Shown: positions 1 to 64,000 of the stretch, one piece after another | Layout of the letters: each line of letters begins with the position of its first letter | How positions within the stretch are numbered: the stretch's first letter is position 1 | NCBI GenBank assembly: GCA_044229845.1 | Contig: JBGASG010000006.1 | Coordinates: forward strand, 96,001 to 160,000 | Origin: Candidatus Obscuribacteraceae bacterium | GTDB lineage: Bacteria > Cyanobacteriota > Vampirovibrionia > Obscuribacterales > Obscuribacteraceae | Reading direction: 5' to 3' | DNA length: 64,000 nucleotides | Notes under the pieces: model-generated | Database searches by the model: none | Told to the model about the DNA's origin: nothing | Seen by the model: the letters and a program-made list of their open reading frames with translations, nothing else | Position numbers and translations under genes: made by a program

Positions 1-2918
1 CGTAGGAAATCTCGCGCCCGGCGGGATGAGTAGTTAGCCCAGAACGCACCGACTCCCCAGCCCAAGTGACAAAAGATCTTGTTACCGCTCGCAGAGAAGG
101 AGCAATTATGGGAACGACTGAACGAGTCATCCGTTAGCATGTATGCAACTTTCTGAGCGATCGTTTCCAGCGTGTCTCCACTGACGACAGTGTACGAGAA
201 GACTGGGTAGGTAGGTGGATAAGCCGAGTGCAAGTAGACAATGTCGCCGGCAGTTGGTGTGCCGCCAAAAACTATGTTCACGGGAGAGCGGCTCCAGTCC
301 TGTTCCAGCTCCGCTGTGAAAGTCTCGGTAGCGCCGCCTGATGTCAGAGCCTGCGGATAACTGTAATAGACATCTTCGGGAGTTACAACCAGGTAGCCGT
401 CGTCCATCTCAGCGTAAATTCCACGCTTGAGAAATTCGCTGTCGTTGTTGACCAGGTCGCCCAATTCTTCGAGTATATCGTTGGCGGTGTCGCCGCTCTG
501 CACCGTATATGATACCGTTTTCACTGCGCCCGGCAGCAGGTTGTTCCAGATCCGCACCGAGAGAATATCTCCTGGTGTGATGGTGCCCGTAATCGAAAAA
601 CGCGCTTTCAAATTATAGTCATTTCGTTGCGTGATTGCGCTCGGCCGGTTTAGTGTGTCGTAGAAGCCTGAAGAGATTTGATTCGGGTACGTGTATGCAA
701 TCTGAGACTCAAGCGGATTCTTTGAAGCACGTGCAATTGGCGCAACATTAGCTGAGAAACCCTCAGCAAACCACGTTGTCTTGCGGCAGTGCGAAAATAT
801 CCGGTTGGTTGGATCATTTGGGTAGCGTGCCATGGCCTCGCGGTCCCAGTAGTGCGTTTCATTTTCATGATCCAGAGTGTGCTCAATAACAGATGTGGTG
901 CCATCAGGATAAGCGAAATTCAGTCCGCGTCCTGGGTACACATAGCCGGTCGAAATCGTGTAACTGTCAAAATCAGTCGTACCATACGGCGTCGTCAAAG
1001 ACTCGCAGAAAGCGCTTCCGACGTCATATGTGAAAGTTGATTCAATGCCAACGGCGTCAGTAATTGCCTCCAGAAAATAGTTGCCATCGTAGGAAAAGGA
1101 GCAGTCTCTGCCAAATGGATCGTGGATCGCAGAGATCAGGAAGAAGTCCGGGTCGAGCGGGTTATTTGATGCATGATCAAACGTGGTCACATTTCCGTTA
1201 GCATCCGTCACCGACTGGATTCGAAAGTCGACATCGTAGGCGACGGTTGCACTATTGCCTTGTGGATCAATCACTTCTGTCATGAAGTAGTTGTCGTTGC
1301 CGTCATCCAGATCGAAGACTTCAATCGAGCCGTCCGGTAATTCGCGGTGATAGACACCGGCACTTGGAACAGTCAATTCCGCTACGGACATGACATCTGG
1401 ATCGTAAGGATCACCTGAATTTCCTGTGTAGTCATGCGGCTCTACGCCACCGTCGCGCAAGTGTACCGTTGCGTTATTTGAACCGTCTATGGAGATCCAA
1501 GACACCCAGTTAGTAGACCAGTTCGGTCCAAGATTGGAGAACGTAAACGTAGCAGGTTGCTCAATTTCATTCTGGCTGTAATTGACCGCAAATCTCATGT
1601 CAGGACCGATTGGACAGTTATAGGACAGTGGCTCATCACGAATGTTCAACTCTGCTTGCATGGTCCATGCGGTTGCCACCGCCATGCCACCACATCCGCA
1701 GTTGGGACCGGTGCATTGATTCGGATGGTCTGAGCCTTTGTTTTCGTTACTTGTTTGCATGTAGCCTTTGCCGAATATATTCGCGGCTACAGAATCTGAA
1801 ACAGGCTCCCAACCAGCAGGCAATTCTCCTGCCGGCACAAGAAAGAATCCATCACTCTCCGAATCTATAGCTCGCTTGCTTACCCAAAGTTGCCCGTTTC
1901 GATCAAAGGTCGGATCTTCAATATGGAACTTGCTGTCCTTCAACTCAGTTAGCGCGCCATAGTGTCCTGCACGCCAATGCATAACAGCCGGCAATAACAC
2001 GTCAGCTCCAGGGGATCGCTTAGCAATCTGCATATTCAAGCCGCCCTTCTGGGCCAGCTGCTTAACCTCGAGCAACGAATTGCCCTTGCTGGTCGACTTT
2101 GCTTTGCGAATAAATGAATCGGCTGGCACCGGAGTGCCCTTAAGTTCCATCAGCGTTTGTACGGCAAAGGGTCCGCATCTAAATGCATCACCTGGCGCTT
2201 TCTGCATGACCTGGACCGCATCGCGTGCTGCGGAAACTCTCTCACTGGATGAACCCACCATCGGACGATTTCCAATTTCAGCCAGTCCGACTTTCATTTC
2301 GTCCAATCTGCCAAGCATCCCCTCTAAGAAGAGAAGTTCTGAAAGAGCACGTTGAGCCAGTTGAGATTGCTCCTTTCCTTTTGCACTCTTCGACTGCTGC
2401 CATGAGGTATTCAGCAGGGCAAGTGCCTCGCTGATATAACCTGTTTCTCGGCGGAGCAATCCGACGTTCAATGCAAGCGCAGCATTCCAGCGCGAGTTAG
2501 GATGCGTATCCATGAATGAAGTAATTGCAGATACGTCTTCCGGGTCATTCTTCGCCTTGAATGCAATCAAAGCCTTCGCAAGCTCCGCATTTTCTCCGGC
2601 CACTCGTGATCCAGTCATTGCCACCAGTGGTTCGGAGAAGGACCTCGATCTAAAAATTTCGGCATCAGTAGGAGCTGGTGACAGTACAAATTGATGTTTG
2701 CGCGCAGTCGACATGGCAGCTCGTTCCTGGGCGCTGACAGCGCCAATAGGATTGTGAGGCATCTTCTTTGGTGCATGTCCGTGCGGCGCTCGCCTCATCG
2801 GATGAACCGGCTCGGCTGCCATTACCGGCAATACCGCCTGGGTGAAAACAACCAGGATTGACATAAGGCTACTCATGCCTTTTTTCAGAGTCTGGTTATT
2901 CTTGGAAGTGCGAAACAT
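1..2918 (-). CDS. Large secreted protein with peptidase C39-like domain, YD/RHS-type repeats and LysM-like inserts (partial, continues past left edge)
   Basis: Absent from the ORF track, which needs a stop in the window. Manual translation from ATG 2918 (RBS AGGAGA upstream) reads open to base 1: MFRTSKNNQTLKKGMSSLMSILVVFTQAVLPVMA (signal-like); C39-type motifs FRCGPFAV, MHWRAGHYGAL, HIEDP; YD-like repeats (VIDPQGNSATVAYDVDFRIQSVTDANGNVTTF, IHDPFGRDCSFSYDG, ITDAVGIESTFTYD); YTVQSGDT and YTVVSGDTLETIA. Confidence 0.85.
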   Translation of the reverse strand, partial: MFRTSKNNQTLKKGMSSLMSILVVFTQAVLPVMAAEPVHPMRRAPHGHAPKKMPHNPIGAVSAQERAAMSTARKHQFVLSPAPTDAEIFRSRSFSEPLVAMTGSRVAGENAELAKALIAFKAKNDPEDVSAITSFMDTHPNSRWNAALALNVGLLRRETGYISEALALLNTSWQQSKSAKGKEQSQLAQRALSELLFLEGMLGRLDEMKVGLAEIGNRPMVGSSSERVSAARDAVQVMQKAPGDAFRCGPFAVQTLMELKGTPVPADSFIRKAKSTSKGNSLLEVKQLAQKGGLNMQIAKRSPGADVLLPAVMHWRAGHYGALTELKDSKFHIEDPTFDRNGQLWVSKRAIDSESDGFFLVPAGELPAGWEPVSDSVAANIFGKGYMQTSNENKGSDHPNQCTGPNCGCGGMAVATAWTMQAELNIRDEPLSYNCPIGPDMRFAVNYSQNEIEQPATFTFSNLGPNWSTNWVSWISIDGSNNATVHLRDGGVEPHDYTGNSGDPYDPDVMSVAELTVPSAGVYHRELPDGSIEVFDLDDGNDNYFMTEVIDPQGNSATVAYDVDFRIQSVTDANGNVTTFDHASNNPLDPDFFLISAIHDPFGRDCSFSYDGNYFLEAITDAVGIESTFTYDVGSAFCESLTTPYGTTDFDSYTISTGYVYPGRGLNFAYPDGTTSVIEHTLDHENETHYWDREAMARYPNDPTNRIFSHCRKTTWFAEGFSANVAPIARASKNPLESQIAYTYPNQISSGFYDTLNRPSAITQRNDYNLKARFSITGTITPGDILSVRIWNNLLPGAVKTVSYTVQSGDTANDILEELGDLVNNDSEFLKRGIYAEMDDGYLVVTPEDVYYSYPQALTSGGATETFTAELEQDWSRSPVNIVFGGTPTAGDIVYLHSAYPPTYPVFSYTVVSGDTLETIAQKVAYMLTDDSFSRSHNCSFSASGNKIFCHLGWGVGAFWANYSSRRARDFL

Positions 2919-2939
2919 AATTCTCCTGCTTTGTCAGTT

Positions 2940-3401
2940 TTACTGACCGATAACTGGGCGCTGCAAATTGATGACTGGTGCGGTGGTGCCACCAGCGGAT
3001 GGTGCGGGGTACTTCTGGGCGTCTAAGGTGTATGAGGCCGTGACGACGCTGCTGGTCGAAACACCGACGACAGCTATAGCCTTGATCGTTTCGCTCCAGC
3101 GAATGGTCAGTGGTCCGGTGTATAAGGTGCTGCCGGTCGAAGGCGAACTTCCATCACGAGTAAAACGGATCTCGCCATCAAAAGGAATCGCGATCGCCAC
3201 CTGATGCGGGGCGGAGAAGTTTGTGCCGCTGGGGACGCTAAATACTGGGTTGCGTGGTGCTGCCTGTGCAGCCAAGCACACAAGTAGGAGGATTGCGCTC
3301 GCGACTACGAATATCCAAAGCACTTGTTCGAACCAATCGAACAAGCGCTTTCTAATTTGAGAGCGGCACAGCTTATGGTGCTCTGGTGAAATGTGCAGCA
3401 T
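2940..3401 (-). CDS. Small exported protein with chitobiase/beta-hexosaminidase C-terminal (Fn3-associated) domain
   Basis: PVFSVPSG...IRFTRDGSSPSTGSTLYTGPLTIRWSETIKAIAV pattern; hydrophobic N-terminal segment; RBS AGGAGG upstream; 21 bp upstream of the RHS-like gene on the same strand. Confidence 0.8.
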   Translation of the reverse strand: MLHISPEHHKLCRSQIRKRLFDWFEQVLWIFVVASAILLLVCLAAQAAPRNPVFSVPSGTNFSAPHQVAIAIPFDGEIRFTRDGSSPSTGSTLYTGPLTIRWSETIKAIAVVGVSTSSVVTASYTLDAQKYPAPSAGGTTAPVINLQRPVIGQ

Positions 3402-4350
3402 TGTCTATCACACCTCCTGATAAGTGTGCATGCGTCTACTTGCGAGCTTAAGATCTCGCGCGGATTTAATGACTCAATGGGCACCAGAAGCGGTGCCTCT
3501 CACTATAGAGGAAAGATATGCGCTCGCTTCTTCATGGCTGAGCGTCGTGCTCTATACGTTTCGCGTCGCTCATTCCCCAGCGTCTTTCTGGTGGCTGTTG
3601 CGGCGACATGGAAGCCTTGGGTTTCTTCTACTCCGGGACGTGGGCAGGCAGGCAATCGCCTGTCGAACCAGTTCTACTAAAAGATATCCAGGACAGGCGT
3701 TTCGAAATTCAAGTTAGGTATTTGTGTGATCATTCGATTGAACCTTTTAATCTCTTGAACTTCTCGCCGCCTGCCTGGGCAAGGGATGCTTTGCGGATTC
3801 CAATTAGGTTATTGTCCACAAACGTCAAAACTTTCAAGCCCCCCTCTGAAGGGTGGCGCTTGAAGTGCCGCTCGGTATGTGGTTGTCCGGCTGTGTGCCT
3901 GTAAGAACAGGGTAAGATACAGGACCTCGGCGATGAGTGCGTCAGCGAATATAGGATTTCTCTCAAGTTCCAAAAGCCAGTCTCCGTGACATTGGAACGC
4001 CCTGTGAGGGGTCCACTCATTCTTGTGCTGACACTACCCTCGGTGCTGTCCTTCCTGAGCGATTTGTGTGGATATAGCGAAAACCCCTAATGTTACACAA
4101 TTCGAAACTGTCGGAGGAGTTACCCTCGCCGCCAACCAAATTTTACTGGGTCCTCTGGCGCTACCATCGGGTCGTTGTGACGAAATCATCACAAGTTTCC
4201 AACAGCGGTTTTTAACTTTTTCTGTGGACAACGACACCATAAGCGGTGCCGCTTGTCAACCGGCGTGTATCTGCTATGCTGTATTTGGAAACCCGGGAGT
4301 CGGCATTCAGGCTGACTTTCAGGAGGCAGCCGGTTCCAAGGTACACCGAG

Positions 4351-5277
4351 ATGGTTGGCACAGAACCAGAGTCAGCACCCCCCGACGCCGAACCTGAGGA
4401 ACACAGGGAATCGGAGCATGAGGAAGAGAATCCCGCCGCAGAGCGTCAATTCGCGGACGATAGCGAGAAACGGGGCGTCAGCACCGAAACGACGGTCGAC
4501 GAAATTGATCTAGTTAAGAAGGGAGATTCGACTGCCTTTGAATCCTTGCTCAACCGACACTCCGCGATAATCTCTCGATGTGCGCGAAGGTTCACACGCC
4601 CCAACCTGGGACTCGAGTTTTCCGACCTGTGTTCAGTGGGTAATGAAGCTCTTTGGGATGCTGCCAAGAAATTTGACCCCAATAGAGAAGTTCGATTCTC
4701 AACATTCGCTACAACCCTCATCTTTCGCGGTATATATCGCTACGCGCGCAGAACTGGCGAACTATTGCATCGATCTGAGAGATGGAGGAAGATTGAAGAG
4801 CGAGTTGAAGCACTCGAATATGAGACCTATACTTTATCGGGACGAACACTGTCTGAAACGGAAGTTGCAGCCTTGCTCGATCTTACCGCTCAGGAAGTTT
4901 TGGAAGTAAGAAGTCTAAGGCGATGGATCGTATCCGGAGATCAAAAAGAGAGTGAGGACGATGCAGACGTTCCGTATGCGAATTTTCCTGACGATAACGA
5001 TTCATTTGCGAAAGTCCAGGATAGGGATACGGTGAAGTTCCTTCTCAAGGACCTCACTCCGCGCGAGCGCGATGTCCTCATTCTAAGACTTGATCTTCTT
5101 GGAGACGGCGAGCACACCTTGGACGAGATTGGAAAGAAGTGGAAGATAACCGCAGAGCGAGTCAGGCAGATTGAAGCAAAAGCCTATTCGAAGTTTCGTT
5201 CGAAGCGCATCTTGGACATGCTATACGGACCAGCGAGTGCTTCGGCGCCAAATGTCGCTTCACCGACTTCGCTGTAG
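4351..5277 (+). CDS. RNA polymerase sigma-70 family factor (regions 2-4, no region 1)
   Basis: DLCSVGNEALWDAAKKFDPNREVRFSTFAT (region 2); LTPRERDVLILRLDL...TLDEIGKKWKITAERVRQIEAKA (region 4.2). Start uncertain: ORF open from 4246, ATG 4351 chosen. Confidence 0.9.
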   Translation: MVGTEPESAPPDAEPEEHRESEHEEENPAAERQFADDSEKRGVSTETTVDEIDLVKKGDSTAFESLLNRHSAIISRCARRFTRPNLGLEFSDLCSVGNEALWDAAKKFDPNREVRFSTFATTLIFRGIYRYARRTGELLHRSERWRKIEERVEALEYETYTLSGRTLSETEVAALLDLTAQEVLEVRSLRRWIVSGDQKESEDDADVPYANFPDDNDSFAKVQDRDTVKFLLKDLTPRERDVLILRLDLLGDGEHTLDEIGKKWKITAERVRQIEAKAYSKFRSKRILDMLYGPASASAPNVASPTSL

Positions 5278-5303
5278 ATTGGAAGGCTAGCGACGTCCAA
5301 TCT
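5276..5303. terminator. Inverted repeat between convergent sigma and GH25 genes, possible terminator
   Basis: AGATTGGA (5276-5283) ... TCCAATCT (5296-5303); no clear U-tract. Confidence 0.3.
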
Positions 5304-5312
5304 GGAAGTGCG

Positions 5313-5942
5313 TCATGCTTTTGGCTTCGAAAGGGCGACAAGATCGCCCGGCGCGCCTCTGAACCGATTTACATCAACGTTGCCGGAGACGCCAGGAATT
5401 TGGCCTTTATCGCTAAATTGCCAGAAAGTCCACTTCGACCAGGGTGGCGGAATCAACGGATTGGGTTTCGATGTGTAGTGCGCAATCCAGAGCGGATAAC
5501 TGCTGAGTTCAGGATATTTAGCCGATTGCAGAACGTCTCGCGCGAAATAAAACCCGAGGTACAAAATAGGTTTCGTGCCGAGTTCTTCCTCGACCATGCG
5601 CAGCCAGGTCAGAACCATTTCCATTCTCTGGTGCGGTGCAATCGGAGTCCACTTGTTGCCTTCCAAGTCCAGGACGGCAGGGAGGTCGCCGGCACCGGCT
5701 GCTTGAAGCGTCGACAGGAAGTGCTTGGCTTGCAGGGCGGCGGGTTGCGTTGGGTCAAAGAAGTGGTATGCACCACGGACGATTCCTTGGGATTTTGTTT
5801 CTGCCCAGTCGTGCTTAAAACGCGGGTTGACGTATTTGATTCCTTCGGTTGCCTTGATAAAGGCGAATGTAATGCCGCTAGCCTTGACCTTCGCCCACGA
5901 GATTTTTCCCTGCCAACTTGATGTATCGATCCCTTCCAGCAT
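5313..5942 (-). CDS. Glycoside hydrolase family 25 muramidase (lysozyme M1-like), no signal peptide or binding domain
   Basis: GIDTSSWQG, FAFIKATEG, GAYHFF, DLE catalytic motif, LWIAHY, WTFWQFS, VDVN. Confidence 0.93.
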   Translation of the reverse strand: MLEGIDTSSWQGKISWAKVKASGITFAFIKATEGIKYVNPRFKHDWAETKSQGIVRGAYHFFDPTQPAALQAKHFLSTLQAAGAGDLPAVLDLEGNKWTPIAPHQRMEMVLTWLRMVEEELGTKPILYLGFYFARDVLQSAKYPELSSYPLWIAHYTSKPNPLIPPPWSKWTFWQFSDKGQIPGVSGNVDVNRFRGAPGDLVALSKPKA

Positions 5943-6051
5943 AAGTGCCACCATTCCTGAAGTCGCACTTCCATCCTATCGCCTGGTGTCGGTTTGCGCT
6001 AGTCCCCGGCACCGGTGACAGTGGCAGACATTGTCTCCACCTGTGGTGCCC

Positions 6052-6080
6052 TTGACGGAATCGCCAAGTCGCACTATAAC
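6052..6080 (+). promoter_or_regulatory. Sigma-70-type promoter for the 6146 gene and patatin
   Basis: TTGACG (6052-6057), 17 bp spacer, TATAAC (6075-6080). Confidence 0.6.
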
Positions 6081-6145
6081 GGTAAAAGAGGCTCCAGAAC
6101 TTAGCGGGAGCCGATTCGGGAGAGGTCCGGACGGACCGTCGAACT

Positions 6146-6553
6146 ATGGCATTCAGCAATAATAATGATGATCATGATCTAGATCTATTTTGTTTGGCTA
6201 CCAGGGATGGTGGCGTTAAGTGGACCATTGTCCAACGGATGGACGGAGCGCTTTTTGATGTCGCGACCGTGGAAGGTTGCTCTCAACCTGTCGCTGCCTG
6301 GATCGTCGAATCCATGAATGAACTTCATCGGAGCGAACAAAGGTTTCTCGTCCGCCGGGCGCTCGCCGAGGCTTTCGATAAGCGCGACGAGCAGATGCGC
6401 CTTCAGAAATCTGACAATCGGGTCCGCCGCGCCGAGCACGTGATCTGGTGCATCTACCAGATCGCGAGTGAACCCCAAAAGGCGGCCGAGGCGCAGTGGC
6501 AACCGGTGCTAAATGTGTTGCGCGCGTATTTCGAACGCTTCCGGGGGACGTAG
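6146..6553 (+). CDS. Hypothetical protein, paralog A of the 8428-8823 gene
   Basis: 135 aa; shares FCLAT...W...E.C.Q..A.WIV...N..H..EQR with the 8428 gene. Confidence 0.75.
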   Translation: MAFSNNNDDHDLDLFCLATRDGGVKWTIVQRMDGALFDVATVEGCSQPVAAWIVESMNELHRSEQRFLVRRALAEAFDKRDEQMRLQKSDNRVRRAEHVIWCIYQIASEPQKAAEAQWQPVLNVLRAYFERFRGT

Positions 6554-6574
6554 GTGCCAAGCGGATGATCGAGG

Positions 6575-8317
6575 ATGATTTTTGAAGTCGGACTAGTCTT
6601 ATCAGGAACGGTCTCCGCCGGCCCATACACGGCGGGAGTCATCGACTATTTGATCGAGGCTCTAGATGCCTGGTACGAAGCGAAGCGCGCCGGCGGCAGT
6701 GACATCCCAACGCATGATGTTCTCGTGCGAGTGGTCGCCGGCACATCAGGTGGTGCCATGACAGCCTCCCTATTGCCTGGCGCTCTTTATGGTGATTTCC
6801 AGCACTTCGCACAGCGAAGCTCAGCCTTAGTCACGAACAGCAATAATCGGCTCTACTGGAGTTGGGTCGAGGACATCGACATGACCGATTTGCTCCAGCG
6901 CTCCGACTTGAATGCGGCTGCGAATGTATGTTCCGTGTTTGACAGTACGAAAATCGAAAACATCGTCGATCAGATCTTCGACGTCGATCGACTAGGCAAG
7001 GCGCGCCCCCAGCCCGATTGGTTGGACACAGAATTGGACATCTATATAATGGTGACCGACTTGACGGGCGTTCCGTATGCGATCGACATGAACGGCGCCG
7101 CGCTGGGCATGCGCTCGCACGGAAGTTTCTTGCATTTTGTTTTAAGCCCCAACTTGGCACCCCAATCTCCCAGACCGTACTGGCTCGCCGATACGATTTG
7201 GCTGAATACGGCGTTGCTCAGAGGCAGCTCGCCTGCAAGCAACTCGCAGGCAGGCAGACAGCTCAAGAATGCAGCCCTGGCATCTGGTGCATTTCCCATC
7301 GGCTTGAAGAGCCGCGATCTCACCGTGAGCCGGTCGCATTATTTCTCTCTACCGTGGATGGTGCCTGTCAGTCCCGAGGAAGGGTGCATCGTTGTCAGAA
7401 CCATTCCGCCAGTCAAAGCCTGGCGCACGAGTGAAGCCGACTACACCTTCACCGCCGTGGATGGTGGCATCGTCAACAATTCAGCCGTGGAGTTTGCCCG
7501 GTTGTCGCTGCGCGGGTCCGGCATGGGGCGCAACCCCCGCTTCGCCGACCAAGCCGACAAGGCACTAATCATGATCACCCCCTTCGCCCGCCAGTCCTCG
7601 CCGGATGTCCGCCCGTCCGACATCTTCTCAATCGCCAAAGCGGTAGTCGTGGCAATGCTCGATCAGTCGCGGTTCAAGATAGACGAGCTGCGCCTTGCCC
7701 TAGATGAGGATGTGTACAGCCGGTTCATCATCTCGCCGAGTTACTCCGACCGGCGAGGTAACACCAGGCGTTGGCCGATTTATGGTGAACTGGTCGGCGC
7801 ATTTGGTGCCTTCGTTCACAAGACGTTCCGGAAGCACGACTATTTGCTGGGGCGGAGGAACTGTCAGCAGTTTCTTCGAAACCATTTCGTCCTTCCCTCC
7901 AAGCACGCGTTGTTTGCCGGACTGTCTGAGGAGATGAAGCTGCGGCATGCGGCAGACGTCGACGAGGCGAATGGGCAGCCTCTTCTCCGGAGCTACACGC
8001 ATAGCAGCCGTCCGGATGGGCCCAAGGAGGCTGATTACTTTGTGCAGGTGATACCGGTGATTAACCAAACCGAGGAACCCCTGCCCGCCGACTTCCGGGT
8101 CAACCCGTTGGCGGTCGTTAATTGGCAGGGACTGGAGCAAGCGATTGGACAGCGTCTCGATGCGGTGGTGCAAGCGCTCGTCAAACAAAAATTGGGTGCC
8201 GTGAAGAGCGCCCTGCTGCGCATGGTTCTGTGGGTGCCGCTAAGTGTGGTGCGCGCCCGGGTGGTAGCCACCATCATAGATTTGTTGAGACGCGAGTACT
8301 CGAAATTCGACCTCTGA
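6575..8317 (+). CDS. Patatin-like phospholipase
   Basis: GLVLSGTVSAGPYTAGV (variant Gly-rich loop), GTSGG nucleophile elbow, ASGAFP, DGG catalytic Asp. Confidence 0.9.
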   Translation: MIFEVGLVLSGTVSAGPYTAGVIDYLIEALDAWYEAKRAGGSDIPTHDVLVRVVAGTSGGAMTASLLPGALYGDFQHFAQRSSALVTNSNNRLYWSWVEDIDMTDLLQRSDLNAAANVCSVFDSTKIENIVDQIFDVDRLGKARPQPDWLDTELDIYIMVTDLTGVPYAIDMNGAALGMRSHGSFLHFVLSPNLAPQSPRPYWLADTIWLNTALLRGSSPASNSQAGRQLKNAALASGAFPIGLKSRDLTVSRSHYFSLPWMVPVSPEEGCIVVRTIPPVKAWRTSEADYTFTAVDGGIVNNSAVEFARLSLRGSGMGRNPRFADQADKALIMITPFARQSSPDVRPSDIFSIAKAVVVAMLDQSRFKIDELRLALDEDVYSRFIISPSYSDRRGNTRRWPIYGELVGAFGAFVHKTFRKHDYLLGRRNCQQFLRNHFVLPSKHALFAGLSEEMKLRHAADVDEANGQPLLRSYTHSSRPDGPKEADYFVQVIPVINQTEEPLPADFRVNPLAVVNWQGLEQAIGQRLDAVVQALVKQKLGAVKSALLRMVLWVPLSVVRARVVATIIDLLRREYSKFDL

Positions 8318-8370
8318 TGAAGCGAGTTTCGTGAGTATGATGATGTGAACTCGGGCATAGACAGTCGCTC

Positions 8371-8399
8371 TTGACAGCATGCGATGCTGGATCTATAAC
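8371..8399 (+). promoter_or_regulatory. Sigma-70-type promoter with an inverted repeat across the -35/spacer region
   Basis: TTGACA (8371-8376), 17 bp spacer, TATAAC (8394-8399); CAGCAT-gcg-ATGCTG at 8375-8389. Confidence 0.65.
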
Positions 8400-8427
8400 G
8401 AGGGTAGAGACTACTTGGACCAGCAAT

Positions 8428-8823
8428 GTGAGTACACGCGACGATTTACCATATATCGATGACGAGCCGTTTTGTCTGGCTACCCAAACTGATGGCTCCA
8501 ACTGGGAAGTCTTCATGATGACGGGGGATGACGTCTCCCTTGTTACTACGCTGGAAAACTGTCCGCAAGAATCCGCTGAGTGGATAGTAGACGCACTGAA
8601 CCAAAGACATCAGGCGGAACAGCGTGTTGCCAGATATAGAGCACGTCCCTTGCCGTATTGGGGCGCATCTGTTTCATCGGAAAACGAGGATGGTTCTGAA
8701 TGCGATACCACAGCCCTCATTGCCAAGCTATTTGATTTAGCGATTGCTTCCGGAATCGCAATAGATGGGGAATGGCGTGACGTAGTAGCAGAGGCCCATC
8801 AGTTTCTTACCGAGCATCCCTAA
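8428..8823 (+). CDS. Hypothetical protein, paralog B of the 6146-6553 gene
   Basis: The track start TTG 8371 coincides with the -35 box, so GTG 8428 is more plausible (131 aa); gap-free alignment to paralog A over 52 aa. Confidence 0.75.
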   Translation: MSTRDDLPYIDDEPFCLATQTDGSNWEVFMMTGDDVSLVTTLENCPQESAEWIVDALNQRHQAEQRVARYRARPLPYWGASVSSENEDGSECDTTALIAKLFDLAIASGIAIDGEWRDVVAEAHQFLTEHP

Positions 8824-9349
8824 TTTGCGCGAAGCTTTCTCTAACCAAGTTTGTTGGTCTCTGGGTGCCCCGCTCAATAGTTTTCGTTTGCGGACCAGAT
8901 AGGCGCGGTGTGACCGGGCTGGCCGTTGCCGGACCGCCCTGGAGAATATCCACGTTGGCAGTTGTACTTAGGCAAACCTCTGCACGCATGAGCGTGCGTT
9001 GCGCAATCCTGTTACACCTGATTAGCTCTGAACACAGAGCACCGGCAAGTGATTCTTCTGCAACTAAGAGGGTGCTCGCAGCAACAAATTGCAGACATCA
9101 CTGGTGCCAAGTTGGGGACGGTGAAGTCGAGGTTGTATCACGCCCGAAGAAACATTCAGGAAGCGATGGCTTTAAGCGCGTGAAATCAGGTATAGAGGGA
9201 GACAGAGGTGCACGTTGCTTCGGTCTCTTTCTTTCGCAGTTCTTCCAAGATGACAACAGACAATACAACACTCTCGGCTATACTTTGAGTTTCGCGGACT
9301 TAGTTTTAAGCTACGACTTGGAAGCAATTGTTTCTAAGTACTTAAAGGT

Positions 9350-9628
9350 ATGAGAGTCACAGCGACTCTCTACATGCTTCCGGGCAACGAGGACACGGCG
9401 GATGCTTTGGCGTTTGTGCGAAAGCTTTTGGAGAAATACGGTTCGGACAAAATTGAGCTTTTGATTGTGGATATCGGCCGCTTGGCTGAGAAGACGGCTG
9501 CAGAGAATGTGATTTGTGTGCCTTGCTTGGTGATCAGGACGGCAAAAGGCAGGGAGCATTTCGTGGTGGATTTGGAGAAGCAGAGGCGCGAGATTGAGTC
9601 ATTGTTAGGAAGCTCGCCGGGTTCTTAG
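9350..9628 (+). CDS. KaiB-like (thioredoxin-fold) protein
   Basis: TLYM...DALAFVRKLLEKY..KIELLIVDI...EKTAAENVICVPCLV...EHFVVDL matches the KaiB pattern LxLYV...AL..L..IL....L.VIDV...P.LAE...I.A.PTL......R.IIGDL. Confidence 0.7.
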   Translation: MRVTATLYMLPGNEDTADALAFVRKLLEKYGSDKIELLIVDIGRLAEKTAAENVICVPCLVIRTAKGREHFVVDLEKQRREIESLLGSSPGS

Positions 9629-9723
9629 GCGCGGCGGACTGGAGTTCAGTGGCGCCGAATGTGGTGGCAGGTGAACATAACGCGGGGATATCAGCCGCTT
9701 TTCGGACCGCTTTCTAGGTTTAC

Positions 9724-9924
9724 TTATTGGTCAGAGAAATCGGACGATTCCAAACTGCCCGCCGATCCGCGGATCAACGAACTTTGCAACTTATGATTCC
9801 GATCGAGAGGACGAAATTCTAAAGGGACGCTCGATGCAGACGCGGACTCGGCTCCGAAACAAGTAGCAATCGGCAGCTGAAACGCAAGTGCAATCAAGAA
9901 GCAGGCAGCTACTATCAGCTTCAA
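9724..9924 (-). CDS. Short signal-peptide-bearing ORF, possibly a truncated gene
   Basis: MKLIVAACFLIALAFQLPIATCFG starts 3 bp after the stop of the Gly-rich gene; only 66 aa. Confidence 0.35.
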   Translation of the reverse strand: MKLIVAACFLIALAFQLPIATCFGAESASASSVPLEFRPLDRNHKLQSSLIRGSAGSLESSDFSDQ

Positions 9925-9927
9925 GCA

Positions 9928-11208
9928 TTACATCGAGTCTGGATAGAGCTGGGCGTGAGGCTCATCACAGTGATCGCCCCACCAGCCTTCGCGGTAACCA
10001 TCGGCGCATCCGCCTGATTGCCCGCCGCGCTGTCCCCACCAGTTGGACTTGAAGCCATTGTTGGAACCAGTGGAACGTCCCTGCGCACAACCACCGTTGC
10101 CGCCGAAGCTGCCGCTGCCGAAGCTGCCGTTACCGAAGCTGCCATTGCCATAGCTGCCGTTGCCGTAACTGCCGTCCATGCAGTCGGTTCCATATTGGCC
10201 GCCACCAATCATGCCGGTACCGCCGGCGCATTGGGTGCCGCTGTTGAAGCCGACTCCGAAGGAGCCGCCATTGCCGAATTGACCGCCGACGCCGAACTGA
10301 CCGCCGGTTCCGAATTGACCACCAGTGCCGAATTGTCCGCCACCGCCGAAGTTGCCGCCGGTGCTGCAGCTACCGCTGCCGCCGGGATAGTTGCTGCCGC
10401 CCGGATAATTGCTACCACCCGGATAATTGCTACCGCCCGGGAAGCTGCCCTGGCTGCCGCCGTTGCCCGGATAGCCGCCTAAGTTACCACCAGATTGACA
10501 GCTTTGGCCGCCGCCCGACGACGGGAATGTCGGATTGCCGCCACCAGTGGGACATCCGGTGCTGCTGCCGCCCGGGAATTGCCCGTTGCTGCCGCTGCAA
10601 TTGGCTGTGCTCGACCCGGGCCAGTTCTGGCTGCCGCCACCAGTGGGACAGCTCCCGTTCATCATTGAGCCGGTTGGGGTGTTTCCACCAAAGTTGTTCA
10701 GATTGCCAGTTTGCCATGAAGTGTCCCCGCCGGAGGAATAGTTTGTAATGACACTGGGTGCCTGGGGTGCCGGAAGTGGAACCTGCGAAGCCGCCATGCT
10801 CGCCGGGTTGCTCGTGGACAGGAATGGGGAGACGCCGCCAAAGCTCTGCCCGCCGCCCATCGTATTTAATGTAGTCGCGCCGGACCCAGCCGGATTGTAG
10901 ACGCCAGTCGGTCCCATGGGAGGCTGAGCGCCGGCGTTGCCGCCCTTGCCGCGTTTGCCTTTGCGCATTAGCATGCCCAGACCAGCGGCCCCGCCCACGG
11001 CAGCTCCCATGCCCAGGAGCGGCAAACCGGGAACCGGCAAGCGCTTCTTGCCCTTGGATGACCCGTCGTCCTCTTCGTTGGTCGACGGCGCGGGCGACAT
11101 GGCATTACCTGGCGCCATTCCGGAGTTCCCGCCTTTCGACTTGGCGCAAACCGCGAGGGGGTTGCACAGGAGGAGGGAGGCTAGAAGAATTGCGAATGCA
11201 CGACTCAT
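9928..11208 (-). CDS. Secreted or membrane-associated Gly/Ser/Asn-rich low-complexity protein with tandem peptide repeats
   Basis: Signal peptide MSRAFAILLASLLLCNPLAVCA (alternative start 11238); repeats PGGSNY x3, GGQFG x4, GNGS(Y/F) x3. Confidence 0.75.
   Translation of the reverse strand: MSRAFAILLASLLLCNPLAVCAKSKGGNSGMAPGNAMSPAPSTNEEDDGSSKGKKRLPVPGLPLLGMGAAVGGAAGLGMLMRKGKRGKGGNAGAQPPMGPTGVYNPAGSGATTLNTMGGGQSFGGVSPFLSTSNPASMAASQVPLPAPQAPSVITNYSSGGDTSWQTGNLNNFGGNTPTGSMMNGSCPTGGGSQNWPGSSTANCSGSNGQFPGGSSTGCPTGGGNPTFPSSGGGQSCQSGGNLGGYPGNGGSQGSFPGGSNYPGGSNYPGGSNYPGGSGSCSTGGNFGGGGQFGTGGQFGTGGQFGVGGQFGNGGSFGVGFNSGTQCAGGTGMIGGGQYGTDCMDGSYGNGSYGNGSFGNGSFGSGSFGGNGGCAQGRSTGSNNGFKSNWWGQRGGQSGGCADGYREGWWGDHCDEPHAQLYPDSM
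10140..10450 (-). repeat. Coding tandem repeats with 15-18 bp units inside the Gly-rich gene
   Basis: cccggataattgct.cc units near 10385-10440; gccgaatt/actg units near 10270-10350; boundaries approximate. Confidence 0.65.
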
Positions 11209-11385
11209 GTTTTTCTCTCGGGGGCTGAGACCCGCCATTTGCGGTATGTAGATTGTATGTAAGGGATCAGTAAATGGCTGTACGTAATAACCCCATGTAG
11301 GGACGTAGAACCACCATGCCGCCTGAGACCGAGCTCACCACCCCGATGCCACCGCAAGCGATACCACACCAAATCACACTAGCTC

Positions 11386-12333
11386 ATGGAAGAAACTAGA
11401 AGTAGCACCAACCCACATCTAATTCTGCCGGTCGGAACGCAGGTCGTTACCGTGGTCGAAGTGCGAGCGAAGAACGGACAACCGCTGCGACGCAGCGGCA
11501 CCGTCGCCAAGATTGTCAAATCGCCTACCGATGGCAAGCACGCATACACGATTCGTTTTCCCGATGGCGGTGAAACCAGCCTGCATCGTCATGAGATCGC
11601 CATTCGCAAGCATGTGCAGAACCTGCACTTCGACCGCCCGGACGCCGACATCGGGGACCGGGATCTCTATCAATACATCATCTACAGCTGCATCATCGGC
11701 TCACGGGCGTATGGGCTGGATGTGGATGGCTCCGATACCGACAAGCGCGGTATTTTCTTGCCTCCGGCAGATCTGCAGTGGTCGCTGTACGGCATGCCCG
11801 AACAGGTCGAAGACGCCGACACTCAGGAGTGCTACTGGGAGTTGCAGAAGTTTCTGGTCCTGGCTCTGAAAGCCAATCCCAACATCCTCGAATGTTTGTT
11901 TACCCCGCTGGTCGAGTCGGCAACTCCGCTGGCGCAGGAGCTGCTCGCCGCGCGCGGAGCGTTTCTTTCCAAACTGGTCTATCAGACCTACAACGGCTAC
12001 GTACTCTCGCAGTTCAGCAAGCTCGAACAAGACTTGAGGACGCAGGGAGAGCTGAAGTGGAAGCACGTCATGCACCTGATCCGGCTGCTGCTTTCGGGAA
12101 TCACCATATTGCGGGAAGGGTGTGTGCCGGTGCGTGTCATCGATGGACAACGAGATCGGTTGCTGTCTATTCGCCGCGCTGAGGTCTCTTGGGATGACGT
12201 CAACGTATGGCGATTGGAGTTGCACAAAGATTTCGACCAGGCCTACGAAACCACTGCTTTGCCCGATCGCCCCGATTACGAATGGGCTAACAATTTCCTG
12301 ATCAAAGCGCGACGGGAGATGAGCAGACAATGA
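11386..12333 (+). CDS. Pol-beta superfamily nucleotidyltransferase (RlaP/PF10127-like) with N-terminal SH3-like beta domain
   Basis: GSRAYGLDVDGSDTDKRGIF (GS...DxD), ELQKFLVLALKANPNILECLF, KHVMHLIRLL. Confidence 0.85.
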   Translation: MEETRSSTNPHLILPVGTQVVTVVEVRAKNGQPLRRSGTVAKIVKSPTDGKHAYTIRFPDGGETSLHRHEIAIRKHVQNLHFDRPDADIGDRDLYQYIIYSCIIGSRAYGLDVDGSDTDKRGIFLPPADLQWSLYGMPEQVEDADTQECYWELQKFLVLALKANPNILECLFTPLVESATPLAQELLAARGAFLSKLVYQTYNGYVLSQFSKLEQDLRTQGELKWKHVMHLIRLLLSGITILREGCVPVRVIDGQRDRLLSIRRAEVSWDDVNVWRLELHKDFDQAYETTALPDRPDYEWANNFLIKARREMSRQ

Positions 12334-13109
12334 AGTTTCCCAGTCAGCTCGCTGAGGCCGTTGAGAATCATCCTCACTCGCTCATTTTCGCCACCGTCAG
12401 TGGTGCACATTTGTACGGGTTTCCATCACCTGATTCGGATTGGGATCTGCGCGGCGTTCATATCTTGCCGCTGGCGCAAGTGGTGGGGCTCGGGGAGCCA
12501 AACGAGACGATTGACTTCATGCGCAAGGACGACGCCATCGAACTGGATCTGGTCACGCACGACATCAAAAAGTTCTTCAAGTTGATGCTGCGAAACAACG
12601 GCTATGTACTGGAGCAACTCTACTCACCGCTGGTGGTGCATACCACGCCGGAACACCAGGAGCTGAAGGAGATCGGGAGCACCTGTATCACACGATATCA
12701 CTCGCGTCATTACCTGGGTTTCGCCGATACCCAGTGGAACCTGTTCGAGAAGGAAGATCCACCCCGAGTGAAGCCATTGCTGTATGTCTACAGAGTTCTG
12801 CTCACCGGCATCCACTTGATGGAGACACACCGGATTGAGGCAAACCTGGTTAATCTGAACGAGCAGTACAAATTGCCGTACATACCAGAACTGATCGAGC
12901 GAAAAGTGTCAGGCAAGGAGAAACAGACCCTGGCTGCCGCCGACATGGCGTTCCACAAAAGTGAGTTTGAGCGGCTAATTGGGTTGTTGAAACAGAAGGC
13001 CGAAACGACATCTTTGCCGGATTCCGCCTCCGGGCGCCCGGCGCTGGACGACTTGCTCAAGCGGCTGCGCCTGAAGTCGGCGCACTTAGCTCGTATTTCG
13101 AGGAATTAG
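12330..13109 (+). CDS. Pol-beta superfamily nucleotidyltransferase (RlaP/YcgL-like)
   Basis: SGAHLYGFPSPDSDWDLRGVH, NGYVLEQLYSP, KPLLYVYRVLLTG; ATGA overlap with the upstream paralog. Confidence 0.88.
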   Translation: MKFPSQLAEAVENHPHSLIFATVSGAHLYGFPSPDSDWDLRGVHILPLAQVVGLGEPNETIDFMRKDDAIELDLVTHDIKKFFKLMLRNNGYVLEQLYSPLVVHTTPEHQELKEIGSTCITRYHSRHYLGFADTQWNLFEKEDPPRVKPLLYVYRVLLTGIHLMETHRIEANLVNLNEQYKLPYIPELIERKVSGKEKQTLAAADMAFHKSEFERLIGLLKQKAETTSLPDSASGRPALDDLLKRLRLKSAHLARISRN

Positions 13110-16100
13110 AACCGATCAAAAATCCCGGCGTCGTGCTCATCATCGACTTTCTGAGCGCGTCGAAGGTTTTCTTCCGCCGTTTCAAGGTTCTTCTTTGCCC
13201 ACCTTTTAACTGCACTGACCCTGTGCTTAGAAAGAACCTGGAACAGCTCCACTCGCGCTTTGTATCTAGGCGCACTAGATCCCCATCCTGCAAACGAACC
13301 AATGTTAGCCGACAGTTCTGATAGGAAAGATTCTTTGTGCCCATGCTGATCTAGAAGTCGCAATGCAAGCGGATGTACTTCAATAGAGGGGCCGCCCGCG
13401 GATGGTGAACTCGCCACCATCACTGGTACCGATCTTGCAAGAATGTTGGCGGCATCCTCCGACTTAAGTGACCAATCAAACAACAAATCGTTAGGAAGAC
13501 AGTACAGAGGTCCGGGTTCACCATCTTCATCACTCTGAAACAGCTCGTTGCCCAGGAGCCACTGCATATGAAGTCTCAGTCGCCAGTCATCCGAGATGAG
13601 CGCTTCCGAGAGGATGTGCCAAACTGGAACCAGATATGGCTCTTTCAACAGATCCGGCAACATTTTCTTAAGTAGTTGGTCAAACTTGAAAAACACTCTG
13701 TCCTCAGCAGATGCGCACACCTGAACGATCTGAACTGCCATGTGTTCGGCCAGCTCTGGATCAGCTGATCCAACAATCAGGCGCGCACAGGTCTTCTGCC
13801 AAACATATCCAGCCATGACGGAGTCAATATTTTTCTGAATCAAAGCGAGCCGGATTTTAAGGACAATCTCCCTAAACGTCTGACTGCAGCTAGCCCACAA
13901 GTCCTCACGATTCAAGCAATATTGATCAAGAATCATTAGCGCAGTCCACTGTCCCGCGTCAGAATGTCTATGCAATTCCAGACAAAACTCGCTGACGTCA
14001 CCTGGTGAAATGGAGGCTAGTGCATTTCCGTATGAGAGAACTACAAATTCTGTCACATCAATGCATGGATCAGCGAGCAGCCCGACACATCTTTTCAGGT
14101 CGGCTGCGTCCGGAAACACCCCAGTGGTCAACGCAACGACATACTTTCGTAGATCAGGTATGCTCGCGAATTCGTCCAAAAGAGTCGATGCTGCATCTCT
14201 ATTGTCACCAGAGAGCACGGATATCAACCCACACATAAACGACACATTCAATCGTTCCTGGTTCTGTTGCAAAAGATGATGCTTGCAAACCGAGAGCAGC
14301 GCGGAAATGTTGATAGCCCGTTTTCCGACTTCCTTACCAAATAGGTATCCATTACGCTGAGTGCCCTGAAAAAAGATAGGGAGGACGTTCTCAAAGTCGC
14401 CTAAGTCTCGCATGCAGTCCTCCGCAAGCCGGACGACCTCAGGAACACTATCATCGACAACTTCGCCGCCCGCATCCAAATGCAAATAATCCCACGAAGC
14501 ATCCACCACCCACATTCTCAGTCGATCCGACAATGACTTAGGTTCGAGAAGCCTGTAAATTTCCTGTGCCAGTTGCTTCTCCTCATCGTCGAGAACCGTG
14601 CCAGAGGTTCGAAGTGCAAAATCAAGCTTTTGACGAGCGGTGTACCATTGATCTTGCGATTTGGCAGTAATTTTCGCGATTGCATTCCAAAGGGGTTCCC
14701 AAAAGTGCTTTTGGACGCAGGAGTAAATGATATTCTCAATACCTCGCTGCGCCAGTGCGGCGGAAGATGGGGAGTCAAGGTTGAACACCGAAACCAAAAC
14801 GTCTATGCACCGCTGCCAGTACTCTATGACTTCTTGTCCCGTTTTTGGTTGATAGTCTCGCTCTGCCGCGCGCGCACCTTGTTGCTCTACGCCTCCCGCA
14901 CGCCCATAGTGCGACAACTGGAATGCTCGCTCAGCAGCTTTGACAATCACCTCGCAAACCTCTGGACTGGGCGACTGAAGCGCTTCCTCAAGGATACTAA
15001 CGCGAGAATCAAACGACGTCTGCGTTCCGGAGAGATAAAGTTGAAACAGCTGAACAAATTGCCCCGTAGCATTATTACTCCAACTCTCATTTTCGGCTTC
15101 AGCAAAACGGAGAAGCAGTTTTGCTGCCACAGAAAAACTGTCTTGCCAGAAGCACATCTTTTCCAATGCCCAGATGATGTTTCTTCGTCCGTCGCTCACG
15201 GACAAGAGTCTATCTCGAGACCATCCAGAGAAAGCTCTATCGATCGCATTAGCACAGTCACTTGGGCTCACTTCCGCAAACGCACCGAAGAACAGTGAGC
15301 CTCTCTTAGTATCGAGAACCTCGGGGCGTCCAAAAGGGCCAGACTCTCCGCAAAGCTTGCGAGTTATGTCTTGAACTTTCGGTAAATAGTGCAGCATCTT
15401 GATTTGCTCGCACAATGCACGATCCAAATTCCCTGCAAGCTGTCCCGTAATCAATTCAATCGCTCGCTCGTCTGGACATCGCTTCCACCAATCGGCTGAA
15501 AGCCGCGCAGCTAGAGGTGCTGGCACCACAATGATGAAGTCACCCCGTCTCTGAATGATGCGTCTTTCCAAGAAATTTTGAACATGGGAGTAAAACTTCG
15601 CCTGATCGACGCGCGCGAAATGCTCGGCAACGAAGCTGCGTTCTGCGGACACCTCTTCCTCAAATCCAACGCGAGCAAAGAGTGCGCAGCCGCTGATAGT
15701 GTCAAAAGCTTCATCGCTCCTTTCCTTCCTGCCCCAAAGCAGCCTGTCCAGCAATTCGTCGTCATTGAGAGTCCCCGCCTCTTCTTTGCCATCTAAACGC
15801 TCACGAGCTATGAGCGCAGCCATTTGAGGGTAGCCTTCGGAAAACTCGACTATCCGTTCTAACTCATTCTCCGGAAGCGCTTGACCGAATACTTGCTTTA
15901 ACATCGCTCGAATGAGATGATCCGCCATCGGAGAAACGATGATGACTTCGTCAGGACCGGAGGCACCCGTCCGTTCTCCGGGATCAAAATCTATGCTCAG
16001 CAGCGTCAGGCGACTTTCCTGATGCATAATCTCTTTTCGCAATTGCTGATGCAATTCGAGATTGCAATTATCGACCACAATAATCGCAGAATCGTGGCGA

Positions 16101-17017
16101 TGCCTAAACTGGCGAACAACTCCAACAATTTCTGGTGATTCGATCGCCGCATCGATGTATGCGACGCTACGCCGCAACTGCTCATCGGTAGAAAGAGCTT
16201 GCAGAGCCAATCTGGATTTGCCCAAACCAGGATTGCCCAAGATTCGCGCAACACTCTTCTCTTGGCTCAAGTGTTTGGAAAGGGCTTCGACCTCCGCACC
16301 GCGTTCATCGTCCTGAACGAAGTCGAAGAGACTGTGTTCGTCGTATCCGCTCCAACTCTCCCATGTCTGCACGCAAAAAGGAATATCCTTCCCAATCCAG
16401 TGTGAAATTTGCCCTACAGCTACCAGGTGTTCGTTGGACCACAAAGCGATCTTGTTGGCGTCGTAAATATCCAGCGCAGCTGTTTCGGCGTCGGCTCGAC
16501 CAGTTATGCGAAGGGCATCTCGAATTCCCCCAAGGCGATTTGAAAGGCCAGCCTTCGTAAGAGCCCCGGAATAGAAAAAACTGTAGGCGCCGCGACTATC
16601 CAATATCTCCGCTACCTGCGGCTTCAGGCAAGGAACGAAATCTTCGGTGCTTTTCGACCTTCGCCCTCTCGCACTATTGATCTTTTGAAGCCTGCCATCG
16701 GCAACCTTGTATCCAGATGGAACTGGTTTCATCAAGCTAGCGTTCATGAAATCAATCTTGCTCATGTCTTTTTCAGCTTTGCATTGGAACATCGAAAGCC
16801 GATTCGGCAAATGAGGAATTGCGCCGGGACCGCCTTCCCAACTCACCCTTCCATCCTCGCCACCATCCGGCACATTGATCTTTAGCGACACATCGACTGA
16901 AGATGTGACAATCCCGGCCTTCCGCGTTTCCAACCACAGCAGATTTCGCAGCAAATCCGTTAGTTGAATGGCATTCAACCGCTCGATGTCTTCATAGTCA
17001 ACCTGAAAAATGCCCAT
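13106..17017 (-). CDS. Large nuclease-NTPase: N-terminal PD-(D/E/Q)xK restriction-endonuclease-like domain, STAND-like P-loop NTPase, long helical C-terminus; candidate defence protein
   Basis: PDGGEDGRV...MFQCKA; Walker A GNPGLGKS; Walker B IIVVDNC; GYPQMA; likely start MGIFQVD at 17017 (ORF open from 17104); looks more AT-rich than its neighbours. Confidence 0.8.
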   Translation of the reverse strand: MGIFQVDYEDIERLNAIQLTDLLRNLLWLETRKAGIVTSSVDVSLKINVPDGGEDGRVSWEGGPGAIPHLPNRLSMFQCKAEKDMSKIDFMNASLMKPVPSGYKVADGRLQKINSARGRRSKSTEDFVPCLKPQVAEILDSRGAYSFFYSGALTKAGLSNRLGGIRDALRITGRADAETAALDIYDANKIALWSNEHLVAVGQISHWIGKDIPFCVQTWESWSGYDEHSLFDFVQDDERGAEVEALSKHLSQEKSVARILGNPGLGKSRLALQALSTDEQLRRSVAYIDAAIESPEIVGVVRQFRHRHDSAIIVVDNCNLELHQQLRKEIMHQESRLTLLSIDFDPGERTGASGPDEVIIVSPMADHLIRAMLKQVFGQALPENELERIVEFSEGYPQMAALIARERLDGKEEAGTLNDDELLDRLLWGRKERSDEAFDTISGCALFARVGFEEEVSAERSFVAEHFARVDQAKFYSHVQNFLERRIIQRRGDFIIVVPAPLAARLSADWWKRCPDERAIELITGQLAGNLDRALCEQIKMLHYLPKVQDITRKLCGESGPFGRPEVLDTKRGSLFFGAFAEVSPSDCANAIDRAFSGWSRDRLLSVSDGRRNIIWALEKMCFWQDSFSVAAKLLLRFAEAENESWSNNATGQFVQLFQLYLSGTQTSFDSRVSILEEALQSPSPEVCEVIVKAAERAFQLSHYGRAGGVEQQGARAAERDYQPKTGQEVIEYWQRCIDVLVSVFNLDSPSSAALAQRGIENIIYSCVQKHFWEPLWNAIAKITAKSQDQWYTARQKLDFALRTSGTVLDDEEKQLAQEIYRLLEPKSLSDRLRMWVVDASWDYLHLDAGGEVVDDSVPEVVRLAEDCMRDLGDFENVLPIFFQGTQRNGYLFGKEVGKRAINISALLSVCKHHLLQQNQERLNVSFMCGLISVLSGDNRDAASTLLDEFASIPDLRKYVVALTTGVFPDAADLKRCVGLLADPCIDVTEFVVLSYGNALASISPGDVSEFCLELHRHSDAGQWTALMILDQYCLNREDLWASCSQTFREIVLKIRLALIQKNIDSVMAGYVWQKTCARLIVGSADPELAEHMAVQIVQVCASAEDRVFFKFDQLLKKMLPDLLKEPYLVPVWHILSEALISDDWRLRLHMQWLLGNELFQSDEDGEPGPLYCLPNDLLFDWSLKSEDAANILARSVPVMVASSPSAGGPSIEVHPLALRLLDQHGHKESFLSELSANIGSFAGWGSSAPRYKARVELFQVLSKHRVSAVKRWAKKNLETAEENLRRAQKVDDEHDAGIFDRF

Positions 17018-17301
17018 AGCCTTGGTTCTCCGAGAGACTAGCCGGCAGCAATTGCGACCAAGCTTTGGCAGCAGAAATAGATATTTTACAATGGCGGGCA
17101 GCATCCAGGAGGCTGCATCCTACGCCGCGGACAAAAACAGTGTTTATCGCCTCGTGGCACACCTCAGGTTGTTAAAGAGGTTAGACTCAGTGAAAAGATG
17201 GCTGCCAGTGACAAAATTCCGGGTTATCCCGCTGGCGCAAGTGTCCGAGATCGGGCACATTTAATATAGCCAGTTCAGTCGCGCGCACAGGAGCTGAAGG
17301 A

Positions 17302-19101
17302 ATGCATCGAAAAGCACTGTCCCTCTCGATTTGCTTGACGAGTGCGGCACTCAATTGGCTAATGTCACCATCTGTGGTCTGCGCGCAGGATGTGTTCGGC
17401 TCCGAAGCAGATCCCTTCACGTCCGCCCACGATAACGACGCGACGCCACCACCGGCAAGCTTTTTCGTTCGTCCAGCTTCTACATCTGAAGCAACGCCGG
17501 CGGCAACTACCAGCCCTGCCACCCCGGCTACAACATCCGCCGCCGGTGACTTGACGATAGCCGAAACGCAGCAGATCACTGAACTACTCAATTGCATCGC
17601 CGGCATCGACAGGGCCCAAAAGAGTCTCGAGAACGAGGCGCCCGATACCATCGAGCGGGAGAAGGCTCTTAGCTACAACCGCAAAACTATTCAAGAATCA
17701 GAGCAGAAACTGATGGCGTTCGGTCCGCGAGCCATTCCTCTTTTGATCGAGGCGCTCAATCGGTCGGAAAAAGATGTTTCGGAAGCGGCGTCGCGGGTCT
17801 TGCTGGCCTTTGGTCCACAGATCGTCAAACCGATCATCGTCAGTATGACCAACAAAACTTTGACTGCCAATCGAGGCAAGTCAGCCGCTGCCGGCACCAT
17901 CGAGCAGCTAGGCAGCGAGGCTAATGGTGCGCTGAAAGACATGCTGAACAGCACATCAGACACAGAGCGGCTGGCGACCATGCGGCTGATTGGTGACATG
18001 GCGCCTTCGCCGCCCGGCGTGCACCGTGCATCTTCTTTTGGGTACTATCGGCCTTCCCGTGACTCCGACAATCAATGGGTCGTGCCGAGCAGCCTTATTC
18101 AGCCGATCTGCAATGCCACCAACGACAAGAGTGAAAGTGTCAGGCGCACCGCTGTGGAAACACTCGGCAAAATCGGTCCGCGCAATGCTGCACTGATTCA
18201 GACGGTAGTGCGGGTATTGAAAAAAGATCCGGACGAATCTGTCAGGCGCACGGCTGCCACCGCCCTCGGTGAAATCGGCAGCATGCAGAGCAGCGGACCC
18301 GCTGCTCATACGGTGGAGGTGCTGGAAGCCACCATGACCACCGATGAGTACGAAGGAGCGCGGATGGCCGCCGCCAAGTCCATCGGCAAAATGCAACAAG
18401 CACCGAATGCGGTGAAAGCGCTGGTGCTTGGACTAAACGATCCTGTGCAGATGGTCAAAGATTCCTGCATAAACTCACTGCAGAACATGGGCCCCGCAGC
18501 CGCCCCGGCCGTGCCTGACCTGATCAAATGCCTGGACACAACAAATGCTCGCCAGGCAGAAGATGTAGCCCGGGCGCTGGCACGCATTGGACCTGCGGCC
18601 GCCCCGGCATTGCCCCAGATCATCAAGATGGCGCGTGGCTCGACACAATACTCCTCCTTTAAATATACGCTTGCGGATGCCTGCAGAAATATGGGTGCCC
18701 AGGCATCATGTGCAGTACCAATGCTGATCGACATGCTTAAGGAAGTGGACAACAAGGGCAATCAGTACATGGCTGTCGATGCGCTCGGTGCCATCGGTCC
18801 AGCGGCAATCTCTGCCGAGTCCGCCCTCGTCGAAACTCTCAAGGATCCCGCGTTGAAACATCGCAGCGAAACCGCGCTCAAGAAAATTCGCGGTCAGTCG
18901 ACGGCGACTTTGGTACAACCAGGATCGATCGGTTCCGGCTCCGGAGCCACGATCATCATCACTCCGCAGGGAATTACCACGCAACCCGGCACGGGACCCA
19001 TACAACCGAATACACAGCAGCCTGGTATTACACAGCCACGCACCAACCCGTCACCCGCGACCCCGGTGGTGGCACCGCGCGCCGGCGATGAAATGATCTA
19101 G
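17302..19101 (+). CDS. Secreted HEAT-repeat (PBS lyase-like) protein
   Basis: Signal peptide; repeats VRRTAVETLGKIGP, VRRTAATALGEIG, ALARIGPAAAPALPQI. Confidence 0.85.
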   Translation: MHRKALSLSICLTSAALNWLMSPSVVCAQDVFGSEADPFTSAHDNDATPPPASFFVRPASTSEATPAATTSPATPATTSAAGDLTIAETQQITELLNCIAGIDRAQKSLENEAPDTIEREKALSYNRKTIQESEQKLMAFGPRAIPLLIEALNRSEKDVSEAASRVLLAFGPQIVKPIIVSMTNKTLTANRGKSAAAGTIEQLGSEANGALKDMLNSTSDTERLATMRLIGDMAPSPPGVHRASSFGYYRPSRDSDNQWVVPSSLIQPICNATNDKSESVRRTAVETLGKIGPRNAALIQTVVRVLKKDPDESVRRTAATALGEIGSMQSSGPAAHTVEVLEATMTTDEYEGARMAAAKSIGKMQQAPNAVKALVLGLNDPVQMVKDSCINSLQNMGPAAAPAVPDLIKCLDTTNARQAEDVARALARIGPAAAPALPQIIKMARGSTQYSSFKYTLADACRNMGAQASCAVPMLIDMLKEVDNKGNQYMAVDALGAIGPAAISAESALVETLKDPALKHRSETALKKIRGQSTATLVQPGSIGSGSGATIIITPQGITTQPGTGPIQPNTQQPGITQPRTNPSPATPVVAPRAGDEMI

Positions 19102-19107
19102 TTGGAT

Positions 19108-20061
19108 CTACTGTTCGTGCAAAGCAAGTTTCACCAGCAGCGGTAAATGATCTGATCCGATATTGGGTCCCGATTGGCGCTGCAAAGTTGCAAACTGATC
19201 GCTGATTAAGCAGTGGTCGATGGTGACGAACGGGAAGATGTGCGTCGTCCAGGTCGGCTGAAACCCGAAGCCCTGTTCACTGTCCTGTAGATTTCCATCG
19301 CGCAGCAATTGCGAAAAGTAGAAAGACCAGGGGCTGCAATTAAGGTCTCCCATGAGAATCACAGGTTGCGTCGCACTGCGCGCCTCGGTGGCCAGGGTCT
19401 TCATCTCAGGGTTGCGCAGACCCGATTTGTCATGCGGAATCACCGTGTGCGCCATGATTAAAGCTATGTCGCCGCCGGGCATCTCGAGAGTCGCCTTAAT
19501 ACGCGGTCGGCGAATTTTACCGGTGTACATGACCTGTGCACCGCGCAGCGGATAGCGGCTGTAAATGGCAATGCCGCCATGATGCGGTTCGACCACGCGG
19601 TACGGATATTCAGAGAGCCGGCTGCTCAGCTGCGCGTCCCACTTTTTTGTAATCTCGGAAAACCCAATCACATCCGGCGACTTGTCTTTAACCAGCTGCA
19701 CCACCTCGTCGTAGTGGCTGTTTCGTCCGCCCCACAAATTGAATTGCAGCAGAGTCAACTCCTGTTTAACTGATCCCGCAGCTTGCGCGGCCGGCATATA
19801 AAGCTGGACAACCGGAACCAGATTGATAAACGCAAACACTGCCAGCACGGACAGAGACTTCCATCGTTTTGCGACAGCGAAGATCAGGAGTGCCACCAGA
19901 AACGCCACCGCGTAGAGAACGCGCAGATGACTGAACAGCTCCGGCAGCCAGTGCACTTGTCCGAAAAAACCGGACATACTGATGCAACACAAGGCTACTG
20001 AGGCGCAGCAAACCACAAATAGAAAAATATTTGCCAGCGCTCTCGACAACCCAGAAGCCAT
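19108..20061 (-). CDS. Membrane-anchored endonuclease/exonuclease/phosphatase (EEP) family protein
   Basis: Three N-terminal TM segments; PDVIGFSE, GDLN, IDH, SDHLP. Confidence 0.9.
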   Translation of the reverse strand: MASGLSRALANIFLFVVCCASVALCCISMSGFFGQVHWLPELFSHLRVLYAVAFLVALLIFAVAKRWKSLSVLAVFAFINLVPVVQLYMPAAQAAGSVKQELTLLQFNLWGGRNSHYDEVVQLVKDKSPDVIGFSEITKKWDAQLSSRLSEYPYRVVEPHHGGIAIYSRYPLRGAQVMYTGKIRRPRIKATLEMPGGDIALIMAHTVIPHDKSGLRNPEMKTLATEARSATQPVILMGDLNCSPWSFYFSQLLRDGNLQDSEQGFGFQPTWTTHIFPFVTIDHCLISDQFATLQRQSGPNIGSDHLPLLVKLALHEQ

Positions 20062-20191
20062 ATACCTTCCTCGCTGCTAGGCCATCCTATCGCATGTCGC
20101 TTGAGTCTGCTCGCACAACGCAAGGCGCCACCCTGTCGCACTTTTCCCGGTCGGCTAAAATAGACATTGGATTTCTGAGGCGTCGTTTGGT

Positions 20192-21040
20192 TTGTCATCA
20201 GGTGCATCGAAGATAAACTTAGTCGGCGCCCTGCTGATAACAGCGCTGGCAGCAATCGCAACCCTGTCGAGCCCCTTGTGCCGGCCGGCGGTTGCTCAAC
20301 CGGCTTCGACCGACAAGCTGGCACAGATCACTGCCCGCGGCAAATTGCTCGCTGAGTACGATGATGCCTGCTGGAAGGCAACCGATGCACTGGCTGCCAC
20401 TTCACCGGCACGCGGTTCCAGACGATTTTTTGCGCGCAAGGTAGGCAATACCTGGTGGGTCGTGTTCGGCCGACCGACCGCCGATCGCAGCGCTTTCGCA
20501 GTGGAGTACGAGGCGACCTGGGCACCGGGCACGCAACGTGCATTCGGGCGCAAAATCGTGCCACCACGAATCGAGACCAATTCAGACTGGCTAAATTATT
20601 CTCGTGCACTGGATACGGTGCTACCCGGTTACAAACCGCAAGTCTCAAACATGAACTATGCGGTGCTGCCGGCAGCAAATGGATATTACGTTTATTTCTA
20701 TCCCGGTTCGACTGAGCAAGGCACCTACCTGCTTGGCGGTGACAATCGCTATCTGGTATCACGCGACTTGAGCCGCATTTTGGAAGCGCGCACGCTGCAC
20801 AAGTCGATCATTCCTTATAGTGCGGAGCCAGGCAAAACTATCACCCTTGGCTATCACACCGCCATCGTCGATAACCTGCCGGAAGACACCGACGTGTTTC
20901 ACGTGCTGCAACGGCGACCTGCGGTGCCTGAGCTGGTAGTGACGCGCGATTACGTTTACAAGATTTTCAATAACGGCACCATTAAATATATGGGCACTGC
21001 CGCCGATCTGGAAAACAACAAACTCCACGTCGAAGACTAG
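20192..21040 (+). CDS. Hypothetical secreted protein
   Basis: 282 aa with signal-peptide-like N-terminus; fills the intergenic space. Confidence 0.7.
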   Translation: MSSGASKINLVGALLITALAAIATLSSPLCRPAVAQPASTDKLAQITARGKLLAEYDDACWKATDALAATSPARGSRRFFARKVGNTWWVVFGRPTADRSAFAVEYEATWAPGTQRAFGRKIVPPRIETNSDWLNYSRALDTVLPGYKPQVSNMNYAVLPAANGYYVYFYPGSTEQGTYLLGGDNRYLVSRDLSRILEARTLHKSIIPYSAEPGKTITLGYHTAIVDNLPEDTDVFHVLQRRPAVPELVVTRDYVYKIFNNGTIKYMGTAADLENNKLHVED

Positions 21041-21041
21041 T

Positions 21042-22217
21042 TCAAGCTGCTTGCGGCGTAATGAAGAATTTGATTGCGCCCTGCTGTTTCTTGACGAAAG
21101 TCTTGTACGCTTCCGGGATGTCGTCCATGCCGATTTTGTGCGTAATGACGAAACTCGGATCGATCTCTCCGGATTGGATGCGTTCCAGCAGCATCGGCAT
21201 GTATCGCTGAACGTGAGTTTGTCCCATTTTCAGACTGAGCCCTTTTGCAAACGCAATGCCAATCGGGAAGTTCTGCACCACCCCCACGTAGACGCCGGGG
21301 ATGGAGACCGTACCTCCATTACGGCACACCTTGAATATTTCACGCAATACGTGAGGACGATCTGTCTCCAGCTTCACCGCCTGCATCGCTTTGTCCAGCA
21401 CCGCATCCACGGTGTGTCCGGACGCTTCCATACCGACCGCGTCGATGCATGCGTCTGGTCCGAGTCCGTTAGTCATTTGCTTAAGTGCGTCACTGATATC
21501 TTCCGCGGCGAAGTCGATGGTTTCGGCACCCGCTTTCCGGGCCATCTCTAATCGTTCAGGCAGTTCATCGATGGCAATCACTCTTTCCGCGCCCAACATG
21601 AAGGCACTGCGTATCGCGAACTGCCCCACGGGTCCGCAGCCCCAGACTGCCACAGTCTGTCCAGGTTGAATGTTGCAATTCTCAGCCGCCATATAACCAG
21701 TGGGAAAAATATCGGACAGAAACAAGACTTGCTCATCTGACATCGACTCCGGTATCACCACCGCACCGACATCGATATAAGGCACTCGCACAAATTGTGC
21801 CTGTCCGCCTGGAAATCCGCCGTACATATGCGAATAACCAAATAGACCCGCGGTGCCGTGTCCGATTAGTTTTTCTTGCATCTGCGCATTCGGATTGGTG
21901 CGGTCGCATAAGGCAAACATCTGTTGAGCGCAAAATGAACATTGCCCGCAGGAGATTGTGAACGGGACGACAACACGATCGCCGACTTTGACCCTTTGCA
22001 CGGCAGAACCGACCTCAGTTACTCTTCCGGCAAATTCGTGCCCAAGAATGTCCCCCTTTTCCATCGTTGGCACGAATCCATCGTAGATGTGCAGATCAGA
22101 GCCACAGATCGCCGACGCTGTAACCTCCAGAATCGCATCAGTAGGGGCCAGAATTTTTGGCTCAGCAACCTCTTCCACGCGTATATCCTTCGTACCATGC
22201 CATGTTGCAGCTTTCAT
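21042..22217 (-). CDS. Zinc-dependent alcohol/formaldehyde dehydrogenase (FDH-like)
   Basis: ICGSDLH, GHE, CGQCSFC...[15 protein letters not shown]. Confidence 0.93.
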
Positions 22218-22365
22218 CTGTGCACCTTCCAGTTCTGGGTCCTCAGGGGCGACGGGATGTCTGAGGCAAAGTTCCGCATCTCACGGTGAGCACGCTAGCG
22301 GTACTGTATATGGTGTCACGTCCTCCAACGGGAACCAAGGACAGGCTCTGACTGTCCAGTTAAAC

Positions 22366-23112
22366 ATGAGCACCGCATTCATGTACAAGCCGAGCCGAGC
22401 CCAGCAGAAGGAGCAGGAGAAACAGTGTACCCTCACGCAATGCTTGCTGGCAGAATTTGTCGGCACGTTATTGCTGACAGTTGTAGCCACAGCGCCAATC
22501 GTGATCGGTCAGCAATCTGCTGAGATCACCCACGCCGATAAAGTAGTTGCACCGGGATTGCTGGTGATGGCCATGATATACACTGTCGGAAATCTGTCCG
22601 GAGCTCATTTCAATCCTGCTGTTACTCTTGCATTTGCTGCTCGACGAGACTTTCCGTGGCGTCGAGTGCCCGGTTACTGGCTTGTCCAATTGGCCGGGGC
22701 TCTAGCCGGCGCCGGCTTAACCTCCTTGCTATTTGGAACCGGCGAGCACGTCGGCGCGACGTTGCCCCATGGCGGAATTGGTGTTGCTCTGGTCACAGAG
22801 CTGTTTCTAACTACACTTTTGCTGCTGGTAATTCTTGGTACTTCAAAAAATCACAAAATCGCAGGCAGCAATGCTGCTATCGCTGTTGGTGCCACCATAA
22901 GCTTATGCGGCATGATTGCCAGTCCGATCAGCGGTGCATCTATGAATCCCGCACGCTCGTTCGGACCAGCACTTCTCTCCGGCTCATTGGATACCTGGTG
23001 GATATACCTGATCGGTCCGTGCTGCGGGGCCCTGCTGGCAGTCCTCTTACTGTTTATGCTGCACGGACAGCACAACGTGGACGAAATTGAAGCAGCACAG
23101 GGAAAGGATTGA
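22366..23112 (+). CDS. MIP family aquaporin
   Basis: SGAHFNPAVT and GASMNPARSFGP; likely start 22366 or 22381 rather than 22087. Confidence 0.93.
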   Translation: MSTAFMYKPSRAQQKEQEKQCTLTQCLLAEFVGTLLLTVVATAPIVIGQQSAEITHADKVVAPGLLVMAMIYTVGNLSGAHFNPAVTLAFAARRDFPWRRVPGYWLVQLAGALAGAGLTSLLFGTGEHVGATLPHGGIGVALVTELFLTTLLLLVILGTSKNHKIAGSNAAIAVGATISLCGMIASPISGASMNPARSFGPALLSGSLDTWWIYLIGPCCGALLAVLLLFMLHGQHNVDEIEAAQGKD

Positions 23113-23115
23113 TCC

Positions 23116-23904
23116 ATGGCGGGTAGGATATCGGTCGGCACCTCCGGCTGGAATTACCAACACTGGCGCAAAAAATTCTATCCAGAAGGAGTTGCTTCAA
23201 AGCATTGGCTGGAGTTTTATGCTGAGTCTTTTTCAACTGCTGAGGTCAACTATTCGTTTTATAGGCTGCCGAAAGCAGAGACGTTTGAAAAGTGGTACCA
23301 GCAGGTCCCCGATGATTTCATCTTTGCCTGCAAGGCAAGCCGCTATCTGACGCATAATCTTAAGCTCTCTCATGCGGCCGATGCGTGGTCACGGGTGATA
23401 ACTCCCATGGCTCATCTTGAGGACAAGCTCGGTCCGGTGCTGCTTCAGTTTCCAGACCACTGGCAAAAGAATTACGACCGATTGGCTGAGTTTCTCCAAA
23501 TGACGAAGAGCAACACGCCTGAAGTCATCAAACTGCGATTAGCCTTTGAGTTTCGCCACCAGTCGTGGCTCGCAGATGAGATCTATGAATTGCTGAGGGA
23601 GTACGATGCAGCCTTTTGCATTGTCGACTCCAATCAGATGCCACGCACGGATGTCATCACAGCTTCGTTTGCATACTATCGCTTTCACGGTCGCACCCGC
23701 AAATATGGTTCGCGATATACCGATGCGGAGCTGCAAGAAGAAGCTGCAGCCATGAAGAAGCTAGCTCGGCGTGGGACTGATGTATTTGCTTACTTCAACA
23801 ACGATGCTCAGGCTTATGCCGTCGAGAATGCGCAAACGCTTATGCACTACACGCAACTGGAGCGAGCACGCCGTGGAACTAAGGAGCAACGCTCCGCTTC
23901 ATAG
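23116..23904 (+). CDS. DUF72 domain protein
   Basis: VGTSGWNY, EVNYSFY, LLQFP, EFRH.SW, YYRFHG, YFNND. Confidence 0.93.
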   Translation: MAGRISVGTSGWNYQHWRKKFYPEGVASKHWLEFYAESFSTAEVNYSFYRLPKAETFEKWYQQVPDDFIFACKASRYLTHNLKLSHAADAWSRVITPMAHLEDKLGPVLLQFPDHWQKNYDRLAEFLQMTKSNTPEVIKLRLAFEFRHQSWLADEIYELLREYDAAFCIVDSNQMPRTDVITASFAYYRFHGRTRKYGSRYTDAELQEEAAAMKKLARRGTDVFAYFNNDAQAYAVENAQTLMHYTQLERARRGTKEQRSAS

Positions 23905-23936
23905 CGAAAAGCCCCGCAAATCGAAGAGGAATAGTC

Positions 23937-24824
23937 ATGGACAAGCGACTGGACAACAAAGTAATCGTCATCACAGGGGCCTCGAGCGGCTTCGGCAAAG
24001 GCGCGGCCAGACGTATGTCTGAACTGGGGGGATCGCTGGTTCTGGCTGCTCGTCGCGAATATTTGCTAGACGACCTTGTCTATGAGTGCGAGCGCCTCGG
24101 AGGTCATGCCACCGCTGTGCCGGCGGACGTTTCGCTGGTCGGCGATGTACAAAACATTTACGATGCAGCCATTGCAAAGTTTGGAAGAATCGATGTCTGG
24201 ATCAATAACGCGGGAGGAGCAGCGATAGGCAACTTCACCGACGTCCCCCTCGCAGATCACATCAAAGTGATCGAAACCGATCTGAACGGCACCATGTATG
24301 GAAGCTATTTTGCATTACAAGCTTTCGAGAGGCAGGGGTTCGGCACTTTGATCAACGTCGCTTCGATGATCGGTAGAATCGCTGCGCCATACTACACTTC
24401 ATATTCTGCTGCAAAACACGGAGTTATTGGCTTGACAGCAGCACTGCGCCAGGAAATGTCAGAACGCAAGCTCGACAATATTCACATTTGCTCAGTGCTA
24501 CCAATGGCGATGGAAACACCGTTCTTTGAACACGCAGCGAACTATACCGGCAAGGAGTCGGTTGCCATTCCCCCAATCAGCAACCCGATAAAAGTGGTTG
24601 AGACTTTCATCGATTTGATTTTCCACCCCAAAGCGGAAGTAGCGGTTGGAAAGGGTGGAGTTCTGTTCTCCATTTCCGATGCCATGGCACCGGGACTAAC
24701 TGAAGCGATGATGGCCAAAAATACCCACAATGCGCAGATAAAGAATGCACCGCCCGCGGAGCCGACGCCCGGCAACTTGATAAATCCGACTCCGGACGGA
24801 TCTGACGTCCGCGGCCGGGTTTGA
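23937..24824 (+). CDS. Short-chain dehydrogenase/reductase
   Basis: TGASSGFG, INNAG, YSAAK. Confidence 0.93.
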   Translation: MDKRLDNKVIVITGASSGFGKGAARRMSELGGSLVLAARREYLLDDLVYECERLGGHATAVPADVSLVGDVQNIYDAAIAKFGRIDVWINNAGGAAIGNFTDVPLADHIKVIETDLNGTMYGSYFALQAFERQGFGTLINVASMIGRIAAPYYTSYSAAKHGVIGLTAALRQEMSERKLDNIHICSVLPMAMETPFFEHAANYTGKESVAIPPISNPIKVVETFIDLIFHPKAEVAVGKGGVLFSISDAMAPGLTEAMMAKNTHNAQIKNAPPAEPTPGNLINPTPDGSDVRGRV

Positions 24825-24839
24825 GGAGTTCTAACCGAA

Positions 24840-26411
24840 ATGAATGAGAAGAAACAGGACAGGCAGACCTCATCGATTTGGATGGAAAACTATCCCGGTC
24901 GTATATTCCCCACCTTGTCCGGCAACATCGACGCAGTAGATGTATGCGTTATCGGAGCCGGTATCACCGGTTTGTCGACAGCACTGCTGCTCTTGCAAAA
25001 CGGCAAGTCAGTTATCGTTCTGGATGACGGTGCGGTCGGCGGTGGCGACACTTGCAGAACGACGGCCCACATCACGGCTGTGCTGGATTCGCGTTACTTC
25101 GAAATTGCCCAGATGCACGGCAAAGAGAATGCGGCGCTCGTCGCCGAGAGTCACATCTCAGCTATAAACAAAATCGAATCAATCATCAAGCTCTTCGTGA
25201 TCGATTGCGACTTCAAACGAGTCGACGGATACCTGTTTGCTGCCGATAGCGACCAGCACACGATCAAAGACTTGAAACGAGAAATGGATGCGGTGCAAGA
25301 GTTGCCCGCGCTTTCCGCCCGCCTCGTGGATCAACTGCCATTCGCGCCGAATACTCCGGCCATCAAATTCTCGCGGCAGGCCCAGTTTCATATCCTTAAA
25401 TATCTAAATGCGCTTTGCGACGGAATCGAAGAGATGGGAGGACGCATCTTCTCTCACGAACATGTCGTTGGATTTGAAGACGGCGAAAACGTTCGCATAA
25501 TGACACGCAGTGGAAAGCAAGTTATTGCTAGCAATCTGGTGGTGGCCACGCACAGCCCGATTTCAGATTGGGTAAAAGTGCACACGAAGCAAGCACCGTA
25601 TCGGTCGTATGCGATTGGCGTCCCTATTCCCAAAGACTCTTTCCCTCTTGGACTCTACTGGGACACAGCAGAACCATATCATTACGTACGGGTTCAGACC
25701 TCCCCTTCCACGGATGAGGACATGTTGATCGTTGGCGGAGAAGACCATCGCACCGGCGAAGCGAACGATGCAGAAAAACGATTTGCGCGCTTAGAAGAAT
25801 GGATGCACAAGCGACTGGCGGTAACCGGCAGGGTCGAATATAAGTGGTCAGCTCAGGTCTACGAGCCTGCCGACGGACTTGGATATATCGGAGTGGATCC
25901 AGCTCACAGCAAATACAAAAATGTTTTCGTTTCGAGCGGCGCGTCCGGCGTCGGCATGACACATGGCACTATTTCAGCAATGTTATTGACAGATCTGATC
26001 AGCGGCGTAGACAACCCCTGGAAGGAGATCTATTCTCCGGCGCGCAAACCGCTGGGTGCGGTACTCGACTATCTCAAGGAGAACATCAATACCGCCGGGC
26101 AATATGCCAGACTCGCAGCCCCGAGCGAAGTTAGCGGCATCGAGTCTCTGGCTCCAGGAGAAGGTGCCATAATCCGACGCGGTCTGGATCAGATTGCGGC
26201 ATACAAAGATGAGCAGGGGCGTGTACACGAACTTTCAGCGCACTGCCCACACTTGGGCGCAACGTTGTGCTGGAACTCCTGCGAGAAGAGTTGGGATTGT
26301 TCGGCCCACGGGTCACGATTCGACGCTACCGGACAAGTGATCAACCCGCCGGCTAATTCGGATTTGAAACCACATAAAGAATCGCAGTCCAAACATCCAA
26401 AAGCATCGTAA
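24840..26411 (+). CDS. FAD-dependent oxidoreductase with C-terminal Rieske [2Fe-2S] domain (YhfW-like)
   Basis: GAGITG FAD motif; CPHLG...WDCSAHGSRF. Confidence 0.92.
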   Translation: MNEKKQDRQTSSIWMENYPGRIFPTLSGNIDAVDVCVIGAGITGLSTALLLLQNGKSVIVLDDGAVGGGDTCRTTAHITAVLDSRYFEIAQMHGKENAALVAESHISAINKIESIIKLFVIDCDFKRVDGYLFAADSDQHTIKDLKREMDAVQELPALSARLVDQLPFAPNTPAIKFSRQAQFHILKYLNALCDGIEEMGGRIFSHEHVVGFEDGENVRIMTRSGKQVIASNLVVATHSPISDWVKVHTKQAPYRSYAIGVPIPKDSFPLGLYWDTAEPYHYVRVQTSPSTDEDMLIVGGEDHRTGEANDAEKRFARLEEWMHKRLAVTGRVEYKWSAQVYEPADGLGYIGVDPAHSKYKNVFVSSGASGVGMTHGTISAMLLTDLISGVDNPWKEIYSPARKPLGAVLDYLKENINTAGQYARLAAPSEVSGIESLAPGEGAIIRRGLDQIAAYKDEQGRVHELSAHCPHLGATLCWNSCEKSWDCSAHGSRFDATGQVINPPANSDLKPHKESQSKHPKAS

Positions 26412-26438
26412 GACGTCGAGATTGATTGGGCTATCGCT

Positions 26439-27152
26439 ATGGAAAACAGCAAACGTGTATTGACCATCGACATCGGTGGCAGCAGCACGAAGATGCTCGT
26501 ATCGGGTAAGCGCAAACCGATTAAGATTCCCACCGACAAGAGATTTTCCCCACAGATATTGATGGATGGTGTTGAAAGCCTTCCAGACGATTGGGAATAT
26601 GATTGCGTGTCGGTTGGATTTCCCGGACGCGTCAGCAGGCAAGGGCGAATTCTCGTCGAACCGCTCAATCTAGGAAAAGGCTGGGTCGATTTCGATTTCG
26701 AGAAGGAATTCAATAGACCGACTAAAGTAGTGAACGACGCGGTATTGCAGGCCGTGGGCAGCTATGGTGGCGGGCGCATGCTGTATCTTGGACTTGGTAC
26801 TGGCGTGGGCTCAGCATTCATCGTTCACTACCATGTCATCGACTTTGAGTTGGGCGCGTTGTTGTACACCAGCCAGATGCTGGCCGGAGATGTGATCACC
26901 AAAGAGAAACTCCGCACGATCGGCAAGCGTGAGTGGAATCGGCGCGTCAAAAAACTCGCCCGAGCCATGCGAGACGCATTTCTCGTCGACTACGTTGTCC
27001 TCGGAGGTGGCAATGCGGAGCATCTGAAAAATTTGCCGAAGCGTATCGTGCGTGGCGATAATAAACTGGCGTTCAAAGGCGGTCAAAGGCTGTGGGCACC
27101 AACTAAAGATGGCGAGGAATTCGTCCTCCACACATCTCATGTCGTTAGCTGA
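26439..27152 (+). CDS. ROK family sugar kinase (polyphosphate glucokinase-like)
   Basis: IDIGGS, VGFPG, VVNDA, GLGTGVGSA, LGGGN. Confidence 0.88.
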   Translation: MENSKRVLTIDIGGSSTKMLVSGKRKPIKIPTDKRFSPQILMDGVESLPDDWEYDCVSVGFPGRVSRQGRILVEPLNLGKGWVDFDFEKEFNRPTKVVNDAVLQAVGSYGGGRMLYLGLGTGVGSAFIVHYHVIDFELGALLYTSQMLAGDVITKEKLRTIGKREWNRRVKKLARAMRDAFLVDYVVLGGGNAEHLKNLPKRIVRGDNKLAFKGGQRLWAPTKDGEEFVLHTSHVVS

Positions 27153-27156
27153 AGTT

Positions 27157-28173
27157 TTAGAACTGCTGCAGCTCTTCGAGCGAGAAGATCTCACCCTGTT
27201 CATCAGCGATGAAACGCAATGCGCTTTCGTACAGTGGTTCTTGCGGAGATGGCTTCCAGGGCGTCTTCTGTCCAACCTGGCGGGCAATCTCTGCCAAGGC
27301 GATGGAAGCGGTCAAACGAAACTGATGATTGTGGACAGAATCGCCACATTCGATGAACGCCATCTGAACCCGCTGTGCAAATCGGCTGAACTCACCGATG
27401 ATCGAATCATCAATTACGGACTGATCGATCAAAACGACCAATTGGGACAACCCTTCAGCGAGTCGAGCTTTGTGCAATGGCACGACACCGGAGAGTCTGC
27501 TGCTTCCCCGAGATACACCACACACAACAATGACCGCTTCTTGAAATTTATATTGATGGTGCTGTTTCGTGGGAATTACCCTGATCTCGTTCTTAGCACG
27601 GCGAGCGGCGGCACGCGCCTCCCGCTTTAAACCGTGATTGCCTCCAAACCAGACGTTGTGTCGATCTTCCACGAACACCCGCTGCCAACCAAACGCGCAG
27701 GCAGACCGAATAGAACTGCCCAGCTCCACATGGTCGCTTCCTGCAATCAGCAATATCTCCGGTCGCCTTTTTTGCGGTTGACTCCTGGTCGCCATCGGTG
27801 CCGCAAATCGGTTGGACAAGTAATAGAGAACAACGGCGGACGCACTGGCCACATTCAAGCAGTTGACTTTTCGCGAGACCATCGGGATGCACAGCAGGGC
27901 GTGCGAGGAAGAAACCACAGCTACGTTTCGTGATTCCGCCGGCACGCGATAGCCATAAACACTCTTCGCCCCGGGTTGATTGTCCAGAGCAATAATCATG
28001 TCGTGTTCCGACACGACTTGTTCGAGCGTTGCCACAGAGCATTCGACTTGTGTCGCGATACCCTTTCGATCGAGCAGCGAGCAGTCTGCGCCAAACATCG
28101 TCGCGGCGCCGATCATCGCCCGAGCGTTATGAGGGTTTTCTATTCCGTCACCAACGAGATCGATTTTATGCAT
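27157..28173 (-). CDS. Protein with two SpoU/TrmH-like RNA methyltransferase modules
   Basis: DGIENPHNARAMIGAATMFG...IPM...CLNVASASAVVLY; second module ELGSSIRSACAFG...TASIALAEIARQ; start MHKIDL overlaps the upstream gene stop. Confidence 0.7.
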   Translation of the reverse strand: MHKIDLVGDGIENPHNARAMIGAATMFGADCSLLDRKGIATQVECSVATLEQVVSEHDMIIALDNQPGAKSVYGYRVPAESRNVAVVSSSHALLCIPMVSRKVNCLNVASASAVVLYYLSNRFAAPMATRSQPQKRRPEILLIAGSDHVELGSSIRSACAFGWQRVFVEDRHNVWFGGNHGLKREARAAARRAKNEIRVIPTKQHHQYKFQEAVIVVCGVSRGSSRLSGVVPLHKARLAEGLSQLVVLIDQSVIDDSIIGEFSRFAQRVQMAFIECGDSVHNHQFRLTASIALAEIARQVGQKTPWKPSPQEPLYESALRFIADEQGEIFSLEELQQF

Positions 28174-28867
28174 CCAGCGCCTTCGCATACAGCGCTCGAC
28201 ATTTACGGGCAAACAGCTCGGCCGCCCGTTCATGATCAGCGGTGCGCATCACCTGCGCTTTGCGCTTTCCCTTGAAGTGCTGAATCAGGTGATGCCCCAC
28301 CTCGTGCATCAGCACCTCGAACAGCATGTAATCCCGTAATCCATTCTCATCCCAGGAAATGATGTTGCGCAGGCCGTCATCGGATGTTTCTATCTGCGCG
28401 CCACATTGCTGCAATTCCTTCTTGTCGTGCCTCGAAAGTTTACTCGGCACAAACCAGGGAGAGACGGGCTGCTCATACAAAACGACTTTGCCCGGCACAA
28501 ACAAACGCCCGAATAACAAGTTTCTTCCAGGCTTGGCGCTCGCCGGTGCCTGGGACAAATGAATCTCTTTGATGCCGTAAAACGCCCGCGCACCGAAGAA
28601 CTGCAGCAGTTGCTCGATGTCATTCTTGCCGGCCGGATGGTGCTGGTTTCTTCGCGCACGTTCTACAGTGATGCGCGGCAACCGAGGCTGCGGAATGTCA
28701 TCTTCGCCCGCATCGTCAAATTCTTCCGCTGCAATTCCCAATTGCTTAAGCAATGCACCGGCGCGCCGAGCCGCACTGATATCGCCGGCACCGCGCGGTT
28801 CGCGAGGCAGGCGCACCCGACGGGCGGCAATAATTTCTTGTGGTCGCGTGTGTTTGCTTCTGGACAA
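28166..28867 (-). CDS. Hypothetical zincin-like metallopeptidase (HExxH)
   Basis: LFEVLMHEVGHH...HERAAELFA; basic N-terminus MSRSKHTRP. Confidence 0.7.
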   Translation of the reverse strand: MSRSKHTRPQEIIAARRVRLPREPRGAGDISAARRAGALLKQLGIAAEEFDDAGEDDIPQPRLPRITVERARRNQHHPAGKNDIEQLLQFFGARAFYGIKEIHLSQAPASAKPGRNLLFGRLFVPGKVVLYEQPVSPWFVPSKLSRHDKKELQQCGAQIETSDDGLRNIISWDENGLRDYMLFEVLMHEVGHHLIQHFKGKRKAQVMRTADHERAAELFARKCRALYAKALDA

Positions 28868-28901
28868 ACTGAATCGGTCCTTCCATGCTCGGAAAACTCA
28901 A

Positions 28902-29765
28902 CTATAACAGTTTCCCCAGAACCTCCCCCAGCTTCTCGTGCAAGAGGAAGTGCCCATAGTCAGGCAACGCAATCAACTGGCAGTCCGCCATTTGGTCCGC
29001 GTATCGCTGCCCCATCGTCAGGGGACAGAGATTGTCCTGCATGCCCTGCCAGGCGATCACCTTCGTTTTAATATCAATCAGTTCAAATCCCCACGGCGAG
29101 CCGACCGCCTTGTAATCAGCGAGCACCCCGTCCGAACCTTGCCGCAGCGCCTCGCGAAAAAACTTGGCGACGAAGTCGGCCGGCGCTTCGCGAATCACAC
29201 GCCGGTCTCGCTCGCAATGGAGGTGGGCGACCAGCCAGGCATCCAGCGACCATGGTGGCATATGGCGCACGGTTTGCAAAATCGCCGACAATATCGGGGC
29301 CAGCGTCGCATCACATTTGAGCAACAAGCGATCCTCGACCCAGCCGAGCTGTTTGAGCGACAGCGAATCGGCAGGACCCATACCACCGACGGTGCCCACC
29401 ATCGAGACCAGATGCGGCAAAGCAAAACCGCAAACCAGTGCGTAGGCGCCACCGAGTGACCAACCCAATACGGGAAAGTTGCGGATGGAAAGTTGCGAAG
29501 CCAATTCCTCGATGTCGGCGGCAAAGCTACGTAAAGTGCGCTCCGGCAAATGATCCGAGAGCCCCATGCCGGGACGATCGACTGCCAGCAAACGGACTCC
29601 CATATCACTGCAAATCTGATCGGCGAACGAGATATCGTACCGACTGGACAGACCGCCATGGCAGTAAATCACCGGTTTGCCGCCGGAGGCGCCATATTGA
29701 GCAAAGCCAAGCAGGCGCCCGTCTTTGAGGCGAATTTGCTGACTGTCGAGTGCGCTATTATTCAC
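28902..29765 (-). CDS. Alpha/beta hydrolase
   Basis: HGGLSSR, DRPGMG, GWSLG, QD, GH. Confidence 0.9.
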   Translation of the reverse strand: MNNSALDSQQIRLKDGRLLGFAQYGASGGKPVIYCHGGLSSRYDISFADQICSDMGVRLLAVDRPGMGLSDHLPERTLRSFAADIEELASQLSIRNFPVLGWSLGGAYALVCGFALPHLVSMVGTVGGMGPADSLSLKQLGWVEDRLLLKCDATLAPILSAILQTVRHMPPWSLDAWLVAHLHCERDRRVIREAPADFVAKFFREALRQGSDGVLADYKAVGSPWGFELIDIKTKVIAWQGMQDNLCPLTMGQRYADQMADCQLIALPDYGHFLLHEKLGEVLGKLL

Positions 29766-29838
29766 TGGGACCCATGTGTTTTACGTCACATTCGTCTATT
29801 ATGCTGCTCGGAAACCTTACTCTCCTGAGACCACCATC

Positions 29839-30975
29839 ATGCAATCAGTCAACGCAACCGCGACCAGCCGTCAAGATATCCTCGATCTGCTTCGTTTGCA
29901 TGGTCGTGGATCGCTATCGTATTCGGCGCTGCAAGAAGGCATGCTCTGGTATGTCAAGCCGGGCATCGGACTGATTCAATACGAGCAGTTGCAACCCATC
30001 TCGCACAGCCCGATCGTTCTCGGCGACCCAATTTGCCAGCCGGAACATGCAGATGAGCTGCTCAGCGATTTTATGATCGCGCATCCGGATCCGGCGTTCA
30101 TTCACATTTCTGCCGAGACAGGGAAGGTGCTGGAAAAGCATGGATTTTACGTGAACGAGATGGGCGTCGAAACCCTGATCGAGATTCAGAACTTTACGCT
30201 CAGCGGTTCGAAAAAGGAATTTCTGCGCAGCCAAAAAAATCGCGCCGGGAAAGACGGCGTCGTGGTGCGCGAATTACAAGAAGCCAACATATCGTCTGAC
30301 AAACTGCGCCACATCAGCGAAGAGTGGATGCACCGCAAGGCTAATCACGACCATGAGCTGTCGTTTCTCGTGCGACCGGCCGTCTTCGAAAACGAGCCGG
30401 ACGTGCGCAAGTTCGTGGCTATGCAACATGAGGAAGTGATTGGGTTTGTCTTTTTCGATCCCATGTATCGCGATGGCAAACCGTACGGCTACATGGCCAA
30501 CATTTTGCGGACGCTCGGTGAACGCTCATACAGCATTACCGATTTCATCATTCTGGAAGCGATGGAAAAGTTCAAACGCGAAGGAGTGGAGACGCTGTCG
30601 CTGGGCTTCGTGCCTTTCTACGGCGTCGACGACAAAGGCGAGTTTCATTACAGCAAGCCGCTGCACGACATGTTCAAGTACACCTACGAACATGCAAATC
30701 ACTTATACAGTTTCAAGTCTCTGGCATTCCACAAAGAACGTTATCGTCCGGATCAGCCCGGGGCCTGCGACGTAAAGGTTTACGCCGGCACCAAACACGT
30801 GCTGCCAATGTTCACGCTCTACGGTGTCTTCCGCAAAATGGGAATCCACCCGGTGACGCAAACACTTGAACAGGCAGTGGAATGCACCGAGCAAATGATC
30901 AAGAGCGTACCGGAAGAGTTGCACCACCTGATTCAGCACTGGCGAGCGCGTCCTGAACCGGCAGCCAACTCTTGA
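29839..30975 (+). CDS. Stand-alone DUF2156 (MprF/LPG-synthase C-terminal, aminoacyl-tRNA-dependent transferase-like) protein
   Basis: VLGDPIC, MGVE..I....F.LSG...E.LR...NRA, GF..FDP, LSLG..P, SLAFHKERYRP; no membrane flippase domain. Confidence 0.8.
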   Translation: MQSVNATATSRQDILDLLRLHGRGSLSYSALQEGMLWYVKPGIGLIQYEQLQPISHSPIVLGDPICQPEHADELLSDFMIAHPDPAFIHISAETGKVLEKHGFYVNEMGVETLIEIQNFTLSGSKKEFLRSQKNRAGKDGVVVRELQEANISSDKLRHISEEWMHRKANHDHELSFLVRPAVFENEPDVRKFVAMQHEEVIGFVFFDPMYRDGKPYGYMANILRTLGERSYSITDFIILEAMEKFKREGVETLSLGFVPFYGVDDKGEFHYSKPLHDMFKYTYEHANHLYSFKSLAFHKERYRPDQPGACDVKVYAGTKHVLPMFTLYGVFRKMGIHPVTQTLEQAVECTEQMIKSVPEELHHLIQHWRARPEPAANS

Positions 30976-30991
30976 AGACCGGTATTTTTAT

Positions 30992-31273
30992 CTAGACCTC
31001 TTCGTCAAGCTTGTAAAGAGCGGCAATGCGATCGGCTTCGTTACGGTATTGCTCAGCTTGTCCCATATTGCCCTGCTGTTCACAAACCTGAGTCAGCATG
31101 ACGTAGACAAGTCCTACTTCGCCGCGATTGGCGCCGAAGATTTGCAACCCCTGCTCGAGTGCCTGATTGAGAAGCTTTTCGCATTTAGTAAGTTCGCCAC
31201 GGCCCATCAGCCGTCGAATGACAGCCATCAGTTCCTTCCAAGCTTGCAGCTTGTCCATGCAAACGTTGTACAT
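30992..31273 (-). CDS. Small TPR-like helical protein
   Basis: EKLLNQALEQGLQIFG...EVGLVYVMLTQVCEQQGNMGQAEQY resembles a kinesin-light-chain-type TPR. Confidence 0.6.
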   Translation of the reverse strand: MYNVCMDKLQAWKELMAVIRRLMGRGELTKCEKLLNQALEQGLQIFGANRGEVGLVYVMLTQVCEQQGNMGQAEQYRNEADRIAALYKLDEEV

Positions 31274-31327
31274 CTCGTCACCTCAGCACACAGAACGGGA
31301 TACCATTTTTAGTCTAGCCTGCCTCAT

Positions 31328-31415
31328 GTGAACCTTGCACGACATGGGCGTGAGCTTTGCGCGAGCCTTGCATGATCTTTTGGTGAGCCGAACGTGAGCT
31401 TTGTGTGAGCAGTAC
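31328..31415 (+). promoter_or_regulatory. Eight phased 11-bp imperfect direct repeats (consensus GTGAGCTTTGC), probable OmpR/PhoB-type binding array
   Basis: Units start at 31328, 31339, 31350, 31361, 31372, 31383, 31394, 31405, between divergent genes. Confidence 0.6.
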
Positions 31416-31499
31416 CCCTTTAATTAATCTGCGATTTGGTCTAAAGTTACCTGCCATGGCATCTTCGGTAACCTGTCATTCCCGTCCTGGAAACAGCTG

Positions 31500-32174
31500 A
31501 TGGCGAAGATTTTACTTGTCGAGGACGATCTGGGCGTTGCGCAGCTGATTGAGTTCACGCTGGAGTCAGAACGTTATGTCATCGACCACTACACCCGCGT
31601 CAATGACGCCCTGGCAGCGTTGAAAACTGCTGAGTACGATCTATTGATATTGGATTGGGCATTGCCGGACAACACGGGCGTCGAACTGTGCAAGCAATAT
31701 CGATCCATGGGCGGCAGCAAGCCGGTTCTCATGTTGACTGCTCGCGAATCCAGTCGAGACAAAGTAGCGGGATTGAATGCCGGCGCCGACGATTATGTCG
31801 TGAAGCCATTCGATCCCGACGAGCTGGTGGCGCGGGCGAAAGCGCTCTTACGCCGCCCGCCGGTGATCGCCGGTTCTATACTCAAAGTTTCCTCCATCGA
31901 AATGGACACCAGCAACTTCACTGTCAAACTGGCTGGACAATCAATCTCTCTCTTGCCCAAGGAATTTGCTATCCTGCAACTGTTGATGGAACATCCAGAC
32001 CGTTACTTCACGGCCGAAGCGATTCTCGCTCGCGTCTGGCGCTCCGATTTACCGGTATCTACCGACAGCGTTCGTACGCAAATGAAGACCCTGCGGAAGA
32101 AGCTGGGCGGTACTGACGACGGTTCGGTGATCGAAAACACCCGCGGGCTCGGGTACAAAATCAAAACCGAATGA
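31500..32174 (+). CDS. OmpR/PhoB family response regulator
   Basis: LLVEDD, LDWALP, MLTA, GADDYVVKPF, winged helix ENTRGLGY. Confidence 0.95.
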   Translation: MAKILLVEDDLGVAQLIEFTLESERYVIDHYTRVNDALAALKTAEYDLLILDWALPDNTGVELCKQYRSMGGSKPVLMLTARESSRDKVAGLNAGADDYVVKPFDPDELVARAKALLRRPPVIAGSILKVSSIEMDTSNFTVKLAGQSISLLPKEFAILQLLMEHPDRYFTAEAILARVWRSDLPVSTDSVRTQMKTLRKKLGGTDDGSVIENTRGLGYKIKTE

Positions 32175-32175
32175 A

Positions 32176-34113
32176 GTGAACGGCTCCAGACTTCTCAATT
32201 TCAAAACCTTGATCCTGGCAACACTGGCTGCCGTTTTGATCGTGATTTTGGTGGCGGGTTTCATCGCCCACGACAATGTGTTGAGACTTACCCAGGATCT
32301 CGATGCCATCAGCCGTGAGACTAATACCCCAGATGTCGTCTTGCGCGTAAACAAGATGCGCGCTCACTTTCATTCTTCGTATGCGACACTACTGGCGACA
32401 TCAGCCACCGTCATGGCACTGTTTTCAATTGTGGTGCTGCTCGTCAATGCCAGTGTGGTGACACGTCAGCGAGAAGAAATCGCTCAAGACGTGGTGCTCC
32501 GCGTTTCGAAAGTATTGGCCGGCAACTTGAACTTCGACGAAGCAGTTAGCGAGTCGCTGCGGGTGATGTGCGAACACCTGCGGTGCCAGGTCGGTGCGTT
32601 CTGGACGCTCGATGAGAAAACACACCTGTATGCGTGCCGCAATTTCTACTCAACTGCAGGCTTTCCAGAATTTGAAAAAGTCACGCGCGAGGGACAACTG
32701 GCAAAAGGACGGGGGCTACCGGGTCGTGTCTGGCAGCAATGCATTCCCGTGTGGATCTCCGATCTCTCCACCGACACCAATTTCCCGCGAGTGATCGAGG
32801 CCAGTCGAGACGGATTGCGTTCCGGTTTCGCATTTCCGATGACGGCCGGTGGCCGGATTCTGGGAGTGTTCGAGTTTTTCACCACCGGCATCGTACGCGA
32901 GAACAAAGACTTCCTGAGCGCATTTGCCATTGTCGGCAATGAACTGGGTCAATCCTTCGAACGGCAGCGCGTAGAAAGCGAGTTGCATACATCAGAGCGG
33001 CGCTTTCGCGAATTTGCCAGCGTCGTCGATGAGTGTTTCTTCGTCAGCTCACCGACTTTGACCGAGCATTACTATGTCAGCCCCGGTTACGAGAAGATCT
33101 GGGGGTATCCGGTCGAAGATGCCTATCGCGATCCTACTCAGTGGGCGCAATCTATTTTGCCAGAACACAAACATCGAGTCGTTGACTATGTGCAGCGGTT
33201 GGGCAATGTGGAACGGCCGGAGACTGAAATCGAGTATCCTATCTACAGACGGGACGGCAGCATCGCCTGGCTTTCGGCGCGTGTTTTTCGCATTCAGCAG
33301 GAAGACGGCGGCTGGCACAGCTGTGGCACCGTCCGCGATATCACAGCACGCAGGCAGCTTGAGCAGCGCGTCAGCGAATTTTACACGATGGTGTCTCACG
33401 AGCTGCGCACACCACTTACCTCAATCAAGGGTTCGCTCTTATTGCTGGAACGAGGTAAGGCGGGAGTGCTCTCGGATCGAGCGTCCGAGTTGATTCATCT
33501 GAGCCGGCGCGAATGCGATCGCGTCATTCGGCTGGTCAATGACATGCTGGACATGAAGAAGATCGAGGCCGGCAAGCTGATGCTCGTTCGCCAGGTAGTC
33601 GATCCGGCGGATGTGGTATCACAAACGCTGCAAGTGATGGCGCCCCTGGCAGCAGAGCGCAAGGTGCATTTGAAGCAGGATGTCCAGACCGGTGATGCCG
33701 TTTACGCCGACAAAGATCTGATTGTTCAAGTGATTACGAACCTGATTGCCAATGCCACCAAATTCTCACCGGAAGACGGCGACATTCTGGTGTCAGCTGA
33801 TGCTGTCGAAGAAAATATCCGCTTTTCGGTGAAAGACGCAGGCCCGGGAATTGATAAGGTCGATCAGGAGCACTTGTTCAAGGCATTCTCTCAGATTCCC
33901 GGACTGGACGGCACCGCGCCGGAGGGTTCGGGATTGGGGCTGGCAATCTGCAAAGGCATTGTCGATGCGCACGGCGGCAAGATCGGTGTAGACAGCGAAT
34001 CCGGACAGGGCGCCACATTCTGGTTCGAAGTCGCGAAAGCTACGCCTGAACAACTCTCGCCCGACAGCAGCACGTTCGAGGAATTGCCGGAAGCTTCGAG
34101 CCAGCATGACTGA
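32176..34113 (+). CDS. Membrane sensor histidine kinase with GAF and PAS domains
   Basis: Two TM segments; GAF (GLPGRVW, FAFP); PAS (YVSPGYEKIWG, RDIT); SHELRTPL; NLIANATKF, DAGPGI, GSGLGL. Confidence 0.95.
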   Translation: MNGSRLLNFKTLILATLAAVLIVILVAGFIAHDNVLRLTQDLDAISRETNTPDVVLRVNKMRAHFHSSYATLLATSATVMALFSIVVLLVNASVVTRQREEIAQDVVLRVSKVLAGNLNFDEAVSESLRVMCEHLRCQVGAFWTLDEKTHLYACRNFYSTAGFPEFEKVTREGQLAKGRGLPGRVWQQCIPVWISDLSTDTNFPRVIEASRDGLRSGFAFPMTAGGRILGVFEFFTTGIVRENKDFLSAFAIVGNELGQSFERQRVESELHTSERRFREFASVVDECFFVSSPTLTEHYYVSPGYEKIWGYPVEDAYRDPTQWAQSILPEHKHRVVDYVQRLGNVERPETEIEYPIYRRDGSIAWLSARVFRIQQEDGGWHSCGTVRDITARRQLEQRVSEFYTMVSHELRTPLTSIKGSLLLLERGKAGVLSDRASELIHLSRRECDRVIRLVNDMLDMKKIEAGKLMLVRQVVDPADVVSQTLQVMAPLAAERKVHLKQDVQTGDAVYADKDLIVQVITNLIANATKFSPEDGDILVSADAVEENIRFSVKDAGPGIDKVDQEHLFKAFSQIPGLDGTAPEGSGLGLAICKGIVDAHGGKIGVDSESGQGATFWFEVAKATPEQLSPDSSTFEELPEASSQHD

Positions 34114-34462
34114 CGATCTCGATGCTCTGATGCAGCGACTGGCTGCCAATCAGTTCAGAGCAAAGTTCAAACTGGAAAGTAAGGACCATCTCTACCTGCA
34201 GGAAAAGGGCATGGACACCGTACTCGAGCATGGCAGAGATTTTCTGAAGAAACGGCTGGCGCCGGCCAACCCGGTCAAAGACGGCAAGCAGACACCCTGG
34301 CGCGGGCACCCGATATTTGTAGCTCAGCATGCGACCGGAACTTGCTGCCGCAGCTGCCTCGGCAAGTGGCACCAGATTGACAAAGGACGAGAGTTGACCG
34401 ATGAGGAGGTCACCTACATACTCGCAGTGCTGGAGCGCTGGCTGTCTCGATTTGTCTTATAA
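34106..34462 (+). CDS. DUF4186 domain protein
   Basis: DGKQTPWRGHPIFVAQHATGTCCRSCLGKWH. Confidence 0.9.
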   Translation: MTDDLDALMQRLAANQFRAKFKLESKDHLYLQEKGMDTVLEHGRDFLKKRLAPANPVKDGKQTPWRGHPIFVAQHATGTCCRSCLGKWHQIDKGRELTDEEVTYILAVLERWLSRFVL

Positions 34463-34490
34463 TGGACCGTTCCGGCAATGGAGTAGGGCT

Positions 34491-35444
34491 GTGGTCAAGA
34501 ACTGGAAAGCGACGCTGCTTTTAGTTGCGATTGGATCGGGGTGGGTGCTTGCATCTGAGCCATGCACCGCCGCGGGCAACTCCAATTCGCAGAAGCAGGA
34601 CAAGTCGGCGGCAAAAGCGTCATTGTCTGCAAAAGATGCGCAGGAAGATGCAGTGCGCTCCGTATTGTTGGAACTTTCCAAAGCGGTAGCCGCAGGTGAT
34701 GCAGCGAAGACGGCCGCGCTCTGGGCAGACGATGCCGTGTTTATCGACGAAGCCGGCGAGGAGTCGCGCGGTCGGGCCGCCCTGCTCGAACGATTCACTC
34801 ATGGCTTCAAACAACGCGATCCGTCTACGATAGGACTGCATCCAGAGCACATTGATCTACCGGCGGACAACGTTGCCATGGTGGTCGGCTCAGTCACCAG
34901 TAAAACCAACGGAGTCGAGTTGCCCGCGGCACGGTTTTCGATGGTGCTCGTGAAGCAGAAAACGGGTTGGGTGATTAATCAGGTAAGCGAGACGATCATT
35001 CAAGAAGTCGGTGCCGCCGATCATTTGCAAGAGTTGCAGTGGCTGATAGGCAAATGGCAGGTCAGCAAGACAGACAATGCTGCGGTATTGGAGACGACCT
35101 GGGCACCGGGACGCAGCTTCATTCACTCCAAGTGCACATTCAATAGAAGCGGCGCGCAGCAAGTCGACAACCAGGTAATTGGTTGGGACCCGCGCAGCAA
35201 GACATTTGTGTCGTGGCACTTCGACCAGAATGGCGGCTTCGGATATGGGAAGTGGAACCATAAACCAGACGGCTGGCAAATCGATTTTGCGGGTGTAGGG
35301 GGAGACGGCAGCAGCACGCGTGCCACCAACATCTTCACGATGAAGGGACCTGACGAATTTGTCTGGCAATCAATCGATCAAACCGCAGACGGCAACTCTG
35401 TGCCCGACTGCCCGGCGCTGACACTGCAAAGAGTGAAACCGTGA
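34491..35444 (+). CDS. Secreted SnoaL/DUF4440 (NTF2-like) domain protein with a second beta domain
   Basis: AGDAAKTAALWADDAVF...GRAAL; LQELQWLIGKW; GTG start after GGAG. Confidence 0.8.
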   Translation: MVKNWKATLLLVAIGSGWVLASEPCTAAGNSNSQKQDKSAAKASLSAKDAQEDAVRSVLLELSKAVAAGDAAKTAALWADDAVFIDEAGEESRGRAALLERFTHGFKQRDPSTIGLHPEHIDLPADNVAMVVGSVTSKTNGVELPAARFSMVLVKQKTGWVINQVSETIIQEVGAADHLQELQWLIGKWQVSKTDNAAVLETTWAPGRSFIHSKCTFNRSGAQQVDNQVIGWDPRSKTFVSWHFDQNGGFGYGKWNHKPDGWQIDFAGVGGDGSSTRATNIFTMKGPDEFVWQSIDQTADGNSVPDCPALTLQRVKP

Positions 35445-36202
35445 TTAAACGTTTAGCGCTTGCTTCGATAATCGCGTGGCAGGTCGCTGCCGCAGACTGT
35501 GCCGCGCAGAATTATTTCAACGGCGGTTTTTCAGGACTGGCGCAACCGCAGTATCAACAGCGTCCCCCACAGCAGTATCAACAGCAACAGCCCCAGCAAT
35601 ATCGGCAAGCACCGCAGCGCTCGGGCACCAGCACGATGGCTGGACTGGAGAGTGTACTCAATCAGGTCGATAACTCCAATTGGAATAATGTTCCAGTCAG
35701 CGGCAATCGGCAGCCGCAGCAACAAATGCAAGCTCAATCGATGATGGGCGCAGCGCCTGCCATGTCGGGCAACGGCGGTGGCGGCGGAATGTTTCCCAAA
35801 ATGAGTCGCCGCGAAATGACGCGCATCTTTCTCGAGGGCGGCAGCCCCATGGGAATGGGCATGGGAATGGGCGGTGGTGGTGGTGCGGCGCCACCACAAA
35901 ACAATTCGCAGGCAACGAGCACTGCATACTCCAACTATCAAACTGCCTGCAACGAAGAGACCAAGTCGCGCAACTACGCAAACACCGCACGATACGACGG
36001 CAGCGAATGGAACAGAAAAAATGCTGCCGAGCAAGCATATTACGCGGCCAATAACGCTAACTACGCCGCGCAACGAGCCGAGTCAGCCGCCTACAACGGC
36101 GGTTCCGATGCGCAAGGCTATGCGAGACTCGCCAGGGCGGCAGCCAATCGCGCGCGCGAAAACGCCAATCGCGCCCGCTACAATGCTGACACCATTCGGT
36201 AA
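35441..36202 (+). CDS. Hypothetical secreted Gln/Gly/Ala-rich protein
   Basis: Signal peptide; GTGA overlap with upstream gene. Confidence 0.7.
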   Translation: MIKRLALASIIAWQVAAADCAAQNYFNGGFSGLAQPQYQQRPPQQYQQQQPQQYRQAPQRSGTSTMAGLESVLNQVDNSNWNNVPVSGNRQPQQQMQAQSMMGAAPAMSGNGGGGGMFPKMSRREMTRIFLEGGSPMGMGMGMGGGGGAAPPQNNSQATSTAYSNYQTACNEETKSRNYANTARYDGSEWNRKNAAEQAYYAANNANYAAQRAESAAYNGGSDAQGYARLARAAANRARENANRARYNADTIR

Positions 36203-36225
36203 GTTTCGTCAGCGCTTGAGCCCGA

Positions 36226-36747
36226 CTACTTTGTCTTTTTGGTCGTGGTGGTTTTGGTCGATGTCGCTTTGGTTGTAGTCTTTGCAGTAGTCTTCGCGGC
36301 CGGTGCTTTGGCTGCCGGAGCAGTGGTGGTTGTCGTGCTTGTAGTTGTGGTGGTGGCAGGTTTAGCCGCTGGTGGTGGCGTGCTGCCGGCGCGACTGAAT
36401 TCCATGTTGAACTTGGTGAATTGCTTATCGAGGTCGTCTACGCCGGGTTGAACATAGCCCTCTTTCTCGCACTTCGCGTCCAGTTCACCGAGACGCACCA
36501 GTTCGGCGCTAAATTGATCAGCTTGAGCTTGCGTCAACCAACCCTTGGTCAAGCCCATCTGAATCTGGTCTTTATAGGTTTTGATGCGCTCTTTATATTT
36601 GGGGGCAAACTTGTTGGCACCCTTGAAACCCACGCCGCTGGACGAGTACGTCGTTTCATCCGCAAATGCCGGAACAAGCGCAACCGCACCGAGCACGAGA
36701 ACGGACAAAGCGGACACGACCGAGGTTCCCAAAACAAGTTTCTTCAT
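36226..36747 (-). CDS. Hypothetical secreted protein with Thr/Lys-rich tail
   Basis: Signal peptide ending PAFA; RBS GAGG. Confidence 0.75.
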   Translation of the reverse strand: MKKLVLGTSVVSALSVLVLGAVALVPAFADETTYSSSGVGFKGANKFAPKYKERIKTYKDQIQMGLTKGWLTQAQADQFSAELVRLGELDAKCEKEGYVQPGVDDLDKQFTKFNMEFSRAGSTPPPAAKPATTTTTSTTTTTAPAAKAPAAKTTAKTTTKATSTKTTTTKKTK

Positions 36748-36806
36748 GACATGCCTCTTTTTCGACTGAGCCTCGTCATTATAGTGGGATACCCTAGGGA
36801 CGGGTC

Positions 36807-37487
36807 ATGGACAACAAAGTGGCACTGAAGGTATTTGGCGGCGGCTGGCTGATCCCGATTACGATCGGCGGCATGATGTTTGCAGCGGCCGGAACGCTCA
36901 ACTACTGGCAGGGTTGGTTAGCGTTAGTGGTGTTTTGCGTCTGCTCGTTTCTCAACACACTCAGTTTGGCCAGGCGCGATCCCGAACTGCTGGCTCGCCG
37001 CCTCAAAGCTGGTCCTACAGCTGAAAAGCGTGTCTCGCAAAAGATCATTATGTGCTTGACGTTCGGCATGTTCATCGGCATATTCGCTCTGGCAGGGCTC
37101 GACTACAGGTATGGATGGTCGCAGATGACGCCTGTGGTGGTGGTCATCGGCGATTGCATGATTGCGCTTGGCTATTTAATTTTCGAGTACGTCTTCCGCG
37201 AGAATACTTTTGCCGCGGCGAACATCGATGTCGAGTCGAATCAGAAGGTAATCTCTTCCGGTCCGTACAGCGTAGTGCGGCACCCCATGTACTTTGGCGC
37301 GTTGATACTGATCGTCGGACTATCCCTCGCCCTGGGTAGCTGGTGGTGCCTGGCGTTGGGGCTGGTGATGCTGCCGATCCTGATCTGGCGCATCCTCGAT
37401 GAAGAACGCCTGTTGGCTGAGGAACTGCCCGGCTACCGAGAGTATTGCTCCAGCGTGAAGTATCGCCTCATTCCTGGCGTGTTCTAG
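36807..37487 (+). CDS. Isoprenylcysteine carboxyl methyltransferase (ICMT/PEMT) family membrane protein
   Basis: VISSGPYSVVRHPMYFG, EERLL, YREY...RLIPG. Confidence 0.92.
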   Translation: MDNKVALKVFGGGWLIPITIGGMMFAAAGTLNYWQGWLALVVFCVCSFLNTLSLARRDPELLARRLKAGPTAEKRVSQKIIMCLTFGMFIGIFALAGLDYRYGWSQMTPVVVVIGDCMIALGYLIFEYVFRENTFAAANIDVESNQKVISSGPYSVVRHPMYFGALILIVGLSLALGSWWCLALGLVMLPILIWRILDEERLLAEELPGYREYCSSVKYRLIPGVF

Positions 37488-37604
37488 ATTCACGCAGGGA
37501 CGCACTGCGCGCACATTGACAAGCGCCCACCGATCCCCCCTTTGCATATCCGATCGGCTGCACACCTGATAAACTTGTGTGCTTCCAAGAAGGTGGGACA
37601 AACC

Positions 37605-38402
37605 ATGAGCACGATGAAAGCGCACGAAATTGATTACGCGGTGCTGGGCGACGATATCCAGGCTGTAGAGATCGAACTGGATCCCGGTGAGACAGTAATC
37701 GCAGAAGCTGGCGCGATGAATTACATGGAAGAAGGCATCACCTTCGAGTCCAAGATGGGTGACGGCACTGATGCCAACGCCGGAATGATGAACAAGTTGT
37801 TTGGCGCAGGCAAGCGATTGATGGCCGGTGAGTCGATGATGATAACTCACTTCAGCAACTCCGGCGCCGGCAAACAGAAAGTTTGCTTCGCCGCGCCGTA
37901 TCCCGGCAAAATCATTCCGCTCAACCTCGCCGAACTCGGTGGAACAGTTCTTTGCCAGCGCGACGGTTTCTTGTGCGCGGCATTCGGCACCAAGTTGGAC
38001 ATTGCATTCACACAAAAAATGGGCGCCGGCTTCTTTGGCGGCGAAGGTTTCATTCTACAGAAACTGAGCGGTGACGGTCTCTGTTTCGTTCACGCCTGCG
38101 GCACGATCATCAAGCGTGAATTGCGTGGAGAAACGCTGCGCGTCGACACGGGCTGCCTGGTTGCTTTCACGCCGGGTATCGATTACAGCATCCAGCGCGC
38201 CGGCAATCTCAAGTCGATGATCTTCGGCGGCGAAGGTCTGTTCCTGGCGACCTTGAGAGGAACAGGAACTGTGTGGCTGCAAAGCCTGCCGTTCTCGCGT
38301 CTCGCTAACCGCATCATTGAGAATGCGCCGGTGCGCGGCGGTTCGTCGGCAGAACAGGCCGGCGGCGTGCTTGGCGCCATCGGCAACATGTTCGAAACGT
38401 AA
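37605..38402 (+). CDS. TIGR00266 / AIM24 family protein
   Basis: [38 protein letters not shown]. Confidence 0.92.
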
Positions 38403-39113
38403 TTGATTGATTGCCCGGTGCCGGACAAGCTGAACGCACGAGCCCTAGCCAAACACCGGAAGCGATTTCTGCGTTTCTTTCCGAAAGCTTTTCGCGACCA
38501 GCGATATCTCGATTGGGAACACGACTACAAATGGCGCTCGCATTTGCTCTGGAATGAGCTGCTCGACGAAGAGGAGTTCAAGCGACTCCTGCGCCTCGGG
38601 CAGTACTCGGAGATTGCGACGCGCGCCCTGCGTGTCGAGCAGAAGACAGTGCCGCCGTTTCTCTTTTCATTCGAGAAGATGGCGCTTCGCGATGCGTTGC
38701 ACACCGAATATGGTGCCCAGGTATTCGCTGATGCGTTGTTCGAGCTGCTGCACGGCAAGGGAGATTTGCGCAGCCGCTTTGTTCAATGGATTATCGCCGT
38801 CGGCGATTTGCCGCGCAAGAAGTCGCGAGTTCTGTCGTGGCCCAATCTGACCTTCTTTCCCTTCATTGCTCAACCGAACAAATACATCATCATGAAACCC
38901 TCGGCGATGCGGGTCGCGGCGACAGAACTCGGTTATGACCTCGAGTATTCATCAAAGCCGTCCTTCACCACCTACAAAAGACTCTTGGACCTGGCGGATC
39001 TTGTGCGCGAAGGAATAGCCGATTTGAAACCGCGCAACTATCACGATCTACAAACATTTCTCTACGTAATCGGATCCGCCGAATACGAGCAAATAGAGGC
39101 GGATCAATTGTAG
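38403..39113 (+). CDS. Hypothetical protein
   Basis: 236 aa ORF abutting the AIM24 gene; protein-like composition. Confidence 0.7.
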   Translation: MIDCPVPDKLNARALAKHRKRFLRFFPKAFRDQRYLDWEHDYKWRSHLLWNELLDEEEFKRLLRLGQYSEIATRALRVEQKTVPPFLFSFEKMALRDALHTEYGAQVFADALFELLHGKGDLRSRFVQWIIAVGDLPRKKSRVLSWPNLTFFPFIAQPNKYIIMKPSAMRVAATELGYDLEYSSKPSFTTYKRLLDLADLVREGIADLKPRNYHDLQTFLYVIGSAEYEQIEADQL

Positions 39114-39160
39114 CCACTTGATGATAAACTCAAGAGCCACGCTCACGACAGGAGATTGAA

Positions 39161-39778
39161 ATGAAGTTGCGATTGATTTCGATTTCACTGGTATCCGCAC
39201 TCTTAGCTACTGCACATTGCAATCCGTCCCGTGCGGACAACGCCACCGCCACCGCCGAACTGGACAAAAAGGTGGAAGCCGTCGTCAAAGACAATTTCAA
39301 GAACCTCGGCGAGCTTCCTAAACCAGGATCAGTGTTTCCGTGGATTCCGCGCGCGACACCGATGTTTCCGGACACATGGCCGCCGTCTAAGGGGATGAAA
39401 CTTGTCTCTTATGGATTTTGCTGGTCGGAGAACTCACCGCATTCGGAGCACCAGACCAGCCCATTTTTGATAGTGCGCGTTGATCCCAACAAGTCGAACA
39501 GCATCGCCACTGAGTCTGTTAAATTCGATCCGAAAGACTTCGGTACGCTGGGTTTCGGACCGGTGACTAAAGCCGAAGCGGATAGATTTCTCGCCGATCA
39601 GCAAGCGGTGGTGCAGCTGTTTACAGATGTTTCGCAAGGCAAGAAAGAACCTACCGCCGCAGATTTGACGGTAGTTAAGCGACACTACAAATCGTGGGCG
39701 TCGAACAACAGCGTAATCAACGCGCGACTGGCGCCATATCAAAAGAATTTCTTCGCGTGGTTGCAAGAGAAGCCATGA
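39161..39778 (+). CDS. Hypothetical secreted protein
   Basis: RBS AGGAG; signal peptide. Confidence 0.75.
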   Translation: MKLRLISISLVSALLATAHCNPSRADNATATAELDKKVEAVVKDNFKNLGELPKPGSVFPWIPRATPMFPDTWPPSKGMKLVSYGFCWSENSPHSEHQTSPFLIVRVDPNKSNSIATESVKFDPKDFGTLGFGPVTKAEADRFLADQQAVVQLFTDVSQGKKEPTAADLTVVKRHYKSWASNNSVINARLAPYQKNFFAWLQEKP

Positions 39779-40413
39779 AAAAACAAGCATTAGTTGCGGT
39801 AAACGCTTTGCTGACACTGTCACTGTGCGCCTGCTCGGGCGGCGGCAAAGGCATGGGCAGTGTTGGTGGCGGAACTCAGTCGTACAAACATCTGTATCGC
39901 GACGACACTGGTCACATGTATGCAGTGTTCGACCGGGCATACCAGGCGACTTACAAGACCACCGGCGGATTTGCGTATGACACCGAGAAGATATTTCGCG
40001 ACGGCGCCGGTCATGTCAGGTCTGAAACGTCCGGGCTGGAGCCGACCGCGATTCAAGTCCTCGACTTGAACAAAAATCAGTTTACTATCTGGTCACCGGT
40101 TGGCAAGCAAGTCTACATTCAGCGCAAGGCGATGCCCATGGATCCGCTGGTGATGCGTGTCAACATGGAGAATCTGCCGCGCGACCAAGGCGCGATCGGA
40201 GAAAAAGTGATCGACGGACACAAGTGCCATGGATACAAAAAAGACGGCACTGAAATCTGGTACGACGATGATTTCAATTGTCCGGTGAAGATGACGAACG
40301 GCACCGCCGAGCTTAAACTCGTCGAGTTCAGCGACAAGGCGCCGGATCCGTCGCTATTCGAGCCGCCCCCCGGATACACACGCACCAAGCAGTCTTCGAA
40401 CTTCTTCAACTGA
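39775..40413 (+). CDS. Putative lipoprotein (DUF4412-like beta-rich fold)
   Basis: Lipobox LCAC; IGEKVIDGHKCHGY...IWY...DPSLFEPPPGY. Confidence 0.7.
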   Translation: MKKQALVAVNALLTLSLCACSGGGKGMGSVGGGTQSYKHLYRDDTGHMYAVFDRAYQATYKTTGGFAYDTEKIFRDGAGHVRSETSGLEPTAIQVLDLNKNQFTIWSPVGKQVYIQRKAMPMDPLVMRVNMENLPRDQGAIGEKVIDGHKCHGYKKDGTEIWYDDDFNCPVKMTNGTAELKLVEFSDKAPDPSLFEPPPGYTRTKQSSNFFN

Positions 40414-40439
40414 ACCGGATCACTTCAACTGATCCCAGA

Positions 40440-43169
40440 TCATTTCAGCTGATCCAGGTCCAGCTTCAGCCAGGCAGCTGTTTCATAGCGGTCTTTTAAG
40501 TCAAGCTTGGTGGCGCGCTCGACGATGGCGCTCAATTCGCTGGACACTTGAGCTGCTTTCTGCTTCGGCGAAGAGCAACTGATTGGTTTCGGTGTACTGC
40601 CGGTGAGCAAGTAGTATAGTGTGGCACCTAGTGAATACAAGTCACTTTGCAGCGTCACCTCTTCGCGGAACTGTTCCGGCGGCGTGAAGCATTGCTTCGC
40701 GCAAGAGCCGGTCGTCTGCCGTCCGTCCTGGCGGACAGCCAGGCTAAAATCGATCACTTTGACGTCGCCGGCGGCAGTGATCAGAATGTTCTCGGGTGTG
40801 ATATCGCGGTGAACGATCGGCGGATCGCCACCATGCAAATACTCGAGCACCGTGCAAATGGACTTACCAATGCGAACAACCTCAGCTTCACTGAGCGGTC
40901 CGTTCTCTTGTACGCGTTGCCGCAATGACTGGCCATCGATATGCTCCAGTACGACGTAGACACGCCCCTGCTCGAAGAAGAAATCCTCGAGCTTCACAAT
41001 TCCTGGATGATCGAGTTGCGAAAGCAGGCTTACCTCGGCTTCGAACTCGCGTGCCGATTCGACCATTGCAGCTGAGTCGGCCGACGTCGAAAGAATAAAT
41101 TCCTTAAGTACGACTTTCTCGCCGGTCGCCTTGGTGGCGGTATATGTGGTCGCCTGACCGCCCGATGAAATGCGCTCTGCGATTTGATAGTTGCCGTTCT
41201 TCAAAGAATCTCCGGCATTGAGTGCAGTTTTCCGTCTCGTCCGGCTTTTCGAAGTCAGCATGTCAAACCACAGCTGCGTATATCGATTGTCGCGCAACAC
41301 AGTGGAACCAATCAACTGCTCTTCCGCTGATTCATGGATAACCACATGCGGTGCCCATTTCTTCACGGCATAAAACAATCGAGCCCGCTGCTCACGGTTT
41401 AGGTCGTTAAGGTTGATCTTGATGTTTCGTCGCAAGTCGCTGCCGGCAGCGGTGGCGCTGAAAACCAGGTAGCGACTATCAGTGTTCATGCGGACGGACA
41501 AACCATCGATCAATGCCGCTACCTTATTCAGCATTTTGTAGGTCAGAGATTCTTTCTTAAAGGCCGCTTCCGGCAACGGGTAAAGGCGAGTGAAGCCCTC
41601 GTCGAGTTTGCGCAGGCTATGAATTTCATTCCAGTGGAGTTCATCGGGTCCGGCTCCGCTTCCGAATCCGTTCATGGTCAGGACATTCTTGAACCAGCCC
41701 TTGAACGACCTGCGCCTGACACCACGACCGGTGAACTCAACTTCGTGCTCATCGGAAATAAACTCAAGTGGGAACTGGAACCAGGCTCTAAAAAACAGAA
41801 CGCACATTGCACTTGCCAGGCTGACCAGATAAAAGTGGACAAAGAAGACGGAAGCCTTTGATGGCTCAACTCCAAAATTATGCAGCCACGGCCAGTATCC
41901 GTTGTAACCCATAATTATGGTTGGGTCGTCGGGTCCCTGAGGACCGACAGTACCGGTAGTTATGGCAGTCAATTGTGGTTCTTCGGTTACAGACACCTCG
42001 GCTGTGCCGAACGAATTCTCAGCGAGCGGAGCCGCCTTGGTTGGTGGCATGACTGTCACTGGCTGGTCCTGCGCCTTGGGCGGATGGGCCGGTGCCGGTG
42101 GTCCAATTTCATACTGAAACCTGGGACCGATGCTTATCACTTTGGACTGCGGAGTTGTTGGTTGCAAGCGTGCGGACGGCATCTGACCAATCCACAATCT
42201 TGGCGGCTGCACACCAGGCATTGATGGCGTCTGATCGGCTGGAAGCGCGGATAGAGGCTGGCTTTGTATGACCTGTTCCATGCCGACGTGTTGATAAACG
42301 CCGTAGCTGACAAACGCCGGAATACCTAAAGCGAAGAAAAGAAACACGACCGGACCAAAGGCTCGTGACGAATAAAAATTCGCCTCCGAACTCGATCGGT
42401 CAGCCCTACGATTTTGCACATAAACAAACCCTTCCTCGTCGGGTGCCTTTGGCTCCGGCTCAGGAAATAGTCCTTTAAACCAGTGCACGGCAATCCACGT
42501 CAGCGAGAATGGGACACAGCACAGATAGAGCCAGAACAATATGAACGGCAGACCTTGATCTGCGCCTTCGTTCAGTTCGCGCACAAATTCAGACTGTCGG
42601 ACTTGACTGGGAAGTGATGCTGCGAGAGTAACCTGCCAAGGCGTTGGGAGGTGGCGATATATCCAGACCGAGATGGGCTTGGCGACGACAATCAGCATCC
42701 ACAGCAACAGCATTTTGGGTGCGATGGCGATGGCACCGAGCACCAGCACGGGAGTCTTCAATGTCCAGAACCAACCCATACAGCCCTTCAAGTGCTGGTA
42801 ACACTCTTTCGTCAGGCATTGCCACAGGTTGTGATGAAACGGCATCCCGTTCGCCTGGCGCTCTTTCCACCGTTCCATGACTATGGGCACGAGTTGAACA
42901 AATTGCACAATGAATGTGATGTTCCCGAACAGGCACGAGTCTTCCATCGTGAGCCAGGGCTTCCGCGGTGGCGGAGCAGAGTATTGCGGTGGCGGAGCCG
43001 ATGCTTCCGGCGGCGGCGGAGCTGATGCTTCCGGCGGTGGCGAAGCCGATGCTTCCGGCGATGGATCGATCACGAGTTTCACGGAGGGAGGTGTGCGCAG
43101 ATCATCGACAATGATGGACTTTGCCTTCTTCCGCTTCTTGGTGGTGGCTTTGGTTCTTTTCACGCTCAT
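40440..43169 (-). CDS. Multi-pass membrane Ser/Thr protein kinase with C-terminal kinase domain
   Basis: SSGGQATTY, VVLKEF, HRDITPEN, DFS, PPEQ, SDLYSLG; start MSVKRT overlaps the upstream stop (ATGA). Confidence 0.9.
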   Translation of the reverse strand: MSVKRTKATTKKRKKAKSIIVDDLRTPPSVKLVIDPSPEASASPPPEASAPPPPEASAPPPQYSAPPPRKPWLTMEDSCLFGNITFIVQFVQLVPIVMERWKERQANGMPFHHNLWQCLTKECYQHLKGCMGWFWTLKTPVLVLGAIAIAPKMLLLWMLIVVAKPISVWIYRHLPTPWQVTLAASLPSQVRQSEFVRELNEGADQGLPFILFWLYLCCVPFSLTWIAVHWFKGLFPEPEPKAPDEEGFVYVQNRRADRSSSEANFYSSRAFGPVVFLFFALGIPAFVSYGVYQHVGMEQVIQSQPLSALPADQTPSMPGVQPPRLWIGQMPSARLQPTTPQSKVISIGPRFQYEIGPPAPAHPPKAQDQPVTVMPPTKAAPLAENSFGTAEVSVTEEPQLTAITTGTVGPQGPDDPTIIMGYNGYWPWLHNFGVEPSKASVFFVHFYLVSLASAMCVLFFRAWFQFPLEFISDEHEVEFTGRGVRRRSFKGWFKNVLTMNGFGSGAGPDELHWNEIHSLRKLDEGFTRLYPLPEAAFKKESLTYKMLNKVAALIDGLSVRMNTDSRYLVFSATAAGSDLRRNIKINLNDLNREQRARLFYAVKKWAPHVVIHESAEEQLIGSTVLRDNRYTQLWFDMLTSKSRTRRKTALNAGDSLKNGNYQIAERISSGGQATTYTATKATGEKVVLKEFILSTSADSAAMVESAREFEAEVSLLSQLDHPGIVKLEDFFFEQGRVYVVLEHIDGQSLRQRVQENGPLSEAEVVRIGKSICTVLEYLHGGDPPIVHRDITPENILITAAGDVKVIDFSLAVRQDGRQTTGSCAKQCFTPPEQFREEVTLQSDLYSLGATLYYLLTGSTPKPISCSSPKQKAAQVSSELSAIVERATKLDLKDRYETAAWLKLDLDQLK
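42965..43060 (-). repeat. 24-bp coding repeat (PPPEASAP), about 3.5 copies
   Basis: ggcggagccgatgcttccggcggc-type units; boundaries approximate. Confidence 0.7.
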
Positions 43170-45634
43170 GCTTGCACCGCCTCTTTTCGTTTTTTCGGCA
43201 GTTTGATGCGCATGCCACCACCATCGATTTCGTTCAAGCGTTGCAGAATTTCCTCGAATGACTTGGGTCGGTCTTCTTGATCGAAGGCGGTACAATCTTT
43301 GATCAGTTGATCGATTTCTGGTGAACACTCCATATTCTTAAGGGGCGACGATTGGGTCAGCGCACGAGGGTCGCTCCCAGTCAGCAGAAAATACAATGTG
43401 CCACCAAAGCTATAGATATCGCTGCGCGTAGTAGCCTCGCCGCGCAGTTGCTCCGGCGGAATGTAGCAGTGCTTCCCGATCATTGTGCCGGTTATCCCGT
43501 CCAAAAACTCGCGCGCGGCACCAAAATCAATCAGTCGCAGCTGTCCATCTTCACCGGCGATCACATTATCCGGAGTCAGGTCGCGGTGCAAGACAGCCGG
43601 ATCACGTCCGTGCAGATAGATCATAATCTCGCAGAGTTGTTTCGCCCATGCCACCGTCAGCCTCTCCGGACGAGGTCCGTGCTCCGTGACCGTGGCGCGC
43701 AGGTCGTTTCCGACCCGATGCTCGATGACGAGAAAAGTCGATTCGTCAACTGAAAACGAATCGAGCACCTTCGCAATTCCGGGATGATCCAGATGCGAAA
43801 GCAACTCGTACTCTCGCTTGAGAATCTTGGCGAGCGCCATAGTTTCATCGGAGTCATCGGCGAGATAGAAGTGTTTGACGATCACCATGCGTCCCTGTTC
43901 ATCCCGTGCCAGATAAACTGCGCAGAGTGGCTTGCTTGCCAGTTGCTTTATGACGCGCGTTTTGGTGCCCGGCAAAAATTCTCCTGATGCGACTGGAACG
44001 AATATCGTCGCCTTAAACTCTTGAGCGGGTATTGAAGCGATTGCCGTGTGCAGCTGCCCATCAGATGCCGCTCTCTCGCTGTCGGCTTCGACCAGTGCCT
44101 CACAAATCTCAAAAACCTTGGCGTCGACGACACAAGCAACCGCATGCTGGTCCATCGCCTCCAGGAGCACTTTCAAATCCTGAGGCGACACCTGCGTGCT
44201 ATCGAAAGTAATCCGACCACCACTTCTGAATGACAATTGAAACTTCGCTCGCAATGGTCGATTGGGCTTCGATTTCAATTCCTTGACAGTCATTTGTTTG
44301 AGGTCGCTCCAGAGTCTGAACTGGCGGCCCCAGAGCGTCAAGTAAGGTCCCTGAGCAAATAGAATTCCATCAGCGTTGAGCGTGAACTGCCTCGGTTTGG
44401 CACAGGGCAGAAAGACTGCGCCTGTCACTGCAATGGGAGCCGTCGCGTAGAGAGCAACGACAGCACCGAGGAAAATTCTGAAATTCGGCTGGAACAACCA
44501 CTCCGGCGCATCCATCGACGGACCGAATCCGGCATCCACAGCTGAAGCTATCATCCAGTTCTGAATTGCATATCCGAGCGGTCCGCCGCAGAAACCAAAC
44601 AACCAGAAGAGTGCACCATAGCAAAAGACGATCCAGCCAAGAGTTCTGAGCGCGTTGTTCCACACCGGATGGGACTCTCTAAACTTGAGGGCCCGTGTGG
44701 GCAACCTCAACGCTTCGAGGAAGCTCTCAACTATGTTTTGCAACGACTTCGGTGATACCACCCGCCAGCAAAACGAAGCGAGAAGCGCATTCAGTTTGAG
44801 TACCGGCTGTAGCAGCAGCAGGAAAGCGATGACAGACATCGCACTAACGACAAAGACATCGAAGTGCTGAACAAATGTCATATCGCTGAAAATCCCGGAT
44901 GGATCAACAGCTCCAAGCATCGGTGCCTGCTGTACGCTGGCAGAGTCCGAAGGAAAACGAAATGGCGAGGAGACCTCCGATACCACGTGGTCATTCACAA
45001 AACCGAACAAGTTGGCGTCCTTCGCAGATGCGAGCAACCAGTTCGAGAGCATGTAAGCGGGTCCGAGTTTGTTCAGCGTAATCGAAAGGATAGAAGCGAC
45101 GAAACTGGACATAAATACGAAATGAGTCAGTCCGGACCACGTCTGTCTCTGCGCAATCAGATCAGGATCTTGGGTGGTTGCTCGGAGCCGCGATCGCGTG
45201 AAAATCGACACGACACAGGCGGCAGCATATATAAGGATAGGGCTGGAAAGAAACCACAGCGGCGCGAACGCTCCAACCCCGCCAATCAACGCGTTGGTCA
45301 GGGAAAGCGGTCGACTCTCATCCATCCGGAACAGGTTGGCGCCGCAAGCAGCCTCCAAAATGGTCCTCATTCCCCATAGCCAAAACAGCAGAAAGCCCAG
45401 TCTCTGTGCCTTTCGCGTTTTAACGAACGCCTTGAGTAGGGTCGAGACCTCATTGGCAGGCGTCTTCACCAGTTCTGCAATGACCGGAGCGCAGACCCAA
45501 AGTATCGCCAGGTAGGTGCCCCAAGTGAGCATCCAGCCCGACAAAAAACAGTCGGCAGCGACGAACGCAATAATAAACAGGGCTTCGGAGTAGCGCGTGA
45601 AAACGCGCTGGCAGGCGAGCCCAACGTTATTCAT
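43166..45634 (-). CDS. Multi-pass membrane Ser/Thr protein kinase lacking the Gly-rich loop
   Basis: LASKPLCAVY in place of GxGxxG; VIVKHF, HRDLTPDN, DFG, PPEQ, SDIYSFG. Confidence 0.88.
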   Translation of the reverse strand: MNNVGLACQRVFTRYSEALFIIAFVAADCFLSGWMLTWGTYLAILWVCAPVIAELVKTPANEVSTLLKAFVKTRKAQRLGFLLFWLWGMRTILEAACGANLFRMDESRPLSLTNALIGGVGAFAPLWFLSSPILIYAAACVVSIFTRSRLRATTQDPDLIAQRQTWSGLTHFVFMSSFVASILSITLNKLGPAYMLSNWLLASAKDANLFGFVNDHVVSEVSSPFRFPSDSASVQQAPMLGAVDPSGIFSDMTFVQHFDVFVVSAMSVIAFLLLLQPVLKLNALLASFCWRVVSPKSLQNIVESFLEALRLPTRALKFRESHPVWNNALRTLGWIVFCYGALFWLFGFCGGPLGYAIQNWMIASAVDAGFGPSMDAPEWLFQPNFRIFLGAVVALYATAPIAVTGAVFLPCAKPRQFTLNADGILFAQGPYLTLWGRQFRLWSDLKQMTVKELKSKPNRPLRAKFQLSFRSGGRITFDSTQVSPQDLKVLLEAMDQHAVACVVDAKVFEICEALVEADSERAASDGQLHTAIASIPAQEFKATIFVPVASGEFLPGTKTRVIKQLASKPLCAVYLARDEQGRMVIVKHFYLADDSDETMALAKILKREYELLSHLDHPGIAKVLDSFSVDESTFLVIEHRVGNDLRATVTEHGPRPERLTVAWAKQLCEIMIYLHGRDPAVLHRDLTPDNVIAGEDGQLRLIDFGAAREFLDGITGTMIGKHCYIPPEQLRGEATTRSDIYSFGGTLYFLLTGSDPRALTQSSPLKNMECSPEIDQLIKDCTAFDQEDRPKSFEEILQRLNEIDGGGMRIKLPKKRKEAVQA

Positions 45635-45752
45635 AGAGGTAGGTAGTAATTAAACGAGCGCGTAGTTTCTCGACATTAGTATAAATGAGCCCGGAAGGTT
45701 GTCAACAGGAGTTAACCCTAGATCCCCGGAGCACAAGGCAGTCCCCAAAGCC

Positions 45753-45942
45753 AAAGCGATATCGCTTCAGTTCGGATGAAACTGGAAACCTAAAGCGATA
45801 TCGCTTCAGTTCGGATGAAACTGGAAACCTAAAGCGATATCGCTTTGGTTTGGATGACACTGGAAAGCTAAAGCGATATCGCTTCAGTTCGGACGGAACT
45901 GGAAAGCTAAAGCGATATCGCTTCAGCTCGGACGAAGGGACC
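45753..45942. repeat. Intergenic tandem array of about five 39-bp units, each containing the perfect palindrome AAGCGATATCGCTT
   Basis: Units start at 45753, 45792, 45831, 45870, 45909; units 1 and 2 identical; unit 5 degenerates. Confidence 0.95.
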
Positions 45943-45947
45943 TGGCT

Positions 45948-47597
45948 TCACTTGACGAATAGTTGGCAGAAGGCGGTGAACGGAGTCACTTGGGAAGAGA
46001 CGTGAACTGGTGCCGTGACAACTGCGTCTCTTGACCACGGTAACGAGTTCAGAATGCGTCCATACGAATCGACGATGAATGAGGGTCCAGTTTCGCAGGA
46101 GTAAACGAAGGGGCGCTCATTTTCGACGGCGCGCATTACGGAGACTGCGGCGACAAGTTGTCCCAGCGATGAGCCCTCGAACCATGTCAGGTTGCTGAGG
46201 TTTGCGGTCATGCTTGTTTCTCTCGAGACAGAGCCGGCGCACAAGAATGAATCGAAACTCTCACCACATATGATGGCAGCCACTGAGCCGCTCCGCGTGG
46301 GCAATCCACTGGCTGTGGTTCCGCGCAGAATCTGCGGGCGCCGGCGGGTGTACCATCCCTCCTTGAGTTTTGCCGGCAGACACCTGATGACTAGCGGCTC
46401 GAATTCGCCAAAGGGAATGAGATACCTTTTGCGGTAGCCGGCGCGATGTAATCCATCATCGGGAGAAACACTGAACGCAGCGTTATATGTTTGTCCTTGT
46501 CCTGCTTGTTCCCAGGCGCCGACTATCAAGTCGCAGCGGCTCGCACGAGCCGTTTCTTCCAGGTCGTTGCACAGGTCTCTCGTTGACAGCGCCGATGCAG
46601 GCAAGAGTGTTTCGGTGAAGATAACAACTCCATCGGGACACTTGCGAACTTCATCACGGCAGTAGTTCCAGATCTCGGTTGCCGTGAGAGCGCGCTTGCG
46701 TTTCTCATTGTTGTAGATGCGCGTGAAGTTGCCCTGCACAACCGAGACATTGGTCTGAGCGGCGTGCACATCGGCATGGTTTCTCGATTCGAGACGCCAC
46801 CATCCCCAGACTGTGGCGGCAAGCACCACCACCGAAGTCGCAGACAACAACGTCAACGACCACTTGCGACTAACGAAAGCGGCCGCAGGAAAAATACCTC
46901 GACGCCCCGCGGTTGCCACCACTACGGCGGCCAACGCCACATTGATTGAGACGATTAATAGCTCCAGTCCGATGCCACCGATTACGCTGGCAATTTGAAT
47001 GATCCAGGTTTGCTGGTACTGCGAATATTCGAGCACGGACATGGGCATGAGGAGCAAGTCTGGCTGGTTGTACAGGATGTGGGTGATGAAGACCCACACG
47101 AAAGGCAGTGCCACCATCAGCTTGATGTGCCCGAAGCGGTTGCTGTCGGTGACGAACTTGGTCAGGCAGGACAGCAATGTAAAAGCGCTGCCCTGCAACA
47201 ATCCAGCCAGCAGCCAGACAGCGATGCCCATGAGCTGCAAGGCTTCGGTGGCTTCAGACTTGAACCACCACGGTGGATTCAAGTGGAGAAACCAGTTGAG
47301 CGCCATCAAGTTGTAGGATGCGCCAAATAGAAATCCACGCGCGGCAGCCTGGGACATTCGGCGACTGGAGATGCTCAACAGAAACAGAGGCACCAGCCCG
47401 ACCCAGGCGAGGATCCAGACACCGAATTCAGGTTGAGATAATCCGAAGAGTGCACCGAAGACTATCGAAGATAGAGTCCAAGCCAGATCCTCACCGGATG
47501 AGAAGACGCGTCCACCAAACTTCGGCAGGAGGGCTGCTCGCTCCGCCAGGGCAGCGGCAGAAGAAGTCGTGGCTACTGTTGATATTGTTTGCGACAT
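45948..47597 (-). CDS. lnt: Apolipoprotein N-acyltransferase
   Basis: LAWVGLVPL, IQIASVIGGIGL, VVQGN, triad FTET / YRKRYLIPFGE / IICGES, MRAVEN. Confidence 0.85.
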   Translation of the reverse strand: MSQTISTVATTSSAAALAERAALLPKFGGRVFSSGEDLAWTLSSIVFGALFGLSQPEFGVWILAWVGLVPLFLLSISSRRMSQAAARGFLFGASYNLMALNWFLHLNPPWWFKSEATEALQLMGIAVWLLAGLLQGSAFTLLSCLTKFVTDSNRFGHIKLMVALPFVWVFITHILYNQPDLLLMPMSVLEYSQYQQTWIIQIASVIGGIGLELLIVSINVALAAVVVATAGRRGIFPAAAFVSRKWSLTLLSATSVVVLAATVWGWWRLESRNHADVHAAQTNVSVVQGNFTRIYNNEKRKRALTATEIWNYCRDEVRKCPDGVVIFTETLLPASALSTRDLCNDLEETARASRCDLIVGAWEQAGQGQTYNAAFSVSPDDGLHRAGYRKRYLIPFGEFEPLVIRCLPAKLKEGWYTRRRPQILRGTTASGLPTRSGSVAAIICGESFDSFLCAGSVSRETSMTANLSNLTWFEGSSLGQLVAAVSVMRAVENERPFVYSCETGPSFIVDSYGRILNSLPWSRDAVVTAPVHVSSQVTPFTAFCQLFVK

Positions 47598-47994
47598 GGC
47601 ACCACCTGAAACCTCACAAGTTCATCCTAGCCACCAAGTCCAGAAGAGCGTGGCGCCCGCTGACAGTTTCGGGACTGTTTCGATGTGCGTGGTTCTGATC
47701 AGTTCGTTAACTGTCTCCGCAAAGATCGATATCGCAACCGCGACTTCCATTCTTACTTTCTGCGCGTGCCACCACATATCGAGACGGCGAAGGAAGCCGT
47801 CGCCTGGACGTTCGGATTGAGAGAACGCGAATATGCGCCGGAGCAGGAATCGTAGCGTCCGCTACGCGACAGCTCCTCTTTTAAACCGCATCGCGCGCGC
47901 CGGCGCGGCTGGCGGGACGGGTGCAGACTAGGATATACTGTTGGCTTCTGTAGCCGCCCGGCGGCGCGTTGGTTATGTAGAGGAAAGTCGAAGT

Positions 47995-48999
47995 ATGAAA
48001 GCCATGAAGGTGATTTCTACGCTGGTCGCATTGCTGTTCGGCAGCCAGGTTCCTGCGTATTCCCAATCTAATTCAGCAACTGTCAGGCTGGACTCACTAC
48101 CTAACTCGGGGACCTATTTCATCGTCAACAGCGACACTCATGAGGCACTGCAACCGGGACAACCGTCGCTCGGACAGAATGTGTTTCTGTATGAATTCAA
48201 CAAAGGCGGCACACAGAAGTGGACGATCAACCGCATTATCGATCCCAAAACCAAGCGCCCAACCAATCGCTATACCATCAGACTTGCCGGCGAAAACAAA
48301 GACTTGAAGTTTCAACCGCACCCGTCGGTTGGTTCTGCTATGCCAATTCTCGGACTGGACACCGCAGTATTCGCGCTGGAAGCCAGCGCCGACGGAGTGC
48401 TGATCAAGAGTGTGTCGAAGAACGGCGATGCAATGTTTGTTTCTCCCCAGAACGGCACGGCATCCGAACCGCACTTTGCGCACAACGACGGTTCGGCGAA
48501 GTTTCGCTGGAACTTCATCAACACCGCCGGATCTGCAGTGCCAACGCAAAACACCGGCATTCCGCTACCGAACACGGGCACTTACTTCATCGTCAACGCA
48601 TCCAGCCATGAGGCGCTGCAGCCCGGCGCGCCCAGCCTCGGGCAGACGGTCTTCCTCTATGAATTCAATAGTGGTGGCACGCAAAAGTGGATGGTGACTC
48701 GCAAGATAGATCCGGCAACCAAGAAACCAACTAACCGCTACTCAATTAGACTCGCCGGTGAAAATCAGGATCTCAATTTTCAGCCGCATCCTTCAATTGG
48801 CGATGCCGCGGCAATCATCGGAACAGACAAAGCAACATACGTGCTCGAGCCAAGCGGTGAGGGTTTCTTGCTGAAGAGCGTTTCGAAGAACGGCGATGCA
48901 TTGTTCATTGCTCCGCAACAGGGTTACAACACCGAACCGAGATTTGGACCGAATGACGGGTCGTCTAAGTTCCAGTGGAACTTCGTCCGCGTACAGTAA
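47995..48999 (+). CDS. Secreted protein with two tandem ricin-B-like (beta-trefoil) domains
   Basis: Internal duplication GTYFIVN...ALQPG...VFLYEFN.GGTQKW x2; QxW motifs. Confidence 0.75.
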   Translation: MKAMKVISTLVALLFGSQVPAYSQSNSATVRLDSLPNSGTYFIVNSDTHEALQPGQPSLGQNVFLYEFNKGGTQKWTINRIIDPKTKRPTNRYTIRLAGENKDLKFQPHPSVGSAMPILGLDTAVFALEASADGVLIKSVSKNGDAMFVSPQNGTASEPHFAHNDGSAKFRWNFINTAGSAVPTQNTGIPLPNTGTYFIVNASSHEALQPGAPSLGQTVFLYEFNSGGTQKWMVTRKIDPATKKPTNRYSIRLAGENQDLNFQPHPSIGDAAAIIGTDKATYVLEPSGEGFLLKSVSKNGDALFIAPQQGYNTEPRFGPNDGSSKFQWNFVRVQ

Positions 49000-49022
49000 C
49001 AATCTGACTGCGTTTCGCTTAT

Positions 49023-49814
49023 TTACGATTTGTGCGCGGGCTGGGGCGGCACAACAGCGGCGCGCGTGATTGTGTGCGGCACCGCGTGCGGTTGCGACAT
49101 GGCATCAGACATCGAGACCTTGGCGTGGTCCATCGAGGACACGATGTAGACCGGAGTTCCAACCGACACGATCGCCGACACCTTCAGGATGTCGGCGTTG
49201 AGATGTCGAATACATCCGTGACTGACATTCTTGCCGATCTGTTTCGGTTCGTTCGTGCCATGCAATGCAATCATGCCGTGATCCATACTCAGGCGAAGAT
49301 TGGCAACACCAAGCGGATTGCGATGCGTCTTCGACCATGGTTGCACGGCGCGCTGCAATGGATCGATGCTGACTGGCGGCTTCCAAACAGGGTCGAGTTG
49401 CTTTTGCGTGATCACTGAACGACCTTCCGGCGTAGGCGTCGACGCTTTCCCTGTGGAGTTCTGCACGCAGAGCACTTCTGTTACGACCTGATTCTGCACT
49501 TGCAGCACGTGTGTAAAATGCTTTTGCTTGTCGACGACGACGAACACCGGCAAGGTTTTGTCGACCGCCCCTTTAACAAGATGCGTGACGTCGATGCGCG
49601 TGGGAATCGAAGGCATCATCGGCACGGTGGGATCTTCCGGGTCCGTAGTCACAGTGGCGGGACCAGCCGCAGGAGTGGACACCATCGGAACCGTGGCTAC
49701 CACCGTGTTGTTCGCCACGTTGGAGTCGGTGGCGGACTTGGCTGCCAGAACTGGCTGGTGAACGGCACACATTAGTAATGATGCGGCGACGAGTAGCTTG
49801 GACCTGGTATTCAT
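49023..49814 (-). CDS. L,D-transpeptidase (YkuD family)
   Basis: TPTPEG, NPLG, IALHGT...VSHGCIR; signal peptide; RBS AGGAGA. Confidence 0.92.
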   Translation of the reverse strand: MNTRSKLLVAASLLMCAVHQPVLAAKSATDSNVANNTVVATVPMVSTPAAGPATVTTDPEDPTVPMMPSIPTRIDVTHLVKGAVDKTLPVFVVVDKQKHFTHVLQVQNQVVTEVLCVQNSTGKASTPTPEGRSVITQKQLDPVWKPPVSIDPLQRAVQPWSKTHRNPLGVANLRLSMDHGMIALHGTNEPKQIGKNVSHGCIRHLNADILKVSAIVSVGTPVYIVSSMDHAKVSMSDAMSQPHAVPHTITRAAVVPPQPAHKS

Positions 49815-50086
49815 GAGACATCTCCTGTGTGCACGACAGTGCCGCCGCCCTGCGAGCCGTGTTCGCCGCATGCGTCGTTCTGTTGTGCTGTAATACCAGA
49901 TTATCCAACCAGTTTTAGGTGCGGATTCAGGCGCAGTAAGTTCGTCGTTGGCAATTTGTTGGCGTCGTGTAAAACCAGGGGCTGGGCGCCTGATTAATGT
50001 TCAGGTCCCGCCTAATTTGTTTTGGGGCGCCGTAGAGCCGTGTTCGGGGCTGTTAGCTGCAGCTGCGCATTTCGCGACTGCAGAGG

Positions 50087-50812
50087 TCAGCGACGGCGGA
50101 TGCGGAGCATTTGCTCGGCGCCGATAATGTCGCGCTGCGCGACTGGTTCGAGGGAACATTCGAGTCCCTGAGCGGTCAGCTGTTTCATTAGCAGGCGCAG
50201 AAACGCATGTTCGTCGGCGGCAGTGGCTTGTAAGGGATAAATGCGCACGTCCTGACGGCTGACACGCATCAACTCTTCAACTGCTCTTTCGTGAAACACA
50301 TAATCGAAGGGTGAGCTTTCAGTGATCATGCCACCATATGCGGCATCACTGTAAAGAAACAAAAGATTGGCGCAGAGAACGATGTCGAAGCTCTTATCAG
50401 CAAACGGCAAGCTGGGGAGTTCAGCAGCAACATAGCGATGTCCGCTTTCCGGCTTTTCGAAATCTGCGAGAAACTGTTCCATTTCCTTGCGTCGCTCCGA
50501 AGCAGGCACCAGTTCTTCATGAAACAATTCGCGCATGCGCTCCTGTTTCTCCGAGACGGCTTGCGTGTCTTCGTCCACCATTTTGCGCAGAGACTGCAAT
50601 TCCTCTCCATAAAGAGGATCGCAGGCAATCGCGTCGATGCCGTGTTCTGCAGCCTGCACGGCAAATGCTGCCGGTCCGGCGCCGCAATCCAGGACTTTTA
50701 ATCCGCGCATCGCCGCCAGATCCAAATTGAACATGGCAACGTATTCGCTGATGCCCCGCCCGAAGAAGACCACTCGCCCCCATTGAAACTCAGATTTGGT
50801 CGCGCTGTTCAT
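50087..50812 (-). CDS. Class I SAM-dependent methyltransferase
   Basis: VLDCGAGP, LPFADKSFDIVLC. Confidence 0.85.
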   Translation of the reverse strand: MNSATKSEFQWGRVVFFGRGISEYVAMFNLDLAAMRGLKVLDCGAGPAAFAVQAAEHGIDAIACDPLYGEELQSLRKMVDEDTQAVSEKQERMRELFHEELVPASERRKEMEQFLADFEKPESGHRYVAAELPSLPFADKSFDIVLCANLLFLYSDAAYGGMITESSPFDYVFHERAVEELMRVSRQDVRIYPLQATAADEHAFLRLLMKQLTAQGLECSLEPVAQRDIIGAEQMLRIRRR

Positions 50813-50848
50813 TTATAAAACCACCCGGATACCGATTACGACTAACAC

Positions 50849-51253
50849 TTAAATGGCAGCGGTGCAGGCTCGGCACTTATGCGCCGCCGCCGGAACCGTT
50901 TCGAGGCACTCAGGACAAACTTTAGTGGCGACTGCCGGAGGCTCTTTAGGCAGGAGAGCCTTGGTCAGGATGTATACAACGAAGGAAATGATCACGAAAT
51001 CCAAAACCGCGCCCAGGAGGTGTCCGTACTTGAGGGCGTTCACAGTTATCTTGCCGGCAGCATCGGTCGATTGCGACAGCACGACTTGCGCTTCGCGCCA
51101 GTCTCCGGCAGGCATGATCAGCCCAACCACCGGCATCAACATGTCATCGACCACGGCAGAAACCAGTTTGCCCGTGGCGCCGCCAATGATAACTCCGATT
51201 GCCAAGGCCAGGGCGTTGGCTTTCGTTAGGAACGAAACAAAGTCCTTGAGCAT
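50849..51253 (-). CDS. mscL: Large-conductance mechanosensitive channel with C-terminal zinc-ribbon-like motif
   Basis: FVSFLTKANALALAIGVIIGGA, DMLMP, YG.LL..V.DF.II; CPEC...CRAC. Confidence 0.9.
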   Translation of the reverse strand: MLKDFVSFLTKANALALAIGVIIGGATGKLVSAVVDDMLMPVVGLIMPAGDWREAQVVLSQSTDAAGKITVNALKYGHLLGAVLDFVIISFVVYILTKALLPKEPPAVATKVCPECLETVPAAAHKCRACTAAI

Positions 51254-51316
51254 TTCCGCGCTCCGCCGCCAATCGCAGCAATTATACTCGGGTTGAGGCG
51301 CGGTATTCCGAAAACG

Positions 51317-53065
51317 TCAGGCAGCCGCCATAATCAGAGGGTTGTTGTTCATGTCCCGTCTGGCGTTGCGAAACTCGATGTTCTTGTTTTGTTCTGCAAC
51401 TGGAATGCGTGGCAGGTCTACTCCTTGCGATGACTGGAGCGGCTGATCTGGGGACTGCTGGCGCTGTTTTTCGCGCAGTTCGAAGCCCCGTTTCGTCAGT
51501 TCGTAGTCTCTCGGGTTCTGCCCAAGAGTCTTGCTGGCTGCCCATTCCATACGGCTCTTGCCGCTACCGATTTTATACAGTCCGACCGCGGCGTTGGCTT
51601 CATCGAATTCATAGCCCATCTCATTGGCATACATGCCCCAGGCGGCGTTGCCCCATTCCTCGTATTGGCGTCCGACCTGCTTGTCGTCCCAGTCGCCGTC
51701 ATCTTTAGTGCGCTGGTACATGTTGATATTTCCGGCATTGTCGCGGCATTCTTTTAAGCGAGACTGAAGGAGCGATTCATAGTTCTCCGGCACTTCTTGA
51801 ATCAGCGGTCGATACTCGATGGGGTTGTTGCCGGCCGAAGTGAAATTCTGCGCGGTGCCTTTTTGAGCCAGATCGACTTGCTTGCCATTGGGAGCGGTGA
51901 ATACAGTCTTGTCATCGATGTTCACTTGATTGCCGTCTTTGTTATACCAGATCGGTACATCCGCTCTAATTAGCATGCCATCGCCATCGAGCAGATCTTC
52001 GCGATGATAAACCGTGGTCTCCCCGTCTTTGGAGTAGGTGACTTGTGTGGGATGTCCTTCGTAGTCGAATTCAACTTTGGTGACCGAACCATCCGGACGA
52101 GTGGTGGTCATCGTCGGAGGCGTGAAAGCGGTGCCTTCCGAGTTTTGAATTGTGGTGCCGTCGGTCAGAGTGAGTGTACGGTTTTTAGCATCCTTCGCGT
52201 TGGCGACGGTGCCATCTGGGAAGTAGCGCAGCGAGGCTTGATCGGTGCCTTTGAGATTGGTGTTGTACACGACCGCGCAACCATCCGAGTCGGCTGTGAC
52301 CTTTCCTTGCCAGGACTCATCGACGTTGCCGGCGGCATCTTTTTTGGTCCATTTGCCGGTCTCACGATCCATTTCGTACGTGTTGTACTGCGAGTCTTGG
52401 AAGTAAACACATTCCGGCGGGCGCGGTTGTCCATCTTTGTGTTCGACAACTGCGAATTTCACGGTCTGCAATGGTGCCAGACATGGTCCGTTTTCTGTTT
52501 CGTCCTTTCTCAATACTGTGACTACCCTGGTGCCGTCAGACTCGCGCGAAGTGATGGTCTGCGCATTAGGATAGATTGTTTTCTCGGTGCCGTCAGGACG
52601 AATCTGTTTAGTAACTTGGTCTGTCGCAGAATTGGGATCAGCTGCGTCCTTCGGAATGTTGTATATGATGTTGAGGTTGCCGTCGTTGTCCAGTTTTACG
52701 TCCTGGACGGGCTCGCCATCAGGAGCGAGTAGACTGTGGCGATACCACTGACCATCACGCCTTATGTATGTTTCGCCGAGTTTGTCGGTGTACTTGACCG
52801 GCTGTCCGTCGTTGTCCAGCTCCAGTCCTTTGACTTCGCGTTTCTCGCTGTTGCCGTCGACCAGCTCGAAAGGACGTTCTCTATCAATTTCGTTTGTAAC
52901 TGTTTTCTGTGCTGCTTTCAGTGATTGATCCGCCGGCTTGATGCCTTGCTTCTGAGCATCCTGAACTTCGTTGGAAGAGTTTTGAGAGCTGTTGTCTCGC
53001 ACGGATTCTTCGGCAGATTTCGAATCCTTCGGTTTATCAACGTCTTGCGTCTTAGTAAGGCTCAT
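51317..53065 (-). CDS. Beta-repeat protein with C-terminal variant Ntox44-like polymorphic toxin domain
   Basis: Repeated PDG/DG turns; WDDKQVGRQYEEWGNAAWG...G.....AVG...LGQNPRDYELTKRG; likely start MSLTK 53065 after GGAG (ORF open from 53134). Confidence 0.7.
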   Translation of the reverse strand: MSLTKTQDVDKPKDSKSAEESVRDNSSQNSSNEVQDAQKQGIKPADQSLKAAQKTVTNEIDRERPFELVDGNSEKREVKGLELDNDGQPVKYTDKLGETYIRRDGQWYRHSLLAPDGEPVQDVKLDNDGNLNIIYNIPKDAADPNSATDQVTKQIRPDGTEKTIYPNAQTITSRESDGTRVVTVLRKDETENGPCLAPLQTVKFAVVEHKDGQPRPPECVYFQDSQYNTYEMDRETGKWTKKDAAGNVDESWQGKVTADSDGCAVVYNTNLKGTDQASLRYFPDGTVANAKDAKNRTLTLTDGTTIQNSEGTAFTPPTMTTTRPDGSVTKVEFDYEGHPTQVTYSKDGETTVYHREDLLDGDGMLIRADVPIWYNKDGNQVNIDDKTVFTAPNGKQVDLAQKGTAQNFTSAGNNPIEYRPLIQEVPENYESLLQSRLKECRDNAGNINMYQRTKDDGDWDDKQVGRQYEEWGNAAWGMYANEMGYEFDEANAAVGLYKIGSGKSRMEWAASKTLGQNPRDYELTKRGFELREKQRQQSPDQPLQSSQGVDLPRIPVAEQNKNIEFRNARRDMNNNPLIMAAA

Positions 53066-53289
53066 TAGTAAGGTGCTCCAGGAAGAAGGAGAAGCGCAGT
53101 CAGCGAGCATTTGGGTGGCGGGTTCGTACACCATAGAGCCGATTTGTTAACGAGTTGTTTAATGCAAAACCGCGCGCCGGAGCAACCACCCCAAAACTCC
53201 GGCAGCAGCAGGTCCACAGGTGCCGACACAGACGGGTTCTACGGGCTTTTTTCAAGCCCGCGGCAGCAGAACCACGCCGCCCAAATCTT

Positions 53290-53746
53290 CGATGTCGGCG
53301 TTCAAACTGCCGCGCAAACTGCTTGAGTCCGAAAAAGAACCTGCGAATATCAAACTTAACTTCCGGGCCTGACATAAACTTTGGCGCCCAGCACACGCGC
53401 AACTTGAATCGACATCAGACCAGTGGCGGAGCCGCCGGCATGCACCAGCACGAAGTCGCCAGCCTTCACTTCGCCGACCAGCTGAACTGCACTGATCGCA
53501 GTTAGTAGTGGCACCGGTAGTGTCGCAATCTGTTCGACAGGCAGCTCAGTGGTGTCGGACAGAACAAATTCCTGTGGCACCACGACGAACTGCGCATAGC
53601 TTCCAGGGAGCGGAAAGCCTCTGAAGTAGTAGCTTGGTGCTATCACCAGCACTTTGACCAAAACCTGCCCGCTCCCCGGTTTCGGGTCCGGCAATTCGTG
53701 TACTTCGAGGACCTCCGGTCCGCCGAAACGCCACAGCAGCTTTCAC
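53290..53746 (-). pseudogene. Decayed zinc-binding dehydrogenase / quinone oxidoreductase (MDR family)
   Basis: GTG-KAAV start is out of frame with RFGGPEVLEVHELPDPKPGSGQVLVKV; the segment normally between VLVKV and GSYAQF is mostly missing; premature stop after GAKVYVRPGS; C-terminal remnant FDIRRFFFGLKQ in another frame; left boundary approximate. Confidence 0.8.
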
Positions 53747-53833
53747 TTTGTTTCCCTTGTCTTGAAAAGGTCCCGCCGCGGATGCATTAGTATTACATAG
53801 AGACTGCCTGGTCTGTTTCAGAGGTAACACAAC

Positions 53834-54856
53834 ATGCGTTTGCTGGTAATCGGCGGTACTGTCTTTCTCGGGCGCCATCTGGTGTCGGCGGCGCTGGCCG
53901 CTGGGCATCAAGTGACCACGCTCAATCGCGGTACTCATGACCTGCCTGAGCAAGCGAATGTCGAAAAACTAAAAGCGGATCGCGAAGGCGATCTGAGTTT
54001 TCTGCGGGGACGAAACTTCGATGTCGTCGTCGATACCTGCGGGTATCGGCCCGAAGTGGTGGGACACTCTTTGCGTGCGCTTGCTGGATCTGTCGGCACT
54101 TATATCTTCATATCGACAGTTTCTGTTTATGGCGATCTATCCGGCATCGGAGTTTCCGAGAACGATCCGATTCGCTGTACGCAGCCGGGTGCAGAAGGGA
54201 CTTACGGAAGTCTCAAAGCCGACTGCGAACGAGTCATCACGGAGCTTATGCCCGAGAACTCCCTGATCATCAGACCCGGATTGCTGGCTGGACCTTATGA
54301 TCCGACCGATCGATTTACGTATTGGCCGTCACGCTTTGCGCGCGGCGGAGATATCGTTGTGCCAGTCAGGCTAGAGTCGTTTGTGCAGTTTATCGATGCC
54401 CGCGATCTGGCGCTTTTCATACTCAAACTTGCAGAGGCCGAGGCGCGCGGTGTCTACATCGCCACCGGTCCGGAAGGACGGCTGACACTGGGAGACTTTC
54501 TCGACGCGTGTGAGCAAGCTGCGGGCAAAGGAGCGCGCCTGGTGCGAGTGGAGGAAGCTGCATTGGAGAAGGCCGGAGTGGCTCCATGGACTGAATTACC
54601 TCTATGGATTCCAGCCTGGGACAAAAGCTTTGCAGGAGCAATGCGGCTCGATCGCCGCAAGGCAGTCGGAGCCGGACTGACATGCAGACCGGTCGGATCG
54701 ACGATTGCGGACACGTTGGAGTGGGATAGAACGCGCGACCCATCCATTCCTAGAGCGGCAGGTTTGTCGGAAGAACGCGAAGAAGAATTACTGCGCCGAC
54801 CAAAATTAGAGAAGGCTCCCGGCAAGGGACCACTTCCGGGACCGGGGCTTCGTTAG
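53834..54856 (+). CDS. NAD-dependent epimerase/dehydratase (atypical SDR)
   Basis: GGTVFLG, ISTVSVY, YGSLK, RPGLLAGPYD, IDARD. Confidence 0.92.
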   Translation: MRLLVIGGTVFLGRHLVSAALAAGHQVTTLNRGTHDLPEQANVEKLKADREGDLSFLRGRNFDVVVDTCGYRPEVVGHSLRALAGSVGTYIFISTVSVYGDLSGIGVSENDPIRCTQPGAEGTYGSLKADCERVITELMPENSLIIRPGLLAGPYDPTDRFTYWPSRFARGGDIVVPVRLESFVQFIDARDLALFILKLAEAEARGVYIATGPEGRLTLGDFLDACEQAAGKGARLVRVEEAALEKAGVAPWTELPLWIPAWDKSFAGAMRLDRRKAVGAGLTCRPVGSTIADTLEWDRTRDPSIPRAAGLSEEREEELLRRPKLEKAPGKGPLPGPGLR

Positions 54857-54858
54857 CC

Positions 54859-55656
54859 TCATTGCTCACCACAAGCCCTGAGAGAAACGAGCTTGAGGGT
54901 CCAGATCCACTTGCCGTCATCGAGCACCAGAACTTGATCGGCACCGCGCCAGGTCATTGAAAAATTACCGAACAACTCATTGTTGAGGCTGTTCGTCATA
55001 ACCAGGCGACCACCATTGACGGTATAAGTGCCCATCTGTCCCGCCGCCAATCCGTAACGGGTGATCGACCAGCGACCCGACTTGCAAAAAGAAAACGATT
55101 GCGCAAACGACTTTGGTCCGGACGCAGCCTCACCTTTTTTCTGCATGCCGATCAGGTCCCATCCAGTACCCGGAATGAAGGGAAGTCCGCCGTTCATACG
55201 CGGGTTGAGTCCACCGGTGGATGACGATGATGCTGTTGTGGATGTGGATGCGGTTGACGTGGATGCGGTAGTCGATGCGGTGGCGGATGCCGCTCTTCTG
55301 GGCGAAACGGTTGGTGCTGCTGTTGCCGCCACCGGCGGTGCCGCAGACTGAGTGCCCGCGGTCGCGGCCGATGCACTCGTCGCCATGCGAATGTGTATTG
55401 TCTGCGAGATTTCGCCGGCTGGATCTCTTAGCGAACTCGATTTCATCCGCTTTACTCGGTAGGTGTTTCCGTCCTGTGTATCTTCCGGCTTGAACGGCAT
55501 GACCACCGCCCGCTCCCAATAGTTGATGCCGGCGTCGTCGACTTCCACAATATCTCCAACTTTGAATGGTTGCGCAAACGCAGCGCCAGCGGTAACCATG
55601 CTGGCAAGCATGGCAATACTGACGAGTTTTGAAAGCGAGCTGTTCGTTTTGTTCAT
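54859..55656 (-). CDS. Hypothetical secreted two-domain protein (SH3/Tudor-like domain, Ser/Thr linker, beta domain)
   Basis: Signal peptide ending AFA; FKVGDIVEV...W.RA.V...YRV. Confidence 0.7.
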   Translation of the reverse strand: MNKTNSSLSKLVSIAMLASMVTAGAAFAQPFKVGDIVEVDDAGINYWERAVVMPFKPEDTQDGNTYRVKRMKSSSLRDPAGEISQTIHIRMATSASAATAGTQSAAPPVAATAAPTVSPRRAASATASTTASTSTASTSTTASSSSTGGLNPRMNGGLPFIPGTGWDLIGMQKKGEAASGPKSFAQSFSFCKSGRWSITRYGLAAGQMGTYTVNGGRLVMTNSLNNELFGNFSMTWRGADQVLVLDDGKWIWTLKLVSLRACGEQ

Positions 55657-55808
55657 CACCAGGACTCCCAATGTAGGCAGCCAGCCTAACACCAATCAAG
55701 CCGACTGAAAACGACCCGCAGATCCTCAATGCGCCGACATGTTGGAATCCGCGAACATTGTCCAGTCCTCAAAGTAATAGGTCTTGGCTACGCGGCTTCA
55801 AGCTATAA

Positions 55809-56675
55809 TCAGAGTGTCGCGTCTCGTCTACCAGTTCCATCGTCGTATCGCGCGGATGCCCGCACACATGCGATTTTTGCTACAAGGAAGCGTTCTACAC
55901 CGGTGGCCGATCATTCTATACGCAGGTCGCCGACGAAGCTTTGAAGGAGATAGAACGCTTGCCGGGTAGGCACGTCTATTTTCTCGACGATCATCTTTTC
56001 GGCAACGAGCGCTTTGCCAATGCACTGTTCGACGGCATGATTGGCATGGGCAAGGTGTTCCAAGGAGCTGCCACAGTTCAATCCATCCTCAAACCGGGGC
56101 TGCTTGAGAAAGCTGCGAAGACGGGGATGCGCAGCGTATTTGTCGGCTTCGAAACGCTGGACCCGACAAATTTGACGGAGCATGACAAATTTCAGAACCT
56201 GAATCGAGACTACGGAGCTGCAATTCGCCGCGTGCATGATTGCGGAATTATGGTGAATGGTAGTTTCGTATTTGGAATGGACAACGATGATGAAACTGTG
56301 TTCGAGCGCACGGTTGAGTGGGCGATAACACAGGGAATCGAAACCGCGACCTTCCACATCATGACGCCCTATCCCAGTACTGAATTGTATAAGCGGATGG
56401 ACAGCGAACAGAGGATGCTGCACAGCAATTGGGATCTGTATGACACTCGGCATGTGGTGTACAGACCGACGAAACTGACTACCGGCCAATTAGAGAAAGG
56501 ATATTGGCGAGCGTACAAAGAGTTTTACACGTGGAATTCGTTGTTTCGCAGTTCAAGTGTATGCTTGAGATCGTACTTGCTGCCTTTGGGCGCTATCGAA
56601 GTGACGGGGCTGCTTCTACAGTTGAGCATGAACGTCCTTCCCTGGTTAGCTCATAGTCCCATTTGTCACCGTTGA
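55809..56675 (+). pseudogene. 5'-truncated B12-binding-type radical SAM gene
   Basis: In-frame SIVVSRGCPHTCDFCYK upstream of the track start; TAA at 55806 and no ATG/GTG/TTG before the CxxxCxxC motif; FLDDHLFG, VGFET, TPYPST present; 3' end runs 83 bp into the convergent gene. Confidence 0.8.
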
Positions 56676-57309
56676 ACAGGAGATCGTGGCAATCGGGCGA
56701 TTCGAGCAGCTGTACAATGTGCGTCGCTACATATTCAGGCGAATGCATTATTGATTTCTTGTCGGCAATTTCTTGCGCATTGAGACCATAGACAGCCAGT
56801 GGTGTCTCCACGGGTCCTGGATACGCTGCTTTAATTTGGAACTGCCCGTAGTGGCGCCTCAACAATTGAACAAAATTCGCAAGACACATTTTAGTCAGAG
56901 CATAGACGCCGGGATCGTCCGGCGGATCCAGGGCGTGTCCGGAGGACATCTGCATGATGGTGGCGTTTGCGGCAAGAAACGGCAATGCCTCGCGAACGAA
57001 GAGCCACGAACCCTTCACGTTGACGTCAAATAGAATGTCGAAATCATCGGGTGAGGAAGCGAACAGCGCTCCTCGGCGTATTACTCCGGCATTGCTTATG
57101 AGGATATCGATTGCCGGACCGATTTTTGCAAACGCGGATTGCAGCGCGGCTTGGTAAGTGACGTCGGCGGAAACATATTTGATTCCCTCGGCGGGCGGAG
57201 GCGGCTCGGACCTATCAACGACAAAGACTTGCGAGTCGCCGCGCGCGGAGTAGTTTCTTGCGATAGCAAGTCCTATCCCGCTGCTGCCGCCGGAAATCAC
57301 CATTTTCAT
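56593..57309 (-). CDS. Short-chain dehydrogenase/reductase
   Basis: SGGSSGIG, SNAG, YALTK, PGPVET. Confidence 0.9.
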   Translation of the reverse strand: MKMVISGGSSGIGLAIARNYSARGDSQVFVVDRSEPPPPAEGIKYVSADVTYQAALQSAFAKIGPAIDILISNAGVIRRGALFASSPDDFDILFDVNVKGSWLFVREALPFLAANATIMQMSSGHALDPPDDPGVYALTKMCLANFVQLLRRHYGQFQIKAAYPGPVETPLAVYGLNAQEIADKKSIMHSPEYVATHIVQLLESPDCHDLLFNGDKWDYELTREGRSCSTVEAAPSLR

Positions 57310-57457
57310 AATTGCTGCAAGTGCCTCGCCTTTTCCAACTCACCGAGTCTACTGCGGTGGGCTCCAGCGGGGAATGTGGAATTGTGCTGTCATAAGGACA
57401 GGCGGGCATTTTGGTAAAATACCCCGATGAAGAGACCCGAGAGCCAAAGGAGTTGAG

Positions 57458-58039
57458 ATGAGAACATTCATTGCAGCGTTATTGCTTTCAGTAATGGTGG
57501 CCTCTAGCGGAATGGCACAAGACACGAAATATCCGAAGGCGAAGGTCAGCTTCGACGATTTTAAAGCGCTAGTCGCGGAGGTTGAACCTATTCGAGCAAC
57601 TCGCCTGATCAGCCTGGATCAGTTCCTGAAGATGAGTCAGGAGCCAGGCGTCATCGTTCTCGACAGTCGTTCAACGTTTCGTTTCGATCGCATCCATTTG
57701 AAAGGCGCGAAGCACCTGAGTTTTACGGACTTTACTCAAGCGAATTTGGCCAAAGTCATTCCCTCGCCTGATACGAAGATTCTGATTTACTGCAACAACA
57801 ATTTCGATGGCAACCAGACGGACTTTGCGTCGAAGGTAGCAGCACCACGTCCGAAAGCCAGCAATCCAATTGCATCGCAGATGGCTTCGCAGGCAAAGCC
57901 CAGAATGATGGCACTCAACGTTCCCACTTACATAAATCTCTACGGCTACGGCTACCACAACGTGTACGAACTGAATGAACTCGTGAAAGTGAATGATCCG
58001 AGGATCAAGTTCGAGGGCACGATTGTAGAAACGAAGTAG
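57458..58039 (+). CDS. Secreted rhodanese-like domain protein
   Basis: Signal peptide; VLDSRS...HLKGAKH...ILIYCNNN...GY.NVYEL. Confidence 0.85.
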   Translation: MRTFIAALLLSVMVASSGMAQDTKYPKAKVSFDDFKALVAEVEPIRATRLISLDQFLKMSQEPGVIVLDSRSTFRFDRIHLKGAKHLSFTDFTQANLAKVIPSPDTKILIYCNNNFDGNQTDFASKVAAPRPKASNPIASQMASQAKPRMMALNVPTYINLYGYGYHNVYELNELVKVNDPRIKFEGTIVETK

Positions 58040-58152
58040 CGAACAAATCCGTGAGTCTTCGCGTTTCATATCTATTGACTACGTTCAGATCTCTCAAACC
58101 TGACAATCGAATGCGATAATTGACTCCGCAGAATCGCGGAGAGGAGTCGAGA

Positions 58153-58455
58153 GTGCGTTTGCAAAGCAGAGTTCGCCTTTGGACAGCAATGCCGGTAGTT
58201 GCTCTGACTGCATTGGCGCTGACGGTCCTAGTTGTGAAACCAGTTGTCGGAGCGCTGAACGGAGATTTGTATCTGCGATTGCAGGCGACAAGAAACGCGC
58301 TAGTTTCGCAAGAGAGAGAAATTACCAAGTCTTACGACGACGTCACGCGTCAGATCGACGAGCTACGCAAGAAGCAGCTGTTGCTTGATTCGTACCTGAG
58401 GCAGACTCGGGATGCAATTCGAGATGTAGAGCGAGCAATGGGGAACGCGCAATGA
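58153..58455 (+). CDS. Small membrane-anchored or secreted coiled-coil protein
   Basis: GTG after GAGGAG; hydrophobic segment followed by a heptad-rich helix. Confidence 0.65.
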   Translation: MRLQSRVRLWTAMPVVALTALALTVLVVKPVVGALNGDLYLRLQATRNALVSQEREITKSYDDVTRQIDELRKKQLLLDSYLRQTRDAIRDVERAMGNAQ

Positions 58456-59027
58456 ACAAGTCTCAAACTTTCAGGCAATCAAGCCGAGCAGCGCTACTTA
58501 TCTCATTTGCCCTGGCAAACTGCTTAGGGTTCTACTGCATCCAGCCGGCATTGGCCGATAAGACTGCTACGGAACCGATTGTCAATGTGGAAAAGCCCTA
58601 TGCCACTCCTGAATCGGAGGCATCAAAAGCTGAAGCCCAGGACGTGATCGATGTCTTGCAAATAATGGGTAAGGCTTACGCTAGCGGTGACATCGCAGAA
58701 TACATCAAACATCTCGATAATCAGTGCAGCGTATTCGACGAACACAAGAATCAAATGGTGCATGGAAAGGAAGCCGTGATTGCTGCCCTGACGGAGAAGT
58801 TCGCAAAGCGCTCGCAGAAGGGAGCGGAAAAAATCCTTTCCTACACGATCGTTCAGCCTTACGTGAAGGTCAATGGCAACACGGCCGTTGTCACCTACCG
58901 TGCCATTGAAGAAGTCGGCGGGGCGCATCCTCGGAAGCTGGAAGGGTCCATGAGCGATGTGTTTGCCAAGGAAGATGGACACTGGATGAAAGTGCATCAA
59001 CACGCGGTTTGGAAACGTGTCAAATGA
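58452..59027 (+). CDS. Secreted SnoaL/DUF4440 (NTF2-like) protein
   Basis: AYASGDI...GKEAV...GNTAVVTY...DVFAKEDGHWMKVHQH. Confidence 0.85.
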   Translation: MNKSQTFRQSSRAALLISFALANCLGFYCIQPALADKTATEPIVNVEKPYATPESEASKAEAQDVIDVLQIMGKAYASGDIAEYIKHLDNQCSVFDEHKNQMVHGKEAVIAALTEKFAKRSQKGAEKILSYTIVQPYVKVNGNTAVVTYRAIEEVGGAHPRKLEGSMSDVFAKEDGHWMKVHQHAVWKRVK

Positions 59028-59643
59028 ACTTGCGAAGCCTGTGACCCACGATCCACCCCATCCGGCCTACTCCTTCGCATTCGTCATTCAGGAGACCTTC
59101 ACGCTCTCCTGGGGCGGCGTTACAGTTGTGAGCCCCCCAGAGTGCAGCTGGCACCAGCCGTCCGTTGGAATAAAAGTGATGCTACGCACCCCAGACGGAG
59201 AGCTTCTCGAATCCGCTGCATCTTTGGTGCACTCCACTCCGAACCCCGACAGCATCATTAGTCTGAAACTGCCTGACCTCACCAAAGCGGAGGTTCCCGT
59301 CGGCACCGAACTCTTTGTGCGGATGCGCCGCACACCCGAAGAACTACAGCAAGCATTTGCCGCACTCGACGATATGATGGGTTCGTGCTGGAACAGCCTC
59401 AACGAATTTCCGGAGTTCCCTGATGCGCACGACTTCCGACTGTGGATGCAGGACCAACTGATCAAAGGACTCGCGGAAGAAGTCCCAATCAAAAAGCCGC
59501 ATCGCAAGAACAAGTCGGGAGAGCATTGGTACAAAAACATCCGCACCAATCAAGTCTGGCGCTATCTCGAAACAATCTTGCCCAACCGTGAATCGTTCGA
59601 GTGCATCAGCCCAGTAACTGACGACCAATCTGTTTCGATTTAA
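59017..59643 (+). CDS. Hypothetical protein
   Basis: 208 aa ORF overlapping the upstream stop. Confidence 0.6.
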   Translation: MSNELAKPVTHDPPHPAYSFAFVIQETFTLSWGGVTVVSPPECSWHQPSVGIKVMLRTPDGELLESAASLVHSTPNPDSIISLKLPDLTKAEVPVGTELFVRMRRTPEELQQAFAALDDMMGSCWNSLNEFPEFPDAHDFRLWMQDQLIKGLAEEVPIKKPHRKNKSGEHWYKNIRTNQVWRYLETILPNRESFECISPVTDDQSVSI

Positions 59644-59699
59644 CACAAAGGCCACACTTACTCCACACCGCTCGAATAGTCTTGTCTGACTATCCCGCT

Positions 59700-60098
59700 A
59701 TGGAGCTCTTCGGCATGACCAAGAAAAAACGAGAGACCTCAATAAGTGAACAGGAAACCGCTCGCGCAACTACGCAATTCCAACTGTTCCAGTCGATGGG
59801 TGATTTCTTCTGGAAGGCGCTGCACTATGATTACGAGGCGACGAAAGAGCAAATTCATAAAGCATTTTACGGAGGACACTATGCCTGGGTGCACACGTTT
59901 GCTCTTGAAGATGAGGAAGATGAGGAATTGGAAGACCAGCTGCAAACTGTTTTTCACAAATCACAAAATCTAGAAGAAAGCTGGAGGGGCGAGATAGAGT
60001 GTCGGTCTACTTCCGTTGGTGACGTCATTAAGGTCGGCAATCAGTATTGGATCGTTGCGGCCCAGGGATTTGATCTCGGTTGGGAAGAAAAGTCTTGA
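59700..60098 (+). CDS. YodL-like domain protein
   Basis: LEDQLQTVF...RSTSVGDVIKVGNQYWIVAAQGF resembles the YodL pattern (R/H)SLSVSDVV...YYVDSxGF. Confidence 0.55.
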   Translation: MELFGMTKKKRETSISEQETARATTQFQLFQSMGDFFWKALHYDYEATKEQIHKAFYGGHYAWVHTFALEDEEDEELEDQLQTVFHKSQNLEESWRGEIECRSTSVGDVIKVGNQYWIVAAQGFDLGWEEKS

Positions 60099-60130
60099 AG
60101 AATTTTCGCCGATAAACTTGATGGTGGAAC

Positions 60131-61810
60131 ATGTGCAACATTTATCCGCGTTACATGACGCGCGCGAGACGAGGCGCAAGCCGCTCGAAGGCCGAGATGC
60201 AATTCTACGATGCATGCCGGACGCAGCTCGATAACCGCTGGACTGTCATTTATGATGTTCGGTGGCACGCCCCGGAAATAGGCAAAGCCGGACACGGACA
60301 AGCGGATTTCATCGTGGCACACGAAGATCTTGGAGCGCTTGTTTTGGAGGTGAAGGGCGCCGGTCTTGAACGAGTCCCGCACACACGAGAGTGGCTGCAA
60401 GTGAACCACGAGGGGAAGTATCCCATAGATCCGATCAAGCAGGTCCAAAACAGCATGCACGCATTACTTGCAGGCTTGCGAAGAAGGAACAATTTGCCTG
60501 ATGGGCACTTAGGTCTATTCCACGCGGTGGCTTTTCCGCAAGCGAGAACGGCAGGCTCAGAATGGACAATTGAAATGCCGTCGGAGCTGACAATCGGACG
60601 CGAACACATGCCCAACCTTGAAGCGCGCTTACGCGAGATTTTTGCCTATCATCACCGTCGGTCGAATAACGAAACATACTCGGTTGGTGCGCGCCTCATC
60701 GAAGAAATTCTTGCGATAACAAACAGCCGGGTCGAATATGTCTATTCGCTTTCCGCCAAAGTCGACGAAGACGAACAGGAACTGATCGAGCTGACGACCG
60801 AACAAATCCGCCTTCTGGACTGTTTCCGGAAGAACAAGCGTGTATTGATCGATGGTTGCGCCGGATCCGGCAAAACACTGTTGGCAGTTGAGAAAGCTCG
60901 CCAACTCGCCAAAAGCGGCAAGCGGACCCTGCTTACCTGTTTCAATGCACCACTGGAGCGTTTTCTCCGAGAAGCGACGGCGGGAATTGAGAATCTAGAC
61001 GTCGTTCGCTTTCATCAATTGTGCAGGCACCAAGACGATCACTTCAACCCCATTCTGCCGGTACTCGGTGCGAGCATATCGCGCGACGATGACCCCAATT
61101 TCGTGTTAGTTTTGATGGAGGCAGCGAAGAAGAATCCCGAAATAAAGTATGATGCAATCATCATAGATGAGGCGCAAGACTTCAGGTCCGAGTGGGGAAT
61201 CGCCCTTGAGGCTTGTCTGCGTAATGATGAATCGCTGTTGTATGTTTTCAAAGACAGCGGGCAGAATTTGTATGGCATCAGGCACCAGTACGCGCCAGTG
61301 GACATGTGCCATTTCAGTTTGCAGAGAAACATTCGCAATTCACAAGCCATCGGGCAGTACGTCCGGCGTCATTATCTAGGCGCCGACGATGTTCCGATGG
61401 TCTTGGCGGGACCGGCAGGCCGCGATGTCGCAGTACATGTCTACCAAAGCGAGCAGCAATTGATCGCGGAGGTATCGGAGGTCATCACGAAATGGATAGA
61501 CGAAGAGCACGTTTCACCGAAAGACATTGTTGTCTTGACGCCTCGTAAAATTGACCGCAGCGCCCTGTTCAACTTGAAGCTGCCTAATGCATTCGTCAAC
61601 ACTCGCACAACTACCGAGCGCGGCATTTTGATTTCAAGCATAAATAGGTTCAAGGGAATGGAAAGCAATTTCGTGGTCGTTGTTGAGCTGGATAACGAAT
61701 TCTCCCAGCGTCCTGAGCACCACCAGTCAACCCACTGCTACGCGGCCTTCTCCCGCGCCAAGCACCATCTCGTCGTTTTCTCCAGTCCTGAGTGCGCATC
61801 ATTGGTGTAG
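60131..61810 (+). CDS. NERD nuclease fused to an SF1 (UvrD-like) helicase
   Basis: E...GQADFIV...LVLEVKG; GCAGSGKT; IIDEAQD; RNIRNS; SSINRFKGMES; YAAFSRAKHHL. Confidence 0.88.
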   Translation: MCNIYPRYMTRARRGASRSKAEMQFYDACRTQLDNRWTVIYDVRWHAPEIGKAGHGQADFIVAHEDLGALVLEVKGAGLERVPHTREWLQVNHEGKYPIDPIKQVQNSMHALLAGLRRRNNLPDGHLGLFHAVAFPQARTAGSEWTIEMPSELTIGREHMPNLEARLREIFAYHHRRSNNETYSVGARLIEEILAITNSRVEYVYSLSAKVDEDEQELIELTTEQIRLLDCFRKNKRVLIDGCAGSGKTLLAVEKARQLAKSGKRTLLTCFNAPLERFLREATAGIENLDVVRFHQLCRHQDDHFNPILPVLGASISRDDDPNFVLVLMEAAKKNPEIKYDAIIIDEAQDFRSEWGIALEACLRNDESLLYVFKDSGQNLYGIRHQYAPVDMCHFSLQRNIRNSQAIGQYVRRHYLGADDVPMVLAGPAGRDVAVHVYQSEQQLIAEVSEVITKWIDEEHVSPKDIVVLTPRKIDRSALFNLKLPNAFVNTRTTTERGILISSINRFKGMESNFVVVVELDNEFSQRPEHHQSTHCYAAFSRAKHHLVVFSSPECASLV

Positions 61811-61888
61811 AACTAGCAATCGTCCACTCCCGGGAGCAACTTTCTCTGGGAAGAAAGAGGTCTTCCGCTCGGCGGCGCTGGCGAGAGC

Positions 61889-61917
61889 TTGACAGTCGGT
61901 TATCAACCCGATAACTT
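61889..61917 (+). promoter_or_regulatory. Promoter and operator of the higBA operon
   Basis: TTGACA (61889-61894), 17 bp spacer, TAACTT; inverted repeat GTTATC-aaccc-GATAAC (61899-61915) overlapping the -10 box. Confidence 0.65.
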
Positions 61918-61926
61918 GAGGTTTGA

Positions 61927-62207
61927 GTGGAAGTCATCAACGAAACCGAAGTGCACTCATTTGCGCAGAAACATTCAAGTGCGCGGAAACCGCTGGGCAA
62001 TTGGATTGACGTAACAAAAACTGCTGATTGGAAGTCTTTTCCCGACGTTCGAGAAACCTTCAGGAGCACGGACTACGTTAAAGAACAAGTGGTTTTCGAT
62101 ATAGGCGGAAACAACTACAGACTCACTAGTTCGATTGACTATGAAACTCAGCATGTCTACGTCTTAGAAGTGCGACGCATGCAGAATATGATCGGTGGAA
62201 GGCGTGA
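61927..62207 (+). pseudogene. higB: HigB-type mRNA interferase toxin with a 1-bp frameshift near the C-terminus
   Basis: VVFDIGGNNYRL; conserved tail THAEYDRWKA* is in a shifted frame from 62175, and its TGA overlaps the antitoxin GTG. Confidence 0.8.
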
Positions 62208-62617
62208 GCACAGCAAGGGTCGACAAAGCATACATGGCGCTAATCAGAGAGTTTCCTCTGATTCCGATACGCGACAAGTCTGAATTCGAGCGAGCCATAG
62301 CATTGATGAAGCGGCTAGCCTACCGCCGAAGCAGCTTAAGTAGCGGCGAGTCCGATTATCTAACCGTGCTTGGTAATTTGATAGTGCAGTACGAAAAACG
62401 GCTGCCCAAGCTGGCGGAAGCAATGACACCACGCGAAGCCCTGGCTTATCTCATGGAATCCAATGGGCTCTCTCAAACAGATCTCGTCGAATACGTCGGG
62501 TACAAATCGAATCTCTCCGCGTTTCTTGGTGGTCATCGAGGGCTGAGCAAGCGAGCAGCGTGCCGACTTGCAGAGTATTTCAAAGTGTCGCCGGCGCTGT
62601 TCTTGCCGAGAGAATGA
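62204..62617 (+). CDS. higA: HigA-type HTH antitoxin
   Basis: LIPIRD..EFERA...YLTVLGNLIVQYE...LAYLMESNGLSQTDL...LSAFLGGHRGLS...LAEYFKVSPALF. Confidence 0.9.
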   Translation: MSTARVDKAYMALIREFPLIPIRDKSEFERAIALMKRLAYRRSSLSSGESDYLTVLGNLIVQYEKRLPKLAEAMTPREALAYLMESNGLSQTDLVEYVGYKSNLSAFLGGHRGLSKRAACRLAEYFKVSPALFLPRE

Positions 62618-62736
62618 ACTTCAAAGGGCGCTTCAATCTCCGTCGCGTAGATTTCACGCGGCAGATTGAAGGATTTGCTCCTTCGAAGTGGTACGCTCTG
62701 ATAAGAGTCACACCTTTCATCCAGGTAATCGAACTC

Positions 62737-63732
62737 ATGCGAAAAAAAGCTCTACTCGCAATTGCTTTCGCAAGCGGTTTGCTTAATCCGCAGCTGCCCG
62801 CCTTAGCTGAGGACACCAAGCCCGAGTCAAGCGAATCTGTAGTGCAGCAAATTACAGAAAGTGCGCAAATGTCACCCGAAATGCGAGCGTACTATCTACT
62901 CTTAATTGCAAATTCCTCTCTCACTGAAACACCGGCTGAAGTCGAAGAGAGATACAAGTTTGTAATCAGCAACAAAGGCAACAGCACCTGGCCTTTCAGA
63001 AAACGGCGCGCCTGGGAAGGTATCCTAGTCTCTTGGGCTAACAGGTTTACATCAGAGGCTAAGTCGCATAACACTGCAAATGGCAAGTCCGGGTCACATT
63101 CGATTGCATCCGCGAATCGCGCACTTGCGAATGCAGCAATCCAGAATGCAATAACGGAAGTGGACAAGATTACCGAGCCGTTCACCAAGTTGAACTTGTA
63201 CTACATTGCATCACGGCTCTGTCAAAAGGTTGGAGATGCCGACGGAATAAAGAAGTGCAACCGCGTTATCGAAGATGCTCTCAAATCATGCGAGGGGAGC
63301 TCACCTGCTAGCGAAGCTCAAGTCAAGGCTGCTGCTTCCATTCTGGATGCGATGGCTTTTGCTTATGTGCCGATTGAGGGATCCGATGGAGATTATGTTT
63401 CGGAGAGAACCCAGCAACAATCATCCCCATTAGCAGAACAGTATTCAGACATAGACTTTAAGAAAGCCGAAAGACTCAAACTTCGCGCCGCCGCCATGGC
63501 AGACCGATTGGGTGCAGAGACGCACACGAGGCGAAAGGTGCACCGAGATTTGGTGCTCTGGTACATGGCACTTGGCAGAACGCAGCAAGCAGAGAAAGAG
63601 AAGGAAATTCTATTCAAATTGGTTGGCTTCAAAGACGACAAAGTTTTGTATCCTCAACATGAAGGATGCGGGATGCTTGTCTGGTGGCGTCAGGAACAAA
63701 GGGGCGCAACGTTTTTATGTGGAATGGGCTAG
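62737..63732 (+). CDS. Secreted helical protein (331 aa) ending in CGMG; putative MNIO substrate
   Basis: Signal peptide MRKKALLAIAFASGLLNPQLPALA; C-terminus HEGCGMLVWWRQEQRGATFLCGMG*. Confidence 0.8.
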   Translation: MRKKALLAIAFASGLLNPQLPALAEDTKPESSESVVQQITESAQMSPEMRAYYLLLIANSSLTETPAEVEERYKFVISNKGNSTWPFRKRRAWEGILVSWANRFTSEAKSHNTANGKSGSHSIASANRALANAAIQNAITEVDKITEPFTKLNLYYIASRLCQKVGDADGIKKCNRVIEDALKSCEGSSPASEAQVKAAASILDAMAFAYVPIEGSDGDYVSERTQQQSSPLAEQYSDIDFKKAERLKLRAAAMADRLGAETHTRRKVHRDLVLWYMALGRTQQAEKEKEILFKLVGFKDDKVLYPQHEGCGMLVWWRQEQRGATFLCGMG

Positions 63733-63784
63733 ATTGCGCGGATGAATTTGTCGACTGCCAAACACCCCAGAGATTTCCTGAAAC

Positions 63785-64000
63785 ATGCGTAAACCAAAGC
63801 TTGGACTCTCTCTAATGCCATCGGAGGACTTTCGCCAAGCGTCTGCTGATCTCTTTGAGAAGGGTCTCGTTAAAGCCGTAGAGTGGTCTTTCGACGTCCC
63901 CTGGAACGGCGTCGTGACGGACCAATGGTGCTATGACATAGTCGACCAATTTAGTCGATTTGGCGCGCTGACTGGGCATGGAGTGAGTCTTTCTCCACTT
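63785..64000 (+). CDS. DUF692 / multinuclear non-heme iron oxidative enzyme (MNIO), ChrH-like; partial, continues past right edge
   Basis: Not in the ORF track. Manual translation: MRKPKLGLSLMPSEDFRQASADLFEKGLVKAVEWSFDVPWNGVVTDQWCYDIVDQFSRFGALTGHGVSLSPL; HGVxLS is the DUF692 N-terminal motif. Confidence 0.8.
   Translation, partial: MRKPKLGLSLMPSEDFRQASADLFEKGLVKAVEWSFDVPWNGVVTDQWCYDIVDQFSRFGALTGHGVSLSPL

Follow-up and report, generated by a model that had tools for sequence, protein, structure and literature searches.

The window (the whole stretch of DNA analysed, 64,000 nucleotides of the Candidatus Obscuribacteraceae assembly G000) ends inside a short gene unit that encodes a candidate precursor protein (A), an MNIO enzyme (H) and a small detached enzyme domain (Hc); the enzyme gene runs past the window end and was followed onward in the same contig, C3 (locus L001). 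The features are as follows.

62737..63732, forward strand: precursor protein A, 331 aa, 36.8 kDa, all-helical TPR-like scaffold; MelA family, long-spacer clade.
62737..62808, forward strand: predicted Sec/SPI signal peptide, residues 1-24, from inspection and conservation.
63667..63669, forward strand: Cys311, by hhalign the counterpart of the first (ring-closing) Cys of CPxCGxG.
63670..63717, forward strand: 16-residue spacer, a conserved G-x3-W-W followed by a variable 10-residue segment, delimited by conservation among tails.
63718..63732, forward strand: terminal CGMG and stop codon; Cys328 is the predicted MNIO oxidation site, by analogy with the chemistry in PMC13733907.
63785..64000, forward strand: first 72 codons of H, a 291-aa ChrH-subfamily MNIO (MelH type) by profile matches and motifs; whole gene at G000:C3 159785-160660 (L001 3785-4660).
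G000:C3 160653-160859 (L001 4653-4859), forward strand, wholly beyond the window: Hc, the 68-aa detached C-terminal helical domain of ChrH (MelHc type), by homology to a fused relative.

The preliminary description of this DNA had reported a 331-aa protein with a signal-peptide-like start and a CGMG end, separated by 52 bp (63733-63784) from an open reading frame carrying LGLSLM, EWSFD and HGVSLS, and these coordinates and features were confirmed. The signal peptide of A was recognized by inspection and conservation (MRKK, a hydrophobic core, and A-L-A at residues 22-24); a Tat-like motif occurred in none of the 96 rows scored, out of 143, in the alignment of relatives, and no lipobox Cys follows the signal peptide in A, the first Cys being residue 162, so that the lipoprotein feature of the DAG-RiPPs is absent. 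Further Cys residues occupy positions 174, 185, 311 and 328; the last two, 17 residues apart, lie in the C-terminus, which reads HEGCGMLVWWRQEQRGATFLCGMG before the stop codon and thus ends in CGMG without the CPxCGxG motif of the ChrA, DybA and MelA1 precursors. Protein A matched nothing in Pfam or NCBIfam, including NF050124 and NF050125, which match a CPACGMG homologue weakly. Two AlphaFold2 models predict a helical TPR-like body (mean pLDDT 86-88) in which the Cys311-WW segment is well predicted, and final 10 residues without regular structure (pLDDT 64 and 74); a Foldseek search of the PDB with the scaffold model returned weak TPR-type rows only, nothing at E<=0.001.

The downstream gene had been proposed from its motifs to encode a ChrH-like DUF692/MNIO enzyme, and both parts of this proposal were borne out: H matches PF05114 with 96 bits (curated cut-off 25), and its best NCBIfam match is NF050165 (MNIO_ChrH) with 316 bits over profile positions 1-285 of 363, a class assignment at subfamily level, as neither H nor its fused relative (335 bits) reaches the ChrH equivalog cut-off of 600 bits. 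Hc, whose reading frame overlaps the MNIO stop by 8 nt, has no NCBIfam match of its own; it shares 59% identity with the C-terminal portion of the fused relative, which covers positions 1-361 of 363 in NF050165, and is therefore identified as the detached ChrH domain. With ChrH as closest profile and a C-terminal helical domain, here as a separate gene, H falls within the ChrH subfamily. A ChrI-like or RRE partner had been anticipated; the partner is the detached domain instead, and the reading frames that follow Hc encode an AbiE-like pair and an Mrr-type nuclease, with no ChrI/RRE among them. Reading on beyond the window, neither a ChrI-size nor a short CxxCGMG reading frame was found downstream of Hc, and apart from the large exported protein no candidate substrate came to light, as the preliminary description had surmised.

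Eleven active-site positions inspected in H (H65, E101, H102, E147, D179, H181, N182, H210, D230, H232, and E260) are intact and are conserved in 28/28 MNIOs of the clade discussed below; E101, E147, H181, N182 and E260 we take to be iron ligands. H65, H102, D179 and H210 share their numbering with DybH ligands named in PMC13733907, and D230 and H232 were equated by motif with D228 and H230 of DybH, the Asp and His of its Fe3 site. A sequence search for a solved ChrH-type structure yielded two distant MNIOs only; a complex prediction of H, Hc and precursor residues 228-330, for which controls were not folded, scored 0.00 and carries no weight either way. A promoter and terminator scan stayed at chance level.

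The preliminary description regarded the arrangement as an undescribed system, a view that is superseded by the published mel cluster of Candidatus Melainabacteria (PMC13056109, published 2026), in which the tail of a full-size secreted protein is modified by this type of enzyme. According to the main text of that paper, MelA1, a 34-kDa secreted TPR-like protein ending in CPACGMG, forms a dimer and is changed by -4 Da in the presence of MelH plus MelHc, which MelH by itself does not achieve; ChrH can do without ChrI, the function of the product is called unknown, and CPxCGxG is said to be conserved across the whole subfamily (PMC13056109). The Obscuribacteraceae unit shares with the mel cluster a secreted TPR-like precursor of 30-40 kDa that ends in CGMG (here 36.8 kDa, with the signal peptide assigned by inspection), encoded upstream of a ChrH-subfamily MNIO that is split from its C-terminal domain, the latter being a small gene, and the absence of ChrI; it differs, judged by the published tail motif, in that MelA1 has CPACGMG (Cys spacing 3) whereas A has C-G-x3-WW-x10-CGMG (spacing 17). 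Since the unit would work like the mel system and yet lacks CPxCGxG, it is best described as a variant of that system; new are the two putatively reactive Cys residues 17 residues apart, not 3, in an architecture already known as the mel type. At two other loci of the family (L047 and L049), the CPACGMG precursors have a LysC tail peptide whose mass equals the one printed for MelA1 (1388.62). This assigns MelA1 to the same scaffold family; the MNIOs at these loci are 72-74% identical to H, and judging from peptide mass rather than from Mel sequences, the tested mel system probably belongs to the same clade as H.

Other characterized relatives are more remote in architecture. ChrA/ChrH (chryseobasin) and DybA/DybH (DAG-RiPPs; PMC13056109, main text) share the enzyme subfamily and the terminal CGMG, but their substrates are a short peptide or lipopeptide with CPxC and their C-terminal domain is fused, unlike the lipobox-free precursor and the split enzyme here. 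Bufferin, oxazolin and TIGR04222-linked MNIOs belong to the same superfamily, and secreted or large substrates occur among them (PMC12452194, in the parts consulted); they represent another subfamily (65-80 bits for H, against 316 for ChrH), with DUF2063-type partners and internal Cys motifs. Searches of the open literature on this system showed no paper on a long-spacer substrate, and "MelA2" does not occur in the main texts of PMC13056109 and PMC12636315; the name MelA1 implies further precursors, and Fig. S19 in the supplement of PMC13056109 may show one.

Long-tail precursors (A1) and short-spaced precursors (A2) are homologous over 309 alignment columns (hhalign; probability 100, E 1.9e-40), and in this alignment Cys311 pairs with the first Cys of CPxCG; therefore, the two-residue spacer appears to have grown to 16 residues, and on the simplest reading the long tail arose by insertion into the spacer. 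Natural Cys spacings of 3, 4, 6, 9, 12, 13, 15-21, 23, 27 and 29 residues were observed. In a precursor tree calculated without the tail (FastTree, midpoint root, no clade test), the 54 long-tail precursors, a set defined by spacing, form one clade (support 100) that is sister to forms with spacing 4 and 6 (support 98), with the CxxC forms outside. Cys311 is present in 54/54 long-tail precursors and in 184 of 187 WW-type tails, a set defined without reference to this residue. The Cys pair 17 residues apart that the preliminary description had pointed out is thus real and conserved, whereas its "two CGM triads" are a coincidence of one sequence: because the Met of the first CGM recurs in only 2 of the 54 long-tail precursors, what is conserved is C-G-x3-W-W rather than another CGM triad. 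Conservation of the terminal motif, also queried at the outset, is nearly complete, as 42 of 43 sequence homologues (one of them the window's own protein) end in CGxG and the remaining one has a different, probably frameshifted end; among the best 150 of 239 matches in a search of representatives, 137 end in CGxG, 126 of these with spacing 15-21 and 78 with exactly 17.

Several loci show other states of this gene family. Beside an intact enzyme at L046 (7878-8814, reverse strand), a long-tail precursor is split over two frames by a frameshift or an assembly error. An array of shorter scaffold relatives (~200-240 aa) at L114 (G292:C169) carries a different long tail without WW and with a Cys spacing of ~18-21, possibly an independent spacer expansion; its 2.8-kb contig carries no MNIO. 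Other ChrH-like enzymes of the family (L065-L097) are associated with CxxCGxG precursors of ~70 to 540 aa, some of which are encoded ~3 kb away or on the opposite strand.

Enzyme and long tail have closely overlapping distributions. At E<=1e-30, matches to H occur in 64 of the 401 class genomes, every one of them in the window's own family, and the source labels of homologues are Obscuribacterales or Cyanobacteria MAGs. Of 69 matches, 28 are 65-100% identical to H and constitute the single clade (support 100 in a quick tree) into which H fell when the suggested MNIO phylogeny was made; the clade sits on a long branch. Mapping stretches of up to 20 kb around all 28 clade members and 33 of the 41 other matches, long tails were found at 25/28 clade loci vs. 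0/33 other ChrH-like loci. Twenty clade loci, from 10 genera, have long tails only, five are mixed and three have short spacing only; all eight with short spacing belong to one genus. The clade loci carry tandem arrays of one to six precursors, and among reading frames of at least 120 aa only precursor and MNIO occur in 28/28 loci, the next cluster in 9; a conserved accessory gene (protease, transporter, methyltransferase) was not found across the 28 loci. With a profile of long-tail proteins, strong matches (E<=1e-50) were obtained in 27 of the 104 family genomes, and 25 of these 27 possess the enzyme of the clade; nine precursor copies without a ChrH-like MNIO within ~4 kb keep the whole motif, all of them in genomes that possess the enzyme. 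A metagenome scan added 13 loci, some redundant, nine with the enzyme on the same stretch. The expectation that many CGMG-tailed proteins would occur in the genome did not hold for G000: two of 78,322 six-frame reading frames of at least 20 aa end in CGMG, namely A and a 28-aa frame without upstream CxxC, and a full scan of reading frames in this assembly (88% complete) revealed no credible CxxCG[M/R/L]G-stop match. The assembly holds one such substrate; its relatives carry arrays of up to six, and distant copies as well.

Four indirect lines of sequence evidence suggest that the long tail is a substrate. First, dN/dS of the MNIOs amounts to 0.054-0.093 in the 16 closest pairs out of 190 drawn from long-only loci; purifying selection acts on the enzyme at places flanked by long tails only. 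Second, nine of the 20 long-only genomes, six of them at least 90% complete, contain no CxxCG[M/R/L]G-stop anywhere; ten contain such a match elsewhere, which could be a substrate in trans, and one further genome has only a Ser variant, the search having been confined to M, R and L. Third, a second Cys accompanies every intact end among the 187 WW-type tails; each of the three that lack Cys311 has one placed 2-3 residues upstream of the last Cys (compared to 3 of the 184 others), probably through two independent events. Fourth, in a genome where a deletion joins the MNIO start to the Hc end and collapses both (G302; L107 6005-7130), the precursor copy retains 37 of the 40 conserved sites and loses exactly C311, C328 and M330; this is a single event, and the tail also differs broadly from its closest relative. 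It is accordingly improbable, and the least probable of the readings considered, that the long-tail proteins are no longer substrates and that C311-C328 is an ordinary periplasmic disulfide, with the enzyme kept for CxxCGxG proteins elsewhere. Two conserved Cys residues in an exported protein would suit such a disulfide, and the trans matches in 10 of the 20 long-only genomes, in a set of incomplete assemblies, could supply the other substrates; yet CGxG at the exact C-terminus of 137 of the best 150 representatives, the nine genomes devoid of a CxxC-type match, and the loss of both Cys where the enzyme is deleted speak against it. Full-length long-tail genes, moreover, are found in 25/28 family genomes with the enzyme clade vs. 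2/76 without it (a count in which related genomes are not independent and the two genes are linked), and both exceptions are damaged: the copy in G104 is truncated, and G302 has the deletion through H and Hc.

For the chemistry, the characterized homologs provide a template. DybH still cyclises CPAACGMG and modifies a heptapeptide motif on GFP (PMC12636315, preprint version); the second Cys is oxidised first and ring closure by the first Cys comes last, a step that an outside thiol can also perform (PMC13733907, in the parts consulted). From this analogy and the sequence evidence above we infer, with a probability of roughly 0.57, that Cys328 is oxidised by H and Hc and that Cys311 closes a ring of ~18 residues in cis before predicted Sec export. 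H and Hc would form the active enzyme, as shown for MelH/MelHc; Cys328 would be converted via a thioaldehyde to a hydantoin and an electrophilic, probably episulfide, intermediate, as shown or proposed for DybH; attack by the Cys311 thiol would be the last step, giving a change of -4 Da and a large macrocycle that carries a free thiohemiaminal; finally, the signal peptide would export the product, and the TPR-like scaffold would display the cyclised loop. Against a ring in cis stands its size, since the largest ring tested in the papers compared has one extra residue, and the two conserved Cys fit a disulfide equally well; further, a distant Cys may lose the race, because the DybH intermediate is caught by glutathione in E. 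coli when the first Cys is missing.

The latter observation (DybA C44A; PMC13733907), together with the view of its authors that the intermediate leaves the active site, makes it conceivable, at clearly lower probability than the cis ring, that the hydantoin forms at CGMG and the intermediate is captured by another thiol: Cys311 of a partner subunit, a small-molecule thiol or another protein, or else that Cys311 forms a disulfide with the new thiol after export. MelA1 is a dimer (PMC13056109), and in the models Cys311 belongs to a well-predicted segment, the CGMG end to a loose one, which would also agree with capture from elsewhere; however, Cys311 occupies the position of the ring-closing Cys, the spacing is sharply peaked (17 in 78 of the 137 CGxG-ending proteins among the best 150 of 239), and the tails without Cys311 regain a near Cys, which a small-molecule trap would not require. 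Only slightly ahead of an ordinary disulfide, and likewise unlikely, is the alternative that this enzyme clade performs a different chemistry, for example by stopping at a thioaldehyde or formylglycine or by producing a metal-binding two-thiol site. DybH Fe3-site mutants do stop at the aldehyde (PMC13733907, as far as consulted), and the clade has 11 typical columns in addition to its long branch, but the Fe3-site equivalents D230 and H232 are kept in 28/28 members, and clade enzymes also adjoin the CPACGMG precursors with the tail-peptide mass printed for MelA1.

If Cys311 closes the ring in cis, the segment so enclosed is largely free in sequence: after the invariant WW, ten positions vary. 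Special hypervariability is not supported, as loop entropy (3.32 bits) does not exceed that of another surface loop (3.33 bits); in pairs at core identity 0.7-0.8, divergence of the loop (0.23) is only somewhat greater than that of other loops (0.34, 0.55). Among 14 chosen pairs, three have no amino-acid change in the loop; in one, distant scaffolds bear a near-identical loop (loop pS 0, scaffold pS 0.64), and in others the scaffolds are close and the loop is replaced (scaffold pS 0.22, loop pS 0.93). These patterns suggest that loops are maintained and exchanged by recombination; positive selection is not implied. Signs of tail exchange between paralogues were seen at L054 and L057 (final 90 nt of the gene that precedes the MNIO), and at L063 and L064. 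A diversity-generating retroelement target, which would show adenine-specific variation of a 3' variable repeat, was considered and is not supported, as loops in the 14 chosen pairs are either identical or differ at all bases including synonymous ones, and no accessory gene is common to the loci. Since its length is constrained and its sequence differs between paralogues and is kept between orthologues, the loop probably sets binding specificity.

A match between loop length and a supposed Sec-channel size limit of ~18 residues was not used as evidence, as this figure was not found in the literature searched; a review confirms that cysteine-looped proOmpA is translocated (PMC6028853, in the part consulted).

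In its widest and more tentative form, which we consider possible and hold with less confidence than the cis ring itself, the interpretation would be that a ChrH-type clade staples a freely variable 18-residue loop onto arrays of secreted helical scaffolds, and that these loops, kept in orthologues and swapped by recombination, amount to an encoded macrocycle repertoire in non-photosynthetic relatives of cyanobacteria and to a tag-dependent enzyme for large peptide rings. The published rule for the subfamily couples a CPxCGxG substrate to a small ring; the same clade is here tied mostly to 15-19 residues between the Cys, with more than 180 distinct natural tails. If the ring closes, nature would have supplied in these tails a test of whether control over the final thiol attack is loose, as recently proposed, along with a way to build large macrocycles on proteins; the sequence-variable loop offers a handle on what these products do, and the present genome, with one substrate, one enzyme and one helper, is a clean test case.

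In G000 the mel-type unit sits among defence-like genes (TA pairs, NERD, Mrr). Directly upstream of A are a HigB-like toxin (PF09907) and an HTH antitoxin (61927-62617, forward strand), preceded by a 559-aa protein that combines a NERD nuclease with a superfamily-1 helicase (60131-61810, forward strand); beyond the window, a weak AbiEi/AbiEii-like pair, below Pfam cut-offs, is followed by an Mrr_cat protein (L001 5352-8354, forward strand). Further on (L001 8795-14319), a protein of 1083 aa whose start is WGR-like was recognized by eye, as were three TadE/TadG-like reading frames; also by eye, a 605-aa reading frame with YD-like repeats and a distinct C-terminal region (51317-53134, reverse strand) is polymorphic-toxin-like. 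Three further MNIO genes of the assembly (C12:6878-7660, C1:909694-910488, and C14:67959-68738) have as neighbors a secreted protein in which EGSCKG is repeated, a small Cys-containing protein that is also secreted, and a membrane protein with Gly/Cys repeats at its end; judged by eye, these MNIOs are oxazolin-, bufferin- and TIGR04222-like.
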